A stretch of 64,000 nt of DNA from Obrimoposthia wandeli (GCA_977020255.1 CDROCS010003797.1:186001-250000); one strand, 5' to 3'. Counted from the stretch's first letter, positions 1 to 64,000 are shown. Program-made: numbers and translations. Notes: generated from the sequence alone by a model not told the origin.

Positions 1-345
1 TTCGCGACGCTCATCACGACGGTCTTCTTTAGCAACAGCCATAGCTGAAGCTTCAGTAACCGCGTCTTTAGTGCGCATAATCATGTTACGAATAACAACA
101 TCGTTATAACGGAAAGAAGTTTCTAATTCATCAATAACTGCTTGTGGCGCTTCAATGTTAATTAAAACATAGTGTGCTTTGTGCAATTTATTGATTGGGT
201 AAGCTAATTGGCGACGGCCCCAGTCTTCAAGACGGTGGATTTTGCCTTCAGCAGTAGTGACGATGTCACTATAACGCTGAATCATAGCTGGTACTTGTTC
301 ACTCTGATCAGGGTGAACCATAAATACGATTTCGTAATGACGCAT
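1..345 (-). CDS. rpsF: 30S ribosomal protein S6 (runs off the left edge; absent from the ORF track)
   Basis: Manual translation from ATG at 345 gives [25 protein letters not shown]...[23 protein letters not shown], the canonical S6 sequence. Confidence 0.98.
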
Positions 346-347
346 TA

Positions 348-410
348 CGAGCTCCTTACGGTTGTAGCCTCATTGTCTGGCTCAGCCAACACCAGTTGAG
401 GCAAGGAACA
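348..410 (-). promoter_or_regulatory. rpsF 5' leader, probable S6:S18 autoregulatory RNA
   Basis: Minus strand CCTTGCCTCAACTGGTGTTGGCTGAGCCAGACAATGAGGCTACAACCGTAAGGAG: a hairpin-rich leader with CCG next to the SD, like the enterobacterial rpsF leader. Confidence 0.65.
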
Positions 411-437
411 AAAGTTCAGGCTGAATTAAGGACGCGT

Positions 438-466
438 ATTGTAGGGAAAATGAGCAGCAAAGGCAA
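438..466 (-). promoter_or_regulatory. sigma70 promoter of rpsF with GC-rich discriminator
   Basis: TTGCCT-17bp-TACAAT followed by ACGCG. Confidence 0.75.
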
Positions 467-526
467 GCACTAGTTTTAACCGCAAAGTGGATACTTAAAG
501 CGAGCTGAATAAATCTCGGTAAAAAC

Positions 527-556
527 AAAAATAGCCACCTAAGTGACTATTTTTTT
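527..556 (-). terminator. Intrinsic terminator after the ydgA-like gene
   Basis: Minus strand AATAGTCAC-TTAG-GTGGCTATT followed by a T-run. Confidence 0.7.
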
Positions 557-613
557 GATAAATTTAACTAAACCGAAATTTATCTATTTTCGAATTAAAG
601 TGCCACCTCAAAA

Positions 614-1912
614 CTACAAAGCAATAGCTTGACCATTAACCATTAATTGACCTTGAACAAACTGAGCAACAAAAGACAGTTCAGCCTCTTTTTTAATGAT
701 AAAACCTTGCTCAATGTACATGTTTATCATACCTTCAAGGCCCATTTTTTGAAAAAATGCTAGCGGTGCAACGCCCTTAGCATCGGCTTTTAGTGCGGCA
801 ATAATGCTCATTGGATTCGCTTGGTCATAGCGAGTGTGATCAACAATGAGTTGTAAATCAGATTTAATAGCACCTTCAGGTGTTAAGACACTAAAATCAT
901 TGATAGTAAACTCAGGGTCTTTTGCTAAAAGTTTTACAGCAACAGTCATTAATTGTTGATTATAATGTTCAAAATTTTCAGGATCTTGTTGCATTTTCGT
1001 CGCCCAATCATTTATTTCCATCAACACTTTTGGATCTAAGCGATTAAAAGAAAGGTCTAAATTCAGTTTTTCAAGCGCTTGACCTGCGCCTGTAAAACGC
1101 TCAGCACCATACTTGACACCAATATTCATTAATTCGTCTTTAAGTTGACTGTCGGCAGACAAGGTTAAATTTTTAATACTCAACAACTCATTGCCTTGAT
1201 TATCTTGGGCAGAAATACTTTTCATCAACATAGAAAAGTCACCTATTGATAGGCCGTTACCGCTATAAATATCACCGTCAATAATTTCTTGAGAAAAGGT
1301 TGATTCTAGTGGCGACAATTGAACATTTGCTTCTGGTCCTTTAAAATCCAGACCTGACCAATTTAAGTAGCCAGTGATATACTTTTCATCTTCTAGCGTA
1401 AATTCGCTGTCTAAAGCGCCGATATCAATAGTGTTGCCATCTTCTTCAAATGTCGTCGCCGCCATCATCACTTTTGTCGTGTAATTTAAGCCATAACTTA
1501 TGATTGATGAAATAGTGAGTTTTTCATTCAACTGATTAGTGAACTCAATAATATCGAGTTGTGCTTCTTGATCTAAGCTTGAGACATCAAAGTCCAAATC
1601 GGCATTTGAGTGTGCCAAGGCAAAATTAACACTATTATCGGCAAAAATAACAGGACCAAACGTCAGCTGTTCATTAACAACGATATGAAAGTTTTCTATT
1701 TCAGCAGAAACGCCTTTAATCTTCATTTTGGTAACAGACTGGCCAGAAAACCAATCTCTTGTGAAGCTACGTTCAATAATTTCAACTGATGGATGGTCGA
1801 CAAAACGACTAGCGATATCATCATATTTTTTTTCAACAATACTACCAATAACTTTTGGGCCAACTAAACCAACACAGACAATAGCGCCAAGGGCTACAAC
1901 AACTTTTTTCAT
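614..1912 (-). CDS. YdgA/DUF945 family protein
   Basis: N-terminal membrane anchor (MKKVVVALGAIVCVGLVGP), then RSFTRDWFSGQS, GPVIF and C-terminal GQLMVNG typical of YdgA. Confidence 0.8.
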   Translation of the reverse strand: MKKVVVALGAIVCVGLVGPKVIGSIVEKKYDDIASRFVDHPSVEIIERSFTRDWFSGQSVTKMKIKGVSAEIENFHIVVNEQLTFGPVIFADNSVNFALAHSNADLDFDVSSLDQEAQLDIIEFTNQLNEKLTISSIISYGLNYTTKVMMAATTFEEDGNTIDIGALDSEFTLEDEKYITGYLNWSGLDFKGPEANVQLSPLESTFSQEIIDGDIYSGNGLSIGDFSMLMKSISAQDNQGNELLSIKNLTLSADSQLKDELMNIGVKYGAERFTGAGQALEKLNLDLSFNRLDPKVLMEINDWATKMQQDPENFEHYNQQLMTVAVKLLAKDPEFTINDFSVLTPEGAIKSDLQLIVDHTRYDQANPMSIIAALKADAKGVAPLAFFQKMGLEGMINMYIEQGFIIKKEAELSFVAQFVQGQLMVNGQAIAL

Positions 1913-2029
1913 TTTATTTTCCTATATTCCTTTAAATACCACTTCCGTATTAACTTAATAAAACAACGTGATACATCTATTTTTAATGAACTAATGAACT
2001 TACAATATTACTTTGAAACAGCGTTAAAA

Positions 2030-2788
2030 CTAGCCCTGTAAACGTTGCCTTACTATTTCAAATAAACAAATACCTGTCGCCACTGACACGTTCAAACTAG
2101 AGACACTTCCTGCCATAGGCAATTTAACAAGTTGATCGCAGTTTTCACGTGTTAAACGACGCATGCCTTTACCTTCAGCTCCCATAACAAGCGCCATTGG
2201 GCCCGAAAGTTTTTCGTCATATAAGCAACTATCCGTTTCACCGGCTGTACCAATAATCCATACGCCCATTTGTTGCAAGGCTTTCATGGTTCTTGATAAA
2301 TTTGTTACTTGCACTAACGGCACACTTTCTGCAGCACCTACGGCGACTTTTCGCACCGTTGCCGTTAAGCGTGCAGCGTTATCTTTGGGAACGATGATCG
2401 CTTGTACACCTGCTGCATCAGCATTTCGCAAACACGCACCTAAATTATGCGGATCAGTGACACCATCTAAAATTAATAGAAAAGGCGCTTGCCCTTTACG
2501 CTCGGCATCAGCAAGAATGTCATCTAAATCAGTTTCGGTGAAGGTCTTACCAGGCTTAACGCGCGCAACAACACCTTGATGCTGTTCGTCGTCACTTTTA
2601 TCATCTAATACTTTACGACTGGCCATTTGCGCGGGAATGCCATATTGTTTTGCTAAATCGATAATCGGCATCAGACGATCGTCTTCTCGTCCTTTTAGTA
2701 ACCATAATTCGATAAATCGTTCAGGGGCATGTTCAATCAAGGCTTTTACTGCATGTATACCGAACACTAACTCTTCTTGCTTTGCCAT
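2030..2788 (-). CDS. rlmB: 23S rRNA (guanosine-2251-2'-O)-methyltransferase
   Basis: SPOUT motifs [33 protein letters not shown]; directly downstream of rnr. Confidence 0.96.
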
Positions 2789-2871
2789 AAGTTTTCTATC
2801 TTTCTCTATTCAATCAATAATTTATAAGGCCATCTACTCACTAGGTAAAATGACCTTTATGGGGCATCTGG

Positions 2872-5319
2872 CTAAGCGTCTGCTTTTCGGGCATTTTTAC
2901 CTGGGCGTTTTTTTCTCGCCTTACGCTTTTTTGCTTTAGTGGTTGTTTTATCACTCACTTTAGCGCTAGATTTCACTGGTTTTTTATTTGCCTTTTCTTG
3001 CTCGTCTTGCGATTTTGACTTGTCGTTAGTGCGCTTGCCACGTTTATGTTTGTCTGAGCTTTTACCTTTAGGCAATGGTTTAGCACGTTTAATAACAGCA
3101 TTTTCGCCCGCTAGTGCTAAATCAATTTTTTTCTCATCAAGGTTGACTGCAGCGACCTTTACTTCAATGGTATCGCCAATACGATATTTCAAACCGCTAT
3201 TTTCGCCTGATAAACACATACGTACATCATCAAAATGATAATAGTCATGCCCTAACGAAGTAATGTGTACTAAGCCTTCAATGTGCAAATCAGCCAAACG
3301 AACAAATAAGCCAAAGTTAGTTACTGTTGATATCACGCCAGTAAAAGTATCACCGACATGATCCTGCATGTATTCACATTTCAGCCAATCAGCAACATCT
3401 CGCGTTGCTTCATCAGCGCGGCGCTCAGTCATCGAGCAATGCTCTCCAAGCTCAATAACAGCCTCAGGCGTGAAATTGTAACCGCCGGCATTAGCTTCAT
3501 CTTTAGCTTGTTCATCTAAAATAGCTTTAATAACACGATGCACCACTAAATCAGGGTAACGACGTATCGGTGAGGTGAAATGACTATAAGAGGGTAGCGC
3601 TAAACCAAAATGACCAATATTCTCGCTTTGATAAACGGCTTGGCGCATTGAGCGTAATAGCATTGTTTGGATCAATTCTTGATCAGGGCGACCAGCAATG
3701 CTTTCTAAGATATGACAATAATCTCTCGGCTCTGGCTGGGCTTTACGTTCGCCCATAGACGATAAATCAAGGCCTAGCTCGTTAACGTAACTTAGAAAAT
3801 TATTATATTTGTCTTCACTTGGTTTATCGTGAACTCGGAATAATCCTGGCTTTTTATGCTTTTCAATAAATTCTGCTGTCGCAACGTTAGCTAAAATCAT
3901 ACATTCTTCAATGATTTTATGTGCATCGTTACGCACCATGGCAACAATAGATTCTATTTTGCGTTCGCTATTAAAAAGAAACTGAGATTCTGTGGTTTCA
4001 AAGGCGATAGCACCACGTTTGGCACGCGCACTAGCTAGCACATGATACATGCTATTAAGATTTTCTAAGTCCGGCACTAATGTTTGATACTGTGTCCGTA
4101 ACTCAGCACGGTAATCTTCATCTTTTTGCTCAGGATTTACCCCTAAAATGGTCGCTACTTTGCTATAAGTAAAGCGCGCTTTCGAGCGCATCACTGCTGG
4201 GTAGAATGTAGAGTCACAAAGATCACCGGCGGCGCTAATCGTCATTTCACAAACCATACAAAGACGATCAACATCTGGGTTTAGTGAACAAAGTCCGTTA
4301 GAGAGCTTCTCGGGCAGCATTGGAATAACTTGGCTAGGAAAGTAGACTGAATTACCACGAGAGATGGCTTCATCATCCAATGCCGTTTTATTACGTACAT
4401 AATAGCTAACATCCGCTATAGCAACCCATAGTGTCCAACCGCCGTCGGCTTTCGGTCGACAATAAACTGCGTCGTCAAAATCGCGAGCGTCTTCGCCATC
4501 GATAGTCACTAATGGTAGGTCACGTAGATCAACTCTAGGTGCTTTAGCCGACTCCTCAACTTCATCCGCAATACCACTAACTTCAGCAATAACTTCAGCA
4601 GAAAACTGATTAGGAAGATCATGCTCACGTAAGGCTATTTCGATTTCCATACCAGGAGCCATGTGCTCACCAAGTACCTCAATCACTTTGCCAACAGCAT
4701 TCGAACGTTTGGTTGGACGTTGAATAACTTCAACCACAACAACTTCGCCATGACGAGCACCGAGCTTTTTATCGGGTTGAATCAAAATATCTTGTTGAAT
4801 ACGTGCGTCATCGGGTACTACACAAGCAATATGATGATCAACATAGAACCTGCCAACAACACCAGCACTTCGGGGTTCAACCACATTAAGAATTTTGACT
4901 TCCTTACGGCCTTTACGATCTGTGCGATCAAGCAAAATGGCTTCAACGGTATCACCATGAATAACACGCTTCATTTCATAAGAAGAAATATATAAATCTT
5001 TGCCACCATCCACAGGGGCAAAAAAGCCAAAACCATCACGATGACCAATCACTTTGCCCGTTAACACGTCACTTCGGCTAGCGATGGCATATTGTTTAAA
5101 TTTATTAAACACAATTTGACCGCTATTTTCCATCGCACGCAAACGGTGCTTTAAGCCAACCAACATATCCTCATCGGTATATTGCAGTTGCTTAACAATG
5201 GCTTTGAACGTTGGTGGGATATTTGATTTTTCAATCAATGACAATAGCAGCTCACGGCTGGCTACGGGTTTGTCATATTTGTCAGCTTCACGCTGTTGGT
5301 GCGGGTCTTTTTCGGTCAC
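2872..5319 (-). CDS. rnr: Ribonuclease R
   Basis: GHRDGFGF cold-shock domain, RNB motifs TIDGEDARDFDDA and HFTSPIRRYPDL, S1 domain, basic C-terminal tail. Confidence 0.97.
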   Translation of the reverse strand: MTEKDPHQQREADKYDKPVASRELLLSLIEKSNIPPTFKAIVKQLQYTDEDMLVGLKHRLRAMENSGQIVFNKFKQYAIASRSDVLTGKVIGHRDGFGFFAPVDGGKDLYISSYEMKRVIHGDTVEAILLDRTDRKGRKEVKILNVVEPRSAGVVGRFYVDHHIACVVPDDARIQQDILIQPDKKLGARHGEVVVVEVIQRPTKRSNAVGKVIEVLGEHMAPGMEIEIALREHDLPNQFSAEVIAEVSGIADEVEESAKAPRVDLRDLPLVTIDGEDARDFDDAVYCRPKADGGWTLWVAIADVSYYVRNKTALDDEAISRGNSVYFPSQVIPMLPEKLSNGLCSLNPDVDRLCMVCEMTISAAGDLCDSTFYPAVMRSKARFTYSKVATILGVNPEQKDEDYRAELRTQYQTLVPDLENLNSMYHVLASARAKRGAIAFETTESQFLFNSERKIESIVAMVRNDAHKIIEECMILANVATAEFIEKHKKPGLFRVHDKPSEDKYNNFLSYVNELGLDLSSMGERKAQPEPRDYCHILESIAGRPDQELIQTMLLRSMRQAVYQSENIGHFGLALPSYSHFTSPIRRYPDLVVHRVIKAILDEQAKDEANAGGYNFTPEAVIELGEHCSMTERRADEATRDVADWLKCEYMQDHVGDTFTGVISTVTNFGLFVRLADLHIEGLVHITSLGHDYYHFDDVRMCLSGENSGLKYRIGDTIEVKVAAVNLDEKKIDLALAGENAVIKRAKPLPKGKSSDKHKRGKRTNDKSKSQDEQEKANKKPVKSSAKVSDKTTTKAKKRKARKKRPGKNARKADA

Positions 5320-5365
5320 ATTTATTCGATAATGGTTTTTTGTTTAGTATATCGTAGATTAACTA

Positions 5366-5391
5366 TATACCCAAGAGACTTCAAGGTGTAA
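5366..5391. repeat. Solo terminal inverted repeat of the ERIC-like MITE family seen at 31523-31885
   Basis: TATACCCAAGAGACTTCAAGGTGTAA matches the right TIR TATACCCAAGCCACTTGAAGATGCAG at 20/26 by manual alignment. Confidence 0.55.
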
Positions 5392-5547
5392 GGATTTGCT
5401 GTTTTGCTAGTCTTTAATTTTAAATATTAAGCTCAAACCATAGCGTTTGCCATAAATCAAATAGCGATAATGAGCTTATGTTGCTTATCCAGAGTTCAGG
5501 TTAAGTCAGTAATTATAAGAGAAAGTGTACACCTTAAAGTGAAGCGG

Positions 5548-6165
5548 TTAATACTTTCCGTTCTTTGCCGCATTAACAACGCGCTCAGGCATTTTCGTTG
5601 CCAGTTTGGCTAAGTGTTGCGCTATATTCTTATGCACTTTTTTATCATCAGTTACTGATTGGTGCAACTGCACATATAGCTCAGGAAAATCTAGTGGGCT
5701 ACCATAGCCAGCAGAATAAAGTTCTGCCAATCGCAACTGCGCTTTTAAGTTATTCAATGCCGCAGACTCTTTCAGAAAAATAAGCGCTTGGTTAATATCC
5801 ACCTGAACAAACTTACCGAGATGATAATAACGCCCCATTTGCTCTAAAGCCTCAGACAAGCCCTGATCAGCAGAAGCTTGCATAAAATGTAATCCTAAAG
5901 GCACATCTTTTTTGACACAAACACCATAAGCGAGCATATCGCCCCAAAGAAACTGATACGATGGCATTTGAGATTTAACAGCTCGCACTTGAATATCTTG
6001 CACTAATTGACAATCATCAATAACCACCTGGCTCAAATGCTTATTTTCTTTTATCAAATCCAATAGCACGTTGTCACTATAGATTTGCACAGCACTCAAT
6101 TCAGCAGCTGAAGCGCTAATAACGTTAACGACTGATAATAAAGTGGCGATAAGTAATCGTTGCAT
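5548..6165 (-). CDS. motX: Sodium-driven flagellar motor protein MotX (Sel1/TPR-like repeats)
   Basis: Signal peptide; QFLWGDMLAYGVCV, ALEQMGRYY, YGSPLD and KMPERVV resemble Vibrio MotX. Confidence 0.85.
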   Translation of the reverse strand: MQRLLIATLLSVVNVISASAAELSAVQIYSDNVLLDLIKENKHLSQVVIDDCQLVQDIQVRAVKSQMPSYQFLWGDMLAYGVCVKKDVPLGLHFMQASADQGLSEALEQMGRYYHLGKFVQVDINQALIFLKESAALNNLKAQLRLAELYSAGYGSPLDFPELYVQLHQSVTDDKKVHKNIAQHLAKLATKMPERVVNAAKNGKY

Positions 6166-6212
6166 AATATCTCTTTTACTGGGATGTAATGGTATAACTG
6201 ATGCTATTATTT

Positions 6213-6240
6213 ATATCGTCACATCAGAGCAATATCTTTA
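6213..6240 (-). promoter_or_regulatory. Putative sigma28 (FliA) promoter of motX
   Basis: Minus strand TAAAG-N15-GACGATAT against consensus TAAAG-N15-GCCGATAA. Confidence 0.65.
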
Positions 6241-6854
6241 ATAAAAATTATTTAAATTTATCACTAAATAAGTAAGTTCCCCTAGATAGTTAGTTATCAG
6301 GTGACCTATCACTTTTAAAGCCTAAGCAATAACTCAGGAAATAATCGTCAAAAATATCTCAATAATAGCGTACCTGGGTAACGTCATCTTATAAACTAAG
6401 CAAATATAATACCAATAAAGTGTCATATTTTCAGTGTTAGTCAGCGTAAAAGTACTAACTTCTCTAATGACGGTCCAAGTGGACATAGCTGAAAATTCTA
6501 CGAGCATATATTGACTAGCATACAGCTCTCAACAGAATACCATGAACCAAAGCCATAAGAATCCTGAGAGTATTATGGCTTTAAACTTTATTGGCTTCCT
6601 TCTGAGCAAAAATACACTATATTTTATTAACCAATAGGATTCATATAGCGCTGCGATCCAACACAGCAAGTGCTTTAGCTCGCACCTTGTTATCATTGCA
6701 AGTGATAAAGTAGTGATAGCTGCGTCGCAAATGGCAATATATGATTAATTATCATGTTGTTTATCCTTCTATAGCAGAGTATTAGCCCTCTAAGGGAGCA
6801 TAACTATGCAAATGCAAAGCAATCATTTAAAAGTACAGGTTACTTAGCCTTATT

Positions 6855-8024
6855 ATGATGATAAAAGTCGCTATTAGTGATTTAAAGAAAGGCCATTTTG
6901 TTGTTGATATTGTTGAACAACACGGGACTTATAATTTAACGCGCGCTGGCCATATTAAAAATAATGACATTATTAACGCTTTAAAAGCTAAAGGCGTTGA
7001 GTCGGTGTTAATTGACAGTACCAAAACAATTGACGATGCACTGAGTGTTAACCTCACTGAAAATCATGAAAAATCGAAGCCGGTGATCCTCGAGGTAACT
7101 AAAGCTAAAAAGCTTTTTGATGAATCGAAAAAACTTCAGCAGCAAATACTCATTGATGTCCAGCAAGGCCGAGCCATCAATATTGGTCCTGTTATTGAAG
7201 CAACTAAAAACACCATTTCGTCAATATTCAAAAATCCTGATGCATTAATCTGTGTTATCAGTATTCGTAATAAAGACGAGTATTTATTAGAACACTCGGT
7301 TTCGGTTTCTGTATTTATGACGGTATTCGCTCGTTTCTTAAAAATAGAACAAAAGATTATTCAGCAACTGGCTATTGGTGCATTTTTACACGACATAGGA
7401 AAAATTAAGGTACCCGACCGGATATTAAACAAAGCAGGAAAGTTAACAAAACAAGAATATAAAATTATTCAAAAACATGTAAATCACTCCATTGATATTA
7501 TCAAAGCAACCCCGCACATTTCGCCATTAAGTTTAGAGGTGGCCGCTCAGCATCATGAACGCTCAGACGGCTCAGGCTACCCGATGAAATTAAAGCAAAG
7601 CGAAATTTCTAACTATGGCGCTATGATTGCCATTTGTGATGTTTTTGACGCGCTAACAGCAGACCGTTGCTATAAAGAAAGTTACAGCCATATTAAAGCC
7701 TTTAGCATTTTGAGAAACTTAGCGCAGCAAGGAAAACTTGTACCAAGATTAGTTGATTTATTTATTAAATGTTTGGGTGTATATCCGGTAGGTACCTTAG
7801 TAGAGCTAAATTCCCACCACTTAGCTATCGTTGAAAGAAGTAATCAAGAAGACCCTATTAACCCAAAAGTTCGCGGCTTTTACAACATTGAAAAACAAAG
7901 ATATGTTATGACAAAAAATATTGATTTAGCAAAAGATAGTGACTTTATTATTCGTGGTGTAACGGCAAAGGAGTACAAATTAGATATGAACAAAATTATC
8001 GAATTTTTATTATTAGAGGGATAA
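6855..8024 (+). CDS. HD-GYP c-di-GMP phosphodiesterase with DUF3391-like N-terminus
   Basis: LHDIGK, HHERSDGSGYP, DVFDALTADRCYK. Confidence 0.88.
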   Translation: MMIKVAISDLKKGHFVVDIVEQHGTYNLTRAGHIKNNDIINALKAKGVESVLIDSTKTIDDALSVNLTENHEKSKPVILEVTKAKKLFDESKKLQQQILIDVQQGRAINIGPVIEATKNTISSIFKNPDALICVISIRNKDEYLLEHSVSVSVFMTVFARFLKIEQKIIQQLAIGAFLHDIGKIKVPDRILNKAGKLTKQEYKIIQKHVNHSIDIIKATPHISPLSLEVAAQHHERSDGSGYPMKLKQSEISNYGAMIAICDVFDALTADRCYKESYSHIKAFSILRNLAQQGKLVPRLVDLFIKCLGVYPVGTLVELNSHHLAIVERSNQEDPINPKVRGFYNIEKQRYVMTKNIDLAKDSDFIIRGVTAKEYKLDMNKIIEFLLLEG

Positions 8025-8104
8025 GAAAAGTTTGAATAAGAGTGAAAATAACAAACCTGAAAAATCAATCAGGCTTGTTATTATAAAGACTTTGATAAAA
8101 CTCG

Positions 8105-9514
8105 CTACTTGCGAAAATCTACTGGAGCTTGTGCTGCGAAATAAGCATACATTGCATAGATTGCGGTATTAAATTTTAATGCTTTAGGTTCAACTTTATC
8201 CAAAGTATCATTTTCAGTGTGATGATAATCAAAATAATTTGAGCCATCAGGTGCGAAGTTAATACTTGGCATACCTTCGTTGCTTAAAGCGCTCATATCA
8301 GATTGACCTTTCGCATCATTATCCGGTGATAATGACACTCCCATCGGAGCCAAATACTGCGCTAGCTCTCGAATAGCATTTAACGATTGTGCGCCAACAC
8401 CTGGAGTCATTTTATAGATACGTCCAATACCGAAATCCCACTCGGCACCAATAACATGGTTAGCCATGTCATTTTTATGATCGATCACATACTGTTTGGC
8501 ACCTAATAAACCCACTTCTTCAGCAGCAAATAAAATCACTCGAATAGTACGCTTTGGGCGTTTAGGTAGTTGCCCAATATGGTGTGCCGCGGCGACAACC
8601 ATGCCTATGCCTAAGCCGTCATCCAATGCTCCGGTACCTACATCCCAACTATCTAAATGCGCACCTAAAGCAACAATTTCGTCTGGCAATTCACTGCCTG
8701 TAAATTCACCGATAACATTGGCTGATGTTGCAACAACTTCAGCGTCAGTTTTCGCGGTCATTTGCAGGTACATGCTAACTTCACCGCCACGCTTTAATTG
8801 GTTAACTAACAAATCAGCATCAGGATTCGATAGCGTTGCTGCTGGGATTTTCTTTACATCATCTTTATAACGCATCACGCCAGTATGGGCGGTACGATTA
8901 TTGTCGGTACCTACAGAACGCATCACTAAGGCTGAAGCGCCCTTTTGTGCAGCGACTACAGCACCATTAACTCGTGTTCCTACGGCAGCGCCATAACCTT
9001 TGCCATCGATATGACGTTCCATTTGGTATGAAACAAAAGCTATTTTGCCACCAAGACTATCATCTGGAGCAGCCTTTAAGTCTGCAAATGTAGCGAAATG
9101 GGCAATGTTAGCTGTTAAACCTGCTTTAGCCGTACCAATACTACCACCTAAAGCTAGCACGACAACATCGTGCGGATAAGGCGCAACAATGCGTGCCTTA
9201 GCTTCACCACGTAACCAATAACTACCCGTTACTTCTTCAGTCCAGACTTTATCAAAACCTAACGCTTTCATTTTATCGACCGCCCAGACAATTGACTTTT
9301 TATCGCCCTCTGAACCCATCAAACGATGACCGACTTCTGTCGTTAATGACTCGATTAATTGATAAGATAAATCTGACTTTAGTGCTGTTGCTTTTAATTG
9401 CTGAAGTTGTGCTTGTTGTTCAGCATTTAATTGCTGGGCTGAAACAAAGGCAGTACTTAGACACACTGATAGTGCTAAACAAGTACTGGCAATAAAATTG
9501 ATGTTGCGCTGCAT
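8105..9514 (-). CDS. Secreted M28 family zinc peptidase (carboxypeptidase Q/aminopeptidase-like, PA domain)
   Basis: Signal peptide; GAHLDSWDVGTGALDDGLG, AAEEVGLLG, YHHTENDT. Confidence 0.88.
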   Translation of the reverse strand: MQRNINFIASTCLALSVCLSTAFVSAQQLNAEQQAQLQQLKATALKSDLSYQLIESLTTEVGHRLMGSEGDKKSIVWAVDKMKALGFDKVWTEEVTGSYWLRGEAKARIVAPYPHDVVVLALGGSIGTAKAGLTANIAHFATFADLKAAPDDSLGGKIAFVSYQMERHIDGKGYGAAVGTRVNGAVVAAQKGASALVMRSVGTDNNRTAHTGVMRYKDDVKKIPAATLSNPDADLLVNQLKRGGEVSMYLQMTAKTDAEVVATSANVIGEFTGSELPDEIVALGAHLDSWDVGTGALDDGLGIGMVVAAAHHIGQLPKRPKRTIRVILFAAEEVGLLGAKQYVIDHKNDMANHVIGAEWDFGIGRIYKMTPGVGAQSLNAIRELAQYLAPMGVSLSPDNDAKGQSDMSALSNEGMPSINFAPDGSNYFDYHHTENDTLDKVEPKALKFNTAIYAMYAYFAAQAPVDFRK

Positions 9515-9706
9515 AAATTCCCTTAAAGTGTTATTTAATTATTTAGATAAGTATCTATAAAAGTGTGTTGACTTGCAATCTGTTAGCCTTGCTATGCCAC
9601 TCTCCGTTAGTACAGCGTGTTAATAATGGTAAAAGCCCAACCACTGAATATGGTTGAGCTTTACTAAATCGATAGCGTATGTTGTTATGCCAACACTGTT
9701 ATGTCC

Positions 9707-11624
9707 TTATTGCGCTATTTTTTTAAAGCGGCGAATACTTTGAATAGCTTGATCAGTACGAGCATTTTTATACCACCATTGTTATTACAGCGGCATCATC
9801 ACAGACCACTGTGATAATAACTTATAATTATCAATAGTCATGGAAAGACGTCCCATGGCTTCTGAAAAACAAGCGTCATAGCCTGCGTCAGAAGCAAAGG
9901 CATCGACATCAAATCATTTATCATTATGAAATACTTTATCTATGCTTCTCAATTTCAAAATCATCAAGTCAATAGCCTGAATAACGGTGAACTGCCCCTC
10001 GACCGCTTCAACTATCCTATGAACAGCTATTCGACTGGTAAAAATTAACAGCTGAATTTTCCCTGCTTCATTCGAAGTCAGCTAATGATGGTTTCCGGCC
10101 TAACATTAAGCTCTGTAACTTGATTAAATTCGTAGATATAGGTATTTATTGCCACGCCATCTACTCGTGTCGTCACTGATAAGCCAAGATCACCATTGGG
10201 TAAGTGATAAAATTGATGGTAGCGTGTTTCACCATCAAAATTAATTGCTAAGGTTTTCTCAGATATTGCCCAAGAAAAGGCTTTCGTCACTGAGCTATTT
10301 TTACCGGCAACTTTTAGGACAGCTTCGCCAGTAATATCAGTGGTAAATTTAAAGACGCTTGCCCCAGCCACATAATTTGTCCCTTCAATATGAGCAATGT
10401 TCTATCCTGTCAGTAATTAAAGCAAGACAACATCCTCCAACAACCAGGGGTATTGCTTAATAAAGAACAGGAGGTGATAAAACACTACAGTTAAGTTATT
10501 GCCAACGCTTGCAAGTGACAAAGCGTCATATTCTGCCGGTTCAATATCGGTTAGCAGTTCAGCATGATACTCAGTTTTTACAACTAGTAGGCCGAATGCG
10601 GAGCTTGTTCATTGCCTAAAATACTTCAAAGCTTCCCTCGACAAGTTCGCACTGAAAGAATAGAAGCTAGCATAACTGCCTAAGAGCGTATTTTCAGATG
10701 TCAGTTGAATGTCATAGTGATTTTGCTTGGCGGTCAACGTGCCTTCGAATGAAAAACGTGCAGTTTGAACTAAGTCTCCCAAGGTTACATCAATATTACT
10801 AAGTGCAATACTTACCGAATTATTCTCAACATGGCATAGCGAAATTTTGCATAAACGCATTATTATTTTCGATTAAATTTCAGCCAAATACAGTAATGCT
10901 TTTAGCAAGTCTGACATACTGGCGCACTCCATCTTCAGTTTCATTGGACACGACTGTAGTCATTACTGTTTTCAGCTTGTGCGAGTAATCTTATTTCCAA
11001 TGAAATCAGCACTCCATATGGAAAACGAAAAGTTGTTTCTGCTTCTCGAAGGTTAACTTCAATGATTTCATCAATAACCCACTCAAAAGCTAACAGCTTG
11101 TCATTCCTACACAAGCTTGAAGACAGTAAACCTTTGTACTCATCGCAAGCTAGTAAACGCTAACTTGCCGTTATCAGTATTTGTCCAAGTACCCATTATA
11201 TTCCACTTTCTGTGATAGAGCGATATGTATTGTGCTCTGATTATCAATAACATCGAATAAGTTGTTGAAATTAGTTATCCTTACCATCGGAAAGACTTAT
11301 CGATAATTCATAGAGAAAACAACAGCCACAGAAAAACGTGGCCTTATAGGTAATGGCTACTTGACTGTTATTTTTTAGTTCAAAACTCAACCATTGTGGT
11401 TGCTCAGCTATCGCTAAACTTAGGATATCATTTTCGCTATCGGCAATATCAAAAACGATGTGAGTCTTTTGCATCGCTTTTGCTTCGACGGTTAATACTC
11501 CACTCATTGTTGGTGGAGTATTAGGAGGAATTACTATTTTTTCGTCAACGACCACAGATGACGAGTCTCCACCGCCACAGGCCGACAGCAATAAGGTACA
11601 CAGTAGTAGGATATTTCTAATCAA
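9707..11624 (-). pseudogene. Fragmented large lipoprotein gene
   Basis: 5' piece has an SD, TTG start, lipobox LLSAC-GGGDSS and a PPNTPPTMSG Ig/cadherin-like start. Same-strand ORF fragments follow (10609-10860, 10078-10371, and a last piece WWYKNARTDQAIQSIRRFKKIAQ* ending at 9707), separated by frameshifts and stops. Confidence 0.6.
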
Positions 11625-11712
11625 AATTTAACTCCATTTTTTCATGCCAATGCTTGGGAAGTATTTACACTTCACCGAGATAGCTTTTAAGTATTTAAGT
11701 TCTATTTGAATC

Positions 11713-11738
11713 AAAAAAGCCGACAGGATGTCGGCTTT
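11713..11738 (-). terminator. Intrinsic terminator after erpA
   Basis: AAAGCCGACA-GGA-TGTCGGCTTT with an A-run that reads as a U-tract on the minus strand. Confidence 0.75.
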
Positions 11739-11755
11739 AACAGCATAAGTGTCGA

Positions 11756-12106
11756 TTAAATCGAGAAAGACGAACCACAACCACACGTTGTTGTTGCATT
11801 AGGATTATTAACCAAAAATCTACTCCCTTCTAAGCCTTCTACATAATCAACTTCACCGTCAACTAAGTATTGTAAGCTCATAGGATCAATAACCATAGTG
11901 ACACCTTTTTTTACAATGGTCATATCGCCGTCATTGATTTTCTCATCGAAGGTAAAGCCATACGAAAAGCCCGAGCAGCCACCGCCTGTAACGTAAACAC
12001 GCAACTTCAGCTCTGGATTCTCTTCTTCTGTGATCAACGACAATACTTTAGTCGCCGCAGCGTCAGAAAATTTAATAGGTAAATCAGGATTTGACATAAA
12101 ACTCAA
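11756..12106 (-). CDS. erpA: Iron-sulfur cluster insertion protein ErpA
   Basis: [17 protein letters not shown] and [15 protein letters not shown]. Confidence 0.96.
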
Positions 12107-12161
12107 CTTAAAACAAATGAACTAGGGCGATTATCTTAAACTTGACTGTTTTAATCAAGTA

Positions 12162-12905
12162 TTATGGTGCACTCTGTGAATTATTCGTAATACTTTTCAG
12201 CCAAGGATAACTTTGATCGATACGATTATATTCTTGCCACTTACCTTTTGGCAGTATGGCTGAGACATTTATCGCTTCAGGAATAAAGCCCTCGGGTAAT
12301 GTCAAACTGCCACTAACTACCTGAAAGTACTGAAAACTAAAGGATAAATCTTTTTGCGTCAGGAGAGAAAGTGCTGACAATGGCATAGTGCTTGGTTTAC
12401 CATTTAAGCTACCTGCGATAGTGATCTCAATATACCCTTTCGCATAACGCTTACGCAGTAATTGCTGCACTAATACGACTTGAAAACGATAATGAGCCGA
12501 GCTTTCGGTTTTTGTTAAATTGATATTATCAATAACTAAGCCGTTTGCCGCTTTTTCTGGCGCCATCACTTTTTCATAAAATGCGAGCTCTTTCTTTACT
12601 TCAAAGTGCTCTTGTTCAATTGATTTCAACATTTGCTGACTACGCTGATTAGCCATGCGCTCAACTTCAAGCTCTACATCTAACGTATTAATGCGTTGTG
12701 TCTTTTCAACAAGCTGTTGATAGATAAAATCTAAGCGGCTTTTTTGCTGTGCTAACATTTCACTTTGATAGCTATGATAAAAATTACCCAGGCGATAGCC
12801 ACAGAATAAAGAAATCACGACAATGGCTAATAATAAGATTGCCGAACGGAATGTTCCCAAGCGGAGAACGACTGTACTGAGATTTATTTTTGCTAACCAA
12901 TTCAT
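12162..12905 (-). CDS. DUF6776-like membrane-anchored coiled-coil protein (start likely MNWLAK at 12905)
   Basis: TM helix, coiled coil ending ELAFYEKVMAP, C-terminal beta domain YRFQVVLVQ...FSFQYFQ; the 12905 start avoids overlap with the divergent ClC gene. Confidence 0.6.
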   Translation of the reverse strand: MNWLAKINLSTVVLRLGTFRSAILLLAIVVISLFCGYRLGNFYHSYQSEMLAQQKSRLDFIYQQLVEKTQRINTLDVELEVERMANQRSQQMLKSIEQEHFEVKKELAFYEKVMAPEKAANGLVIDNINLTKTESSAHYRFQVVLVQQLLRKRYAKGYIEITIAGSLNGKPSTMPLSALSLLTQKDLSFSFQYFQVVSGSLTLPEGFIPEAINVSAILPKGKWQEYNRIDQSYPWLKSITNNSQSAP

Positions 12906-12964
12906 TTGAAAAGTATTATGATATCCAAAGGTTTTGTAAATATGTCCAATAAAAATAATTAAAT

Positions 12965-14653
12965 ATGAAGATAATATACCAGCTAAAAAAATCTCTGGCG
13001 TTACCAAAAACTTCATGGCAACTATGTTTACTCGCTACCATTGGTGGATTTGCATCAGCCATGATGGTTGTACTGTTCATTTTTACCGTTGAAGGTATAC
13101 AATTATTTTTTCTGGACGAAAAAGACAACTATAGCAGCTTAACCGCGCTAAGTCGTTTCCAATTACCTATCATTGGCGCCATTATCATTCTCTTCTTCGC
13201 TTGGCTGACCGGATACAAGTATATTCGAACCGGTATTCCCTTTGTTTTGCATCGCTTAAAAATTGCTAATGGTGTTATTCCATTGCGCAATACTATTAAC
13301 CAGTTTATTGGTAGTAGTGCCGCGCTTATCGCAGGATTTTCTGTCGGTAGAGAAGGTCCTGCGGTACATTTAGGGGCTGCATGTAGTAGCTATATCGGCA
13401 ATAAATTAAACCTACCCTATAATGCTATTCGTAGTTTAAGTGCATGTGGTATTGCCGCGGGTATTGCCGCTTGTTTCAATACCCCCATTGCCGCGGTATT
13501 ATTTGTCATGGAAGTGATCTTACGCGAGTATAAAGTACATATTTTTATACCGGTCATGATCGCTGCTATTGTGGGTTCTATGACAACAAGCATTATTTTC
13601 GGCCCGAGTCATGAATTTGGTCACTTCAGTGAAATAACCTTAAACAGTGACCATTATCCGGCCTTAGTGCTCTTAGGTGTTGCACTGGGAATAATTGCTT
13701 TTGCTTTTAATCGCTATCTAATTTTAGTCATCAAACATAGTGCACGCTTTCATATTGTGCCTCGTATATTGCTTGCTGCAATTATTACTGGCCTTATAGG
13801 CTACATATTACCTCATGCAATGGGGACAGATTTAAGTGCCATAAATTTTTCTTTGCAAGATAATATCGCCATAAAAATGCTATTAGCTTTATTAGTGGCA
13901 AAAATATTTATGACCACAATGGCACTTGGCTTAGGTATACCCGGTGGAATTATTGGACCTATTCTTGGCATTGGCGCGGTTGCTGGAACTTGTTGTTCAG
14001 TTATCACTATGTATTTTATGACGGGTGATATTATAGTCAGTGACTTTGCACTGATGGGCATGGCTGGTTTTATGGCTGCAACACTGAATGCTCCTTTAGC
14101 CGCACTACTTTGCATCGTCGAAATGTCTAATCAACTGGAAGTGATTATACCGGCAATGATTGTGGTCACCACAGCTTGTATTATTTCAGGACAATTTTTT
14201 GGTAACCGTTCAATTTTTATTATGCAGTTAGAAGTTCAAGGTCTACCTTATCGTCGACCACCAATAGAGAAGACACTTCAACGCATTGGCGTCATTGGTG
14301 TTATGGACGAAAATATTACTTTATTAACAAAGGCGAATGAAGCGTCTGTTGCAACCGCATTATCTCATCAAGCTGCACAAGATAATGTCGTTAATAAAAT
14401 AATGCGACCAGATGAACCCGTGCAATTTATATATTATCAGCAAAGCAAAACTAAAATGGATGCCGAACCAACAATCGAAAGGCATGAGTTGATCCCGTTA
14501 AATAGTCAATCTACACTTGCCGAGGCTTATTTGCTTCTCGTCAAGGCAAGAACAGGCGCTGTCTATATATATCAAGATGATCCAGATGAAATTATAGGTA
14601 TAATCTCTTTTGACTCCATTCGCTCTTACTTATTGAAAGGAAATACTTATTAA
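12965..14653 (+). CDS. ClC family chloride channel/transporter
   Basis: GREGP gating motif, AGIAACFNTPIAAVLF, many TM helices, degenerate CBS-like C-terminus. Confidence 0.9.
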   Translation: MKIIYQLKKSLALPKTSWQLCLLATIGGFASAMMVVLFIFTVEGIQLFFLDEKDNYSSLTALSRFQLPIIGAIIILFFAWLTGYKYIRTGIPFVLHRLKIANGVIPLRNTINQFIGSSAALIAGFSVGREGPAVHLGAACSSYIGNKLNLPYNAIRSLSACGIAAGIAACFNTPIAAVLFVMEVILREYKVHIFIPVMIAAIVGSMTTSIIFGPSHEFGHFSEITLNSDHYPALVLLGVALGIIAFAFNRYLILVIKHSARFHIVPRILLAAIITGLIGYILPHAMGTDLSAINFSLQDNIAIKMLLALLVAKIFMTTMALGLGIPGGIIGPILGIGAVAGTCCSVITMYFMTGDIIVSDFALMGMAGFMAATLNAPLAALLCIVEMSNQLEVIIPAMIVVTTACIISGQFFGNRSIFIMQLEVQGLPYRRPPIEKTLQRIGVIGVMDENITLLTKANEASVATALSHQAAQDNVVNKIMRPDEPVQFIYYQQSKTKMDAEPTIERHELIPLNSQSTLAEAYLLLVKARTGAVYIYQDDPDEIIGIISFDSIRSYLLKGNTY

Positions 14654-15084
14654 TGAATACCCTCCTTTGGCTTAAAGCATTTCATGTTTTTTTTATGGTG
14701 GCTTGGTTTGCTGGTATTTTTTACTTACCACGCATATTTGTTAATCATGCAGAATCAAATGAAGCACTGGTTCATCAGCAACTTAAAGGCATGGAGCGCC
14801 GATTACTCTACTTTGTTACGCCCTTTGCGGTATTTACCGTTTTATTGGGTATCGCTATTATTTATCAATATGGTCACGCCTGGTTTGTTGCCTCAAAGTG
14901 GTTGCACGTGAAAATTACCTTGGTGATTTTCTTGCTGATTTACCATGGATATTGCTTCAAGTTAGTAAAAACATTCGCTGCTGATAAAAACACTCGATCA
15001 GGAAAGTTTTATAGATTTTTCAATGAGGTGCCCGTAATAATTTTATTAATCATCGTACTGTTAGTCTACCTAAAACCCTTCTAA
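14653..15084 (+). CDS. hemJ: Protoporphyrinogen oxidase HemJ (UPF0093)
   Basis: WLKAFHV...WFAGIFYLPRIFVNH, WLHVK, RFFNEVP. Confidence 0.88.
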   Translation: MNTLLWLKAFHVFFMVAWFAGIFYLPRIFVNHAESNEALVHQQLKGMERRLLYFVTPFAVFTVLLGIAIIYQYGHAWFVASKWLHVKITLVIFLLIYHGYCFKLVKTFAADKNTRSGKFYRFFNEVPVIILLIIVLLVYLKPF

Positions 15085-15310
15085 AGTTTATATCTACGTT
15101 TACCAATATATAAAGCTACAAGATAATGCTGCTATTTTATCTTGTGGCAAAAGCACTTTCCTAATCTTTTTGCGCTGAAATAATGATTAAAATCATAATG
15201 GTCAGTGTAATAAAAACGCTGCTCACTACTGAGACAATAAATACGTAAATCGAACTTGCCACTACGGCTATAATTCAGCCTGTTTTCTTAATCAAAATCA
15301 ACTTAATACA

Positions 15311-15355
15311 TTCTCAGCATTCAACTTTTGTGCTATATTTCGCTGCAATTTTTTG
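15311..15355 (+). promoter_or_regulatory. pyrB promoter with T-run at the start site
   Basis: TTCTCA-17bp-TATATT (with TG extension), then 7 nt, then AATTTTTTG. Confidence 0.55.
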
Positions 15356-15452
15356 TTGTGGCTTTAATAGCTACAACCCACTAGACCAAGAAATTATCAA
15401 GGTTAGCAGGCTAAACTCCTTGATCTCGATTTCGATAATTTAGGTACTACTT

Positions 15453-16463
15453 ATGATGAAATTTGAAGGAAGCCATATATTATCTGTATCGCAACTTGAT
15501 AGAGAAAGTATTTCCCGTATTTTAGAAATTTCAACGCTAATGGCACCTTATGCCATGCGAAAAAAGCGCTGCCATGTACTTGAAGGGGCAATCTTAAGTA
15601 ATTTGTTTTTCGAACCAAGCACCCGAACACGTGTCAGCTTTGGTACCGCTTTTAACTTATTAGGTGGTTTTGTCAGAGAAACCGTTGGTCAAGAAAACTC
15701 TTCGCTTTCAAAAGGCGAGTCTTTATTTGACACGGCGCGTGTTATTAGCGGCTATTCTGATGTGATTGCGATGCGTCACCCGACTATGCATTCTGTCAAA
15801 GAATTTGCACAAGGTAGTAGTGTTCCTGTTATCAACGGTGGTGACGGTGCAAACGAGCATCCGACACAAGCACTGCTTGATTTATTCACCATACAGTCAG
15901 AAATGGCACGATATGACATGGGCTTGGATGGTTTAAATATTGCACTGATGGGCGATCTTAAACATGGCAGAACGGTACATTCATTATCGAAGTTACTGAG
16001 TTTATATAACAATATTACCATCACCATGATCGCCCCTAAAGCCTTACAAATGCCAGACAGTATAGTCTCGACATTGACCAACGCGGGCCACAAAGTGGTG
16101 ATGACAGATAAGATTGAAGGCAATTTAGCTTGCGATGTTATTTACCAAACCCGCATTCAGCAAGAACGTTTTGCCAGTAAAGATGAAGCCGATTTATATC
16201 GTGGCCACTTCAGTTTAAATCGAGAAATTTATCAGCAGTATTGTCACGATCACACGGTGATAATGCACCCATTACCTCGTGACTCTCGCGCTGAAGCCAA
16301 TGAACTCGATATTGATTTAAATGACTTAGATAATTTAGCCATATTCCGTCAAGCACAAAATGGCGTACTGGTACGCATGGCATTATTTGCCTTAAGTTTA
16401 GGCGTTGAAAATAGGCTCAGTCATTACGAAAAACCAGTTACTTGGCATACCAACAAATACTAA
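15453..16463 (+). CDS. pyrB: Aspartate carbamoyltransferase catalytic subunit (no adjacent pyrI)
   Basis: FFEPSTRTRVSF, HPTQALLD, GDLKHGRTVHS, HPLPR. Confidence 0.95.
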   Translation: MMKFEGSHILSVSQLDRESISRILEISTLMAPYAMRKKRCHVLEGAILSNLFFEPSTRTRVSFGTAFNLLGGFVRETVGQENSSLSKGESLFDTARVISGYSDVIAMRHPTMHSVKEFAQGSSVPVINGGDGANEHPTQALLDLFTIQSEMARYDMGLDGLNIALMGDLKHGRTVHSLSKLLSLYNNITITMIAPKALQMPDSIVSTLTNAGHKVVMTDKIEGNLACDVIYQTRIQQERFASKDEADLYRGHFSLNREIYQQYCHDHTVIMHPLPRDSRAEANELDIDLNDLDNLAIFRQAQNGVLVRMALFALSLGVENRLSHYEKPVTWHTNKY

Positions 16464-16508
16464 TGTTAACCTCAATTATTAGGTTACTCAGACAGCGAGT
16501 AGAATATT

Positions 16509-17792
16509 ATGACAAAAAATTCACAGCAATTATTTAACGCAGCTCAAGATATTATTCCTGGTGGCGTAAATTCACCAGTACGAGCTTTTAACGGCGTTGG
16601 TGGCACTCCATTATTTATTAAAAAGGCACAAGGTGCTTATATCTTTGACGCCGAAGATAACAAATATGTCGACTATGTTGGCTCATGGGGACCGATGATT
16701 TTAGGTCACAATCACCCTGTTATTCTTCAAGCAGTTATTGATACAGCACAAAATGGCCTCAGCTTTGGCGCACCAACAGAGCTCGAAATCACCATGGCTG
16801 AGAAAGTACGTGAAATTGTTCCTTCAATGGAAAAGTTGCGTATGGTTAGCTCAGGCACCGAAGCAACAATGAGTGCTATTCGATTAGCGCGTGGCTTTAC
16901 TGGCCGTGATAAAATATTAAAGTTTGAAGGTTGTTATCACGGTCATGCCGACTCTCTATTGGTGAAAGCTGGCTCCGGCATGTTAACCATGGGTGTACCG
17001 AGTTCGCCAGGCATCCCAAATGATGTTGCTAAGCACACGCTTACCGTTAGCTATAACAATATTGAAGAAGTAAAAGAAATTTTTGCCAAATACGGCGATG
17101 AAATTGCTTGTATTATTGTTGAACCCGTTGCCGGCAACATGAACTGTATTCCTCCGGTAGATGGATTTCTACAAGGGTTGCGTGCTATTTGTGATGAATA
17201 CAAAAGCGTGTTAATTTTTGATGAAGTAATGACCGGGTTTCGCGTTGCTTTAGGTGGTGCCCAGGCTCATTATAATATCGTGCCTGATTTAACCACGTTA
17301 GGTAAAGTTATTGGCGGCGGTATGCCGGTAGGCGCTTTCGGTGGTAAAAAAGAAATAATGGATTATATCGCCCCTGTAGGGCCTGTCTATCAAGCAGGTA
17401 CATTATCGGGTAATCCTATTGCGATGGCAGCTGGCTTAGCGTCGTTAAATGAGCTTTGTAAAGGCAATAAGCATCAACAGCTTAGCGACACTACAGAAAA
17501 ACTAGCCATGGGTTTAAAAGCAGCGGCAGAGCGCAATGGCGTTTCGTTGTCTATTAACTATGTTGGCGCTATGTTTGGTTTCTTTTTTACTGATGAAGCG
17601 CATGTGACCACTTTCGCTCAAGCAACAGCCTGTGATAGTGAGAAGTTCAAACGCTTCTTTCACTTAATGCTAGATGAAGGTGTTTACCTTGCTCCTTCTT
17701 CATTTGAAGCCGGCTTTGTCTCTACTGCACATGGTGAAGCTGAAATTGAGTTTACCTTAGCAGCCGCAGATCGCTGTTTCGCCCAATTATAA
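16509..17792 (+). CDS. hemL: Glutamate-1-semialdehyde 2,1-aminomutase
   Basis: [33 protein letters not shown]. Confidence 0.97.
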
Positions 17793-17811
17793 AACCCATA
17801 TTTTAGGCAAT

Positions 17812-17842
17812 AAAAAGGTAAGCATGATGCTTACCTTTTTTT
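17812..17842. terminator. Bidirectional terminator between hemL and sspB
   Basis: AAAAAGGTAAGCA-TGA-TGCTTACCTTTTTTT. Confidence 0.85.
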
Positions 17843-17921
17843 ATCACAATGTAGATAATTCAACCTATTGAATTATCTATTGCTTCTTACCTATTACTTC
17901 GTAGTTGTGACCGTGTAACTT

Positions 17922-18404
17922 CTATTTCTTAACTACTGACAGACTAGGTTTTTTAGCTTTTGAAGGCTGACTACCTTGCTGTTTTGTTGATGACGCCGCA
18001 TCCGGCTTGTTATCTACCGCTTTTACCGTAGACATCATTACTGGTGCTGGTGCAATTTCTTCAACAATACTCTCAGGATCAGGGTGTTCAATTTCTAACG
18101 ATGTGCCTGCGCCATTTTCTTTCGCATAAATAGCAGCAATAGCACCGTAAGGTACACTCATCAGCTCTAGCTTACCGCCAAAGCGAGCGCTGAGCTCAAT
18201 CGTTTCAACACCTAATGCAATAGATCCTACCGCTGAACCTGATACGTTTAATACGATCTGGCCATCGTTAACATAGGACATTGGCACCATAACACCATAA
18301 ACACTGACATCAACAACAATGTAAGGTGTTAAGTCGTTATCAGAAATCCAGTCATAGAAAGCCTTAACAATATAAGGCTTATTTGAAGTCATTTCACTTG
18401 TCAT
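17922..18404 (-). CDS. sspB: ClpXP adaptor SspB
   Basis: KPYIVKAFYDWISDNDLTPY, IYAKENGAG, C-terminal LSVVK ClpX-binding motif. Confidence 0.95.
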   Translation of the reverse strand: MTSEMTSNKPYIVKAFYDWISDNDLTPYIVVDVSVYGVMVPMSYVNDGQIVLNVSGSAVGSIALGVETIELSARFGGKLELMSVPYGAIAAIYAKENGAGTSLEIEHPDPESIVEEIAPAPVMMSTVKAVDNKPDAASSTKQQGSQPSKAKKPSLSVVKK

Positions 18405-18415
18405 GACTTACGTCT

Positions 18416-19057
18416 TTATACTGGTGCGCCAAAGCGTAATTCACGCTCAGACTCAGTTAAAGATGCTTGAAATGATTCACGTTCAAACACTTTTAACATG
18501 TATGATTTTAATTCTTTTGAGCCTTGACCTTCAAGCTCAATACCCATAACAGGTAAACGCCATAATAAAGGAGCTAGGTAACAATCAACTAAACTGAATT
18601 CTTCACTCATGAAGTAAGGCGCTTCATTCAAAATAGGCGCAACACTAAGTAAGCTATCTTTCAATTCTTGACGTGCTTTAGCCGCAGCATCAGCAGGTCC
18701 GTTGTAGATAGTTTTAGCTAAACTGTACCAGTCTTGCTCGATACGGTGCATCATAAGACGACTGCGACCACGAGAAACTGGATAAACAGGCATCAATGGT
18801 GGATGAGGAAAACGTTCATCCAAATATTCAATAATAATAGATGCTTCATATAGCGCTAATTCGCGATCAATTAACGTAGGCACTGTTCCATAAGGATTCA
18901 AGTCAATTAAATCTTCAGGTAAATTGGCTAAGTCAACCAAATGGATGTCAACACCGACACCTTTCTCTGCCAACACAATGCGGGTTTGATGACTATACAT
19001 ATCATCTGCATGCGAATATAAAGTCATAACAGAGCGTTTGTTTGCGGCTATGGCCAT
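18416..19057 (-). CDS. sspA: Stringent starvation protein A
   Basis: MAIAANKRSVMTLYS, NPYGTVPTLIDREL, RFPHPPLMPVYP. Confidence 0.97.
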   Translation of the reverse strand: MAIAANKRSVMTLYSHADDMYSHQTRIVLAEKGVGVDIHLVDLANLPEDLIDLNPYGTVPTLIDRELALYEASIIIEYLDERFPHPPLMPVYPVSRGRSRLMMHRIEQDWYSLAKTIYNGPADAAAKARQELKDSLLSVAPILNEAPYFMSEEFSLVDCYLAPLLWRLPVMGIELEGQGSKELKSYMLKVFERESFQASLTESERELRFGAPV

Positions 19058-19153
19058 AATGCCTCCAAAAATTTTTAATTAAAAAAACTAACAAAGGGGG
19101 CCAAAGCCCCCAGTAATATCTAAAGTTTACACTACGTTATCGTACATAAATAA

Positions 19154-19852
19154 CTAGTGTACATCTCTCCAGTATTCTTTCTTCAATAAGTAAGCAAAGA
19201 ATAACAAGATAAATAAGAAACCGATAACCCAATATCCCAAGCTTTCGCGCTCAAGTTTATTTGGTTCACCGGTATATTCCAAGAAGTTGGTTAAATCACG
19301 AGCAAATTCATCATATTCTTCTGCTGTCATTGAACCACCAGTAGCCTCAGAAAGGTTACCATGTTCGTCCATTGTACGAACACCTTGAAGGTTTTGTAAT
19401 ACGTGTGGCATACCAACATCTTTAAACACTTTGTTGTTAACACCAAATGGGCGGCTTTCATCAACATAGAAAGAGCGCAAGTAAGTGTAAATCCAATCAG
19501 GACTTCTAAAACGTGCTTCAAGTGTTAAATCTGGTGGCGCACTACCAAACCACTTAGCCGCTTCTTTTGCTGGCATAGTGTTAGTAATATGGTCACCAAC
19601 TTTTTCTCCGGTATACATATAATTAGCCAAACCGTCTGCATCAGAAATACCAAGATCTGCAAAAGTACGGTTGTAACGTTGGTACTTTAACTCGTGACAA
19701 GCTAAGCAATTATTAATGTAAGCTTCAAATCCACGCTTTAAAGATGCTTTGTCACGTAAATCATTATTAGCTTCATCTAATTGTAAGCTAGGGCCAGAGG
19801 CTACCGCTAACATAGGTAGCACAGCTAAAATTGCTAAAATAAATTTTTTCAT
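19154..19852 (-). CDS. petC: Cytochrome c1
   Basis: CxxCH (CLACH), PPDLTL, C-terminal membrane anchor. Confidence 0.96.
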   Translation of the reverse strand: MKKFILAILAVLPMLAVASGPSLQLDEANNDLRDKASLKRGFEAYINNCLACHELKYQRYNRTFADLGISDADGLANYMYTGEKVGDHITNTMPAKEAAKWFGSAPPDLTLEARFRSPDWIYTYLRSFYVDESRPFGVNNKVFKDVGMPHVLQNLQGVRTMDEHGNLSEATGGSMTAEEYDEFARDLTNFLEYTGEPNKLERESLGYWVIGFLFILLFFAYLLKKEYWRDVH

Positions 19853-21117
19853 TATCCTGTCACCCTATCTGGAACTGGCTTAGTCTTTTCGTTTTTGCTG
19901 TAAATCCATATTGCAACAAAAAAGCCAAAGTAACCCAAACTCGCAATGGTACCAATCATATTATTTAGTGGGTTCGAAGGTAAAGTACCTAAAACACCTA
20001 AAACGATAAAACAAATAGCAAATTGCACAAGGTTAACAGTATGAGCAGTACAACGGTAGCGTAGTGACTTAACTGTACCTCGGTCAAACCAAGGCAACAT
20101 GAATAATGCGATAATAGCACCAAACATACCAACAGCACCTAAAAGCTTGTCAGGAATAATACGTAAAATTGTATAGAAAGGTCCAAAATACCATACTGGC
20201 GCTATGTGTTCTGGTGTTTTCAAGCCATTCGCAGGTTCAAAATTTGGCGCTTCTATAAAGTAGCCACCACCTTCAGGGGCAAAGAACATCACCCAACAGA
20301 AAACAATGAGGAAAATAACCACAGCAACTAAATCTTTTACGGTGTAATAAGGATGAAATGGTATCGCATCAACGATATCGTATTTCTTAGTATATTGCTC
20401 ATGGAAAGTAAACTTACTCAACTCTTCAGGAGGAACACTTCCTTTAGGTTTCTTAATATTAGTACCGTCAGGGTTATTTGAACCTACTTCATGTAGCGCT
20501 AAAATATGTAAGAAAACTAACACAACCAAGACTAATGGTAAGGCAATAACGTGTAAGGCAAAGAAACGGTTTAGCGTTGCTCCAGATATGACATAGTCAC
20601 CACGGATCCATAGCGTTAAATCATCACCAATAATGGGAATAGCACCAAAAATTGAAATAATGACTTGCGCGCCCCAATACGACATATTACCCCAAGGTAA
20701 TAAGTAGCCCATGAAGGCTTCAGCCATCAGTACTAAAAAGATTAGCATACCGAATAACCACAATAATTCACGCGGTTTTTGGTAAGAGCCGTACATCATG
20801 CCACGGAACATATGCATATAAACGACAACGAAGAATGCAGAAGCCCCAGTTGAATGCATGTAACGTAATAGCCAACCGTAGTCGACATCACGCATGATGT
20901 ATTCTACAGAAGCAAAAGCACCATCGCCTGATGGTTCATAGTTCATTGTTAGCCAAACACCTGTTAATAATTGGTTGACTAAAACAACACTCGCCAAAAT
21001 ACCAAATACATACCAAAAGTTGAAGTTTTTCGGTGCTGGATATTGTGCCGCATGTTTGTTCATTGCGTCCATTAACGGTAGACGCTGTTCGATCCAAGCC
21101 ATTAAATTAGAAAACAT
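19852..21117 (-). CDS. petB: Cytochrome b
   Basis: RYMHSTGAS, LPWGNMSYWG, RFFALH, TPEHIAPVWYF. Confidence 0.97.
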   Translation of the reverse strand: MFSNLMAWIEQRLPLMDAMNKHAAQYPAPKNFNFWYVFGILASVVLVNQLLTGVWLTMNYEPSGDGAFASVEYIMRDVDYGWLLRYMHSTGASAFFVVVYMHMFRGMMYGSYQKPRELLWLFGMLIFLVLMAEAFMGYLLPWGNMSYWGAQVIISIFGAIPIIGDDLTLWIRGDYVISGATLNRFFALHVIALPLVLVVLVFLHILALHEVGSNNPDGTNIKKPKGSVPPEELSKFTFHEQYTKKYDIVDAIPFHPYYTVKDLVAVVIFLIVFCWVMFFAPEGGGYFIEAPNFEPANGLKTPEHIAPVWYFGPFYTILRIIPDKLLGAVGMFGAIIALFMLPWFDRGTVKSLRYRCTAHTVNLVQFAICFIVLGVLGTLPSNPLNNMIGTIASLGYFGFFVAIWIYSKNEKTKPVPDRVTG

Positions 21118-21707
21118 TATGCTTCTCCTCCAGATACACCGATTAACAGGGTATCTTCATTAGGAAACGAATGCTCAGGAATCATCAAGTTAGTTGGTGC
21201 AGGTACACTTTGGAAAACGCGACCAGCCATATCAAACTTAGAGCCATGACAAGGGCAGAAAAAGCCGTCTTTTACGCCTTCAACTTCTTGATCGAAGTCG
21301 CCCTTGCGATATGTTGGTGCACAACCTAAATGAGTACAAACGCCTAACGCAACTAATAGCTCAGGTCTAATCGAGCGATGTTCGTTCATAGCATAGGCGG
21401 GTTGTTGTGGCACTTCTGATTGTGGATCTTTTAATTGGCCATCATGGGCACTCAAATTAGAAACAGTTTCTGCTGTTCTACGTACCACATACACTGGTTT
21501 ACCGCGCCATTCGGCACGAATTAATTGACCAGGCTCTATTTTGCTTACATTGACTTCAACCGGCGCACCTGCAGCTTTCGCACGAGCGCTAGGGTTCCAA
21601 GAACCAATGAAAGGCACAGCCACACCGACAACACCAACACCACCAACTACCGAAGTAGCCGCAGTTAAAAAGCGTCGACGGCTGTTGTTAACAGGCGCAT
21701 TGCTCAT
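21117..21707 (-). CDS. petA: Rieske iron-sulfur subunit of the bc1 complex
   Basis: Tat motif SRRRFL, CTHLGC, CPCHGS. Confidence 0.97.
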   Translation of the reverse strand: MSNAPVNNSRRRFLTAATSVVGGVGVVGVAVPFIGSWNPSARAKAAGAPVEVNVSKIEPGQLIRAEWRGKPVYVVRRTAETVSNLSAHDGQLKDPQSEVPQQPAYAMNEHRSIRPELLVALGVCTHLGCAPTYRKGDFDQEVEGVKDGFFCPCHGSKFDMAGRVFQSVPAPTNLMIPEHSFPNEDTLLIGVSGGEA

Positions 21708-22096
21708 TCAAACTCTCCAATTATTATCTAGCTAAAACAACAACACATGACTAATAAAAAAACCTAGTTACTGTGAAGATTGTTGATCGACTAAATCAAC
21801 GAAAAAAAAATTGTTTTGATGATAAAGAAAACCCTTGTTTTTTACAAGGCAATTAACCTTTTCAGCATAGGTTTATACGAATAAAAGTCAATTAATAACT
21901 GACATCAACTTGTAAATAAAAACTATTCGCACTTGTAGGTTGTTTGTTTACAATTTAGTACAGCAAGAATAGTAAAATCTTTAAGGCCAGTGGCAACTTA
22001 TAGCAATAGCCCTACGGCAAAAAATCATAAGCTAGCGCGAGCTATTTGGCGAGACTTAAAGTAGAAAAAGTATGACATTCATCAATTTTTTGACAT

Positions 22097-22122
22097 AAAA
22101 AAACCGGCAAAAGCCGGTTTTT
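22097..22122 (-). terminator. Terminator after rpsI
   Basis: AAAAACCGGC-TTTT-GCCGGTTTTTTT on the minus strand. Confidence 0.85.
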
Positions 22123-22142
22123 GAAATAACATAACGTAAATA

Positions 22143-22535
22143 TTAACGTTTTGAAAATTGTGGCTTTTTACGAGCCTTGTGTAAACCAACTTTCTTACGT
22201 TCAACTTTACGAGCATCACGAGTTACGAAACCTGCTTGACGTAGAGAACCACGTAAAGTTTCATCGAACTCCATTAATGCACGAGTAATACCGTGACGAA
22301 TTGCGCCAGCTTGACCAGAAATACCACCACCAGTAACCGTGATGTTAAAGTCAAATTTTTCTAACATTTCAACTAATTCTAATGGTTGACGAACAACCAT
22401 ACGAGCAGTTTCGCGACCGAAGTACACAGAAATGTCACGTTTGTTAATTGTGATAGCACCGTTACCAGCTTTCATGAACACACGAGCAGTTGAGCTCTTG
22501 CGACGACCAGTACCGTAATATTGATTATCAGCCAT
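22143..22535 (-). CDS. rpsI: 30S ribosomal protein S9
   Basis: [10 protein letters not shown]...[19 protein letters not shown]. Confidence 0.99.
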
Positions 22536-22538
22536 TGC

Positions 22539-22967
22539 TTAAAGCTCCAAAAGTTGTGGTTGTTGTGCAGTATGTTTATGTTCAGTACCCGCGTAAACTT
22601 TAAGTTTACGGAACATTTCACGACCTAAAGGACCTTTAGGTAACATACCTTTAACAGCAAGCTCGATAACGCGCTCTGGTGCTTTTTCAATAAGCTTTTC
22701 AAAGCTTATTTGCTTAAGACCACCAACATATTCAGTATGCGAATAGTAAATTTTACCTTTCGCTTTGTTACCAGTTACACGTACTTTCTCAGCATTGATA
22801 ACAACGATGTAATCGCCAGTATCTACATGAGGAGTGTATTCTGCTTTATGCTTACCACGTAAACGGCTTGCAATTTCAGTAGCGATACGACCTAAAGTTT
22901 TATCTTCGGCGTCCACTAAGAACCATTCGCGTTGTACGCTTTCTGGTTTAGCTACAAAAGTTTTCAT
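22539..22967 (-). CDS. rplM: 50S ribosomal protein L13 (start MKTF at 22967)
   Basis: [28 protein letters not shown]. Confidence 0.99.
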
Positions 22968-22969
22968 TA

Positions 22970-23123
22970 AAAAACCCAATTATATAAATGTTACTTAAAT
23001 AATAACCTGAGAAAACCTCAAATTATCCGTTAAAGACTACGCTATTGCCCCTTCGAGCATCGAGTCCGGTGCAAGCCCTCTGGAAAAAGGACAAGCTTTG
23101 TAACGTAGGGACCGCGGATTATA
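22970..23123 (-). promoter_or_regulatory. rplM promoter -10 box with GC-rich discriminator and long 5' leader (likely L13 autoregulation)
   Basis: TATAAT at 23118-23123 followed by CCGCGG; leader of about 145 nt containing CTCGAAGGGG. Confidence 0.6.
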
Positions 23124-23204
23124 CAGAACAAAGACACAAAGATCACGCCTAATTTTTAATCTTTTGCCGGTTAATTTGAAATTAAAATGTTTTTCTTTTC
23201 CACC

Positions 23205-24320
23205 TTACGGTAAGTGCTGTGAAGCTAAGTAGTCATGAGACTGCATTTCTTGCAATCGGCTTAAGCAACGCTTGAACTCAAAACTTAATCGGCCATCGCT
23301 GTATAGATTGCCTAATGCAACTTCTGCAGAGATAATTAATTTTACATTTCGTTCATAAAACTCATCTACCAACGCGATAAATCGACGTGCACTATCGTCA
23401 TTATCAACGCCCATCTGCGTGACATTAGCCAATAAAACCGTATGGTATAACCTACTTAGCTCCATATAGTCACTCTGACTGCGCGCTGATTCACACAAGG
23501 TGGAGAACTCAAAGTGCACGACACCATCCGACTCTGCTATTGTAATCAGTTCACGATGGTTAATTTCAATCACCTTGCCTTTGTGGCTAATTTCGCTCGA
23601 CAGCTGTTGAAAATAATGAGTTAAATTATCAGCGGCCTGCTGATCCAAAGGGAAATGGAATATTTCGGCTTGCTCTAAAGTACGAAGCCGATAATCAACT
23701 CCGCTATCAACATTAACAATATCGCAAAATTCATTAATCAACTTTATAGCCGGTAAAAAACGCTCTCGTTGTAAACCGTTACGATATAATTCATCAGGGA
23801 TAATATTTGATGTTGCGACAAGCGTGACGTTACGAGCAAATAACTCTTCAAATAAAGTCCCTAAAATCATAGCATCAGTAATGTCAGATACAAAAAATTC
23901 ATCAAAACAGATAATACAAGTTTCATCAGCGAAACGCTTAGCGATGATTTTTAGCGGATCTGATTGTCCGTGTAGCGACTTCAACTCTTCATGTACACGA
24001 TGCATAAAGCGATGAAAGTGCACACGGGTTTTATTATTAAACGGTAAGCAATCATAAAAGGTATCGACAAGATACGTTTTTCCTCGGCCAACGCCACCCC
24101 AAAAGTAAATCCCGATAATAGGCTTACTATCGGGTTTGGCAACAATTCGCTTCCAACTACTGAGTACTTTTTTAAAACCGGTTACCGGTAAAGGCTTAGT
24201 GACTAAATCTTCATATAAACGCTGTAAATTTTTTACTGCGTTTTCTTGTGCCGCGTCAAAGAGAAAATCATCGCGGGTTAAATCTTGAGTGTATTTTTCA
24301 ATCGGAGATAATTTAATCAT
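23205..24320 (-). CDS. zapE: Cell division ATPase ZapE (AFG1 family)
   Basis: WGGVGRGKT, CFDEFFVSDI, DYRLR, RCLSRLQEMQS. Confidence 0.95.
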   Translation of the reverse strand: MIKLSPIEKYTQDLTRDDFLFDAAQENAVKNLQRLYEDLVTKPLPVTGFKKVLSSWKRIVAKPDSKPIIGIYFWGGVGRGKTYLVDTFYDCLPFNNKTRVHFHRFMHRVHEELKSLHGQSDPLKIIAKRFADETCIICFDEFFVSDITDAMILGTLFEELFARNVTLVATSNIIPDELYRNGLQRERFLPAIKLINEFCDIVNVDSGVDYRLRTLEQAEIFHFPLDQQAADNLTHYFQQLSSEISHKGKVIEINHRELITIAESDGVVHFEFSTLCESARSQSDYMELSRLYHTVLLANVTQMGVDNDDSARRFIALVDEFYERNVKLIISAEVALGNLYSDGRLSFEFKRCLSRLQEMQSHDYLASQHLP

Positions 24321-24500
24321 TTGACAACCGTTTAGTGAGTACTGATTTTATTTTATTACAACGTTTCTACACACTACGCTTGAAAAATGCTTTTTTGCAA
24401 ATATATTCATTAGGCAAGTAGCGTGAAGCACGTTATATTGAACTGGATTGAGGGTTATTTTCCCTAATTTTTTCCATGAATACAATGAAGGTATAAAAAT

Positions 24501-24965
24501 ATGAATGTTGTTTTAGGACTAAGTCTATTTATCGTTGGCGCAATTATCGGTTTTTTTGCTAACAGAACACTTTTTTCATCGGCTCAACAAACAAAAAAGT
24601 TGGCGGCTAAAGCCAGTCAAAGTGAATCAGAGCTAGCACAATATAAGCTAGATGTTGCAGAGCATTTAGGCAACTCAGCTAAATTGCTTGAGCAAATGAA
24701 CAGTACTTGTCAAACAGCTATGGTCCAAATGGCACAAAGTACACAATTGTTGCAACAAGCAACACCTGAAAATATTGAAAGCATGCCATTTTTCTCGAAA
24801 GAAACTCAAGAACAATTAGCGCAAACAGTTAGCCTACGCCACAACAAAGATGAGCGTAAAGGAGACGTCGAAATATCAGAGGCTCCGTTGGATTATTCTG
24901 GTGCACCAAGCGGCTTATTCGATGATAAGAAACATAGTGTTACAAATAGCACGACCAATAGTTAG
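24501..24965 (+). CDS. zapG: ZapG/YhcB (DUF1043) family membrane protein
   Basis: N-terminal TM helix, coiled coil, PLDYSGAPSGL; conserved position between zapE and degQ. Confidence 0.8.
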   Translation: MNVVLGLSLFIVGAIIGFFANRTLFSSAQQTKKLAAKASQSESELAQYKLDVAEHLGNSAKLLEQMNSTCQTAMVQMAQSTQLLQQATPENIESMPFFSKETQEQLAQTVSLRHNKDERKGDVEISEAPLDYSGAPSGLFDDKKHSVTNSTTNS

Positions 24966-24992
24966 GAACTAATTTTTTTATCCTCTGTCTTT
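24965..24992 (+). promoter_or_regulatory. Possible sigmaE promoter of degQ
   Basis: GGAACT followed about 16 bp later by GTCTTT; resembles GGAACTT-N16-GTCAAA. Confidence 0.4.
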
Positions 24993-25087
24993 AATTGGGT
25001 AGACCCGCAGGATTGATTAGCTAAACATTAGTTAAAATTTTGTCAGTCCTGTTGGCATCAATACTTTAATTAGGAGTTTCCCTTTAT

Positions 25088-26449
25088 ATGAAAAATTTAT
25101 CAGTTTTAATTAATTCCGTATTACTTTCCAGTACCATTGCGATGGCAAGCCTTCCCGTGCAAGCCGCATTACCTCAATCAGTTAGCGGACAAACGATGCC
25201 AAGTCTTGCGCCTATGTTGGAGCAAGTAACCCCGGGTGTTGTCCTCATTTCAGTTCGTGGCACTCATGAAGTGGAACAACGTGTACCTGATGCCTTTAAA
25301 TTTTTCTTTGGCAACCCTCGACAAGGCCAAGGTCAACAAAAAGAGCGAGAGTTTCGCGGTTTAGGGTCTGGCGTGATCATAGACGCCGATAAAGGTTATA
25401 TCGTCACTAACAGTCATGTTGTTAACGATGCTGATGAAATTCAAATTACTTTAAAAGATGGTCGTCAACTAGATGCGAAAAAAATTGGTGGTGACGACGC
25501 TAGCGACATTGCTCTATTACAAATAGAAGCAGATGACCTAATCGAAGTAAAAATCGCAGATTCTGATCGTTTACGAGTTGGCGACTTTGCTGTCGCCATA
25601 GGTAGTCCCTTTGGTTTAGGGCAAACCGTAACATCAGGTATCGTCAGTGCCTTAGGTCGTAGCGGTCTTAATATCGAAAACTATGAGGATTTTATCCAAA
25701 CCGATGCCGCAATTAATAGCGGTAACTCGGGTGGCGCCTTGATCAATTTACGTGGTGAGCTTATTGGTATCAACACCGCTATTTTAGGTCCTAATGGTGG
25801 CAATGTCGGTATTGGCTTTGCTATTCCAAGTAATATGGTAGAAAACCTAGTTAATCAGATCATTGAATTTGGTGAAGTCAGACGCGGTGTTTTAGGTGTT
25901 GCTGGTCGCAGTGTGACGAGTGAAATAGCCAAAGCGATGGAATTAAATATTAACCAAGGTGGCTTTGTTGAACAAGTAACTCAAGATTCAGCCGCAGACG
26001 AAGCGGGTATTCGTGCTGGTGATGTTATTACTAAAGTAAATGGCAAAATGATTAAAACCTTTAATGAACTTAGAGGTAAAATTGGTTCAATTGGCGCAGG
26101 TAAAGTCGTCAAACTTACCGTGATCAGAAAAGACGGCAAAGAGAAAGAATACGACGTTACCTTGAAAAGATCTGAAGCCGCCAATGTTGAAGCCGCTAGC
26201 TTACACCCAATGCTTGACGGTGCTAAGTTAGAAAACAATAGCCAAAGTAATGGGGTCACTATTGCTGAAATTGCAGAGAATAGCCCTGCTGCTGCCGTTG
26301 GCTTACGAAAAGGTGATATCATTAATGGTATTAATCGCCAACGTATCGACAACATTGGTGAGCTACGTAGCTATTTAAATGATCATAAAGGTGTTTTTGC
26401 ACTTAATGTAGTTCGTGACAATGCTTCGTTGTTCTTGATGATACGTTAA
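25088..26449 (+). CDS. degQ: Periplasmic serine protease DegQ (HtrA family, two PDZ domains)
   Basis: TNSHVV, SDIALL, DAAINSGNSGG, two PDZ domains. Confidence 0.92.
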   Translation: MKNLSVLINSVLLSSTIAMASLPVQAALPQSVSGQTMPSLAPMLEQVTPGVVLISVRGTHEVEQRVPDAFKFFFGNPRQGQGQQKEREFRGLGSGVIIDADKGYIVTNSHVVNDADEIQITLKDGRQLDAKKIGGDDASDIALLQIEADDLIEVKIADSDRLRVGDFAVAIGSPFGLGQTVTSGIVSALGRSGLNIENYEDFIQTDAAINSGNSGGALINLRGELIGINTAILGPNGGNVGIGFAIPSNMVENLVNQIIEFGEVRRGVLGVAGRSVTSEIAKAMELNINQGGFVEQVTQDSAADEAGIRAGDVITKVNGKMIKTFNELRGKIGSIGAGKVVKLTVIRKDGKEKEYDVTLKRSEAANVEAASLHPMLDGAKLENNSQSNGVTIAEIAENSPAAAVGLRKGDIINGINRQRIDNIGELRSYLNDHKGVFALNVVRDNASLFLMIR

Positions 26450-26503
26450 TATATCGACACCACTTGAGTGTTGCGCTTAGCAACTAAAAAGCTGAGCTAG
26501 CGA

Positions 26504-26555
26504 TTGAGCCTGTCAAACGACAGGCTTTTTTATGCCTGTCGTTTGACAGGCTCAA
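26504..26555. repeat. Nested perfect inverted repeat (REP-doublet-like), probably also the degQ terminator
   Basis: 22-bp arms TTGAGCCTGTCAAACGACAGGC / GCCTGTCGTTTGACAGGCTCAA with an 8-nt spacer; each arm is itself a hairpin. Confidence 0.85.
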
Positions 26556-27290
26556 ATGCAATAAAGAAAAGCCAAAAACAACACAGCTATAATAGCTAGC
26601 TTGGCACCTATTATAACGCTTAACTTATACTTATTAGATGAATACCAGCCTGACTAATGCCCGCCAGACCAGTTTATAACCACTTTCACATGAGCTACCT
26701 CATCAATGTCTACATTGTGTTCAACCTTGAAAGCCTATGACTAATTAATCCCTTATTTTGGACTTACCGTGTGATCTTCATTGCCTAAAGATCTCGTACT
26801 TAGTCCATTTGATATTGTATCAGGAGGCTATGCGGCACATTATTTACTAAGTTATAGAATGTAAAGTTTTGTTAATTGCTCAAACAACAATTTGGTATGC
26901 TGGGATTGAAGCCGATATACTTCCTTGTGTAAAAGCTTAATCGAGCAAAACGCTTTTAAACTGCTAACCTTTGTTGGCAATGATGATAAAGATTCATGAC
27001 AACAACCATGATCGGCAATAACACCATTAACGTTGAGCGCTTTATCACTCAGAAAAATGTTCATTTTTCACTTTAACTATCAAGCCTCACGCGTCAATGA
27101 TAAGGCTAAACCTTATTTTCAATAAACGACGATGACGAGTTTGTAGTTGAGTTCATAAAGCGAACTTACATCCAAAAACATATCGCCATCGAGTAAAAAA
27201 AAGCTAGGCAATAACTGCGCATTTCACTAAGTGATGTGCATAATAAATTAATGAGCTGTTAATGTTCAGCTCAATACCGGAGAGAAAAAT

Positions 27291-27785
27291 ATGATTGCAT
27301 TCAAGTTAAATGGTAAGGATGTGTCCTCAACTGCCGAAGCCGACACACCATTATTATGGGTAATACGCGATGAGTTTGGCTTTAAGGGCACAAAATTTGG
27401 CTGTGGTATTGGTATGTGTGGTGCCTGCACTGTACATGTTGATGGTGCTGCAGTCAGAACATGCTCTTTTCCGTTAGTCGCAGCAAATAATAAGCATATA
27501 ACCACCATTGAAGGTTTAGATAATAAACACCCATTGCAACAAACATGGATTGATGAACAAGTGCCTCAGTGTGGCTACTGTCAGTCAGGACAGATAATGC
27601 AAGCTGCGACGCTACTAGCGAATAACGCAACGCCTAGCGATCAAGAGATAGTCGATCATATGACAGGTAATCTATGTCGCTGTATGGCCTATGCTCGAAT
27701 TAAAAGTGCGATTAAAAGTGCTGCTGATGTTATGTCCGCGGACGTTCAATACTTTGATCCTACCTCTTCAACACAGCAATCATAA
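27291..27785 (+). CDS. [2Fe-2S] small subunit of an IorA/CoxS-type molybdoenzyme
   Basis: GTKFGCGIGMCGACTVH, QCGYCQSG, GNLCRC. Confidence 0.92.
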   Translation: MIAFKLNGKDVSSTAEADTPLLWVIRDEFGFKGTKFGCGIGMCGACTVHVDGAAVRTCSFPLVAANNKHITTIEGLDNKHPLQQTWIDEQVPQCGYCQSGQIMQAATLLANNATPSDQEIVDHMTGNLCRCMAYARIKSAIKSAADVMSADVQYFDPTSSTQQS

Positions 27786-27797
27786 AGGCGTACGATA

Positions 27798-30077
27798 ATG
27801 CAAAATATTAAAGATGCAAAAAATAATGTCAGCTTATCTCGACGCCGCTTTTTAATTGGTACGGTTAGCAGTACCTTGGTCATGGCTTTTGCGCCACTCG
27901 CTAGTGCGGCAAGTTTAACTAAGAGCCCACAAGAAACGCTGAAAAGTAAATTATTCTCGCCAAATGTTTGGTTTGAAATTAACGCTTTAGGTGAAGTTAA
28001 TATCAATATCGCTAAAGCTGAAATGGGCCAACATATTGGTACAGCATTGGCACGTGTTGTTGCTGATGAATTAGGTGCAGATTGGTCTAAAGTCTCAATA
28101 ACTCATGTAGATACCGATCCTAAATGGGGTTATATGGTCACGGGTGGCTCATGGTCTGTTTTTCAAACCTTTAAGCCTCTTTCTCAAGCCGGCGCTGCGG
28201 GGCGTATTGCTTTAATAGCCGCCGCAGCGAAAATATTGCAATGTCCTGTTGAGCAATGTCGCGTAGAAAATGGCGCTGTACTTTGCCAGGATAAGTCGAT
28301 TAACTTCGGTGATATTGTTGCTAAAGGTATTTTTAATCAAGCGCTTACTCCAGAAGAAATTGACGCGCTGCCACTAAAACCAGCCAGTAAAAGAACATTA
28401 GTGGGTAAGCCAGGCGGAGCACTTGATATTCCAGCTAAAACTAACGGCTCAGCTGTTTACGGTATTGATGTGGAATTGAAAGGCATGGTCTATGCTCGCC
28501 CTATTATTCCTCCAACACGCTATGGCAGCAAAATACTGAGTGTTGATGACAGTGCAGCTAAAAAGGTTAAAGGCTATTTGGGTTACCATCTTCTGCAAGA
28601 TCCTAGCAACAATATTCAAGGTTGGGTTGCCGTTGAAGCTGACAGTTATTATGGCGCAATTAAAGCGGGTAATGCATTAAAAGTAGACTATCAAGTCGGT
28701 AAAACAGCAAAAGTTAGTGAGCAAGATATTATCGAAGAAGGCGAGCGTTTAGTTGCCGATGAAAACGCAGGTGGACTATTTGTTAACGAAGGTGACTTCT
28801 CGACAGCCAATACCAATGCCGTTAAATCTATCGATGCAATTTATCGTACTCACACCGCATTACATTTTGCCTTAGAGCCGGTCAACGCCACGGTAGAAGA
28901 AAAGGATGGTAAATGGCATATTTACACGGGTAATCAGTGGCAGTCTTTAACTTTGCCTGCTATTGCTAAAGCACTAAAAGTTGCTGATGAAGATGTCGTT
29001 ATGCATCAACAATATTTAGGTGGTGGTTTTGGTCGACGTTTATTCGGTGACTATGCAATTCCTGCAGCGTTAACTGCTCAAGCCATTGGTAAGCCTGTAA
29101 AAATGGTATTTACCCGTGAAGATGACTCACGTTTTGATCAACCGAGATCACCGTCTGTAGCCTCATTCCGAGCGGTGTTTGATCAGAACAATCACTTAAC
29201 GGGTATGGAGCATGTGTTCGCTGCCGGTTGGCCAACGTTGTCAATGGCGCCTGGCTTTATGCCTGAAAGCTTAGATAAAAAAATCAATTTAGACCCATTT
29301 TCAACGAGTGGTGCCGATCATTGGTACAGCATGAACAATCACCGAGCGCGAGCTATAAATAACGAGTTAGCACAACAAACGATTTTACCTGGTTGGCTCA
29401 GATCCGTAGGACAAGGCTGGATTGTTTGGGGACTAGAGTCCTTTATCGATGAAATTGCTCATCAAATGAAAGCTGATCCTATTGATTTACGCTTATCCAT
29501 GCTCGACGGTTTAGGCAAGCAAGCAGGTAAAGCCCCAGAAAGTGTTGGTGGTGCCAAACGTTTAGCCAATGTTTTGAGCAAACTTAAGCAAAAAACAAAA
29601 AATGTTAAATTAGCTAAAAACGAAGGCATTGGTATCGCAGTAAGCGCCGGCCAGGAACGCACGATGCCAGCTTGGATGGCCTGTGCAGCCCATGTTCATG
29701 TAGAGCCTAACTCAGGAAAGATAACGGTTAAGAAATTAACCATGATTGCCGATGCAGGCGTCATTATTCACCCTGATGGTGCCTTAGCACAAGTACAAGG
29801 TTCAATGCTTTGGGGCACAAGCTTAGCGTTACATGAACAAAGCCCAATTGAAAATGGCCAAGTGAGTAACATAAACTTGAATACATATTCCCCTCTTCGT
29901 ATGGCTGATATGCCAGAATTAGATATCGAATTTGTTGAAAGTGAAGAGTTTCCTGTTGGTCTAGGTGAACCTGGCGTACTAGCCATAGCGCCCGCTATAG
30001 CCAACGCCATATTTCAAATAACGGGCGTTCGAGTGCGTGATTTACCTATTACAGCAGCTGCAATTAAGCAAGCGTAA
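27798..30077 (+). CDS. Molybdopterin-binding large subunit, IorB/xanthine dehydrogenase family, Tat-exported
   Basis: SRRRFL Tat signal, AEMGQH, GGGFGRR, WLRSVG, GLGEPG. Confidence 0.9.
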   Translation: MQNIKDAKNNVSLSRRRFLIGTVSSTLVMAFAPLASAASLTKSPQETLKSKLFSPNVWFEINALGEVNINIAKAEMGQHIGTALARVVADELGADWSKVSITHVDTDPKWGYMVTGGSWSVFQTFKPLSQAGAAGRIALIAAAAKILQCPVEQCRVENGAVLCQDKSINFGDIVAKGIFNQALTPEEIDALPLKPASKRTLVGKPGGALDIPAKTNGSAVYGIDVELKGMVYARPIIPPTRYGSKILSVDDSAAKKVKGYLGYHLLQDPSNNIQGWVAVEADSYYGAIKAGNALKVDYQVGKTAKVSEQDIIEEGERLVADENAGGLFVNEGDFSTANTNAVKSIDAIYRTHTALHFALEPVNATVEEKDGKWHIYTGNQWQSLTLPAIAKALKVADEDVVMHQQYLGGGFGRRLFGDYAIPAALTAQAIGKPVKMVFTREDDSRFDQPRSPSVASFRAVFDQNNHLTGMEHVFAAGWPTLSMAPGFMPESLDKKINLDPFSTSGADHWYSMNNHRARAINNELAQQTILPGWLRSVGQGWIVWGLESFIDEIAHQMKADPIDLRLSMLDGLGKQAGKAPESVGGAKRLANVLSKLKQKTKNVKLAKNEGIGIAVSAGQERTMPAWMACAAHVHVEPNSGKITVKKLTMIADAGVIIHPDGALAQVQGSMLWGTSLALHEQSPIENGQVSNINLNTYSPLRMADMPELDIEFVESEEFPVGLGEPGVLAIAPAIANAIFQITGVRVRDLPITAAAIKQA

Positions 30078-30430
30078 ATAAAAACAGTAGTATCAGGAAA
30101 ATATATACTGTCTCGCAAGAACTCTGTAGTAACGATTACTGAGTTCTTGCAATTATCAAAATAAAATTTCTGATATTTAATCAAAAGCTTATGATATTTT
30201 TAACATAAAAATCAAGCTACAACTCCAGTTTATAACGTCATCATTAGAAATGACTATCTACACGGCAATAATTCACTTGTACCGACTATAAAAGTTCACC
30301 TTTCGCTCAATACTCTGGCATTCATATTTACTAACTTCATAGTGAAATTCATCACTAACTAATACAAAACTGTATAACAACGAAGGGTTTATGGTAATCT
30401 ACAAAAAATAGACTAATAAAAATACTCCCG

Positions 30431-31510
30431 TTGAAAATTATTAACGCCCTTAAATTTTTCTTTCGTTCAGCTAGTTACGGCATCATGTTTGCTGTAGTGC
30501 TACTATTATTGGTACCTGAACTACGTGAAAAAAATATCCTTCCTTGGCAAGTATTTAACGCTTCCAATGAAAAACCTCAGCCATTATCTTATGCAAAAGC
30601 GGTGCGTTCGGCCGGCCCTGCCGTGGTTAATATTTACTCTGAAGACATTCAAGTTAACCCAACGTATGGTCGTCAGTCGCGAAAAGTGACTTTAGGCAGT
30701 GGCGTTATCATGCATAGTCAGGGCTATATATTAACCAACTACCACGTAGTGCAAAGTGCCGACTTAATTGTTGTGGTCTTACAGCGAGGTCAAGAGTTGC
30801 ACGCTGAGCTTATTGGCTATGATGTCTTAACTGATCTTGCGGTTTTAAAAGTACAAGCAAATAACTTACCCGTTATTCCACAAAACAATGCCCTAACAGC
30901 ACAAGTAGGCGATGTGGTACTCGCGATCGGTAATCCACTTAACTTAGGTCAAACCGTAACCCAAGGTATTGTCAGCGCGACAGGTCAAAGTGGCTTAAGT
31001 ACTAGCTACTTACAGTTCTTACAAATGGATGCAGCAATTAACGAGGGCAACTCTGGTGGTGCGCTTATAAACTCTAATGGCGAGTTAGTGGGTATTAACT
31101 CAAGAAAGTTTACTCAAGCAAATCCTAATTTAAATATTCAAGGCATATTTTTTGCTGTTCCTTATCAACTCGCACATACCATCATGCTTAAGATCATTGA
31201 ACATGGTAGAGTTATTCGTGGTTGGCTGGGTGTTGAAGCTAACGACTCGCTGAGCAGTCTTAAAGGCTTTGTTATTGGCGCTGTGACGCCCTATAGCCCC
31301 GCAATGAAAGCAGGTTTACAATCAGGCGATCTTGTTTATCAAATTGGCTCTATGCAATTACAAAATGCAAAACAAGGTTTAGATGTTGTCGCAGAAGCTG
31401 CACCGGGTAGCGTATTAGACTTTATGGTATCTCGCGATAATCAACAATTGATAATACCAGTGACTATTGCTGAAGTACCAAAATCGCTTGAGTCTTTACC
31501 CGAAAAGTAA
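30431..31510 (+). CDS. degS: Outer-membrane stress sensor protease DegS
   Basis: N-terminal TM, SYAKAVRSAGPAVVNIY, TNYHVV, DAAINEGNSGG, one PDZ; TTG start. Confidence 0.92.
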   Translation: MKIINALKFFFRSASYGIMFAVVLLLLVPELREKNILPWQVFNASNEKPQPLSYAKAVRSAGPAVVNIYSEDIQVNPTYGRQSRKVTLGSGVIMHSQGYILTNYHVVQSADLIVVVLQRGQELHAELIGYDVLTDLAVLKVQANNLPVIPQNNALTAQVGDVVLAIGNPLNLGQTVTQGIVSATGQSGLSTSYLQFLQMDAAINEGNSGGALINSNGELVGINSRKFTQANPNLNIQGIFFAVPYQLAHTIMLKIIEHGRVIRGWLGVEANDSLSSLKGFVIGAVTPYSPAMKAGLQSGDLVYQIGSMQLQNAKQGLDVVAEAAPGSVLDFMVSRDNQQLIIPVTIAEVPKSLESLPEK

Positions 31511-31522
31511 TATCTAGCCAGT

Positions 31523-31885
31523 TATACCCAAACCACTTGAATATGCAGTTTCAGAGCTAAGCTAGGAAATCAGGTCAAGGCGCAGCACGAAGACAATGGT
31601 TATTCTCGGTAATTGCTCCTGCATTACCCTAATGTCCTACATCCATGTAGGAACCTTATCAAGTGCTGCACAGCTTTTTTGCTCCAGGCAAAAGCTAAGT
31701 ACATACATCCGTGTATGCAACGCGGAGCTGGTTTTCTAGCTTAGCTCCCTTCGGGCAAGGCGATAAAGGGGCATCTCCGTCGTTATTGATTTCGACAATG
31801 GAACAACCATTCTCTTCAATCAATGCCTTGGAGCTACCCCTTTCTCGACTTGCACAATCCTGCATCTTCAAGTGGCTTGGGTATA
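31523..31885. mobile_element. ERIC/IRU-like non-autonomous MITE (363 bp)
   Basis: 26-bp TIRs TATACCCAA(A/G)CCACTTGAA(T/G)ATGCAG (24/26), TA termini, internal IR GAGCTAAGCTAG(G/A)AAA; no transposase. Confidence 0.8.
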
Positions 31886-31900
31886 TAAGGCTCTGAAACT

Positions 31901-31930
31901 AAAAATCCCAGCTAATTAGCTGGGATTTTT
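31901..31930. terminator. Bidirectional terminator after murA
   Basis: AAAAATCCCAGCTAATTAGCTGGGATTTTT, a perfect palindrome. Confidence 0.85.
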
Positions 31931-31946
31931 TGTGCTTGAAGTAAAA

Positions 31947-33236
<1,290 letters not shown>

Positions 33237-33506
33237 TTAAAGGGGTAAGTTAAACATTTTTTCACGTTGCCATACAGCAGTCGTGAATGTTTTAATAGAT
33301 ACCGCGTGAATTACGCCTTCGTTGATTATTGCTGCTAAAGGGGCGTAAATTGTTTGCTGCTTTTTCACTCGGCTCAATTCACCTAAAAAGTCTGCAACGG
33401 CAATAATTTTACATTGTGAACCATCAAATGACACATGAATCTCGTCTAATTCAACCGCATCGGTAATTAGTTTTTCTATATCTTTTACTTCCACTTTTTG
33501 CTCCAA
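33237..33506 (-). CDS. ibaG: BolA family protein IbaG
   Basis: SRVKKQQTIYAPL...IHAVSIK; lies between mlaB and murA. Confidence 0.85.
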   Translation of the reverse strand: MEQKVEVKDIEKLITDAVELDEIHVSFDGSQCKIIAVADFLGELSRVKKQQTIYAPLAAIINEGVIHAVSIKTFTTAVWQREKMFNLPL

Positions 33507-33518
33507 ATAGCGTGTAGA

Positions 33519-33815
33519 TTAGGTGTTTTCTATCGGCAGCATCGTATCAACTGCACTGAGTTTTGCCAACTTCAATAAATCATCAGGTAAATTCGCTAAA
33601 CTGATGTCGCAAGCATTAGCTGCTGCTAATTCGATTAATAATAAAATCCAGGCTAAGCCGGCAGTATCAATTTGATTAACTTTAGCCAAATCCAAAACAA
33701 TTTTTTTGCTATCGACTAGTTGACGATATTTTTTATCAAATGCTCGCGTTATTGTAGCACGCGTTAACGCACCACTAAAAATCGCTTTTTGCTCTACTCG
33801 CTGGACATCTATCAT
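33519..33815 (-). CDS. mlaB: STAS domain protein MlaB
   Basis: LDLAKVNQIDTAGLAWIL; operon position. Confidence 0.88.
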   Translation of the reverse strand: MIDVQRVEQKAIFSGALTRATITRAFDKKYRQLVDSKKIVLDLAKVNQIDTAGLAWILLLIELAAANACDISLANLPDDLLKLAKLSAVDTMLPIENT

Positions 33816-33896
33816 TGTAATCTACTAACAACCTTATAATACGCTATTTAATCGATACGATTATGGGTGATTTATACGCAATAAATCTGCGTTTAG

Positions 33897-34538
33897 TTAT
33901 TTAAAAACGATATTTCTTTTACTTTTTTCTTTTAGCATTTCAGTAACATGTGCCAAGCCTTTCTGACGAATCAAACTACTTAATTCAGCTTGCTTGCTAT
34001 CAAGTAAACTAATACCTTCAGCCACCATGTCATAAGCTTTCCAGTCGCCTGTTTTTTTATGCTTACGTACACGAAAAGAAATATTAATCGGTTCTCTGCC
34101 CGGTTCCATAACACTAGTGTCTACCGATACAACACGGTCTTTAGAAAAATCTTGTGCCGGTGCGAACTCTACTTTTTGGTTATTGTATAAGGTAAAAACT
34201 TGCGCATACGAAGTAATAAGATACTCACGAAAAGCAGGCACAAATTCAGCACGATCAGCTTTGTTGGTTTTTTTAAAGTTGCTGCCAATCACTTTATAAG
34301 CGGCATACTGGTAATTTACATAAGGCATTAGCTCTTCACGCACAATGTTCTTTAATAAATTAGGCTCAGCACGTATAGCTTTTTGCTCATTAGCAAAGCG
34401 CTTAAAGGTGATGTCAGCGACCGTTTTAATCATTTGGTATGGGTCTTTCTTATCAACATCCGCCGCAGCATTCGCCCATACAGATGAGAGTAAAAGCGTT
34501 AAACAAAAAGCTATTTTTTTCACTGTTTTATTGATCAT
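33897..34538 (-). CDS. mlaC: Periplasmic phospholipid-binding protein MlaC
   Basis: Signal peptide, WKAYDMVAEGISLL. Confidence 0.92.
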   Translation of the reverse strand: MINKTVKKIAFCLTLLLSSVWANAAADVDKKDPYQMIKTVADITFKRFANEQKAIRAEPNLLKNIVREELMPYVNYQYAAYKVIGSNFKKTNKADRAEFVPAFREYLITSYAQVFTLYNNQKVEFAPAQDFSKDRVVSVDTSVMEPGREPINISFRVRKHKKTGDWKAYDMVAEGISLLDSKQAELSSLIRQKGLAHVTEMLKEKSKRNIVFK

Positions 34539-34540
34539 AA

Positions 34541-35011
34541 TTAATCACCACTACCTTGACTAAACAGAAATTGCCCTATCAGCTCTTCTAAGATTAAGGC
34601 AGGTTTTGTATCTTCAATAAAATCACCTGGTTGCAATGTTTCAACTGACACATCGATAAAACCAGGTAACAAACCAATATATTGCTCACCAAGTAAGCCA
34701 GCGGTTAAAATTGATACTGACGTTGCTTCCGAGAAATTATTATATTCCGCATAAATATCTAATGTAACTAATGGTGTATAGTCTTCGCTATCTAGCGAAA
34801 TATCACTAACACGCCCTACCACTACACCACCAACTTTTATTGGAGAGCGAACTTTTAGGCCTCCAATGTTGTCAAATTTTGCGTACAATTGGTAAGTGTT
34901 ACCATTACCTGACATGCCACTATCAGCTACTTTTAGTGCTAACATCAACAATGCTGCAATACCGATAACTGCAAATAACCCAACCAATAACTCTACTTTT
35001 TTCGACACCAT
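34541..35011 (-). CDS. mlaD: MCE protein MlaD (start likely ATG 35011)
   Basis: FDNIGGLKVRSPIKVGGVVVGRV, TAGLLGEQYI. Confidence 0.95.
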   Translation of the reverse strand: MVSKKVELLVGLFAVIGIAALLMLALKVADSGMSGNGNTYQLYAKFDNIGGLKVRSPIKVGGVVVGRVSDISLDSEDYTPLVTLDIYAEYNNFSEATSVSILTAGLLGEQYIGLLPGFIDVSVETLQPGDFIEDTKPALILEELIGQFLFSQGSGD

Positions 35012-35074
35012 GTCTTCCACCAAATTTCAAAAAATTATTTAACTAACTAACCGCGATAACTTGTTTTACAAACA

Positions 35075-35851
35075 TTAGCTTGTGAACATTAAAGCCGTTA
35101 ATACAAAATCTAAACCTAAAACTAATAGCGATGATTGCACTACCGTTGACGTTGTTGCTCTACTAATACCTTCAGAGGTTGGTTCACAAGCATAACCCTT
35201 ATAAACCGCAATCCAAGTCACAACAAAAGCAAAAACTAAGCTTTTAATAATGCCGTTTAAGATGTCTTTTTCAAAAGACACTTGCGACTGCATTACTGAC
35301 CAAAACGTACCGCTATCAACGCCTAACCAATCAACGCCCACCAAATGTGCGCCTAAAATACCAACGGCTGAAAATATAGCCGCTAACAAAGGTAAACTGA
35401 TAAAGCCGGCCCAAAAACGAGGCGCTATAATACGTCGTAATGGATCTACCGCCATCATTTCTAGACTCGAGAGTTGCTCTGTCGCTTTCATCAAACCAAT
35501 TTCAGCTGTCAATGCAGAGCCTGCTCGACCTGCAAACAACAAAGCAGCAACCACGGGGCCTAATTCTCTTAATAGTGACAAAGCCACCATTGGGCCTAAA
35601 CTTGCCTCAGCGCCAAAGTCCACTAAAATAGTGTACCCCTGTAGAGCCAATACCATGCCGATAAACAGTCCAGAAACTAAAATAATAACTAAAGATAAGA
35701 CCCCAACTGAGTACAATTGGTTTAATAGCAAAGGAAACCCCTTGCGTGGGCTAGGCACGTGCAATAACGCCGATGCTAGCATCAATAATGCTCTACCTAA
35801 GCCTGACAATTGTTCAATAATGGTATGACCCAATATTTGCAGTTGCTTCAC
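35075..35851 (-). CDS. mlaE: ABC permease MlaE
   Basis: [26 protein letters not shown]. Confidence 0.96.
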
Positions 35852-36657
35852 TACTTAATACCTCGACCAATTAATTCTTCACGATATGACGCAGCAGGGT
35901 AATGAAATGCCACCGGACCATCAGCTTCACCTTGAACAAATTGCTGCACTAAAGGTGATGTGTGCGCGTAAATTTCTTCCGGTGTACCTTGACCAATAAT
36001 TTTTTGTTCGGCGATAATATAAATATAGTCCGCGATGCTCATCACTTCAGGCACATCATGAGATACAACCACAGACGTTAGGCCTAATGCTTGTCCTAAT
36101 TCTCGAATTAACCGCACAATAACACCCATAGAAATAGGATCTTGGCCTGCAAAAGGCTCATCGTAAAGAATAAGTTCGGGATCTAAGGCAATTGAACGAG
36201 CCAAAGCAGCACGACGTGCCATACCACCAGATAATTCACTTGGACGTAAATGCCTAGCTCCGCGCAAACCAACAGCCTCTAGCTTCATCAAGACCATTTT
36301 TTCAATAATATCTTCAGATAACTCAGTATGCTCGCGGATTGGAAAAGCGATATTGTCGTAAACGCTCATATCAGTAAACAAAGCGCCACTTTGAAACAAC
36401 ATACTCATACGCTTTCGCACTTCATATAAAGCACTACGGGATAATTGTGGAATGTCGTGCCCATCAAATAGAATTTGGCCTGACTCAGGTTTAATCTGAC
36501 CACCGATGAGACGTAGTAAGGTCGTTTTCCCGATACCACTAGGACCCATTATTGCCGTTATTTTACCTTTAGGGATAGACAAACTGATGCCATCATAAAT
36601 GACACGTTCATCACGCTTAAAAGTCATGTTTTTGATATCAACTAAAATTTCGGACAT
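35851..36657 (-). CDS. mlaF: ABC ATPase MlaF (start likely MSEILV at 36657)
   Basis: [26 protein letters not shown]. Confidence 0.96.
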
Positions 36658-37063
36658 AGCGTTTGGGATAACATCACTGTTTATTATTGTCTTATAAGGC
36701 GGAATTCTACCGCAGCGCAACACCTCAGTCATCACAAATTAGCAAATATTTGGTAGTAAAAGGGTAAGTAAAAGTATGTAATTGTAATTAAATGTAAGAA
36801 AGGCTTCGTAAATGCTAGTTTTAGGGCTGTCGAACTTTCGCGCTAAGCTTGTACACACAAGCCTAAGCTTTATTTTGACGACTTTATGCTGATTCTACGT
36901 GCCAATAATATCAGAAAAAGTTTATAATACATTTTGCACAGCATATTGTTGGCAAAATGAGTATTAATTAGGTGTCATCGGTTATCATCATTGGTTTATA
37001 ATTCCTCTTTTATTTCATCATTCGCACAAAAATACTATTTACCTAGCCAAACAGGAGCTTTGA

Positions 37064-38044
37064 ATGTTAATCCAAATTTTGATCTTATTACTTTCACTAA
37101 TTATTTTAGTGTGGAGTGCAGACAAATTTGTATTTGGTGCCTCGGCATTAGCACGTAATCTTGGTATTTCTCCAATGATTATTGGTTTAACCATCGTAGC
37201 AATGGGCTCTTCAGCCCCCGAAATGATGATAGCAGCAACCGCCTCTTTACAAGGTAATGTAGACACAGCGGTTGGCAATGCCATTGGTTCAAATATCACT
37301 AACATTGCACTAGTGTTAGGTATAACTGCATTATTTCATCCGTTATCGGTGTCTTCTTCTACGATTAAACGTGAAATTCCCCTTATTCTCATTGTTACTG
37401 CGATTGCTACCTACATGTTAGCGAACAGCAATTTTAGTTTTAATGAAGGTCTAATCTTAATCATAGGTTTTGTGCTTTATATCAGCACGCTATTATTAGT
37501 CACGTTAAAGCGCTCAAAACAAAACCCTATTGACGATAAAATGGTTTTAGAGGCAGAACAAGATGTTCCTGATGGGGTCAGTACCAAGCACTCCGTTATT
37601 TGGTTAATTGTTGGCATGATACTACTGCCCGTCAGTGCCAGCTTTTTGGTTGACTCATCCGTATTTATTGCTAAAGCTTTTGGTATTAGTGATTTGGTTA
37701 TTGGCTTAACGGTAATTGCCGTCGGTACTAGCTTGCCTGAATTAGCCGCCAGTATTATGAGTATAATCAAAAAAGAAGATGATTTAGCCTTAGGTAATAT
37801 CATTGGGTCAAATATATTTAATATTCTGGCGGTACTGTCATTAGCGGGGCTAATTGCACCCGGTGATATAGATAACGCTGCCGCAGTACGAGATGCACCG
37901 TTTATGCTAGCAACCACCTTCTTGTTGTTTTTACTTTGCTTTAGTCGTAGTGGAAAATTTCGCATCACTCGTGCGAAAGGGGTACTATTATTAGCGGTAT
38001 TTATTGGCTATCAAGTATTACTTTTCAGTCAAATCAACGGGTAA
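37064..38044 (+). CDS. yrbG: Calcium/sodium antiporter YrbG
   Basis: Alpha repeats GSSAPE...GSNITN and GTSLPE...GSNIFN. Confidence 0.92.
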   Translation: MLIQILILLLSLIILVWSADKFVFGASALARNLGISPMIIGLTIVAMGSSAPEMMIAATASLQGNVDTAVGNAIGSNITNIALVLGITALFHPLSVSSSTIKREIPLILIVTAIATYMLANSNFSFNEGLILIIGFVLYISTLLLVTLKRSKQNPIDDKMVLEAEQDVPDGVSTKHSVIWLIVGMILLPVSASFLVDSSVFIAKAFGISDLVIGLTVIAVGTSLPELAASIMSIIKKEDDLALGNIIGSNIFNILAVLSLAGLIAPGDIDNAAAVRDAPFMLATTFLLFLLCFSRSGKFRITRAKGVLLLAVFIGYQVLLFSQING

Positions 38045-38060
38045 TTATTGGTCTATCGTC

Positions 38061-39026
38061 ATGAAAAACTTTAAACAATTAGCATTAAATGTAATTAACA
38101 TTGAGCAACAAGCTATTGCTGAATTATCGCAATTTATTGATGATGATTTTGTAAAAGCCTGTGAGCTGATGTTTCATTGCCAGGGCCGTGTCATCGTGAT
38201 TGGCATGGGAAAGTCTGGCCATATTGGTGGCAAAATTGCCGCAACATTAGCAAGTACCGGAACACCATCATTTTTTGTTCACCCTGGTGAAGCAAGTCAT
38301 GGAGATCTCGGTATGGTCACCGCAGCCGATATTGTCCTGACTATTTCTAATTCTGGCGAAACTGGCGAAGTACTCGCCATTATTCCGGTACTCAAGCGTA
38401 TTGGTGCAAAAATTATTGCCATGACAGGCAACCCGGACTCTACATTAGCTAAATTGGGCGACACCCATGTTTGTGTCAAAGTATCGCAAGAAGCCTGTCC
38501 TCTTGGCTTAGCACCAACATCGAGCACCACAGCAACATTAGTCATGGGCGATGCACTAGCGGTTGCTTTGCTAAACGCACGCGGCTTTACTGCTGACGAC
38601 TTTGCTTTATCACACCCGGGTGGCAGTCTAGGAAAAAGATTATTACTGCGTCTTACCGATATTATGCATAAAGGTGAGCGTTTACCGAGTGTTCGAGAAG
38701 CAGCTAAAATAAAAGACGCCTTAGTAGAAATGTCACTTAAAGGTTTAGGCATGACCGCCGTTGTTGACGCAAACAACCAGCTTATGGGTCTATTTACTGA
38801 TGGTGATTTACGCCGAATATTAGATGCGCAGGTAGACATCCACCAAGACAGCATTACCAGTGTCATGACTAAAAATCCTTATGTGGCAACACAAGATATG
38901 CTAGCCGCTGAAGCGCTTAAAATCATGGAAGACAAAAAAATTAATGGCCTCATTATTGTTAATGATAAAAACCAACCTATTGGTGCGATGAATATGCATG
39001 ACTTACTAAAATCTGGAGTGCTATAA
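38061..39026 (+). CDS. kdsD: Arabinose-5-phosphate isomerase KdsD (start likely ATG 38061)
   Basis: GMGKSGHIG, HPGEASHGDLG, LAPTSSTTA, CBS pair. Confidence 0.95.
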   Translation: MKNFKQLALNVINIEQQAIAELSQFIDDDFVKACELMFHCQGRVIVIGMGKSGHIGGKIAATLASTGTPSFFVHPGEASHGDLGMVTAADIVLTISNSGETGEVLAIIPVLKRIGAKIIAMTGNPDSTLAKLGDTHVCVKVSQEACPLGLAPTSSTTATLVMGDALAVALLNARGFTADDFALSHPGGSLGKRLLLRLTDIMHKGERLPSVREAAKIKDALVEMSLKGLGMTAVVDANNQLMGLFTDGDLRRILDAQVDIHQDSITSVMTKNPYVATQDMLAAEALKIMEDKKINGLIIVNDKNQPIGAMNMHDLLKSGVL

Positions 39027-39027
39027 C

Positions 39028-39573
39028 ATGAACAGCTTGTATGGGGAAGTTCAGCCAAATATTTGGCAAAAAGCGCAAAAAATTAAATTATTTGTCTGTG
39101 ATATTGACGGTGTTTTCTCAGATGGACGTATTTACCTAGGTAATAACGGTGAAGAATTAAAAGCTTTTCACACCAAAGATGGCTATGGTATTAAAGCGTT
39201 AGGTGCAAATGGCGTTGATGTCGCCGTGATCACAGGCAGAAAATCCGCAATTGTACAAACACGTATGACCGCATTAAACGTTAAACACATAGTGCAAGGT
39301 GAAGAAAACAAGTTGCCCGCATTAAAAGCCATGATAGCCGCATTGCAGTTAGCACCAGAGCAAGTCGCTTATATTGGAGATGACATGCCTGACTTTGATT
39401 GTCTGAACTATGTAGGTTTAAGCATCGCAGTTAATGACGCGCATCCGGCGATACTACAATTGTGTGATTATGTTACTTATACGCGTGGTGGCTTTGGTGC
39501 CGTGCGTGAAACTTGCGATTTAATCATGCAAAGTCAACATACCTTAGTTAATGCCACAGGTGCTAGTATATGA
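39028..39573 (+). CDS. kdsC: KDO 8-phosphate phosphatase
   Basis: CDIDGVFSDG, YIGDD, GGFGAVRE. Confidence 0.95.
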   Translation: MNSLYGEVQPNIWQKAQKIKLFVCDIDGVFSDGRIYLGNNGEELKAFHTKDGYGIKALGANGVDVAVITGRKSAIVQTRMTALNVKHIVQGEENKLPALKAMIAALQLAPEQVAYIGDDMPDFDCLNYVGLSIAVNDAHPAILQLCDYVTYTRGGFGAVRETCDLIMQSQHTLVNATGASI

Positions 39574-40136
39574 GTCGAATATCTCTTGCCACCCTCATCC
39601 TATTTATCATTGCCGTAAGTACCTATGGCATACTTGAATGGTATGGCGCACAAGAAGAAACGACTGATATACTTGAGCGTACTGATAACCCTGAATTTAT
39701 TGCTGAAAATCTTAACAGTGATGTTTACAATGCATCAGGAGTATTAGCCTATAATGTTGAAGCACAACGCATGGAACATTATGAGAAGTTAGAGGTCACA
39801 CACTTTGAGTACCCTAGATACACCTTGTATCCAAAAAATGATAAACCCACTTGGCAGATAACCGCCAATGAAGGCACGTTATACGATAACAACCGAGTAA
39901 AATTAGAAAATCGCGTACGCTTAATCGCCACTGATAAAGAAAGTTTAATACAGGAAGTACATGGAAAAAATCTAGAAATGGACTTGAAAACTAATATTAT
40001 CAGCTCAGAGCAGACTATCTTAATATTAGGTAAAGGATTTACTATGTATGGCTCAGGATTAATTGTAGACTTAAACACAACACAGATGACATTGACCGAA
40101 CATGTACAGACCATTTATAAAAAAACTAAAAACTAA
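39570..40136 (+). CDS. lptC: LPS export protein LptC
   Basis: N-terminal TM, beta-jellyroll pattern, operon position. Confidence 0.9.
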   Translation: MSRISLATLILFIIAVSTYGILEWYGAQEETTDILERTDNPEFIAENLNSDVYNASGVLAYNVEAQRMEHYEKLEVTHFEYPRYTLYPKNDKPTWQITANEGTLYDNNRVKLENRVRLIATDKESLIQEVHGKNLEMDLKTNIISSEQTILILGKGFTMYGSGLIVDLNTTQMTLTEHVQTIYKKTKN

Positions 40137-40647
40137 ATTTACCTGCTTAGCTGCCGTACTACTATTAATACCTGCGGCTAGTGCTGAAAAATTCGATGTT
40201 GAACAAGAAATTAAAATTTCTTCTTCGCGCCAAGCTGCCGATCTTAAAAACAAAATATTCAGCTATATTGATAATGTTATTATCACGCAAGGCACACTGA
40301 AGATACACGCTGAATTAGTCCAGGTTATCACCCAAGAAGAAAGCGATAATAAAATTTATATTGCTAAGGGATCCCCTGCGACATTTGAACAAATATTACA
40401 AGACGGCAGTCCAATCAACCTGCAAGCTAATGAAATTAGATATGAGCCAGGTCTTAGCACGGTTGTTATTGCTGGTAATGCACTACTGCGCCAAGAAGGT
40501 AGTGAAGTGAGCGGCAGCAAAATCACTTATAATTTCGATACCGAATACGTCAATGCTGAAAGCTTAGAAAATGCTAAAGTTGAAACGGTATTACAGCCGA
40601 AAAACAAAACTGAAACACCTAAAAAAGCCAAGGATAAGCCAGAGTAA
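40102..40647 (+). CDS. lptA: LPS transport periplasmic protein LptA
   Basis: Signal peptide, NVIITQGTLKIHA, GSPATF, GSKITY. Confidence 0.92.
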   Translation: MYRPFIKKLKTKFTCLAAVLLLIPAASAEKFDVEQEIKISSSRQAADLKNKIFSYIDNVIITQGTLKIHAELVQVITQEESDNKIYIAKGSPATFEQILQDGSPINLQANEIRYEPGLSTVVIAGNALLRQEGSEVSGSKITYNFDTEYVNAESLENAKVETVLQPKNKTETPKKAKDKPE

Positions 40648-41379
40648 ATGCCAACTTCAACATTATCAGCAATAGGCCTAGCCAAAGCTTACAAAGGCAG
40701 AAAAGTCGTAAAAAACGTCAGTATGAAAGTCTCAGCAGGACAAATTGTCGGCTTACTCGGTCCAAATGGCGCAGGTAAAACCACCTCTTTTTATATGATT
40801 GTCGGTTTAGTAAATAACGACAGTGGTTCTATTGTACTAAATGATGAAGACATCACCCTGCTGCCCATGCATGAACGTGCACGAAAAGGTATCGGTTACT
40901 TACCACAAGAAGCCTCTATTTTTAGAAAATTATCGGTTTATGACAACATCATGGCCATTTTACAAACACGTAAATTACTCAGCGATGTTGAGCGAGAAGA
41001 AAAACTTGAGCACTTGCTTGAAGAGTTTAATATTAGCCATATAAAAGACAATTTAGGCATGAGTTTATCAGGCGGTGAGCGCCGTCGTGTTGAGATAGCA
41101 CGTGCATTAGCAGCAGACCCTAAATTTATTTTATTGGATGAACCCTTTGCTGGTGTTGATCCAATTTCAGTAGGTGATATCAAAAAAATTATCCTACACT
41201 TAAAAGAGCGTGGCATCGGCATTTTGATCACAGATCACAACGTACGAGAAACGCTCGATGTTTGTGAGCATGCCTACATTGTTAGCCACGGCGAGCTTAT
41301 TGCAGAAGGTAATTCTACTCAAATTCTTGCAAATCAGCATGTAAGAGATGTATACCTTGGCGAACAATTCACGCTATAG
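40648..41379 (+). CDS. lptB: LPS export ATPase LptB
   Basis: [33 protein letters not shown]. Confidence 0.97.
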
Positions 41380-41439
41380 TGAATAACATACCATAGCGGC
41401 ACAATAATAATGTCTTTGAACAGGGAAAAGAAAAAGTAA

Positions 41440-42948
41440 ATGCGCCCTACACTTCAACTCCGTATCGGACAACAGCTAACGATGACCCCGCAATTGCAGC
41501 AGGCCATTAAACTGTTGCAATTATCTACCTTAGATCTCCAACAAGAAATTCAAGAAGCACTTGAAAGTAATCCTTTACTGGAAATTGATGAAAGCTCCGA
41601 TAACACCTCAGAAAGCACGCCTGATCATTTAGAAGAGGCGTTTTCAGCAAGTGCAAATGAAAATTCAGACATGGCCTCCTCAGATGGCACTGAAGATTCG
41701 ACACCGACTATTGACGAAATTAGTTCATCAGAAGGTTTAGCAAAAACAGATATCCCCGAAGAACTCAACAGTGATAGCACTTGGGACGACAATTTTAGTG
41801 CCGGAGCAAGTAGCGGTGGTGTTGGACCTGCTTCAGAAGATTATACTTACCAAGGTGAAACAAAAGACTCATTGCAAGACCATCTTATTTGGCAAATGGA
41901 GTTAACTCCCTTTAGTGATACTGATAAAACCATTGCGATAGCGATTATCGAAGCTGTTGATGAAGCTGGTTATTTAACGGTATCTGCCGATGAAATATTA
42001 GAAAGTGTTGGCATTGAAGGTGTCGAGCTTGATGAAATTGAAGTTGTATTAAAGCGCATTAACATGTTCGATCCTGTTGGTGTCGCCGCGCGCTCAATTC
42101 CTGAATGCTTATTGATCCAACTTAATCAGTTTGCCAAAGAAACACCATGGCTAGCGGAGAGTAAATTAGCCGTAACCGACTATATTGATCTGCTTGGCAA
42201 TCGTGATTATCGTCAATTGATGCGTAAGTTACGCTTAAAAGAAGATCAACTGCGTGAAGTGATTCGCCTAATACAAACCTTAGATCCTCGCCCTGGCGAT
42301 AGTGTAATTAAAAGCGAAGAGCAGTATGTTATTCCAGACGTATCGGTTGAAAAGAAAAACGGCCGCTGGGTGGTAGAGCTTAACCCTGACACTGCACCTA
42401 AATTATCCGTCAATCAGCAATACGCCGCTATGTCGAGAACAATGAAATCATCTACTGATAGCCAATTTATCCGTTCTAATTTGCAAGAAGCTAAATGGTT
42501 TATTAAAAGTTTAGAAAGCCGAAATGACACACTATTAAAAGTGTCAAACTGTATTGTACAACGCCAGCAAGGCTTTTTCGAACACGGCCCTGAAGCCATG
42601 CGACCTATGGTATTGAATGATATCGCCGAAGCCGTAGATATGCATGAATCAACTATTTCCCGTGTCACTACACAAAAATACATGCACACCCCAAGAGGCA
42701 TTTACGAACTTAAATATTTTTTCTCCAGTCATGTGAGTACCGAAAATGGTGGTGAGTGTTCATCTACCGCCATCAGAGAATTAATTAAAAAGCTTGTCGC
42801 CGCCGAGATACCTGCTAAGCCACTTAGCGACAGTAAAATGGCCGATATATTAGCAGAACAAGGCATTAAAGTAGCAAGACGTACGATCGCTAAGTATCGA
42901 GAGTCGCTCTCTATACCGCCATCAAATCAACGTAAGAGCCTATTATAG
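41440..42948 (+). CDS. rpoN: RNA polymerase sigma-54 factor
   Basis: [24 protein letters not shown], RpoN box [10 protein letters not shown]. Confidence 0.98.
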
Positions 42949-42983
42949 GTTAGCTTATTCACCCGAAAAAAGGATTGAAGCAT

Positions 42984-43271
42984 ATGCAAATTAATCTTAC
43001 CGGACACCATGTCGATGTTACCGATTCATTACGTGACTATGTTAATGGAAAATTTGAAAAGCTAGAACGCCATTTTGATCATATCAATAATGTGCACGTG
43101 GTCTTAACGATAGAAAAATTGAATCAAATTGCTGAATCAACGGTCCATTTAAGTGGCACAGAAGTTCATGCTAGAGCAGAAAATAGTGATATGTATGCAT
43201 CGATTGATGCATTAATTGACAAGCTAGATCGCCAAATACTGAAATACAAAGGCAAAATTAGCCACCATTAA
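42984..43271 (+). CDS. hpf: Ribosome hibernation promoting factor (start likely ATG 42984)
   Basis: MQINLTGHHVDVTDSLRDYV, DMYASID, KLDRQ. Confidence 0.93.
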   Translation: MQINLTGHHVDVTDSLRDYVNGKFEKLERHFDHINNVHVVLTIEKLNQIAESTVHLSGTEVHARAENSDMYASIDALIDKLDRQILKYKGKISHH

Positions 43272-43300
43272 TACCCCGTCATATTAGGTCGTAGAAGTTT

Positions 43301-43753
43301 ATGAAGTTGCAAGACATCTTAACCCTGGACTGCACAATTTGTGCAGCACCAGGTGCCAGTAAAAAGCGCATATTAGAATATTTAAGTAGCTTAGCTGCCG
43401 AAAAATTGGAAAATCATGATACTTTTCAGTTATTAGAAAGCCTAGTAAAGCGTGAGCGAATGGGCTCGACCGGCATAGGTAATGGTATTGCGATACCTCA
43501 TGGACGCTTAGCAAATGCCACACAACCCATTGCGGTGGTTATTACAACAGAAGAAGCGATTAATTTCGATGCCATTGATCATCGACCTGTTGATATTTTT
43601 ATTGCTTTATTTGTTCCTGAAGAAGAATGTCAAAATCACTTATGTACATTACAAAGCATCGCTAAAATTTTTCGCGAAAAGCAGTTTTGTAAACAAGTGC
43701 GAAAATGTCAAAGCAACCAAGAGCTTTTTCAGTTAATTCAACAAGCGAGTTAG
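43301..43753 (+). CDS. ptsN: PTS EIIA-Ntr
   Basis: RERMGSTGIGNGIAIPHG. Confidence 0.95.
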   Translation: MKLQDILTLDCTICAAPGASKKRILEYLSSLAAEKLENHDTFQLLESLVKRERMGSTGIGNGIAIPHGRLANATQPIAVVITTEEAINFDAIDHRPVDIFIALFVPEEECQNHLCTLQSIAKIFREKQFCKQVRKCQSNQELFQLIQQAS

Positions 43754-43759
43754 GCACGA

Positions 43760-44614
43760 ATGAAGTTAATTATAGTAAGTGGCCGCTCAGGCTCAGGAAA
43801 AAGTGTTGCACTGCGTGTTTTAGAAGATTTAGGCTATTACTGTGTCGATAATATACCAGTGAATTTATTACCCGCATTAACGCATACCGTGATTAATGAT
43901 TATGAAAATGTTGCCGTCAGTCTTGATGTCCGTAACCTCCCCGCAGATCCAAACGACGTACCCGAAATTATAGATTATTTACCGAGCGCGGTTGAACTAA
44001 GCTTAATTTATTTAGACGCAGATGATAGCGACCTTATTCGCCGATTCAGCGAAACTAGACGCCTGCATCCTTTGATCAAACAAAATATTGCTCTTGATCA
44101 AGCCATCGCATTAGAAAAAAAGCTGCTTGAACCCATTGCTAGTCGTGCTCATTTATATATTAATACTAGCCAACTGACACCTCATCAACTTGCCGATCTT
44201 GTTAGAGAACGTGTTTTGGGCAAAACATCAGGTTCTATGGTGGTAGTTTTTGAATCATTTGGCTTTAAGCATGGTGTACCGCAAGATGCGGACTATGTAT
44301 TTGACGCCCGTTTTTTACCTAACCCTTTTTGGGATAAAGAACTAAAAGGTTACACAGGCTTAGATAAACCGGTACAAGATTTTTTATCTAGCCAACCAAT
44401 TGTGACTAAATTTGTTTGGCAAATTAATAGCTTTATGATGACCTGGTTACCACATTTAGAGCGCAACAATCGCAGCTATATTACTATTGCGATTGGCTGT
44501 ACTGGTGGTAAACATCGTTCAGTTTACATAGCCGAGTTACTCGCAAATAATATGCGTAAAGAACGTAAAGATGTGCAATCACGTCACCGTGACTTACCGG
44601 TTGAAGGCACATAA
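43760..44614 (+). CDS. rapZ: RNase adapter RapZ
   Basis: SGRSGSGKS, SFGFKHG, GCTGGKHRSV. Confidence 0.97.
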   Translation: MKLIIVSGRSGSGKSVALRVLEDLGYYCVDNIPVNLLPALTHTVINDYENVAVSLDVRNLPADPNDVPEIIDYLPSAVELSLIYLDADDSDLIRRFSETRRLHPLIKQNIALDQAIALEKKLLEPIASRAHLYINTSQLTPHQLADLVRERVLGKTSGSMVVVFESFGFKHGVPQDADYVFDARFLPNPFWDKELKGYTGLDKPVQDFLSSQPIVTKFVWQINSFMMTWLPHLERNNRSYITIAIGCTGGKHRSVYIAELLANNMRKERKDVQSRHRDLPVEGT

Positions 44615-44733
44615 GCGTTAACCATGTACTTTTTTAACATCTAATATAAGCATAGCCCTGAACATAGAAGATAATCCCCATTTTCAGGGCCGTATAGTCG
44701 CGACACTCAGTATTTTAACTTGCGAGAATAATC

Positions 44734-45012
44734 ATGAATACACAAGTTAGCCGCCAAGTATTAATCATTAATAAATTAGGCCTGCATGCTCGAGCAGCAT
44801 CCAAGCTAGCCCAACTCAGCCAGAAGTTTACTGCAAAAGTCACGATTGAATTAAACGAAAATAGTGCTGATGCAAATAGCATTATGGGACTTATGTTACT
44901 TGCAGGTGCTCAAGGTAAAACAGTTAATGTTATCGCTTCAGGCAAAGATGCAAAAATAGCATTAGAAGAGATCTGCCAACTTTTCAGTAATAAATTTCAC
45001 GAAACTGAATAA
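44734..45012 (+). CDS. npr: Phosphocarrier NPr (PtsO)
   Basis: NKLGLHARAASKL, SIMGLMLL; end of the rpoN operon. Confidence 0.9.
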   Translation: MNTQVSRQVLIINKLGLHARAASKLAQLSQKFTAKVTIELNENSADANSIMGLMLLAGAQGKTVNVIASGKDAKIALEEICQLFSNKFHETE

Positions 45013-45384
45013 TTAATCCCCCTGCACGATGATTATCGTAGCGTTTAAGTCAATAAAAAAGCTGTGAAAAGTAGCAAATTACGGTAAACTCAAATCGATA
45101 ATGATTAGCGGTTAACGTAACATAATTTTAATAATTATCCTTCATAATAGGAATTGTTTCACTTTCAGGCTTAACATTTACTCATGCTCAATCGACTTAA
45201 TATCAGTCTAAACTAGCATTGGTTTTAAATTGACACAGTATTTTCGCACGTTTATGTAGCTAGCTACACTTGCAGTGCCTCACTTTGTCTTCATACCAAA
45301 CTCATTGCTGTAGCAAGTAACCTCGAAGTTTAACAGTGCCTAATAATTTTCAATTTTCGTTTTACGACGGCACAAGGTAGCAAT

Positions 45385-46746
45385 ATGCCGGAAGTTTCAG
45401 AGCAAGAATATAATCATCAACGCCTACAACAGGTCAATGATGCCCTTGATAGCGGTATGTTTGTCTATGTCCGAAAATTATTACAGGACATGCCCGCTTA
45501 TGATCTCGCTTTATTATTAGAGTCTTCTCCAACAAAAAGCCGTATGGCACTTTGGCAGCTTATTGATGCTGATCATCACGGTGATGTACTCGAAGAACTA
45601 AACGAAGAAGTTCGAAAAGGTATTCTAAAAAATATTCATCCAGAAAAGCTCGCGGTTGTCGCAGAAGGCATGGATGTTGATGATTTAGCGGAAGTATTTA
45701 GAACATTACCTGATAGTGTCTATCAGGAAGTACTCAACGCTATGGACTGGCAAGACCGTAGTCGTGTCGAAGCCGCACTTTCTTATGAGGAAGATACTGC
45801 GGGCGGTATCATGAACACTGATACTATTTCTCTTCGTCCAGATGTGACTGTTGATGTAGTATTACGTTATTTACGTCTACGCGGTGAATTACCCGAAGCG
45901 ACCGACTCATTTTATGTTGTTGATCGTGCCGATCACTTTATTGGCGCTGTGTCTTTATCTGCCATTGTTACTGCCAAAGCAGAAACTATTATTTCAAACC
46001 TGATTGATAAAGATATTCAAGCGATCGCCGCTGACATGAACGAAAAGGATGTCGCACAGCTGTTCGAGCGCTACGATTGGTTTTCTGCCCCTGTTGTGGA
46101 TCACGAAGACAGGTTATTAGGTCGTATTACTGTCGATGATGTGGTTGATATTATTCGTGAAGAAGCCGAACATTCCATGATGAGTATGGCAGGTCTAGAC
46201 GACGAAGCCGATACTTTTGCTCCCGTATTAAAAAGTACTCAACGCCGCTCTATTTGGTTAGGTGTAAACTTAATTACCGCACTATTGGCCGTTGCAGTAT
46301 CGAGTATGTTTGAAGGTATTTTGAATCAACTAGCCATTTTAGCGGTATTGAACTCTTTAGTTCCTAGCATGGGTGGCGTCGCTGGAAATCAAACGTTAAC
46401 GCTTGTTATTCGGGGTATGGCTTTAGGTCATGTCGGTGAAAGTAACTCGCGAATTTTGCTTTATAAAGAATTGGCTATTGGTTTTTTTAATGGTTTAATT
46501 TGGGCAGTATTAATCGCTTCTGTTGTCGCTATTTGGCAGCAAAACTTAATGCTTGGGGCGATTATTGCATTTGCGATGCTGATGAATATGACCGCTGCTG
46601 GCATTGCCGGAGTTACCGTACCTTTACTGCTGAAAAGAATGAATATTGACCCAGCACTCGCGGGTAGCGTTATTTTAACAACCGTTACTGATGTCGTGGG
46701 TATATTCGCCTTTTTAGGTACAGCGACTTTAATGTTAGGAACATAA
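45385..46746 (+). CDS. mgtE: Magnesium transporter MgtE
   Basis: TAGGIM, CBS pair, MGGVAGNQT, DPALAGSVILTTVTD. Confidence 0.96.
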   Translation: MPEVSEQEYNHQRLQQVNDALDSGMFVYVRKLLQDMPAYDLALLLESSPTKSRMALWQLIDADHHGDVLEELNEEVRKGILKNIHPEKLAVVAEGMDVDDLAEVFRTLPDSVYQEVLNAMDWQDRSRVEAALSYEEDTAGGIMNTDTISLRPDVTVDVVLRYLRLRGELPEATDSFYVVDRADHFIGAVSLSAIVTAKAETIISNLIDKDIQAIAADMNEKDVAQLFERYDWFSAPVVDHEDRLLGRITVDDVVDIIREEAEHSMMSMAGLDDEADTFAPVLKSTQRRSIWLGVNLITALLAVAVSSMFEGILNQLAILAVLNSLVPSMGGVAGNQTLTLVIRGMALGHVGESNSRILLYKELAIGFFNGLIWAVLIASVVAIWQQNLMLGAIIAFAMLMNMTAAGIAGVTVPLLLKRMNIDPALAGSVILTTVTDVVGIFAFLGTATLMLGT

Positions 46747-46752
46747 GGAAAT

Positions 46753-47183
46753 TAGTTTTGAGCTATCAGTTTTAAGCTGTCAGTGAAACAAGTTAAAACC
46801 TTCCCTTGACTGACAGCTAACTTTTTAAAGCTGTCAGTTTTGAGCTGTCAGTCAAACAAGTTAAAACCTTCCCTTTACTGACAGCTGACAGCTAATAACT
46901 TAATACTTTTTAAAGCTATAAGCTTTCAGTTTTGAGTTGTCAGTGAAGCAAGCTAGAAACTATTCCTTTACTGACAGCTAATAACTAATAACTTAATACT
47001 TTTTAAGGCTATAAGCTTTCAATTCTAAGCTGTCAGTGAAACAAGCTAGAAACTATCCTTTACTGACAGCTAATAACTAATAACTTAATACTTTTTAAGG
47101 CTATAAGCTTTCAATTCTAAGCTGTCAGTGAAACAAGCTAAAAACTATCCTTTACTGACAGCTGATAGCTAATAACTTAAAAC
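46753..47183. repeat. Tandem array of five hairpin-forming units (last three about 92-93 bp)
   Basis: Each unit has AG(C/T)TGTCAGT-AA(A/G)CAAG...CCTT(T/G)ACTGACAGCT flanked by heptamer-like AGCT(A/G/T)TC and TAATAAC runs. Confidence 0.9.
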
Positions 47184-47191
47184 TCAACCCC

Positions 47192-48547
47192 TTAACTTCC
47201 CGCTACTTGCATCTCGTTAATAATAATTGAACCGGTACGAATGCTGCCGCGCATATCGGTATCGCTTCCTATCGCAACAATACCAGAGAACATATCCTGT
47301 AATTTACCGGCAATGGTAATTTCATCAACGGGATAAGCTATTTCACCATTTTCGACCCAGAAGCCTGCAGCACCACGAGAATAATCACCCGTAACTACAT
47401 TCACCCCTTGTCCCATGAGTTCAGTCACCAATAAACCTGTACCTAAAGTTTTTAGCATGGCATCAAAGTCACCACCTTGGCCAGCGCTTTTCATGCCGAG
47501 TTGCCAGTTATGAATACCGCCAGCATGACCCGTCGTTTGTAAACCTAACTTGCGCGCAGAATAACTGGTTAAAAGGTAAGTTGCTAAATTACCATCGGTA
47601 ATAATCTCACGGTCAACCGTAGCAACCCCTTCTGCATCAAAAGCGCCACTTGCTAGGGCTTTTTTCAAATGAGGGCGTTCACTAATATTTAAAAAGTCAG
47701 GAAATACTTGCTTGCCAATTGAATCCATTAAAAAAGACGATTTACGATACAAATTACCACCACTGATCGCCGCGATAAAATGACCAAATAACGTATTAGC
47801 AATATCAGCACGGAACATGACCGGTACTTTACTGGTCGCTAATTTTCGTGCACCTAAACGAGACAAAACTTCTATTGAAGCTTGTTGGCCAATTTTACTA
47901 GCACTTTCCATCGCATCAAATTCACGACTAACGGTATAGGCGTAATCACGTTGCATGTCATCACCCTCGTTAGCGATCATCACACAACTTAAGCTGTGGC
48001 GAGTACTCGGGTAACCGACTAACTGACCATGACTATTACCGTAAACTTTAAAACCTTCGAAGCTTGCCAACGTAGCGCCATCTGAATTGGTAATACGTTT
48101 ATCATAACCTAGCGCGATATCTTCACACGATTTTGCAATACTAATAGCTTCTTCAGTCGTTAACGCCTTAGGGTGGTATAGATCTAAATCTTCAGGTTCC
48201 ATCGCGAGAAATTCTTTATCCGCCATGCCAGAATATTCATCAACTGAAGTATATTTAGCAATATTAACCGCGGCTTCTATAGCTTGCTTTAACGCTTTTT
48301 CAGATAAGTCTGCGGTAGATGCACTACCTTTACGACCATCTTTATAAACAGTAATACCAAGCCCGCCATCATTAGTAAACTCAACATTTTCCACTTCACC
48401 TAGGCGAGTATTAACGCTTAAACCTTCCTGACGGCTCATCGCAACTTCAGCGCCATCAGCGCCAAGTGACTTGGCCATTTTCATGGCATCATTAACACGT
48501 TGTTTTACATGCTCTATTTGTATTTGGATACTATTTGAATCGCTCAT
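47192..48547 (-). CDS. pmbA: Metalloprotease subunit PmbA (TldE) (start likely ATG 48547)
   Basis: GITVYKDGRKGSASTADL, TTGHAGG, GDYSRGAAGFWVENG. Confidence 0.95.
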   Translation of the reverse strand: MSDSNSIQIQIEHVKQRVNDAMKMAKSLGADGAEVAMSRQEGLSVNTRLGEVENVEFTNDGGLGITVYKDGRKGSASTADLSEKALKQAIEAAVNIAKYTSVDEYSGMADKEFLAMEPEDLDLYHPKALTTEEAISIAKSCEDIALGYDKRITNSDGATLASFEGFKVYGNSHGQLVGYPSTRHSLSCVMIANEGDDMQRDYAYTVSREFDAMESASKIGQQASIEVLSRLGARKLATSKVPVMFRADIANTLFGHFIAAISGGNLYRKSSFLMDSIGKQVFPDFLNISERPHLKKALASGAFDAEGVATVDREIITDGNLATYLLTSYSARKLGLQTTGHAGGIHNWQLGMKSAGQGGDFDAMLKTLGTGLLVTELMGQGVNVVTGDYSRGAAGFWVENGEIAYPVDEITIAGKLQDMFSGIVAIGSDTDMRGSIRTGSIIINEMQVAGS

Positions 48548-48652
48548 GGCTAAATTATTTCTCACATTTTATCGATACAAACAACAGGAATGTTTTTGCT
48601 GATACTGCTTTGTTGTATACTATAGGTAATTATCACTTTATTACTTAACATT

Positions 48653-49171
48653 ATGCCCCACTCTGCCAACGATATCGATGAATTAGAAGAAGAATTACTG
48701 AGTAAATCGGAAATAAAACGAGAAATGCATCGACTGCAAGATTTTGGCTTAGTCATAGTCAAAATGTCGAAGCATCAACGCAGTAAATTGCCGCTGACTG
48801 ATGAGCTAAAGGCTGCTATGCAGCTTGCGGATAAAATCACCAATAAGCATGAAGCCTTGCGCCGTCATGTGCGTCATATTGCAAAAATACTGGCTGAAAC
48901 GGATCTTGAACCGATTAAGCAAGCTATGGATGTTATGGCCAATAAGCATCAGCAAGAATCAGTTAAATTTGAAAAGCTAGAAAAAATGCGCGATAACCTT
49001 ATCGAACAAGGTAATGACTCAATCGAAGCATTGTTAGCAGAATTCGACACCATGGAACGACAAAAGCTTAGGCAGCTCGTGCGCCAAGCTAAAAAAGAGC
49101 ATAGTGCCGAGAAAGTCGGAAAGCATTATCGCGATTTATTTGCTTACTTAAAAGAGCATGTGGCTTTTTAG
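48653..49171 (+). CDS. yjgA: Ribosome biogenesis factor YjgA/DarP
   Basis: SKSEIKREMHRLQ, ERQKLRQLVRQAKKE; divergent from pmbA as in enterobacteria. Confidence 0.9.
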   Translation: MPHSANDIDELEEELLSKSEIKREMHRLQDFGLVIVKMSKHQRSKLPLTDELKAAMQLADKITNKHEALRRHVRHIAKILAETDLEPIKQAMDVMANKHQQESVKFEKLEKMRDNLIEQGNDSIEALLAEFDTMERQKLRQLVRQAKKEHSAEKVGKHYRDLFAYLKEHVAF

Positions 49172-49193
49172 CTTAAACTCTTGATATAAAAAT

Positions 49194-49221
49194 AAAATGC
49201 CTTGATTTACAAGGCATTTTT
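49194..49221. terminator. Bidirectional terminator between yjgA and the dap operon
   Basis: AAAATGCCTTG-ATTTA-CAAGGCATTTTT. Confidence 0.85.
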
Positions 49222-49249
49222 GTTTGTTTTCGCTTTGCCTTATTAGCAG

Positions 49250-50398
49250 CTATAAAATACTGAACTTACTAAATACCTTATAAAGCTCAGTACCTTGGTT
49301 AACACTGGCCGACGCAAAGTGTAGTATCGGAATAACTTGATGATCTAAGCTAATATAGTGCAAGGGATCGCCATCACCGTAGTTATCCATACGAAGAATA
49401 CGCGCTAAAGGCTCTCCAGGAGCTAACGGTTGACCAAACTCAGCTAAGTAATCGACCATACCACCCATAGGTGAATATAACGCTTTATAATCTTCGAGCA
49501 TACAGCAGTAACGCGTCATCTTTTTCGGATGATAATCCTCGCTATTTATCACACCTTGGTACTGTAAATAACTCAAAATCCCTAGTGCATCTTCATGTGC
49601 AATATCAAGGTCGATTTGCTCTTGTGAACCAAGTTCTACGGTAAAGCTTTCTTTAATAATTAACGCATCACTGTGCTGTGCATCGGCTTTAGTGATTGGA
49701 AAATCACGTCCTAAATCAGCCAAGGCTTGCTTTAACTGCCACCAAGGACAAAATGTTGCTTCATCTAATGCGCCATCAAAACTATTCGGGATCAACAAGG
49801 TATGCGGAATATCAAAGTACTGTGCACTCGCTTGTGCATATTCCGGACAATATAAATGCTTACTAGAAATTGGGCCAGTGTGTAAATCTAAAACAATATC
49901 AGCTTGGTGCGCAAGGTGTTGCAGTTGAAAAGCAATGCGTTGCCCTGTAGTCAAACCATAAACATTATGATTAAGTTTTTGGCTTATTTTTTCTAGCATT
50001 AAGGCGCTAAATGCCTGCTCAATTTCGGTGTTGCTCTGGTTTAAGTTTGCTTGGGCAAAAGGCGCAACCATTTCTGTGTCAAAATGATACATACGGTTCC
50101 AATTCACGCCTGTTATCGGATCAAATCGACCTAAGGTATATTCGCCATTTTTATGGTTACAAGCAACAGGATTAGCATAAGGTACAAGCGTAATATTGCC
50201 ATGTAATTCAGTCGTTTTTAATAACTCTAACAACTGAAATATCACGGCATTACCTTGAACCTCTGCACCATGCATATTAGCTTGAATATAAACATTAGGC
50301 CCTTTGCTCTTACCTTCAAGACGGTAAACAGGCACAGTAAGCGCAGCACCACTCGCCATCTCTCCAACATGCATCACTTCTTTACTGACTTTATTCAT
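49250..50398 (-). CDS. M14 succinylglutamate desuccinylase/aspartoacylase-family zinc hydrolase
   Basis: HGAE zinc motif, ANP, NWNR, LDLHTG, C-terminal SPMGG swing domain. Confidence 0.85.
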   Translation of the reverse strand: MNKVSKEVMHVGEMASGAALTVPVYRLEGKSKGPNVYIQANMHGAEVQGNAVIFQLLELLKTTELHGNITLVPYANPVACNHKNGEYTLGRFDPITGVNWNRMYHFDTEMVAPFAQANLNQSNTEIEQAFSALMLEKISQKLNHNVYGLTTGQRIAFQLQHLAHQADIVLDLHTGPISSKHLYCPEYAQASAQYFDIPHTLLIPNSFDGALDEATFCPWWQLKQALADLGRDFPITKADAQHSDALIIKESFTVELGSQEQIDLDIAHEDALGILSYLQYQGVINSEDYHPKKMTRYCCMLEDYKALYSPMGGMVDYLAEFGQPLAPGEPLARILRMDNYGDGDPLHYISLDHQVIPILHFASASVNQGTELYKVFSKFSIL

Positions 50399-50460
50399 AA
50401 CTACCTTCTACTCAATCTTATTAATACTTGACGCTCTAAAGCCTATTAGCTGTATTTCCA

Positions 50461-51723
50461 TTAACGCAAATACCATGAGGCAGGCTCTGCTGCACGTACT
50501 TGCTCAATTTTTCCTTGCTGCAAAACATATTCAGCGGCTATTTGATGACACAGGAAAAAAGGCATACTTTCAGTAAAGCCATAAGCGCCAGCTAAACCGA
50601 ATATTAATTGGTCATCAACATCAACATCATCAGCGATTACCATGCAACCTAGTTTATCTAAGCTAGTACAAAGTGGACCGTGCAAATCGAAATTTCGAGT
50701 ATTCGCCACTGACTCTCTGAGCAGTGCAACAGGAAAAGGCTGTTCGGTTATTGCTGGGCGTAAGAGATGATTAATCCCTCCGGCGAGGACTAGCTGTTGT
50801 TGTTGAAAATTTTCTTTACGATCAACCACTGACGTGACGTAATAACCCATTTCAGCAACAGCAAAACGTCCTAACTCTAGCCATAATTCGCCGACACCTG
50901 CCTGCGCTTTTATCCGTGCTAAATCGGCAATAATTTGCTGCCAGCTTAACGCTTTTCCTGCTTGTAAATAATCAACTCCGAGCCCACCACCTAAATCTAA
51001 AACCTCTAGTGACATATCTAGTTGCTTAGCTAACGATACCAGTGGCGCGACCATTTGTGACCAAAGCTCATACATGCGAGCATTGCTCAACATATTTCCC
51101 CACTGAAAAATATGTAAGCCATTGATATTTAATGCTGGAAAGTCAGATACTTTTATCGACTGCCATTCTTCGCAAGATAAACCAAAGGCGGTCACTTCAT
51201 TACCGCCTAATGGATTTTTTTCACCTTTGGCCCACTGCAGCTGCACCCTCAACAACACTTGCGGTCGACATGACAGTTCGCTCGCTGCTTGTTCAAGCCA
51301 TTGCAGTTGATTTAAGCTTTCAACAACAAAAGTACGCACACCTTGTATTAAAAAAGCTTTCATCTGCCGTTTTGACTTTGCCGGTCCCGTATTGAGAATA
51401 CGATCTGTCTGAACACCTTGTGCTAAAACTTGCGTTAACTCACCTTGACTAGCAACATCGAAATTAAAGCCCTGCTGTGCTAAAGTTTCCAACACGCGTG
51501 ACAAAGGGTTTGCCTTAACAGCAAACCAAAGCTTAATAACGTCTTGTTGCATTAGCTGCGATACGTGCTGTTCAAGATAATCTAAATCATAAAGAAAAAA
51601 ACCTGCGTCATCTTCCCGTATTTCATCACGATGCTTCAGTGCTTCACTGTGCTCGCTCAAAGACTCAAGTACCGCAGGTCTTAGCCAATTTGGCCTAGCA
51701 GGATCATTTAACATAGCAGTCAT
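50461..51723 (-). CDS. Fold-type III PLP-dependent decarboxylase (LysA-like, divergent)
   Basis: FAVKANP (PLP lysine), DVAS.GE, DLGGGLG, GPLCT, GAYG. Confidence 0.85.
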   Translation of the reverse strand: MTAMLNDPARPNWLRPAVLESLSEHSEALKHRDEIREDDAGFFLYDLDYLEQHVSQLMQQDVIKLWFAVKANPLSRVLETLAQQGFNFDVASQGELTQVLAQGVQTDRILNTGPAKSKRQMKAFLIQGVRTFVVESLNQLQWLEQAASELSCRPQVLLRVQLQWAKGEKNPLGGNEVTAFGLSCEEWQSIKVSDFPALNINGLHIFQWGNMLSNARMYELWSQMVAPLVSLAKQLDMSLEVLDLGGGLGVDYLQAGKALSWQQIIADLARIKAQAGVGELWLELGRFAVAEMGYYVTSVVDRKENFQQQQLVLAGGINHLLRPAITEQPFPVALLRESVANTRNFDLHGPLCTSLDKLGCMVIADDVDVDDQLIFGLAGAYGFTESMPFFLCHQIAAEYVLQQGKIEQVRAAEPASWYLR

Positions 51724-51731
51724 TTTTGCTC

Positions 51732-52481
51732 CTAACGCAAGACAGATTCAAGTTCTAACGCGGCATTGCTTTTCTCATCACGGTACTTAACAATCAGAGC
51801 ACAAGCCATATTTAAACCATGTTGCTGCGCCCAAGCCCCGGTAACTGGTCGTGTGCCAGGAACTACAACAGCATTTTCAGGAATATCTGCACCCTTTGCT
51901 AACATGACATTGTTAACACAATCATAAACCGGCACCGACGCCGACAAAGAAACCCCCGGCGCTAACACCGCACCTTTCTTCACCACAATACCTTCTACAA
52001 TAATCACGCCAGCACTTAAAAAGGCATTATCTTCAATAATCACTGGGCTCGCACCAATAGGCTCAAGCACACCACCGATTTGTACCGCGGCAGAAACATG
52101 GACATTTTTACCTATTTGCGCGCATGAACCAATTAAGGCATGGCTATCAACCATAGTGCCACTATCCACAAAAGCACCAACATTGATATAAGCAGGTGGC
52201 ATGATAATGACACCAGGTGCGACATAAGCACCGCGACGAACTGATGAACCACCCGGCACCATTCTGACTTTATCTTCGACGGTAAACTCACGTGCTGGCA
52301 AATTATGTTTATCAACAAAGCCACTATAAATACCGTCAAATACGATATTTTCGCCCGCTTTAAAAGCCGCTAAAATATCTTGCTTTACCGCTGTATTGAC
52401 CTGCCACGTGCCATCGTTATTTTGCTCTGCTGCACGAATTTTACCGGTTTCTAAATCTGTTAATGTTTGCTGCCAAGTCAT
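51732..52481 (-). CDS. dapD: Tetrahydrodipicolinate N-succinyltransferase
   Basis: GAFVDSGTMVDSHALIGSCAQIGKNVH, IGGVLEP hexapeptide repeats. Confidence 0.9.
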   Translation of the reverse strand: MTWQQTLTDLETGKIRAAEQNNDGTWQVNTAVKQDILAAFKAGENIVFDGIYSGFVDKHNLPAREFTVEDKVRMVPGGSSVRRGAYVAPGVIIMPPAYINVGAFVDSGTMVDSHALIGSCAQIGKNVHVSAAVQIGGVLEPIGASPVIIEDNAFLSAGVIIVEGIVVKKGAVLAPGVSLSASVPVYDCVNNVMLAKGADIPENAVVVPGTRPVTGAWAQQHGLNMACALIVKYRDEKSNAALELESVLR

Positions 52482-53482
52482 GAGTTTACTTCTCGTTTGT
52501 TAGTTACTACTGAATGAGGGTGTGCTGCGACATTTGAGGTGTCATCTGGAGTCGGGGTTTGCGCTGAAAGATTATGACTCTCAAGCCATTGCTGAATTTG
52601 TTGGTTAATGGCTTGCAAACCATGTTGCGTGGTTATCTCTTCTTGGCACAGTGGCAAGCGCAGAGTTGCAGAGTTAATTGTTTTAAGTTCTGCCATTAAA
52701 ACCTTAGGGGCTATTGGACTGGTCACTTGGAATAAAGCGGCTATCGCGTTATGCCAAAGAGGAAATAAACCTTCATGCTGATTTGATAAAGCTAATGCAA
52801 CATACTGACATGTAGCTTCAGGCCAAACATTGGCACATACAGAGATCAAGCCTTTCACACCAGCGCCAGCAAGATAAGGCATCATGGCGTCTTCACCACT
52901 ATAAACCTCAACATTAGGGCAATGTTGACGGTAAGCTAATAGCTGATGGATATCGCCACTGGCTTCTTTTAACGCCCAACAATTTTTATGATTTTGCACC
53001 TGTTGCAAGGCCGAAATAGCAATTTTAACGCCAGTACGAGAAGGCACGTTATAAAGCATGCAAGGAAAATCAGCGGCATCAAGTAAACGTGTAAACCAAG
53101 CGGCTTGACCAACGGGACCTGGCTTTGCATAAATAGGACATGTTAACAGGTAGGCATGAATTGGTAAGGTATTGCACTTAGTTATCCAAGCAACTTGCTC
53201 TTTAAGATTATAGCCACCAACAGCAACCATTAAGGGCACCTGCAAAGATATTGCACATACGTACTCAACAATACTTAAATGTTCACTGGCGGTTAAGGCT
53301 AAGCCTTCGCCCGTACTACCTAATAATAAAATGCCATTGTTAGCAGCGTTTTGCTGTAAAACTAAGTTACGTAAGCTGGTGTAGTCAATTTCGCCATCAT
53401 CGAATAATGGCGTGATCAGTGCGGTCCAAACCAATGGCCGGTCTATACAGGGATAATTTTTTGATAATATTTTTTGACTCAT
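52478..53482 (-). CDS. dapA: 4-hydroxy-tetrahydrodipicolinate synthase (start likely MSQKIL at 53482)
   Basis: TALITPL, GSTGEG, YNVPSRTG, KEASGD; ATGA overlap with dapD. Confidence 0.85.
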   Translation of the reverse strand: MSQKILSKNYPCIDRPLVWTALITPLFDDGEIDYTSLRNLVLQQNAANNGILLLGSTGEGLALTASEHLSIVEYVCAISLQVPLMVAVGGYNLKEQVAWITKCNTLPIHAYLLTCPIYAKPGPVGQAAWFTRLLDAADFPCMLYNVPSRTGVKIAISALQQVQNHKNCWALKEASGDIHQLLAYRQHCPNVEVYSGEDAMMPYLAGAGVKGLISVCANVWPEATCQYVALALSNQHEGLFPLWHNAIAALFQVTSPIAPKVLMAELKTINSATLRLPLCQEEITTQHGLQAINQQIQQWLESHNLSAQTPTPDDTSNVAAHPHSVVTNKREVNS

Positions 53483-53563
53483 TTCTCTCGAACTCTTGTT
53501 GTTCGGAGAACTTTTAGGCGCTTGCACAGACAAAATTTCAGGACGAAATTTGGCCTTTACAAA

Positions 53564-53764
53564 GGCCAGAAGCTCTCCACCTAGTAGGTGACAGTTGCAA
53601 GGATTCAACCTAATGCTTAGTCACTATTTCTAGTCACTAAGCGTTAACAACCGATAATTACATTATCAAAAATATAATTACCTCGGCGTTATACCCCCTC
53701 ATTATTGCTCACTAGAGTTTGATCTCTTCACAATAACTACCTGGTTAACGCTCCTCTTCTGGCC
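53564..53764 (-). ncRNA. Lysine riboswitch (L-box)
   Basis: Minus strand GGCCAGAAGAGGAGCGTTAACCAGGTAG...GAGGGGG...GCCGAGG...TCGGTT...GGTTGAATCC...ACTGTCA...GTGGAGAGCTTCTGGCC with closing P1, upstream of dapA. Confidence 0.93.
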
Positions 53765-53883
53765 CTATCATCGTAGCGATTAATGTATTGCAATTAATCT
53801 CACTGGAATAAGGGACAACAATATTAAAACATTTTAATCTAAGAGCAGTCAATAGACGTCTATACGTTTATTGATAATGACAT

Positions 53884-55194
53884 TTAACTAGCTGATTGAA
53901 ATAGTTTTATTTCTTTCTCCAGCCATGAAATACGATCTTGTCCCCAATAACTTGATTTGCTATAACTAAAACAAGGTACACCCCACAAGTTTAACTTAGT
54001 CAGATCAGCTTGGTTAATATCTGCCCATTGTTGCCAATCATGCTGTTGCTGATAGGCATTTGCTTCATCTACATCTAAGCCTAAATCTTTTACGATATTA
54101 TCAACGTTCACAGGATCGGTTAAATCAATACCATTAACATAAATAGCTCTAAAACAAGCCAAAATATATTCCGTTGCTTTGCCTTGTTGTTGAGCCCAAG
54201 CAAAGAAACGATAAGCATTAACAACCCCTTCACCCAATGGGTCAACAAAACCATTAAATTCAATCGCTAATTTTTTAGCTTCTCGAACGGCATCTAAATA
54301 AATGTACTTTTGTTTTACCACCGGAATCGACTCGCCACGCATGAGCAATGGCAATACAGGCTTAATCACCAACTCAAGTTGATTAGCTTTAGCTAAATCA
54401 ACAGCCTGGACAAAACCAAGATAAGAATAGGGGCTGCGTAAAGATAAATAGATCACCAAGGGCTCTGCAACAGACGATTTCATTGGCTCAGATTGTTTAT
54501 TTTGTTCAGTAAGCTTTGCATTTGAGTTAATTTTTTCAAACAGGTGATTAGACGATAAAATATCACTCACTTTTTCAACTAAAGCTAATTTTAGTAGCGT
54601 TTTCTCAAAATGATACAAGCGATCAACACCAACAAACCAGTCGCCAGCAAAGAAAATATTTGCCGGTGCATAATGGCCCTTTTCTTGTAAACGCGCTTGG
54701 TTTTTCACTTGATGATTAATCGTCGGTGTTGACGTCTGAAAATGCTCGTTATATAGATTCCCCCAAGTTTTGATGAAAATATCTTCCGCATTTTCAATGT
54801 TGTTCTCAACTAACTGCCAAGTCTGCTGGCCGGTAGTAAGTGACATTAACGAGGGTTCCGCTGTAATGTTAATCAACTGATACTGCTCAGCGGTTAAGTT
54901 CGCGTCTTTAATCGCCCAATGCCGATAAAGTTTTGGTGAAATCGTGATGCCGGGTAATGCTCCCCAAATAAAAAGGACTTTAAAATTAAGATGATAATAC
55001 TGCGCTAAACGAGAAAGCATTTGTACTAACATAAAACTCTGGGGATCATTGAGTGAAAGGTACACTTCCGCCGGTGCTTTTTTCCCAAAAAAACGAGCCA
55101 AAGTAAAATAACGAAACAGTAATAATTGCTGTCTAAATGAACTATGTAGCCACTTTATTTTTAATCGTAATAATGTTTTGTTAAAAATAGCCAA
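53884..55194 (-). CDS. Tandem DsbA-fold / 2-hydroxychromene-2-carboxylate isomerase (GST-kappa-like) protein
   Basis: Domain 2 has SLRSPYSYLG and WGVPCF...WGQDR; domain 1 is degenerate (SLNDPQSF...FVGVDRL); TTG start with AAGGAG SD. Confidence 0.75.
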   Translation of the reverse strand: MAIFNKTLLRLKIKWLHSSFRQQLLLFRYFTLARFFGKKAPAEVYLSLNDPQSFMLVQMLSRLAQYYHLNFKVLFIWGALPGITISPKLYRHWAIKDANLTAEQYQLINITAEPSLMSLTTGQQTWQLVENNIENAEDIFIKTWGNLYNEHFQTSTPTINHQVKNQARLQEKGHYAPANIFFAGDWFVGVDRLYHFEKTLLKLALVEKVSDILSSNHLFEKINSNAKLTEQNKQSEPMKSSVAEPLVIYLSLRSPYSYLGFVQAVDLAKANQLELVIKPVLPLLMRGESIPVVKQKYIYLDAVREAKKLAIEFNGFVDPLGEGVVNAYRFFAWAQQQGKATEYILACFRAIYVNGIDLTDPVNVDNIVKDLGLDVDEANAYQQQHDWQQWADINQADLTKLNLWGVPCFSYSKSSYWGQDRISWLEKEIKLFQSAS

Positions 55195-55359
55195 CTCCTT
55201 AAAGACTAATGATGGCGAGATAATAAAATTCGCGTAGAATACGCAGCATTATGACATATTAATAACCACCACGATGCTTATTTGTATATAATTAATACAA
55301 ATAAGTTACTGTAAATTAGCAAGTTTTCACATGACCTTCAGACAACTACAGGTACCTTC

Positions 55360-56409
55360 ATGGCAACAAGCAACATTAACCAATTACTGATACGCAATAT
55401 AGAGGCATTATCAGCAACAAAACCGCTTTTGGTTAATATTGCAGATGACGGTTTTATTACCCAATATTTAACTCAACATAATGCAGCCAAGGTGGATAGC
55501 TACCATACAAACTATGCTGAATATAAAACTTGTCAGCAATTAAATAATGCTCGTGTACAAGCGCATTTTTGTGTCGAATATGTCGCTAAAAACAAACATG
55601 ATATGGCTATTATTCATTTCCCTAAAAGCAAAGCTGAGTTTGCTTTTACGTTAGCTATGCTTGCAGAGTCAATGGCTGAAGATGCCACCATTGTTATTGT
55701 TGGTGAAAATAAAGGCGGAATAAAGTCAGCTGAAAAACTCAGTAAAAGCTATCTCGAGTATTGCCACAGCGCTGACGCTGCACGTCACTGCCTTATGTAT
55801 ATTGCTAAATTTTTACCTAACCTCCCACGCTTTGAACTGCAAAAATTTTACAAATATTACCCTGTACAAGTGCAAGATAAAACCTTACAAATTGCCGCTT
55901 TGCCTGGTGTGTTTAGCCAAAAGTCGTTAGATGCAGGTACCGCAGTGTTGTTAGCGAGTTTGCCTGACACCATCAGTGGTAAAGTGTTAGATTTTGGTTG
56001 TGGTGCGGGCGTTATTGCAGCCTACATTGGTACAATTCACCCAAAAACTACGCTCTCTTTAGTTGATGTGAGTGCCCTAGCATTACATTCCGCTAAAACT
56101 ACGCTGACGTTGAATCAGTTAACCGGTGAATATATTGCTTCTGATAGTTTATCTCAGGTTAAAGAACGCTATGACTTTGTTATCTCTAACCCACCATTTC
56201 ACCAAGGCTTAAAAACACATTACGGTGCCACTGAGCAGTTTTTAGGGGAAATAAAGCGAAACTTAGCCAGTAAAGGTTGTATTACCATTGTTGCTAATAG
56301 CTTTCTAAAATACGCCCCCATTATGGAAGAAGCGATTGGAAAAACAAAAACATTGATCGTTAAGAAGGGCTTCGCTGTTTATCAATGTTACCTTAATGGT
56401 AGAAATTAA
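55360..56409 (+). CDS. rsmC: 16S rRNA m2G1207 methyltransferase
   Basis: PKSKAE, GENKGGIKS, LPGVFS, LDFGCGAG, SNPPFH. Confidence 0.93.
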   Translation: MATSNINQLLIRNIEALSATKPLLVNIADDGFITQYLTQHNAAKVDSYHTNYAEYKTCQQLNNARVQAHFCVEYVAKNKHDMAIIHFPKSKAEFAFTLAMLAESMAEDATIVIVGENKGGIKSAEKLSKSYLEYCHSADAARHCLMYIAKFLPNLPRFELQKFYKYYPVQVQDKTLQIAALPGVFSQKSLDAGTAVLLASLPDTISGKVLDFGCGAGVIAAYIGTIHPKTTLSLVDVSALALHSAKTTLTLNQLTGEYIASDSLSQVKERYDFVISNPPFHQGLKTHYGATEQFLGEIKRNLASKGCITIVANSFLKYAPIMEEAIGKTKTLIVKKGFAVYQCYLNGRN

Positions 56410-56492
56410 AATTAACTATAACAAATGGTTGTTGAAAGCCAGAAGGTTTTCTACAATCATTTATAACAACCATTAATCGAGTTTAGTATTAT

Positions 56493-58106
56493 ATGTTAAC
56501 AACCAAACGTATTTGGTCTATTCGTCGGATTTTTCTGTTTTCCATCATAGGTTCCATTTCGCTCTTCGCGATCGCGACTATTGCTGTACTCTCTCAGCAA
56601 CAAAAGAATAGCTACAACACACTTGCTGCGAATAACATCACATATTGGGCAAATGTTTTAACAAATGAAAGTCGAGACTATCTCGTTAATTCAGAACGAC
56701 AAGCACTTAGTAATAATTTATCCACAGCTAAAATAATCCCTGATTTAAATTATTTACACATTTATCAGCTTAATAAAGAAACTGACACCCCCGAGCTTTT
56801 CTATAGTTATAAACGTAATGAGAGACGTTCAGCTATATCAGAAAAATTTAATGATATAAATGACTTACTCACACCTGTATTTAAAGACAAATATGTAGAA
56901 TATATGCAAGAAATTAAAGCGGATAAAAAAATCATTGGCTTTATTTATCTGCAAAATAGTACTGAGCATATCACATCAATTACTGATAAGTTAATAACGA
57001 CTAACATTATCATTGCTCTGGTTATGGTACTGATCGCGATCTTTATTACACTAAAGCTCGAGCGTTATATCAGTACGCCATTCATCGCATTAATAAACAC
57101 GGTGCAAGTCACTGCTCGACAAAAGAACTTTCAACAACGCTGCCAAGCAATGCCATATCTTGAAGCCGACATGCTAGCCCGTAATATTAATATTTTATTC
57201 GCGCGCATGGAGAAACACATCACACAGTTAGCCGCAGACGAGCAGCTGAGTATTGCGCATTCACATGAGCTAGAACATAAAATAAATAAACGTACAGAAG
57301 CGCTCAAGGAGTCTAATCAAGACTTACTTTCCACTTTAGAAAAACTCCATCAGTTTCAAAGCCAATTGGTAGAGAGCGAAAAAATGGCCTCATTGGGCGA
57401 TATGGTTGCCGGTGTTGCTCATGAGGTAAATACCCCAATAGGTCTAGGAGTAACAGCTTCAACATTATTAGCAGACCGATTAGAAGAGATAAAACTCGCT
57501 TTTGAAGATAAAACACTTAAATCTAGTCAATTAAAGAAATTTTTGAACGAAGGTAGCGAAAATGTTGCCATTATCTATCGCAACCTAAACAGAGCTGCAG
57601 ATTTGATCTCTAGCTTTAAAAAAGTTGCTGTTGATCAATCTAGTGAGGAAATTCGCACCTTCGAAGTAAAAGAGCTCTTAACTGAGGTATTACTGACCTT
57701 AAGACCGCAATTAAATTGCTTACCTTACGTCATCGATATCGATTGCCCCAGTGAGTTAAATATTACCAGCAAACCCGGGCCTATTAATCAAATTTTAATT
57801 AATTTAATCATGAACTCTATCATCCATGGTTTTGAAGGCAGAGAGCACGGAAATATTTCCATTACAGTGATGCCATTGAGCAACCAACTTAATATTCTCT
57901 TTAAAGATGATGGTATTGGTGTTGATGAGTCAATCAAAAATAAAGTTTTTGAACCTTTTACCACCACAAAGCGGGGTGAAGGCGGCAGTGGCTTAGGCAT
58001 GCATTTAGTTTATAACTTGGTTACACAAGCACTTGGAGGCACTATCGTGTTACACAGTGAGTTAAACCAAGGTGTGAATATTGAAATTAATTTTCCTATC
58101 AGCTAG
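56493..58106 (+). CDS. Membrane sensor histidine kinase without receiver domain
   Basis: Two TM helices, HAMP-like linker, EKMASLGDMVAGVAHEVNTP, N-box, DDGIG, FTTTKRGEGGSGLG. Confidence 0.9.
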   Translation: MLTTKRIWSIRRIFLFSIIGSISLFAIATIAVLSQQQKNSYNTLAANNITYWANVLTNESRDYLVNSERQALSNNLSTAKIIPDLNYLHIYQLNKETDTPELFYSYKRNERRSAISEKFNDINDLLTPVFKDKYVEYMQEIKADKKIIGFIYLQNSTEHITSITDKLITTNIIIALVMVLIAIFITLKLERYISTPFIALINTVQVTARQKNFQQRCQAMPYLEADMLARNINILFARMEKHITQLAADEQLSIAHSHELEHKINKRTEALKESNQDLLSTLEKLHQFQSQLVESEKMASLGDMVAGVAHEVNTPIGLGVTASTLLADRLEEIKLAFEDKTLKSSQLKKFLNEGSENVAIIYRNLNRAADLISSFKKVAVDQSSEEIRTFEVKELLTEVLLTLRPQLNCLPYVIDIDCPSELNITSKPGPINQILINLIMNSIIHGFEGREHGNISITVMPLSNQLNILFKDDGIGVDESIKNKVFEPFTTTKRGEGGSGLGMHLVYNLVTQALGGTIVLHSELNQGVNIEINFPIS

Positions 58107-58435
58107 TCTTTGATTTAAATGAGGTTTATTTTTTTCATCCTCGCAGTAAAAATCACATAACAAACATTGACTTCTAGTGGCCTATTTATCGACATTTAAG
58201 CGCTAAAAATAAAATATAGGAAGCACGGCACAGCTGCAGTTTGCTTATCGATCAGGTTATTTACTACTAGAGCAAAGACATACATCTTGCTCACCCACGC
58301 TAGTGATTGTTTTTTAGCTATCATTTCTATACCATTAGCCGATATTTAAAAGCCGTCAAATAGTCTATAATTATGACAATTAGCAGTGAGCTTATTCATT
58401 TAGAAAATTAAACTTTACAGAACTGGACAATTAAC

Positions 58436-59149
58436 ATGCAAAAACCTCATATATTAATCGTAGAAGATGAAGACGTAACACGTTTTAGTCTGCGAAATCT
58501 ATTTGAAGCTGAAGGCTATCAAGTATCAGAGGCTATAGATGGTGATAGCATGGATCAGCAGTTGCAAACTAATGCAATAAACTTGGTCATTATGGATATT
58601 AACTTGCCGGGTAAAAATGGTTTGTTATTAGCTCGAGAATTAACCAGAAACAAAGATTTAGCCTTGATATTTTTGACCGGCAGAGATAGCGATATTGATA
58701 AAGTTCTCGGCTTAGAAATTGGCGCAGATGATTACCTTACCAAACCTTTTAATCCTCGTGAATTAACCATTCGTGCACGTAATATACTCAATAGAATATT
58801 GCCAAGCAGTGTTGAAAAAGACGATGCTATTATTAACTTTAATCAATGGTCTCTGGATGGTAACTCTCGCAAAATGACCTCCCCTGACAATAAAGAAATA
58901 TCTATTCCTCGTGGTGAGTATCGTGCATTACGTTTGCTTATCGCCAATGCTGGGCAAATAGTCTCTCGACAACAACTGATCAAAGAAATGACCGGTAGAG
59001 AATTACGCTCTAACGATCGAACGGTTGATGTTACTATTCGTCGACTACGCAAACATTTTGAATCTGTGAAAAATTCACCTGAACTTATCAACACCATCCA
59101 TGGCGAAGGTTATCGCTTTATTGGTCGTGTAGATAATGTATCTGAATGA
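58436..59149 (+). CDS. arcA: ArcA-like response regulator (OmpR family)
   Basis: [45 protein letters not shown]...[25 protein letters not shown]. Confidence 0.85.
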
Positions 59150-59164
59150 TCGACTAATAAAATT

Positions 59165-59512
59165 TTATTGCGCGTTAAGCCATTGTTCAAAATAATCAAT
59201 AGCTTGCTGGTTTAATAACGCCAACGCGCTTAAGTGTTCTGCTCTAGCTTGCCAAGTTTCTGTCGTTTTTTCTATTACGATAAGTTTTTGATGCACTTGG
59301 CATAAACCTGTACTAGCAGCAGCACCCTTCATTTTGTGGCATTGCTCCTGCCATGTCTTATCGCTAGCCTCATCGATAGCGGTATTAATTGCAGCTAAAT
59401 ACAAAATTGACTGCTGACGGTATAAATCCAACATTTGTTGAATTACCTCAAGATCTAAAACCTCTAAGTAACCATTAATTAAAGCTAAATCCAATTGCTG
59501 GGGTGTTGTCAT
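59165..59512 (-). CDS. Standalone Hpt phosphotransfer protein
   Basis: All-helical, with CHKMKGAAASTG Hpt motif. Confidence 0.85.
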   Translation of the reverse strand: MTTPQQLDLALINGYLEVLDLEVIQQMLDLYRQQSILYLAAINTAIDEASDKTWQEQCHKMKGAAASTGLCQVHQKLIVIEKTTETWQARAEHLSALALLNQQAIDYFEQWLNAQ

Positions 59513-59876
59513 AAAATATCCCGTGTCAGTGTCTGTATTGCTATTTTATCAATAAACTATTTTACCGTTATTAAAGGCTTAAAAAACACCTTTTTTGTAA
59601 ATATTAATGATTAATAATTATGGTTTCAATGCCATGTATTAAATACAACTATCATATTCTTGAACAATATCAACAGCCCTATCACAAGCATTGCTTTTGA
59701 TAGCTATATCGTTCAAAATGGCCGCCCTTTTTAGGGTCATTGCATATCTTCCACTTTTAATAATAATGGTGGAGACTGTCACACTTCTTGATAGTCATGC
59801 CAACTATAATTCTACTTTGTACTGAAGTTACCACGATAGCCCTTTACATAGTGCACAAGCGAACAGCGGAGTCAAA

Positions 59877-60803
59877 ATGCCAACATTAATGCCTGATATA
59901 GCAAATCACACCACAGCACAAACTGAGGGTACTTTGGATTGGGTCGGCATGAGTAATATAGAAATGCCTATCATGGTTGCCTCGAAAGGCCAATCAGAAC
60001 GTATGGTTTCAGCCTACGTAGATGCGTTTGTAAACCTGAAAGAACCTAAAGCCAAAGGCATTCACATGTCGCGCTTATATTTACTCCTTGATGAACTATC
60101 AAACTCAGACGTTTTAAATCACCAAAGCTTAGTCACACTATTAGATGGCTTTATTAGTAGCCATGCCGATCTTAGTGATAATGCAAAAGTTAAATTTAAC
60201 TTTGACTATCATCTACGTCGTAAATCGCTTATTAGTGGCAAGCAAGGTTGGAAAGCCTACCCTGTTACAATCACAGGACGTTTAAATAAAGGTAAACTTG
60301 ATATCGAACTCTCTGTTGATGTTCGTTACTCTTCAACTTGCCCGTGTTCTGCAGCTTTAGCACGTCAACTTATTCAAAAAGCTTTTAAAGATAAGTTTTC
60401 TCAAGCAGCCGCTGTTGATTTAGAAGCAGTACACGAATGGTTAGGCACAACAGAAGGCGTTATGGCGACCCCACATAGCCAACGCTCTGTTGCGGAAATC
60501 AAAGTGAAACTGAACAGTTCAGCAACTGATTTTCCAATTACTGATCTTGTAGATTTAATTGAGAACTCATTAAAAACGCCAGTACAAGCCGCGGTAAAAC
60601 GCGAAGACGAACAAGAGTTTGCTCGTTTAAATGGTCAAAATTTAATGTTTTGTGAAGATGCTGCTCGTCGTTTACAACACACCATGAATGCATCAACGCA
60701 ATTTGATGATTTTTGGTTACGCATTAATCATTTAGAGTCACTACACGCTCATGATGCCGTTAGTGTTACCACTAAAGGTGTTATCGACGGCTACCAACCC
60801 TAG
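59877..60803 (+). CDS. folE2: GTP cyclohydrolase IB
   Basis: [37 protein letters not shown]. Confidence 0.93.
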
Positions 60804-60880
60804 ATAAATAATTTATCGTTGCTACTTTAATTTCATGCTAACGATGATGAGTATTTAATAGCTCGAATGCGAATAAATTG

Positions 60881-60916
60881 AGCCTTAGTTATTTCACTCA
60901 TAACTAGGGCTTTTTT
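60881..60916 (+). terminator. Terminator after folE2
   Basis: AGCCTTAGTTAT-TTCACTC-ATAACTAGGGCT followed by a T-run. Confidence 0.75.
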
Positions 60917-61537
60917 AGAGCCATTATTTTAAAGCGAGACAATAAAAATTCATAAAGTACACAGCACAACATTAGTTATGCTGTAGTTTTTTACAGATAA
61001 CAATCCCCCCCCCCTTTTCCTTCAATAAATTTATCACATCAAATGAAGACAATTACTTGCCATGCGCACAAAAGGCCAAGTAATAACGTGACTATTCACA
61101 ACCAACGGTAAGATTAACCAAATTGTATTTTTGACTATACGGGTTAGCTATACTTTATTAGCTATGCATGGCTAAAGTTCTGTTTTAATTTTCTTTTATA
61201 GTAGAACTTAAGACATGCCAATGATGGTTATTTACCAACGCATCAGTAAGAAATAGTGTTCGAGTTATATCAATTTATTAGAAAACATGTGAAATAAGCT
61301 TAAGAATAAGCATTGCCAATAATGCATAAATATTGAATAGAAAATCGTAAACAAAAAATATTTTTACATTTTATTAATGTAATAAAACTACAAAAATAAA
61401 TAAGAATCATTCCACATTGAGCGTCTTTTTCTTATAAAGCAAATAATTACGATAGCGTTAGTATGAATATAATACTATTAGTTTTATTTTGTCTTTATAA
61501 CCATGTAAAAAAGTTACGAGTATTTACTCTATTCGGA

Positions 61538-61566
61538 TTGACGTTTCAATTGTAAATGTTTACTGT
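61538..61566 (+). promoter_or_regulatory. Possible sigma70 promoter of gltB
   Basis: TTGACG-17bp-TACTGT. Confidence 0.4.
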
Positions 61567-61670
61567 AAGTAGTTCTTCGGTACAAAATTTGGATTATTTA
61601 TGCACTTAAAGTATAATTTTATTCCATTTAAACAACAAAAAGCGCCGAATATTTTATTTAGGGGAAGAAA

Positions 61671-64000
61671 ATGCAACTTTACGATCATACTTATCAAAAA
61701 GACAACTGTGGCTTTGGCTTAATTGCTCATCAGCATGGCGAAACAAGTCATAAACTCGTAAAGACTGCTATTCATGCACTAGATAGAATGCAACATCGTG
61801 GCGGTATTGCTGCCGACGGAAAAACCGGTGATGGTTGTGGCCTGTTAATGCAGAAGCCAGACAGCTTTTTTCGTGCCATCGCCGAAGAAAATAATTGGAA
61901 ACTAGGCAGAAAGTACGCCGTTGGCATGATTTTTCTTAATCCTGATCCAATCAAAGCTAATGCCAGTAAAAAAATCCTTGAAGAAGAGTTAGCCCTTGAA
62001 ACGTTAACGTTAATCGGTTGGCGGGTTGTTCCCACTGACATCAGCACCTTAGGTGAAATAGCAAAAGGTAATTTGCCCGGTATAGAACAAGTTTTTGTTA
62101 ATGCTCCTCCGGGCTGGCGTAACCGAGATCTAGAACGTCGACTATATATGGCACGAAGACGTGCAGAAAAACGCATCAGTGATGAGTGTTTTTATGTCGC
62201 AAGCTTATCGTGTTTAGTCACTATCTATAAAGGTTTAATGATGCCGGTAGATTTACCGAATTTTTATTTAGACCTAGCAGATATCCGTATGCAAACGGCT
62301 ATTTGTGTATTCCATCAACGTTTTTCAACGAATACCTCTCCTCAGTGGCATTTGGCGCAACCTTTCCGTTATTTAGCTCACAACGGTGAAATCAATACAA
62401 TTAAAGGCAATAGACAATGGTGTCGTGCTCGTACCAACGGCTTTCGCTCGCCATTACTACCCGATTTAAAAGATGCCGCCCCTTTTGTTAATGAAAGCGG
62501 CTCAGACTCTTCATCACTCGATAACATGTTAGAGCTTTTTCTTGCCGGTGGTATGGATCTTTATCGTGGAATGCGTCTATTAATGCCACCTGCATGGCAA
62601 AATAGCCCTTTGATGGACGATGACTTAAAAGCTTTTTACGAATTTAACTCTATGCATATGGAGCCTTGGGATGGACCAGCCGGTGTTGTAGTCACTAATG
62701 GTCGCCATGTTGCCTGTAACTTAGATCGTAATGGTTTACGCCCTGCTCGCTATGTTATTACTCGCGATGGCTTTATTACTTTAGCCTCAGAAGTCGGTAT
62801 TTGGGACTATGGCGAAGATGAGGTGATCGAAAAAGGTCGTGTCGGTCCTGGTGAAATGCTAGCAATTGATACCTATACCGGTAAAATTTTTAACTCTAAT
62901 GCTATCGATGATGAGTTAAAGGTTCGTCACCCTTACCGTGAATGGCTAGACAATAATATTCGTCGTTTAGTGCCTTTTGATAAGTTGGATGCTAGCTTAA
63001 TCGGTCAACGAGTTTTTAGTGACCAAGAAATTGCTCAATACCATAAAATGTTTAACTACAGCTATGAAGAAATTCATCAAGTAGTAAAAACATTAGCAGA
63101 AAATGGCCAAGAAGCAACGGGTTCTATGGGTGATGATACCCCGATGGCCGTGTTATCGAGTCAACCTCGTTCGCTTTATGATTACTTTCGTCAGCAGTTT
63201 GCTCAAGTAACAAACCCACCGATAGATCCACTGCGTGAGCGTTATGTTATGTCACTTGGTACCTGTATCGGTCGTGAACATAATGTTTTCAACGAAACAA
63301 CGGGCCATGCAAATCGCATTCTATTTGGCACTCCAGTACTAATGTACACAGGATTAAAACAATTACGTGAATTAGATCCTGAGCATTATCGTTCAGATAC
63401 CTTAACCTTGAATTATGATCAGGAAGAAGGGCTAGAAACCGCAATTTTACGCTTATGCGATGAAGCTGAAACGCTAGTCAGAGATAAAAACACCGTTATT
63501 CTGGTTTTGTCAGATCGCCAAATACATCAAGGCATGCTGCCTATTCCTGCTGCGATGGCGGTGGGAGCCGTACAAAAACGTTTAGTTGACCAACAACTAC
63601 GTTGCGACTCTAACATTATTGTTGAAACAGCTTCTGTACGAGATTCTCATCAATTTGCGGTACTGCTTGGTCTTGGTGCTACCGCTATTTATCCATTCTT
63701 AGCTTATGAAACGATTGAACAATTAGTTGAGCAAAAGCAAATTGATCTTACTGCTCGTCAAGCGGTAGTAAATTACCGTGAAGGTATTAATAAAGGTTTA
63801 TTAAAGATTTTATCTAAAATGGGCATCTCAACGATTGCGAGTTACCGTTGTGCTGGCCTGTTTGAAGTTATTGGTCTTAATAGCAATATCATGAAAATTT
63901 GTTTTCCTGATTTGCCTAGCCGTATTCAAGGTGCAGATTTTTCAGACATTGAACAAGACAGCATTAACCTTGCCCGTAAAGCCTTTATGCCACATCAAAA
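61671..64000 (+). CDS. gltB: Glutamate synthase large subunit (runs off the right edge; absent from the ORF track)
   Basis: Manual translation MQLYDHTYQKDNCGFG...HRGGIAADGKTGDGCG, HQRFSTNT, AHNGEINT, MEPWDGPAG, LDRNGLRPARY. Confidence 0.98.
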   Translation, partial: MQLYDHTYQKDNCGFGLIAHQHGETSHKLVKTAIHALDRMQHRGGIAADGKTGDGCGLLMQKPDSFFRAIAEENNWKLGRKYAVGMIFLNPDPIKANASKKILEEELALETLTLIGWRVVPTDISTLGEIAKGNLPGIEQVFVNAPPGWRNRDLERRLYMARRRAEKRISDECFYVASLSCLVTIYKGLMMPVDLPNFYLDLADIRMQTAICVFHQRFSTNTSPQWHLAQPFRYLAHNGEINTIKGNRQWCRARTNGFRSPLLPDLKDAAPFVNESGSDSSSLDNMLELFLAGGMDLYRGMRLLMPPAWQNSPLMDDDLKAFYEFNSMHMEPWDGPAGVVVTNGRHVACNLDRNGLRPARYVITRDGFITLASEVGIWDYGEDEVIEKGRVGPGEMLAIDTYTGKIFNSNAIDDELKVRHPYREWLDNNIRRLVPFDKLDASLIGQRVFSDQEIAQYHKMFNYSYEEIHQVVKTLAENGQEATGSMGDDTPMAVLSSQPRSLYDYFRQQFAQVTNPPIDPLRERYVMSLGTCIGREHNVFNETTGHANRILFGTPVLMYTGLKQLRELDPEHYRSDTLTLNYDQEEGLETAILRLCDEAETLVRDKNTVILVLSDRQIHQGMLPIPAAMAVGAVQKRLVDQQLRCDSNIIVETASVRDSHQFAVLLGLGATAIYPFLAYETIEQLVEQKQIDLTARQAVVNYREGINKGLLKILSKMGISTIASYRCAGLFEVIGLNSNIMKICFPDLPSRIQGADFSDIEQDSINLARKAFMPHQ

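Follow-up and report, generated by a model that had tools for sequence, protein, structure and literature searches.

A lysine-riboswitch operon with an M14-family deacylase and an unusual LysA-like decarboxylase: a candidate variant of bacterial lysine synthesis

The succinylase branch of the diaminopimelate (DAP) pathway, which runs through DapD, DapC/ArgD, DapE, DapF and LysA, is a natural reference for the four-gene cassette analysed here. Both enter by DapA and a DapD that passes its equivalog cut-off, use succinyl protection, lead to lysine and, as in many bacteria, stand under lysine-riboswitch regulation. The cassette differs in its desuccinylase, which belongs to the M14/AstE family and not to M20 DapE, and in its decarboxylase (DC), which falls under the LysA cut-off and in which the residues for recognition of the distal amine and D-carboxylate are missing; furthermore, dapF never lies inside the cassette operon. 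An N-protecting group is kept to the last step in arginine synthesis (ArgE) and in the LysW/alpha-aminoadipate route to lysine (LysK). These pathways resemble the route proposed below in that deprotection comes only once the side chain is finished, but their protecting group is acetyl or LysW, and none of their steps is a decarboxylation.

AstE (N2-succinylglutamate desuccinylase), DoeB and aspartoacylase share with the last enzyme of the cassette (M14) the PF24827 domain, the His/Glu/His plus Glu set and, as predicted for M14, the chemistry of N2-acyl-L-amino acid hydrolysis. Unlike them, M14 has ~380 residues with its own C-terminal domain, passes no equivalog cut-off and stands in a context of lysine synthesis rather than of arginine or ectoine catabolism. 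SbnH, FigC/FslC and BtrK (6knh/6knk, 2j66; PMC7857480) have the fold and clade of DC and are among its best solved relatives. They decarboxylate conjugated L-amino acids whose side-chain amine or carboxyl is acylated, and the residue that follows their catalytic Cys is, as in DC, non-acidic (Thr or Met). However, they work in the synthesis of siderophores or antibiotics, with citryl or carrier-protein groups as their ligands, whereas DC keeps the two arginines of DAP decarboxylase (DAPDC) for an alpha-carboxylate and belongs to a lysine operon. For a dapE gap filled by a non-orthologous desuccinylase of N-succinyl-LL-DAP, the Bacteroidota alternative DapE Echvi_1427 (GapMind 2026, PMC13759103) is a precedent; this is an M20-type amidohydrolase confirmed by complementation, whereas M14 has another fold and a predicted function. 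A previous study (PMC5584792, Table 1) gives two operons with a lysine riboswitch in front, 'dapA-dapD-lysA-hypothetical1-hypothetical2' for Pseudoalteromonas and 'lysC-dapB-dapA-dapD-lysA' for Bacteriovorax marinus. In that listing, unlike here, DC is taken as lysA, M14 as hypothetical and the operon as confined to Pseudoalteromonas, and no function is proposed. The gene given there as 'hypothetical2' encodes a phospholipase A1 and is unrelated.

In the window, by which we mean the whole 64-kb stretch of DNA analysed, all parts of the cassette lie on the minus strand, with four genes behind the riboswitch:

53562..53766, minus strand: lysine riboswitch aptamer RF00168 (cmscan, 90 bits)
53483..53561, minus strand: putative expression platform, helices around the dapA Shine-Dalgarno sequence (fold and by-eye pairing)
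52478..53482, minus strand: dapA paralogue, 4-hydroxy-tetrahydrodipicolinate synthase, 334 aa (TIGR00674, 239 bits)
51732..52481, minus strand: dapD, short-type tetrahydrodipicolinate N-succinyltransferase, 249 aa (NF008808, 298 bits)
50461..51723, minus strand: DC, LysA-like PLP decarboxylase of alanine-racemase fold, 420 aa (PF02784 and PF00278)
49250..50398, minus strand: M14, zinc deacylase of the M14 / AstE-AspA family, 382 aa (PF24827 AstE_AspA_cat, 105 bits)
49194..49220, both strands: bidirectional intrinsic terminator (11-bp stem, 5-nt loop, T-runs on each strand)

The gaps between the four genes, recomputed here, are -4, 8 and 62 nt, the first being a 4-nt overlap of the dapA stop and the dapD start. 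They equal those of the initial annotation, which had placed a lysine riboswitch ahead of four co-oriented genes and a strong terminator after M14, with none inside. The latter also stands: the only strong terminator (49220..49194) is common to the operon and the convergent yjgA/darP, and the two weak terminator-like matches in dapD are at chance level (6 found versus 5.5 expected). Neither dapE nor dapF is present within the operon, again as annotated. The source assembly (1.35 Gb, 6912 contigs) is multi-organism, so that a gene inventory of the whole assembly is uninformative about the bacterium carrying the cassette. The host of the cassette is a marine Colwellia-type bacterium.

The riboswitch match (53766..53562) exceeds the gathering score of 30 threefold at 90 bits (cmscan, E 2.4e-22), spans model positions 1-182 of 182 without truncation, and is the sole Rfam match in the window. 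Its 3' end lies 80 nt ahead of the dapA ATG. The minimum free energy fold of 53600..53465 (-39.9 kcal/mol, z -3.85) pairs the 3' segment of the aptamer, GGAGAGCUU, with AAGUUCUCC and leaves the Shine-Dalgarno sequence GAGAGAA unpaired. An alternative helix, seen by eye, joins UUCUCCGAAC with GUUCGAGAGAA, the latter being the dapA Shine-Dalgarno sequence. The leader of dapA thus holds both a sequestering and an anti-sequestering helix, and no U-run terminator was found after the aptamer. On this model, locking of the aptamer by lysine would permit the UUCUCCGAAC/GUUCGAGAGAA pairing and hide the Shine-Dalgarno sequence, a putative translational switch. The operon is almost certainly lysine-biosynthetic and repressed by lysine.

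The listed dapA reading frame opens at a TTG (53608) that falls within the riboswitch; judging from the sequence, its true start is the ATG at 53482, which GAGAGAA precedes. The DapA protein passes the TIGR00674 equivalog (239 bits, cut-off 206) and carries a C-terminal tail of ~40 aa. DapD passes the short-type equivalog NF008808 (298 bits, cut-off 204) and stays below the E. coli-type model TIGR00965 (196 bits, cut-off 375); its identity across all cassette loci is 63-92%. This type is the sole DapD in Bacteriovoracaceae and Francisellales genomes, and likewise in genomes G007-G014 and G026, while in Colwelliaceae and Pseudoalteromonas it is a second copy next to a housekeeping DapD of the E. 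coli type.

Adjacent dapD-DC-M14 genes occur at 42 of 80 M14 loci, in Colwelliaceae, Pseudoalteromonas, one Photobacterium, Bacteriovoracaceae, a 'Thiotrichales' isolate, Caedibacter and Francisellaceae (Francisellales). The operon of Bacteriovoracaceae and Francisellales reads riboswitch-(asd)-lysC-dapB-dapA-dapD-DC-M14. A lysine riboswitch stands upstream of the cassette at 10 of the 12 loci with enough upstream sequence, this window counted, and at all eight diverse cassette loci checked. The riboswitch and the same gene order in distant lineages indicate that the cassette is more than a chance arrangement, which bears out the co-occurrence that the initial annotation had suggested looking for.

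M14 matches PF24827 well above threshold (105 bits, gathering threshold 25) and has no match among M20 models (DapE TIGR01246 family), in agreement with its initial placement in the AstE/AspA family. Membership of the M20 DapE family is rejected on the same grounds, and M14 is proposed only to work like DapE. Its sole match among NCBIfam equivalogs is DoeB TIGR02994 (38 bits, cut-off 403); since no equivalog cut-off is passed, M14 is neither AstE proper nor DoeB. It is orthologous to the structural-genomics entries 3fmc (E 1e-125) and 3lwu (E 1e-121), neither with an assigned function. Across 40 diverse relatives and 72 locus-derived sequences H43, E46, H173 and E255 are invariant, as are R91 and R102; from family knowledge, we take the first three to be the metal-binding His/Glu/His and E255 to be the catalytic Glu.

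The distribution of M14 points to the role of a desuccinylase. Among 61 Francisellales genomes, 34 carry M14 and none of these has a DapE above cut-off, while both DapE-positive genomes are without M14; in Bacteriovoracaceae M14 occurs without DapE in four of four genomes, and in Alteromonadales it coexists with true DapE. M14 is the sole desuccinylase candidate in genomes that have single-copy DapD and DapA and no DapE, DapL or Ddh. It is also kept without DC in Shewanella (as riboswitch-lysC-M14), Ferrimonas and the Alteromonas group; dapD-DC has been lost repeatedly, and the conserved residues of the remaining M14s do not differ from those of DC-linked ones. M14 is very probably the desuccinylase of the pathway, with the predicted function of a non-orthologous DapE. 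The initial annotation had offered this as a simpler alternative, and the Francisellales exclusion, the sole candidacy and the persistence without dapD-DC make it the best-supported part of that annotation.

DC scores 193 bits on the lysA model TIGR01048 (orthologues 182-229 bits), below the cut-off of 298 that bacterial, archaeal and cyanobacterial control LysAs all exceed. Among its solved relatives SbnH 6knh matches best (E 1.8e-35), better than Vibrio cholerae LysA 3n2b (E 1.4e-30), and the FslC model gives only 49 bits. DC retains its PLP lysine (K70), D89, the pyridine-nitrogen Glu (E283), the catalytic Cys (CTS motif) and both distal-carboxylate arginines (R286, R322). In 42 of 42 orthologues, across two phyla, C-E has become C-T, HxHxGSQ HxFQWGN, MND (I/V)NH, RPALY RPA(I/V/L)T and TMSSNYN TESMPFF. 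The position of the distal-amine Glu is thereby Thr in every DC, as in SbnH and BtrK, and Glu in all eight canonical LysAs aligned alongside; the si-face His that stacks on PLP (Tm His179) is Phe206, the Tyr of RPALY is Thr, the Asp of MND is His, and the NYN Tyr is also replaced.

In ornithine, arginine and DAP decarboxylases (ODC, ADC, DAPDC) the side-chain amine is bound by an acidic residue that neighbours the catalytic Cys; FigC, with its acylated substrate amine, has another residue there (PMC7857480). In Thermotoga maritima DAPDC the acidic residue is Glu315, which binds the distal amine of meso-DAP; the E315T change lowers DAP activity from 675 to 26 mU/mg (PMC8277567). In enzymes of this fold, a D-substrate is hydrogen-bonded through its carboxylate to the si-face His (PMC12091041), and the Phe that DC has instead fits a reaction at an L-centre. 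DC also has an invariant Glu of its own (TES), four residues past the GAY tyrosine, at the position where Arg387 of FigC binds citryl carboxylates. DC is predicted to make lysine or its precursor, as no other LysA-like gene is present in five genomes (G010-G014) and in 16 of the 30 DC-bearing Francisellales. The initial annotation was correct in calling the decarboxylase non-canonical, and we lean towards an enzyme without canonical activity on meso-DAP.

We propose that the locus, repressed by lysine, forms a self-contained branch that leads from tetrahydrodipicolinate (THDP) to lysine. Under lysine scarcity the riboswitch would expose the ribosome-binding site of dapA, with expression of the four genes as a result. 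DapA would bring more flux into THDP, the short-type DapD would succinylate it, and a housekeeping aminotransferase encoded outside the locus would yield N-succinyl-LL-DAP. DC would then decarboxylate the free L-amino-acid end of this intermediate to N2-succinyl-L-lysine, from which the M14 zinc deacylase would remove succinate to release L-lysine. M14 would also hydrolyse N-succinyl-LL-DAP as a non-orthologous DapE, which would account for its lone persistence in DC-less genomes and for the replacement of DapE in Francisellales and Bacteriovoracaceae. We infer the substrate of DC, the dual specificity of M14 and the translational control.

This full route, from N-succinyl-LL-DAP over N2-succinyl-lysine to lysine, is our leading reading, held tentatively. 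It agrees with the Thr after the catalytic Cys, the si-face Phe and the two retained arginines, with the coupling of the two genes (M14 lies directly 3' of DC in 23 of 25 DC genomes of a 401-genome sample from the order containing Cognaticolwellia, and is present in 30 of 30 DC-bearing Francisellales even where unlinked), with the joint loss of dapD and DC in Thalassotalea litorea, and with the presence of DC alongside canonical LysA in many lineages, including Alteromonadales and small Francisella genomes. The unchanged M14 of DC-less genomes speaks against it, as its substrate must exist in the canonical pathway; the residues of DC lend support to the route as initially annotated, which now needs a bispecific M14. 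Other points against it are that the TES Glu is a less fitting partner for a succinyl carboxylate than for a free distal amine, that M14 is far from DC in Francisella, and that one Colwelliaceae genome (G126), which also looks incomplete, has dapD-DC without M14 or riboswitch. A literature search for N2-succinyl-lysine as a metabolite found nothing; it is not a known metabolite. A single M14 activity, matching the same residues in DC-less genomes, would suffice if M14 were only a DapE analogue and DC converted LL-DAP directly to L-lysine at one L-centre, bypassing DapF and meso-DAP with no succinyl-lysine intermediate. That would account for the proximal changes (His to Phe, Tyr to Phe), for the coexistence of DC and LysA, for DC genomes with neither DapF nor LysA, and for an acidic residue that seems to have moved (C-E lost, TES gained); with an L-centre at the PLP, the chain would be mirrored. 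We consider it unlikely: the distal centre would have the same L configuration as in meso-DAP and a free amine, which the fold binds, irrespective of proximal stereochemistry, by the acidic residue beside the catalytic Cys, and DC has Thr there. Moreover, the near-constant order of DC then M14 where relatives already carry true DapE is left unexplained, and no such enzyme is known.

The simplest chemistry is canonical: M14 would be a DapE by non-orthologous displacement and DC a true, though highly diverged, decarboxylase of meso-DAP. The cassette would then add lysine-repressible isozymes of DapA, DapD, DapE and LysA and share DapC/ArgD and DapF with housekeeping metabolism. The strong case for a DapE-like M14, the retained catalytic set of DC and the gene's earlier listing as lysA (PMC5584792) agree with it. 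Bacteriovoracaceae and Caedibacter genomes with DC as the sole LysA-like gene carry DapF, so that the canonical route closes there. The E315T change leaves ~4% activity in T. maritima DAPDC, and the TES Glu of DC could compensate. It is nevertheless rather doubtful in view of the sub-threshold LysA score, the replacement of the distal-amine Glu, si-face His, RPALY Tyr and NYN Tyr in all 42 orthologues, the acylated L-amino acids used by the nearest solved relatives, the coexistence of DC with intact LysA, and eight Francisellales genomes that have DC and neither LysA nor DapF. DapF is absent from 40 of 61 Francisellales genomes, and of the 15 with LysA and no DapF, 11 carry DC. These counts would suit a DC that is a PLP-dependent epimerase of DAP or succinyl-DAP replacing DapF, with no decarboxylation in vivo and an operon ending at meso-DAP; a PLP-dependent DapF2 of the alanine-racemase family offers a precedent (PMC13759103). 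DC and DapF presence are not anticorrelated, though (11, 19, 10 and 21 genomes in the four cells), and two apparently complete genomes (G446, G459) have M14 and LysA with neither DapF nor DC. DC keeps the decarboxylase signature, including the pyridine-nitrogen Glu, and a lysine riboswitch on an operon that makes no lysine would be odd in LysA-less genomes. We know of no racemase in PF02784, and regard the epimerase as very improbable. As many Francisellales keep canonical LysA without DapF, DapF absence is uninformative, and the initial argument for a DapF bypass from gene absence fails.

With two non-textbook enzymes, a zinc deacylase for DapE and a remodelled decarboxylase, the cassette may therefore represent an undescribed variant of bacterial lysine synthesis.

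The lysine riboswitch and the four co-oriented genes described in the initial annotation were recovered on the minus strand, with intergenic gaps of -4, 8 and 62 nt. The features of the region, in window coordinates, are the following.

53884..55194, minus: 436-aa ORF directly upstream of the riboswitch, with a C-terminal DSBA-like thioredoxin domain (residues 247-429)
53766..53562, minus: complete lysine riboswitch aptamer (Rfam 90 bits against a gathering threshold of 30, E 2.4e-22, model 1-182)
52478..53482, minus: dapA (TIGR00674 239 bits, cut-off 206), from ATG 53482 behind GAGAGAA
52481..51732, minus: dapD
51723..50461, minus: LysA-like PLP decarboxylase, hereafter DC
50398..49250, minus: AstE/AspA-family deacylase, hereafter M14
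49220..49194: bidirectional terminator with an 11-bp hairpin, common to the M14 gene and the convergent yjgA/darP
47192..49171: pmbA (minus) and yjgA/darP (plus), a divergent pair just downstream of the operon

The lysine riboswitch is the sole Rfam family matched within the 64-kb window. The TTG start of dapA proposed by the ORF finder lies inside the aptamer, and ATG 53482 was taken instead; at its C-terminus the encoded DapA extends about 40 aa past the TIGR00674 model. The dapD product is of the short type (NF008808, 298 bits versus 204), the E. coli-type model reaching just 196 versus 375. Pfam and NCBIfam place DC among the Orn/DAP/Arg-type PLP decarboxylases, and M14 belongs to the AstE/AspA family (PF24827, 105 bits), its sole NCBIfam match, DoeB, being far below threshold. 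The hairpin behind M14 is the only convincing terminator, and no U-run terminator was found in the riboswitch leader. In the leader fold, an anti-sequestor downstream of the aptamer pairs with its 3' part, leaving the SD open; lysine would lock the aptamer, so that an alternative SD-sequestering helix could form. This predicted fold suggests translational control. The N-terminal ~245 aa of the ORF upstream of the riboswitch have no match in Pfam or NCBIfam.

Contigs of a marine metatranscriptome match the riboswitch and all four genes at 90-95%, and bridge the dapA/dapD and dapD/DC junctions, not DC/M14. They are compatible with expression, contigs from RNA libraries being no proof of transcription or co-transcription.

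The assembly is of eukaryotic size (1.35 Gb, 6912 contigs) and contains dozens of lysA, dapE and dapF genes from a range of bacteria, with at least 22 canonical lysA genes among them. A host and many bacteria are thus mixed in it, and the contig of the window is that of a Colwelliaceae bacterium, with an M14 protein that shares 81-95% identity with those of Colwellia and Cognaticolwellia. Because of this mixture, a whole-assembly inventory of lysine genes is unusable for the bacterium in question, and the inventory was done on reference genomes reached via related loci. Another contig of the assembly, C6174, carries a lysA-dapF region with 83% DNA identity to Cognaticolwellia aestuarii. Since this distance equals that of the cassette, both contigs are probably from one organism. 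No dapE contig of comparable closeness was found in the assembly.

To map the cassette, we built a profile of diverse M14 relatives, which led to 80 genomic loci, and searched these by tblastn with the four window proteins. DC lies directly upstream of M14 in 42 of the 80, in Colwelliaceae, Pseudoalteromonas, Photobacterium obscurum, Bacteriovoracaceae (which are another phylum), a 'Thiotrichales' isolate, Caedibacter and Francisellaceae. In these 42 loci dapD adjoins DC wherever the contig extends far enough, usually with dapA before it. Several Colwelliaceae cassettes (L028, L033, L039, L044) gave no dapA match, so the conserved core is dapD-DC-M14. The genes 3' of M14 (phospholipase A1, desaturase, DUF3103, UbiD) were considered as pathway members and are unrelated. 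Co-occurrence with the riboswitch, proposed as a check in the initial annotation, held in all eight diverse cassette loci that were scanned and in one Francisella locus. Bacteriovoracaceae and Francisellales have an extended operon, riboswitch-(asd)-lysC-dapB-dapA-dapD-DC-M14, in which the stop codon of one gene often overlaps the start of the next.

Some loci depart from this arrangement. In Francisella sp. 19X1-34 (L109, on G026:C4), an amino-acid permease and a small alpha/beta hydrolase take the place of M14 behind riboswitch-lysC-dapB-dapA-dapD-DC; the M14 orthologue of this genome sits on a separate contig (L100), without a riboswitch. In a Colwelliaceae genome, G126 (L110, G126:C6:3000-13000), dapD-DC stands alone, with a DC 81% identical to that of the window and no riboswitch, dapA or M14 detected at the locus. 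This 3.1-Mb genome also lacks a housekeeping DapD, and may therefore be incomplete. In the Photobacterium obscurum genome only the cassette-type DapD was found, and no E. coli-type one; the acquired gene may have replaced the housekeeping gene, or there may be an assembly gap.

A 2017 survey recorded 'dapA-dapD-lysA-hypothetical1-hypothetical2' in Pseudoalteromonas and 'lysC-dapB-dapA-dapD-lysA' in Bacteriovorax, gave no functional reading, held that the operon originated in the ancestor of Pseudoalteromonas and is confined to that genus, and placed the Colwellia psychrerythraea riboswitch on a lone dapD (PMC5584792). The genus-only and lone-dapD statements are superseded by the present distribution.

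The decarboxylase had been called non-canonical from the sequence, and the alignments bear this out: the residues that define meso-DAP recognition are altered. Against the LysA equivalog, whose cut-off is 298 bits, DC reaches only 193, a score matched by a model of exosortase-associated decarboxylases. Among solved structures its best relative is SbnH, the N-citryl-L-diaminopropionate decarboxylase (6knh/6knk), followed by the V. cholerae and T. maritima DAPDCs, with BtrK close behind. We mapped the T. maritima residues of PMC8277567 on the HMMER alignment of DC, and aligned 42 DC orthologues with eight canonical LysAs. DC keeps the PLP lysine K70, D89, the pyridine-N Glu E283 and the catalytic Cys, as well as both distal-carboxylate arginines, R286 and R322. 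On the other hand, Thr replaces the Cys-adjacent Glu, the binding residue for the distal ammonium of meso-DAP, in 42/42 orthologues, and every orthologue has Phe for the si-face His, Thr for the Tyr of RPALY, His for the Asp of MND, and TESMPFF for TMSSNYN.

These positions have precedents. In TmDAPDC, the T. maritima enzyme, E315T lowers DAP activity from 675 to 26 mU/mg and makes 2-aminopimelate the preferred substrate (PMC8277567). In ODC, ADC and DAPDC the side-chain amine is recognised by the Cys-adjacent acidic residue, and another residue takes its place when that amine is citrylated (PMC7857480); SbnH and BtrK have Thr beside the catalytic Cys, like DC, and FigC has Met. In enzymes of this fold, the si-face His forms a hydrogen bond with the carboxylate when the substrate is a D-form (PMC12091041). 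DC is the only LysA-like gene in five genomes (G010-G014) and in 16 of the 30 DC-bearing Francisellales genomes, and is thus a lysine-pathway enzyme. D-specific enzymes of this fold may have Tyr where L-ODC has Phe397, a point to which we gave no weight. No paper on this decarboxylase clade was found.

M14 is very probably the desuccinylase of the pathway, judging from comparative genomics, which supports well the simpler alternative in the initial annotation, a non-orthologous DapE. Colwelliaceae, Pseudoalteromonas and Photobacterium have canonical LysA, DapE and DapF alongside the cassette. No M20 DapE was found in the Bacteriovoracaceae, Caedibacter, 'Thiotrichales' and Francisellaceae genomes. 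DapL and Ddh were considered as other sources of DAP in the DapE-less genomes, and neither scored above cut-offs in those tested. In the DapE-less cassette genomes the operon DapD is the only DapD, and in G010-G013 the operon DapA is also the only DapA. Across 61 genomes of the order containing Francisella, 34 have an M14 orthologue, none of them with a true DapE; 59 of the 61 lack true DapE, and the two that have it lack M14. This exclusion is the classic pattern of non-orthologous displacement.

Shewanella, Ferrimonas, Alteromonas, Paraglaciecola and others have M14 but no DC, searches of their genomes for a DC orthologue having returned none. In Shewanella (L057:6325-9110, L064) M14 is the second gene of a two-gene riboswitch-lysC-M14 unit, which suggests that M14 is lysine-regulated even without dapD2 and DC, and with canonical DapE present. 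In Thalassotalea litorea (L045:5640-8059) the order is riboswitch-dapA-M14, the cassette being intact apart from the joint excision of dapD and DC. In a FastTree phylogeny of M14 the sequences without DC branch from within the DC-linked ones, which are basal, indicating that dapD-DC was lost independently several times while M14 stayed. An alignment of 43 DC-linked with 29 DC-less sequences has no position at which the two groups are fixed for different residues; 46 positions reach 95% identity or more in both. As M14 is kept with its residues unchanged where DC is missing, its substrate probably comes from the canonical pathway, namely N-succinyl-LL-DAP. Its close orthologues 3fmc and 3lwu are solved structures without assigned function. 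Only one alternative DapE came up in the literature, a Bacteroidota amidohydrolase of the M20 type (PMC13759103); no paper on an M14-type DapE was found, and M14 as a DapE analogue appears undescribed.

Absence of DapF was considered as proof of a bypass. DapF is missing from 40 of the 61 Francisellales genomes (G026, G426-G482), and 15 of these 40 keep canonical LysA, so we rejected its absence as proof. Such genomes imply that the clade has another epimerase or LL-DAP in its peptidoglycan; the supply of meso-DAP in DapF-less Francisellales could be accounted for by another epimerase, direct meso formation or LL-DAP walls.

Three DAP species have a free alpha-amino acid end: N-succinyl-LL-DAP, LL-DAP and meso-DAP. 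N-succinyl-LL-DAP would explain the most. With this substrate one would understand why the amine-binding Glu has gone and the carboxylate Arg residues remain, and also the extra room and the L-type proximal site; the order of the genes (dapD-DC-M14), the nearly constant presence of M14 as a partner and the long co-occurrence of DC and canonical LysA would fit as well. M14 is adjacent in 23 of the 25 DC genomes among 401 of the order containing Cognaticolwellia, the exceptions being one contig end and G126, and it is present in all 30 DC genomes of Francisellales, unlinked ones included. That DC is a divergent LysA acting on meso-DAP, the simplest option, is possible but doubtful; it explains none of the substitutions. 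A decarboxylase of LL-DAP would be content with a single M14 activity and would explain the proximal changes and the relocated acid residue, but not the loss of the Cys-adjacent acidic residue, and we consider it unlikely. An epimerase replacing DapF is very improbable: DC and DapF are not anticorrelated in Francisellales, and there are genomes with M14 and LysA that lack both DapF and DC. Some other role for DC takes up the remainder.

The interpretation in the initial annotation is partly supported, and its bypass through N2-succinyl-L-lysine is a hypothesis. The residue changes, the gene order and the M14 partnership agree with this bypass; it needs a bispecific M14, and it does not explain a new invariant Glu of DC at the position of FigC's citryl-carboxylate Arg. 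We favour this succinyl-DAP route tentatively, at less than even odds, ahead of each of the other readings. In such a variant of the DAP pathway the succinyl protecting group would be kept to the end: a dedicated, SbnH-like decarboxylase would convert N-succinyl-LL-DAP to N2-succinyl-L-lysine, which the M14/AstE-family enzyme, doubling as DapE, would desuccinylate, so that neither DapE, DapF and LysA nor free meso-DAP would be needed to make lysine. Francisellales and Bacteriovoracaceae would be the native carriers of the route, the riboswitch cassette having spread horizontally into marine Alteromonadales. The variant as a whole, with its dual M14, its lysine made free of DapE, DapF and LysA and its horizontal spread, is proposed with the same caution. 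No paper on N2-succinyl-lysine as a metabolite was found.

Lysine/DAP synthesis is textbook biochemistry and has long been a target for antibacterials. The present results suggest that there is an unannotated, non-orthologous DapE with the M14/AstE fold, which databases list as 'succinylglutamate desuccinylase/aspartoacylase family' or 'predicted deacylase'. This enzyme would close the dapE gap in Francisellales, to which Francisella belongs, and in Bacteriovoracaceae, and would give a function to the orphan structural-genomics entries 3fmc and 3lwu. As DC is routinely annotated lysA and lacks the meso-DAP recognition residues, automatic pathway reconstructions may be wrong in kind. If either the succinyl-DAP or the LL-DAP route is true, lysine supply would be separate from the cell-wall meso-DAP pool, and amino-acid biosynthesis would gain a new reaction and possibly a new metabolite.
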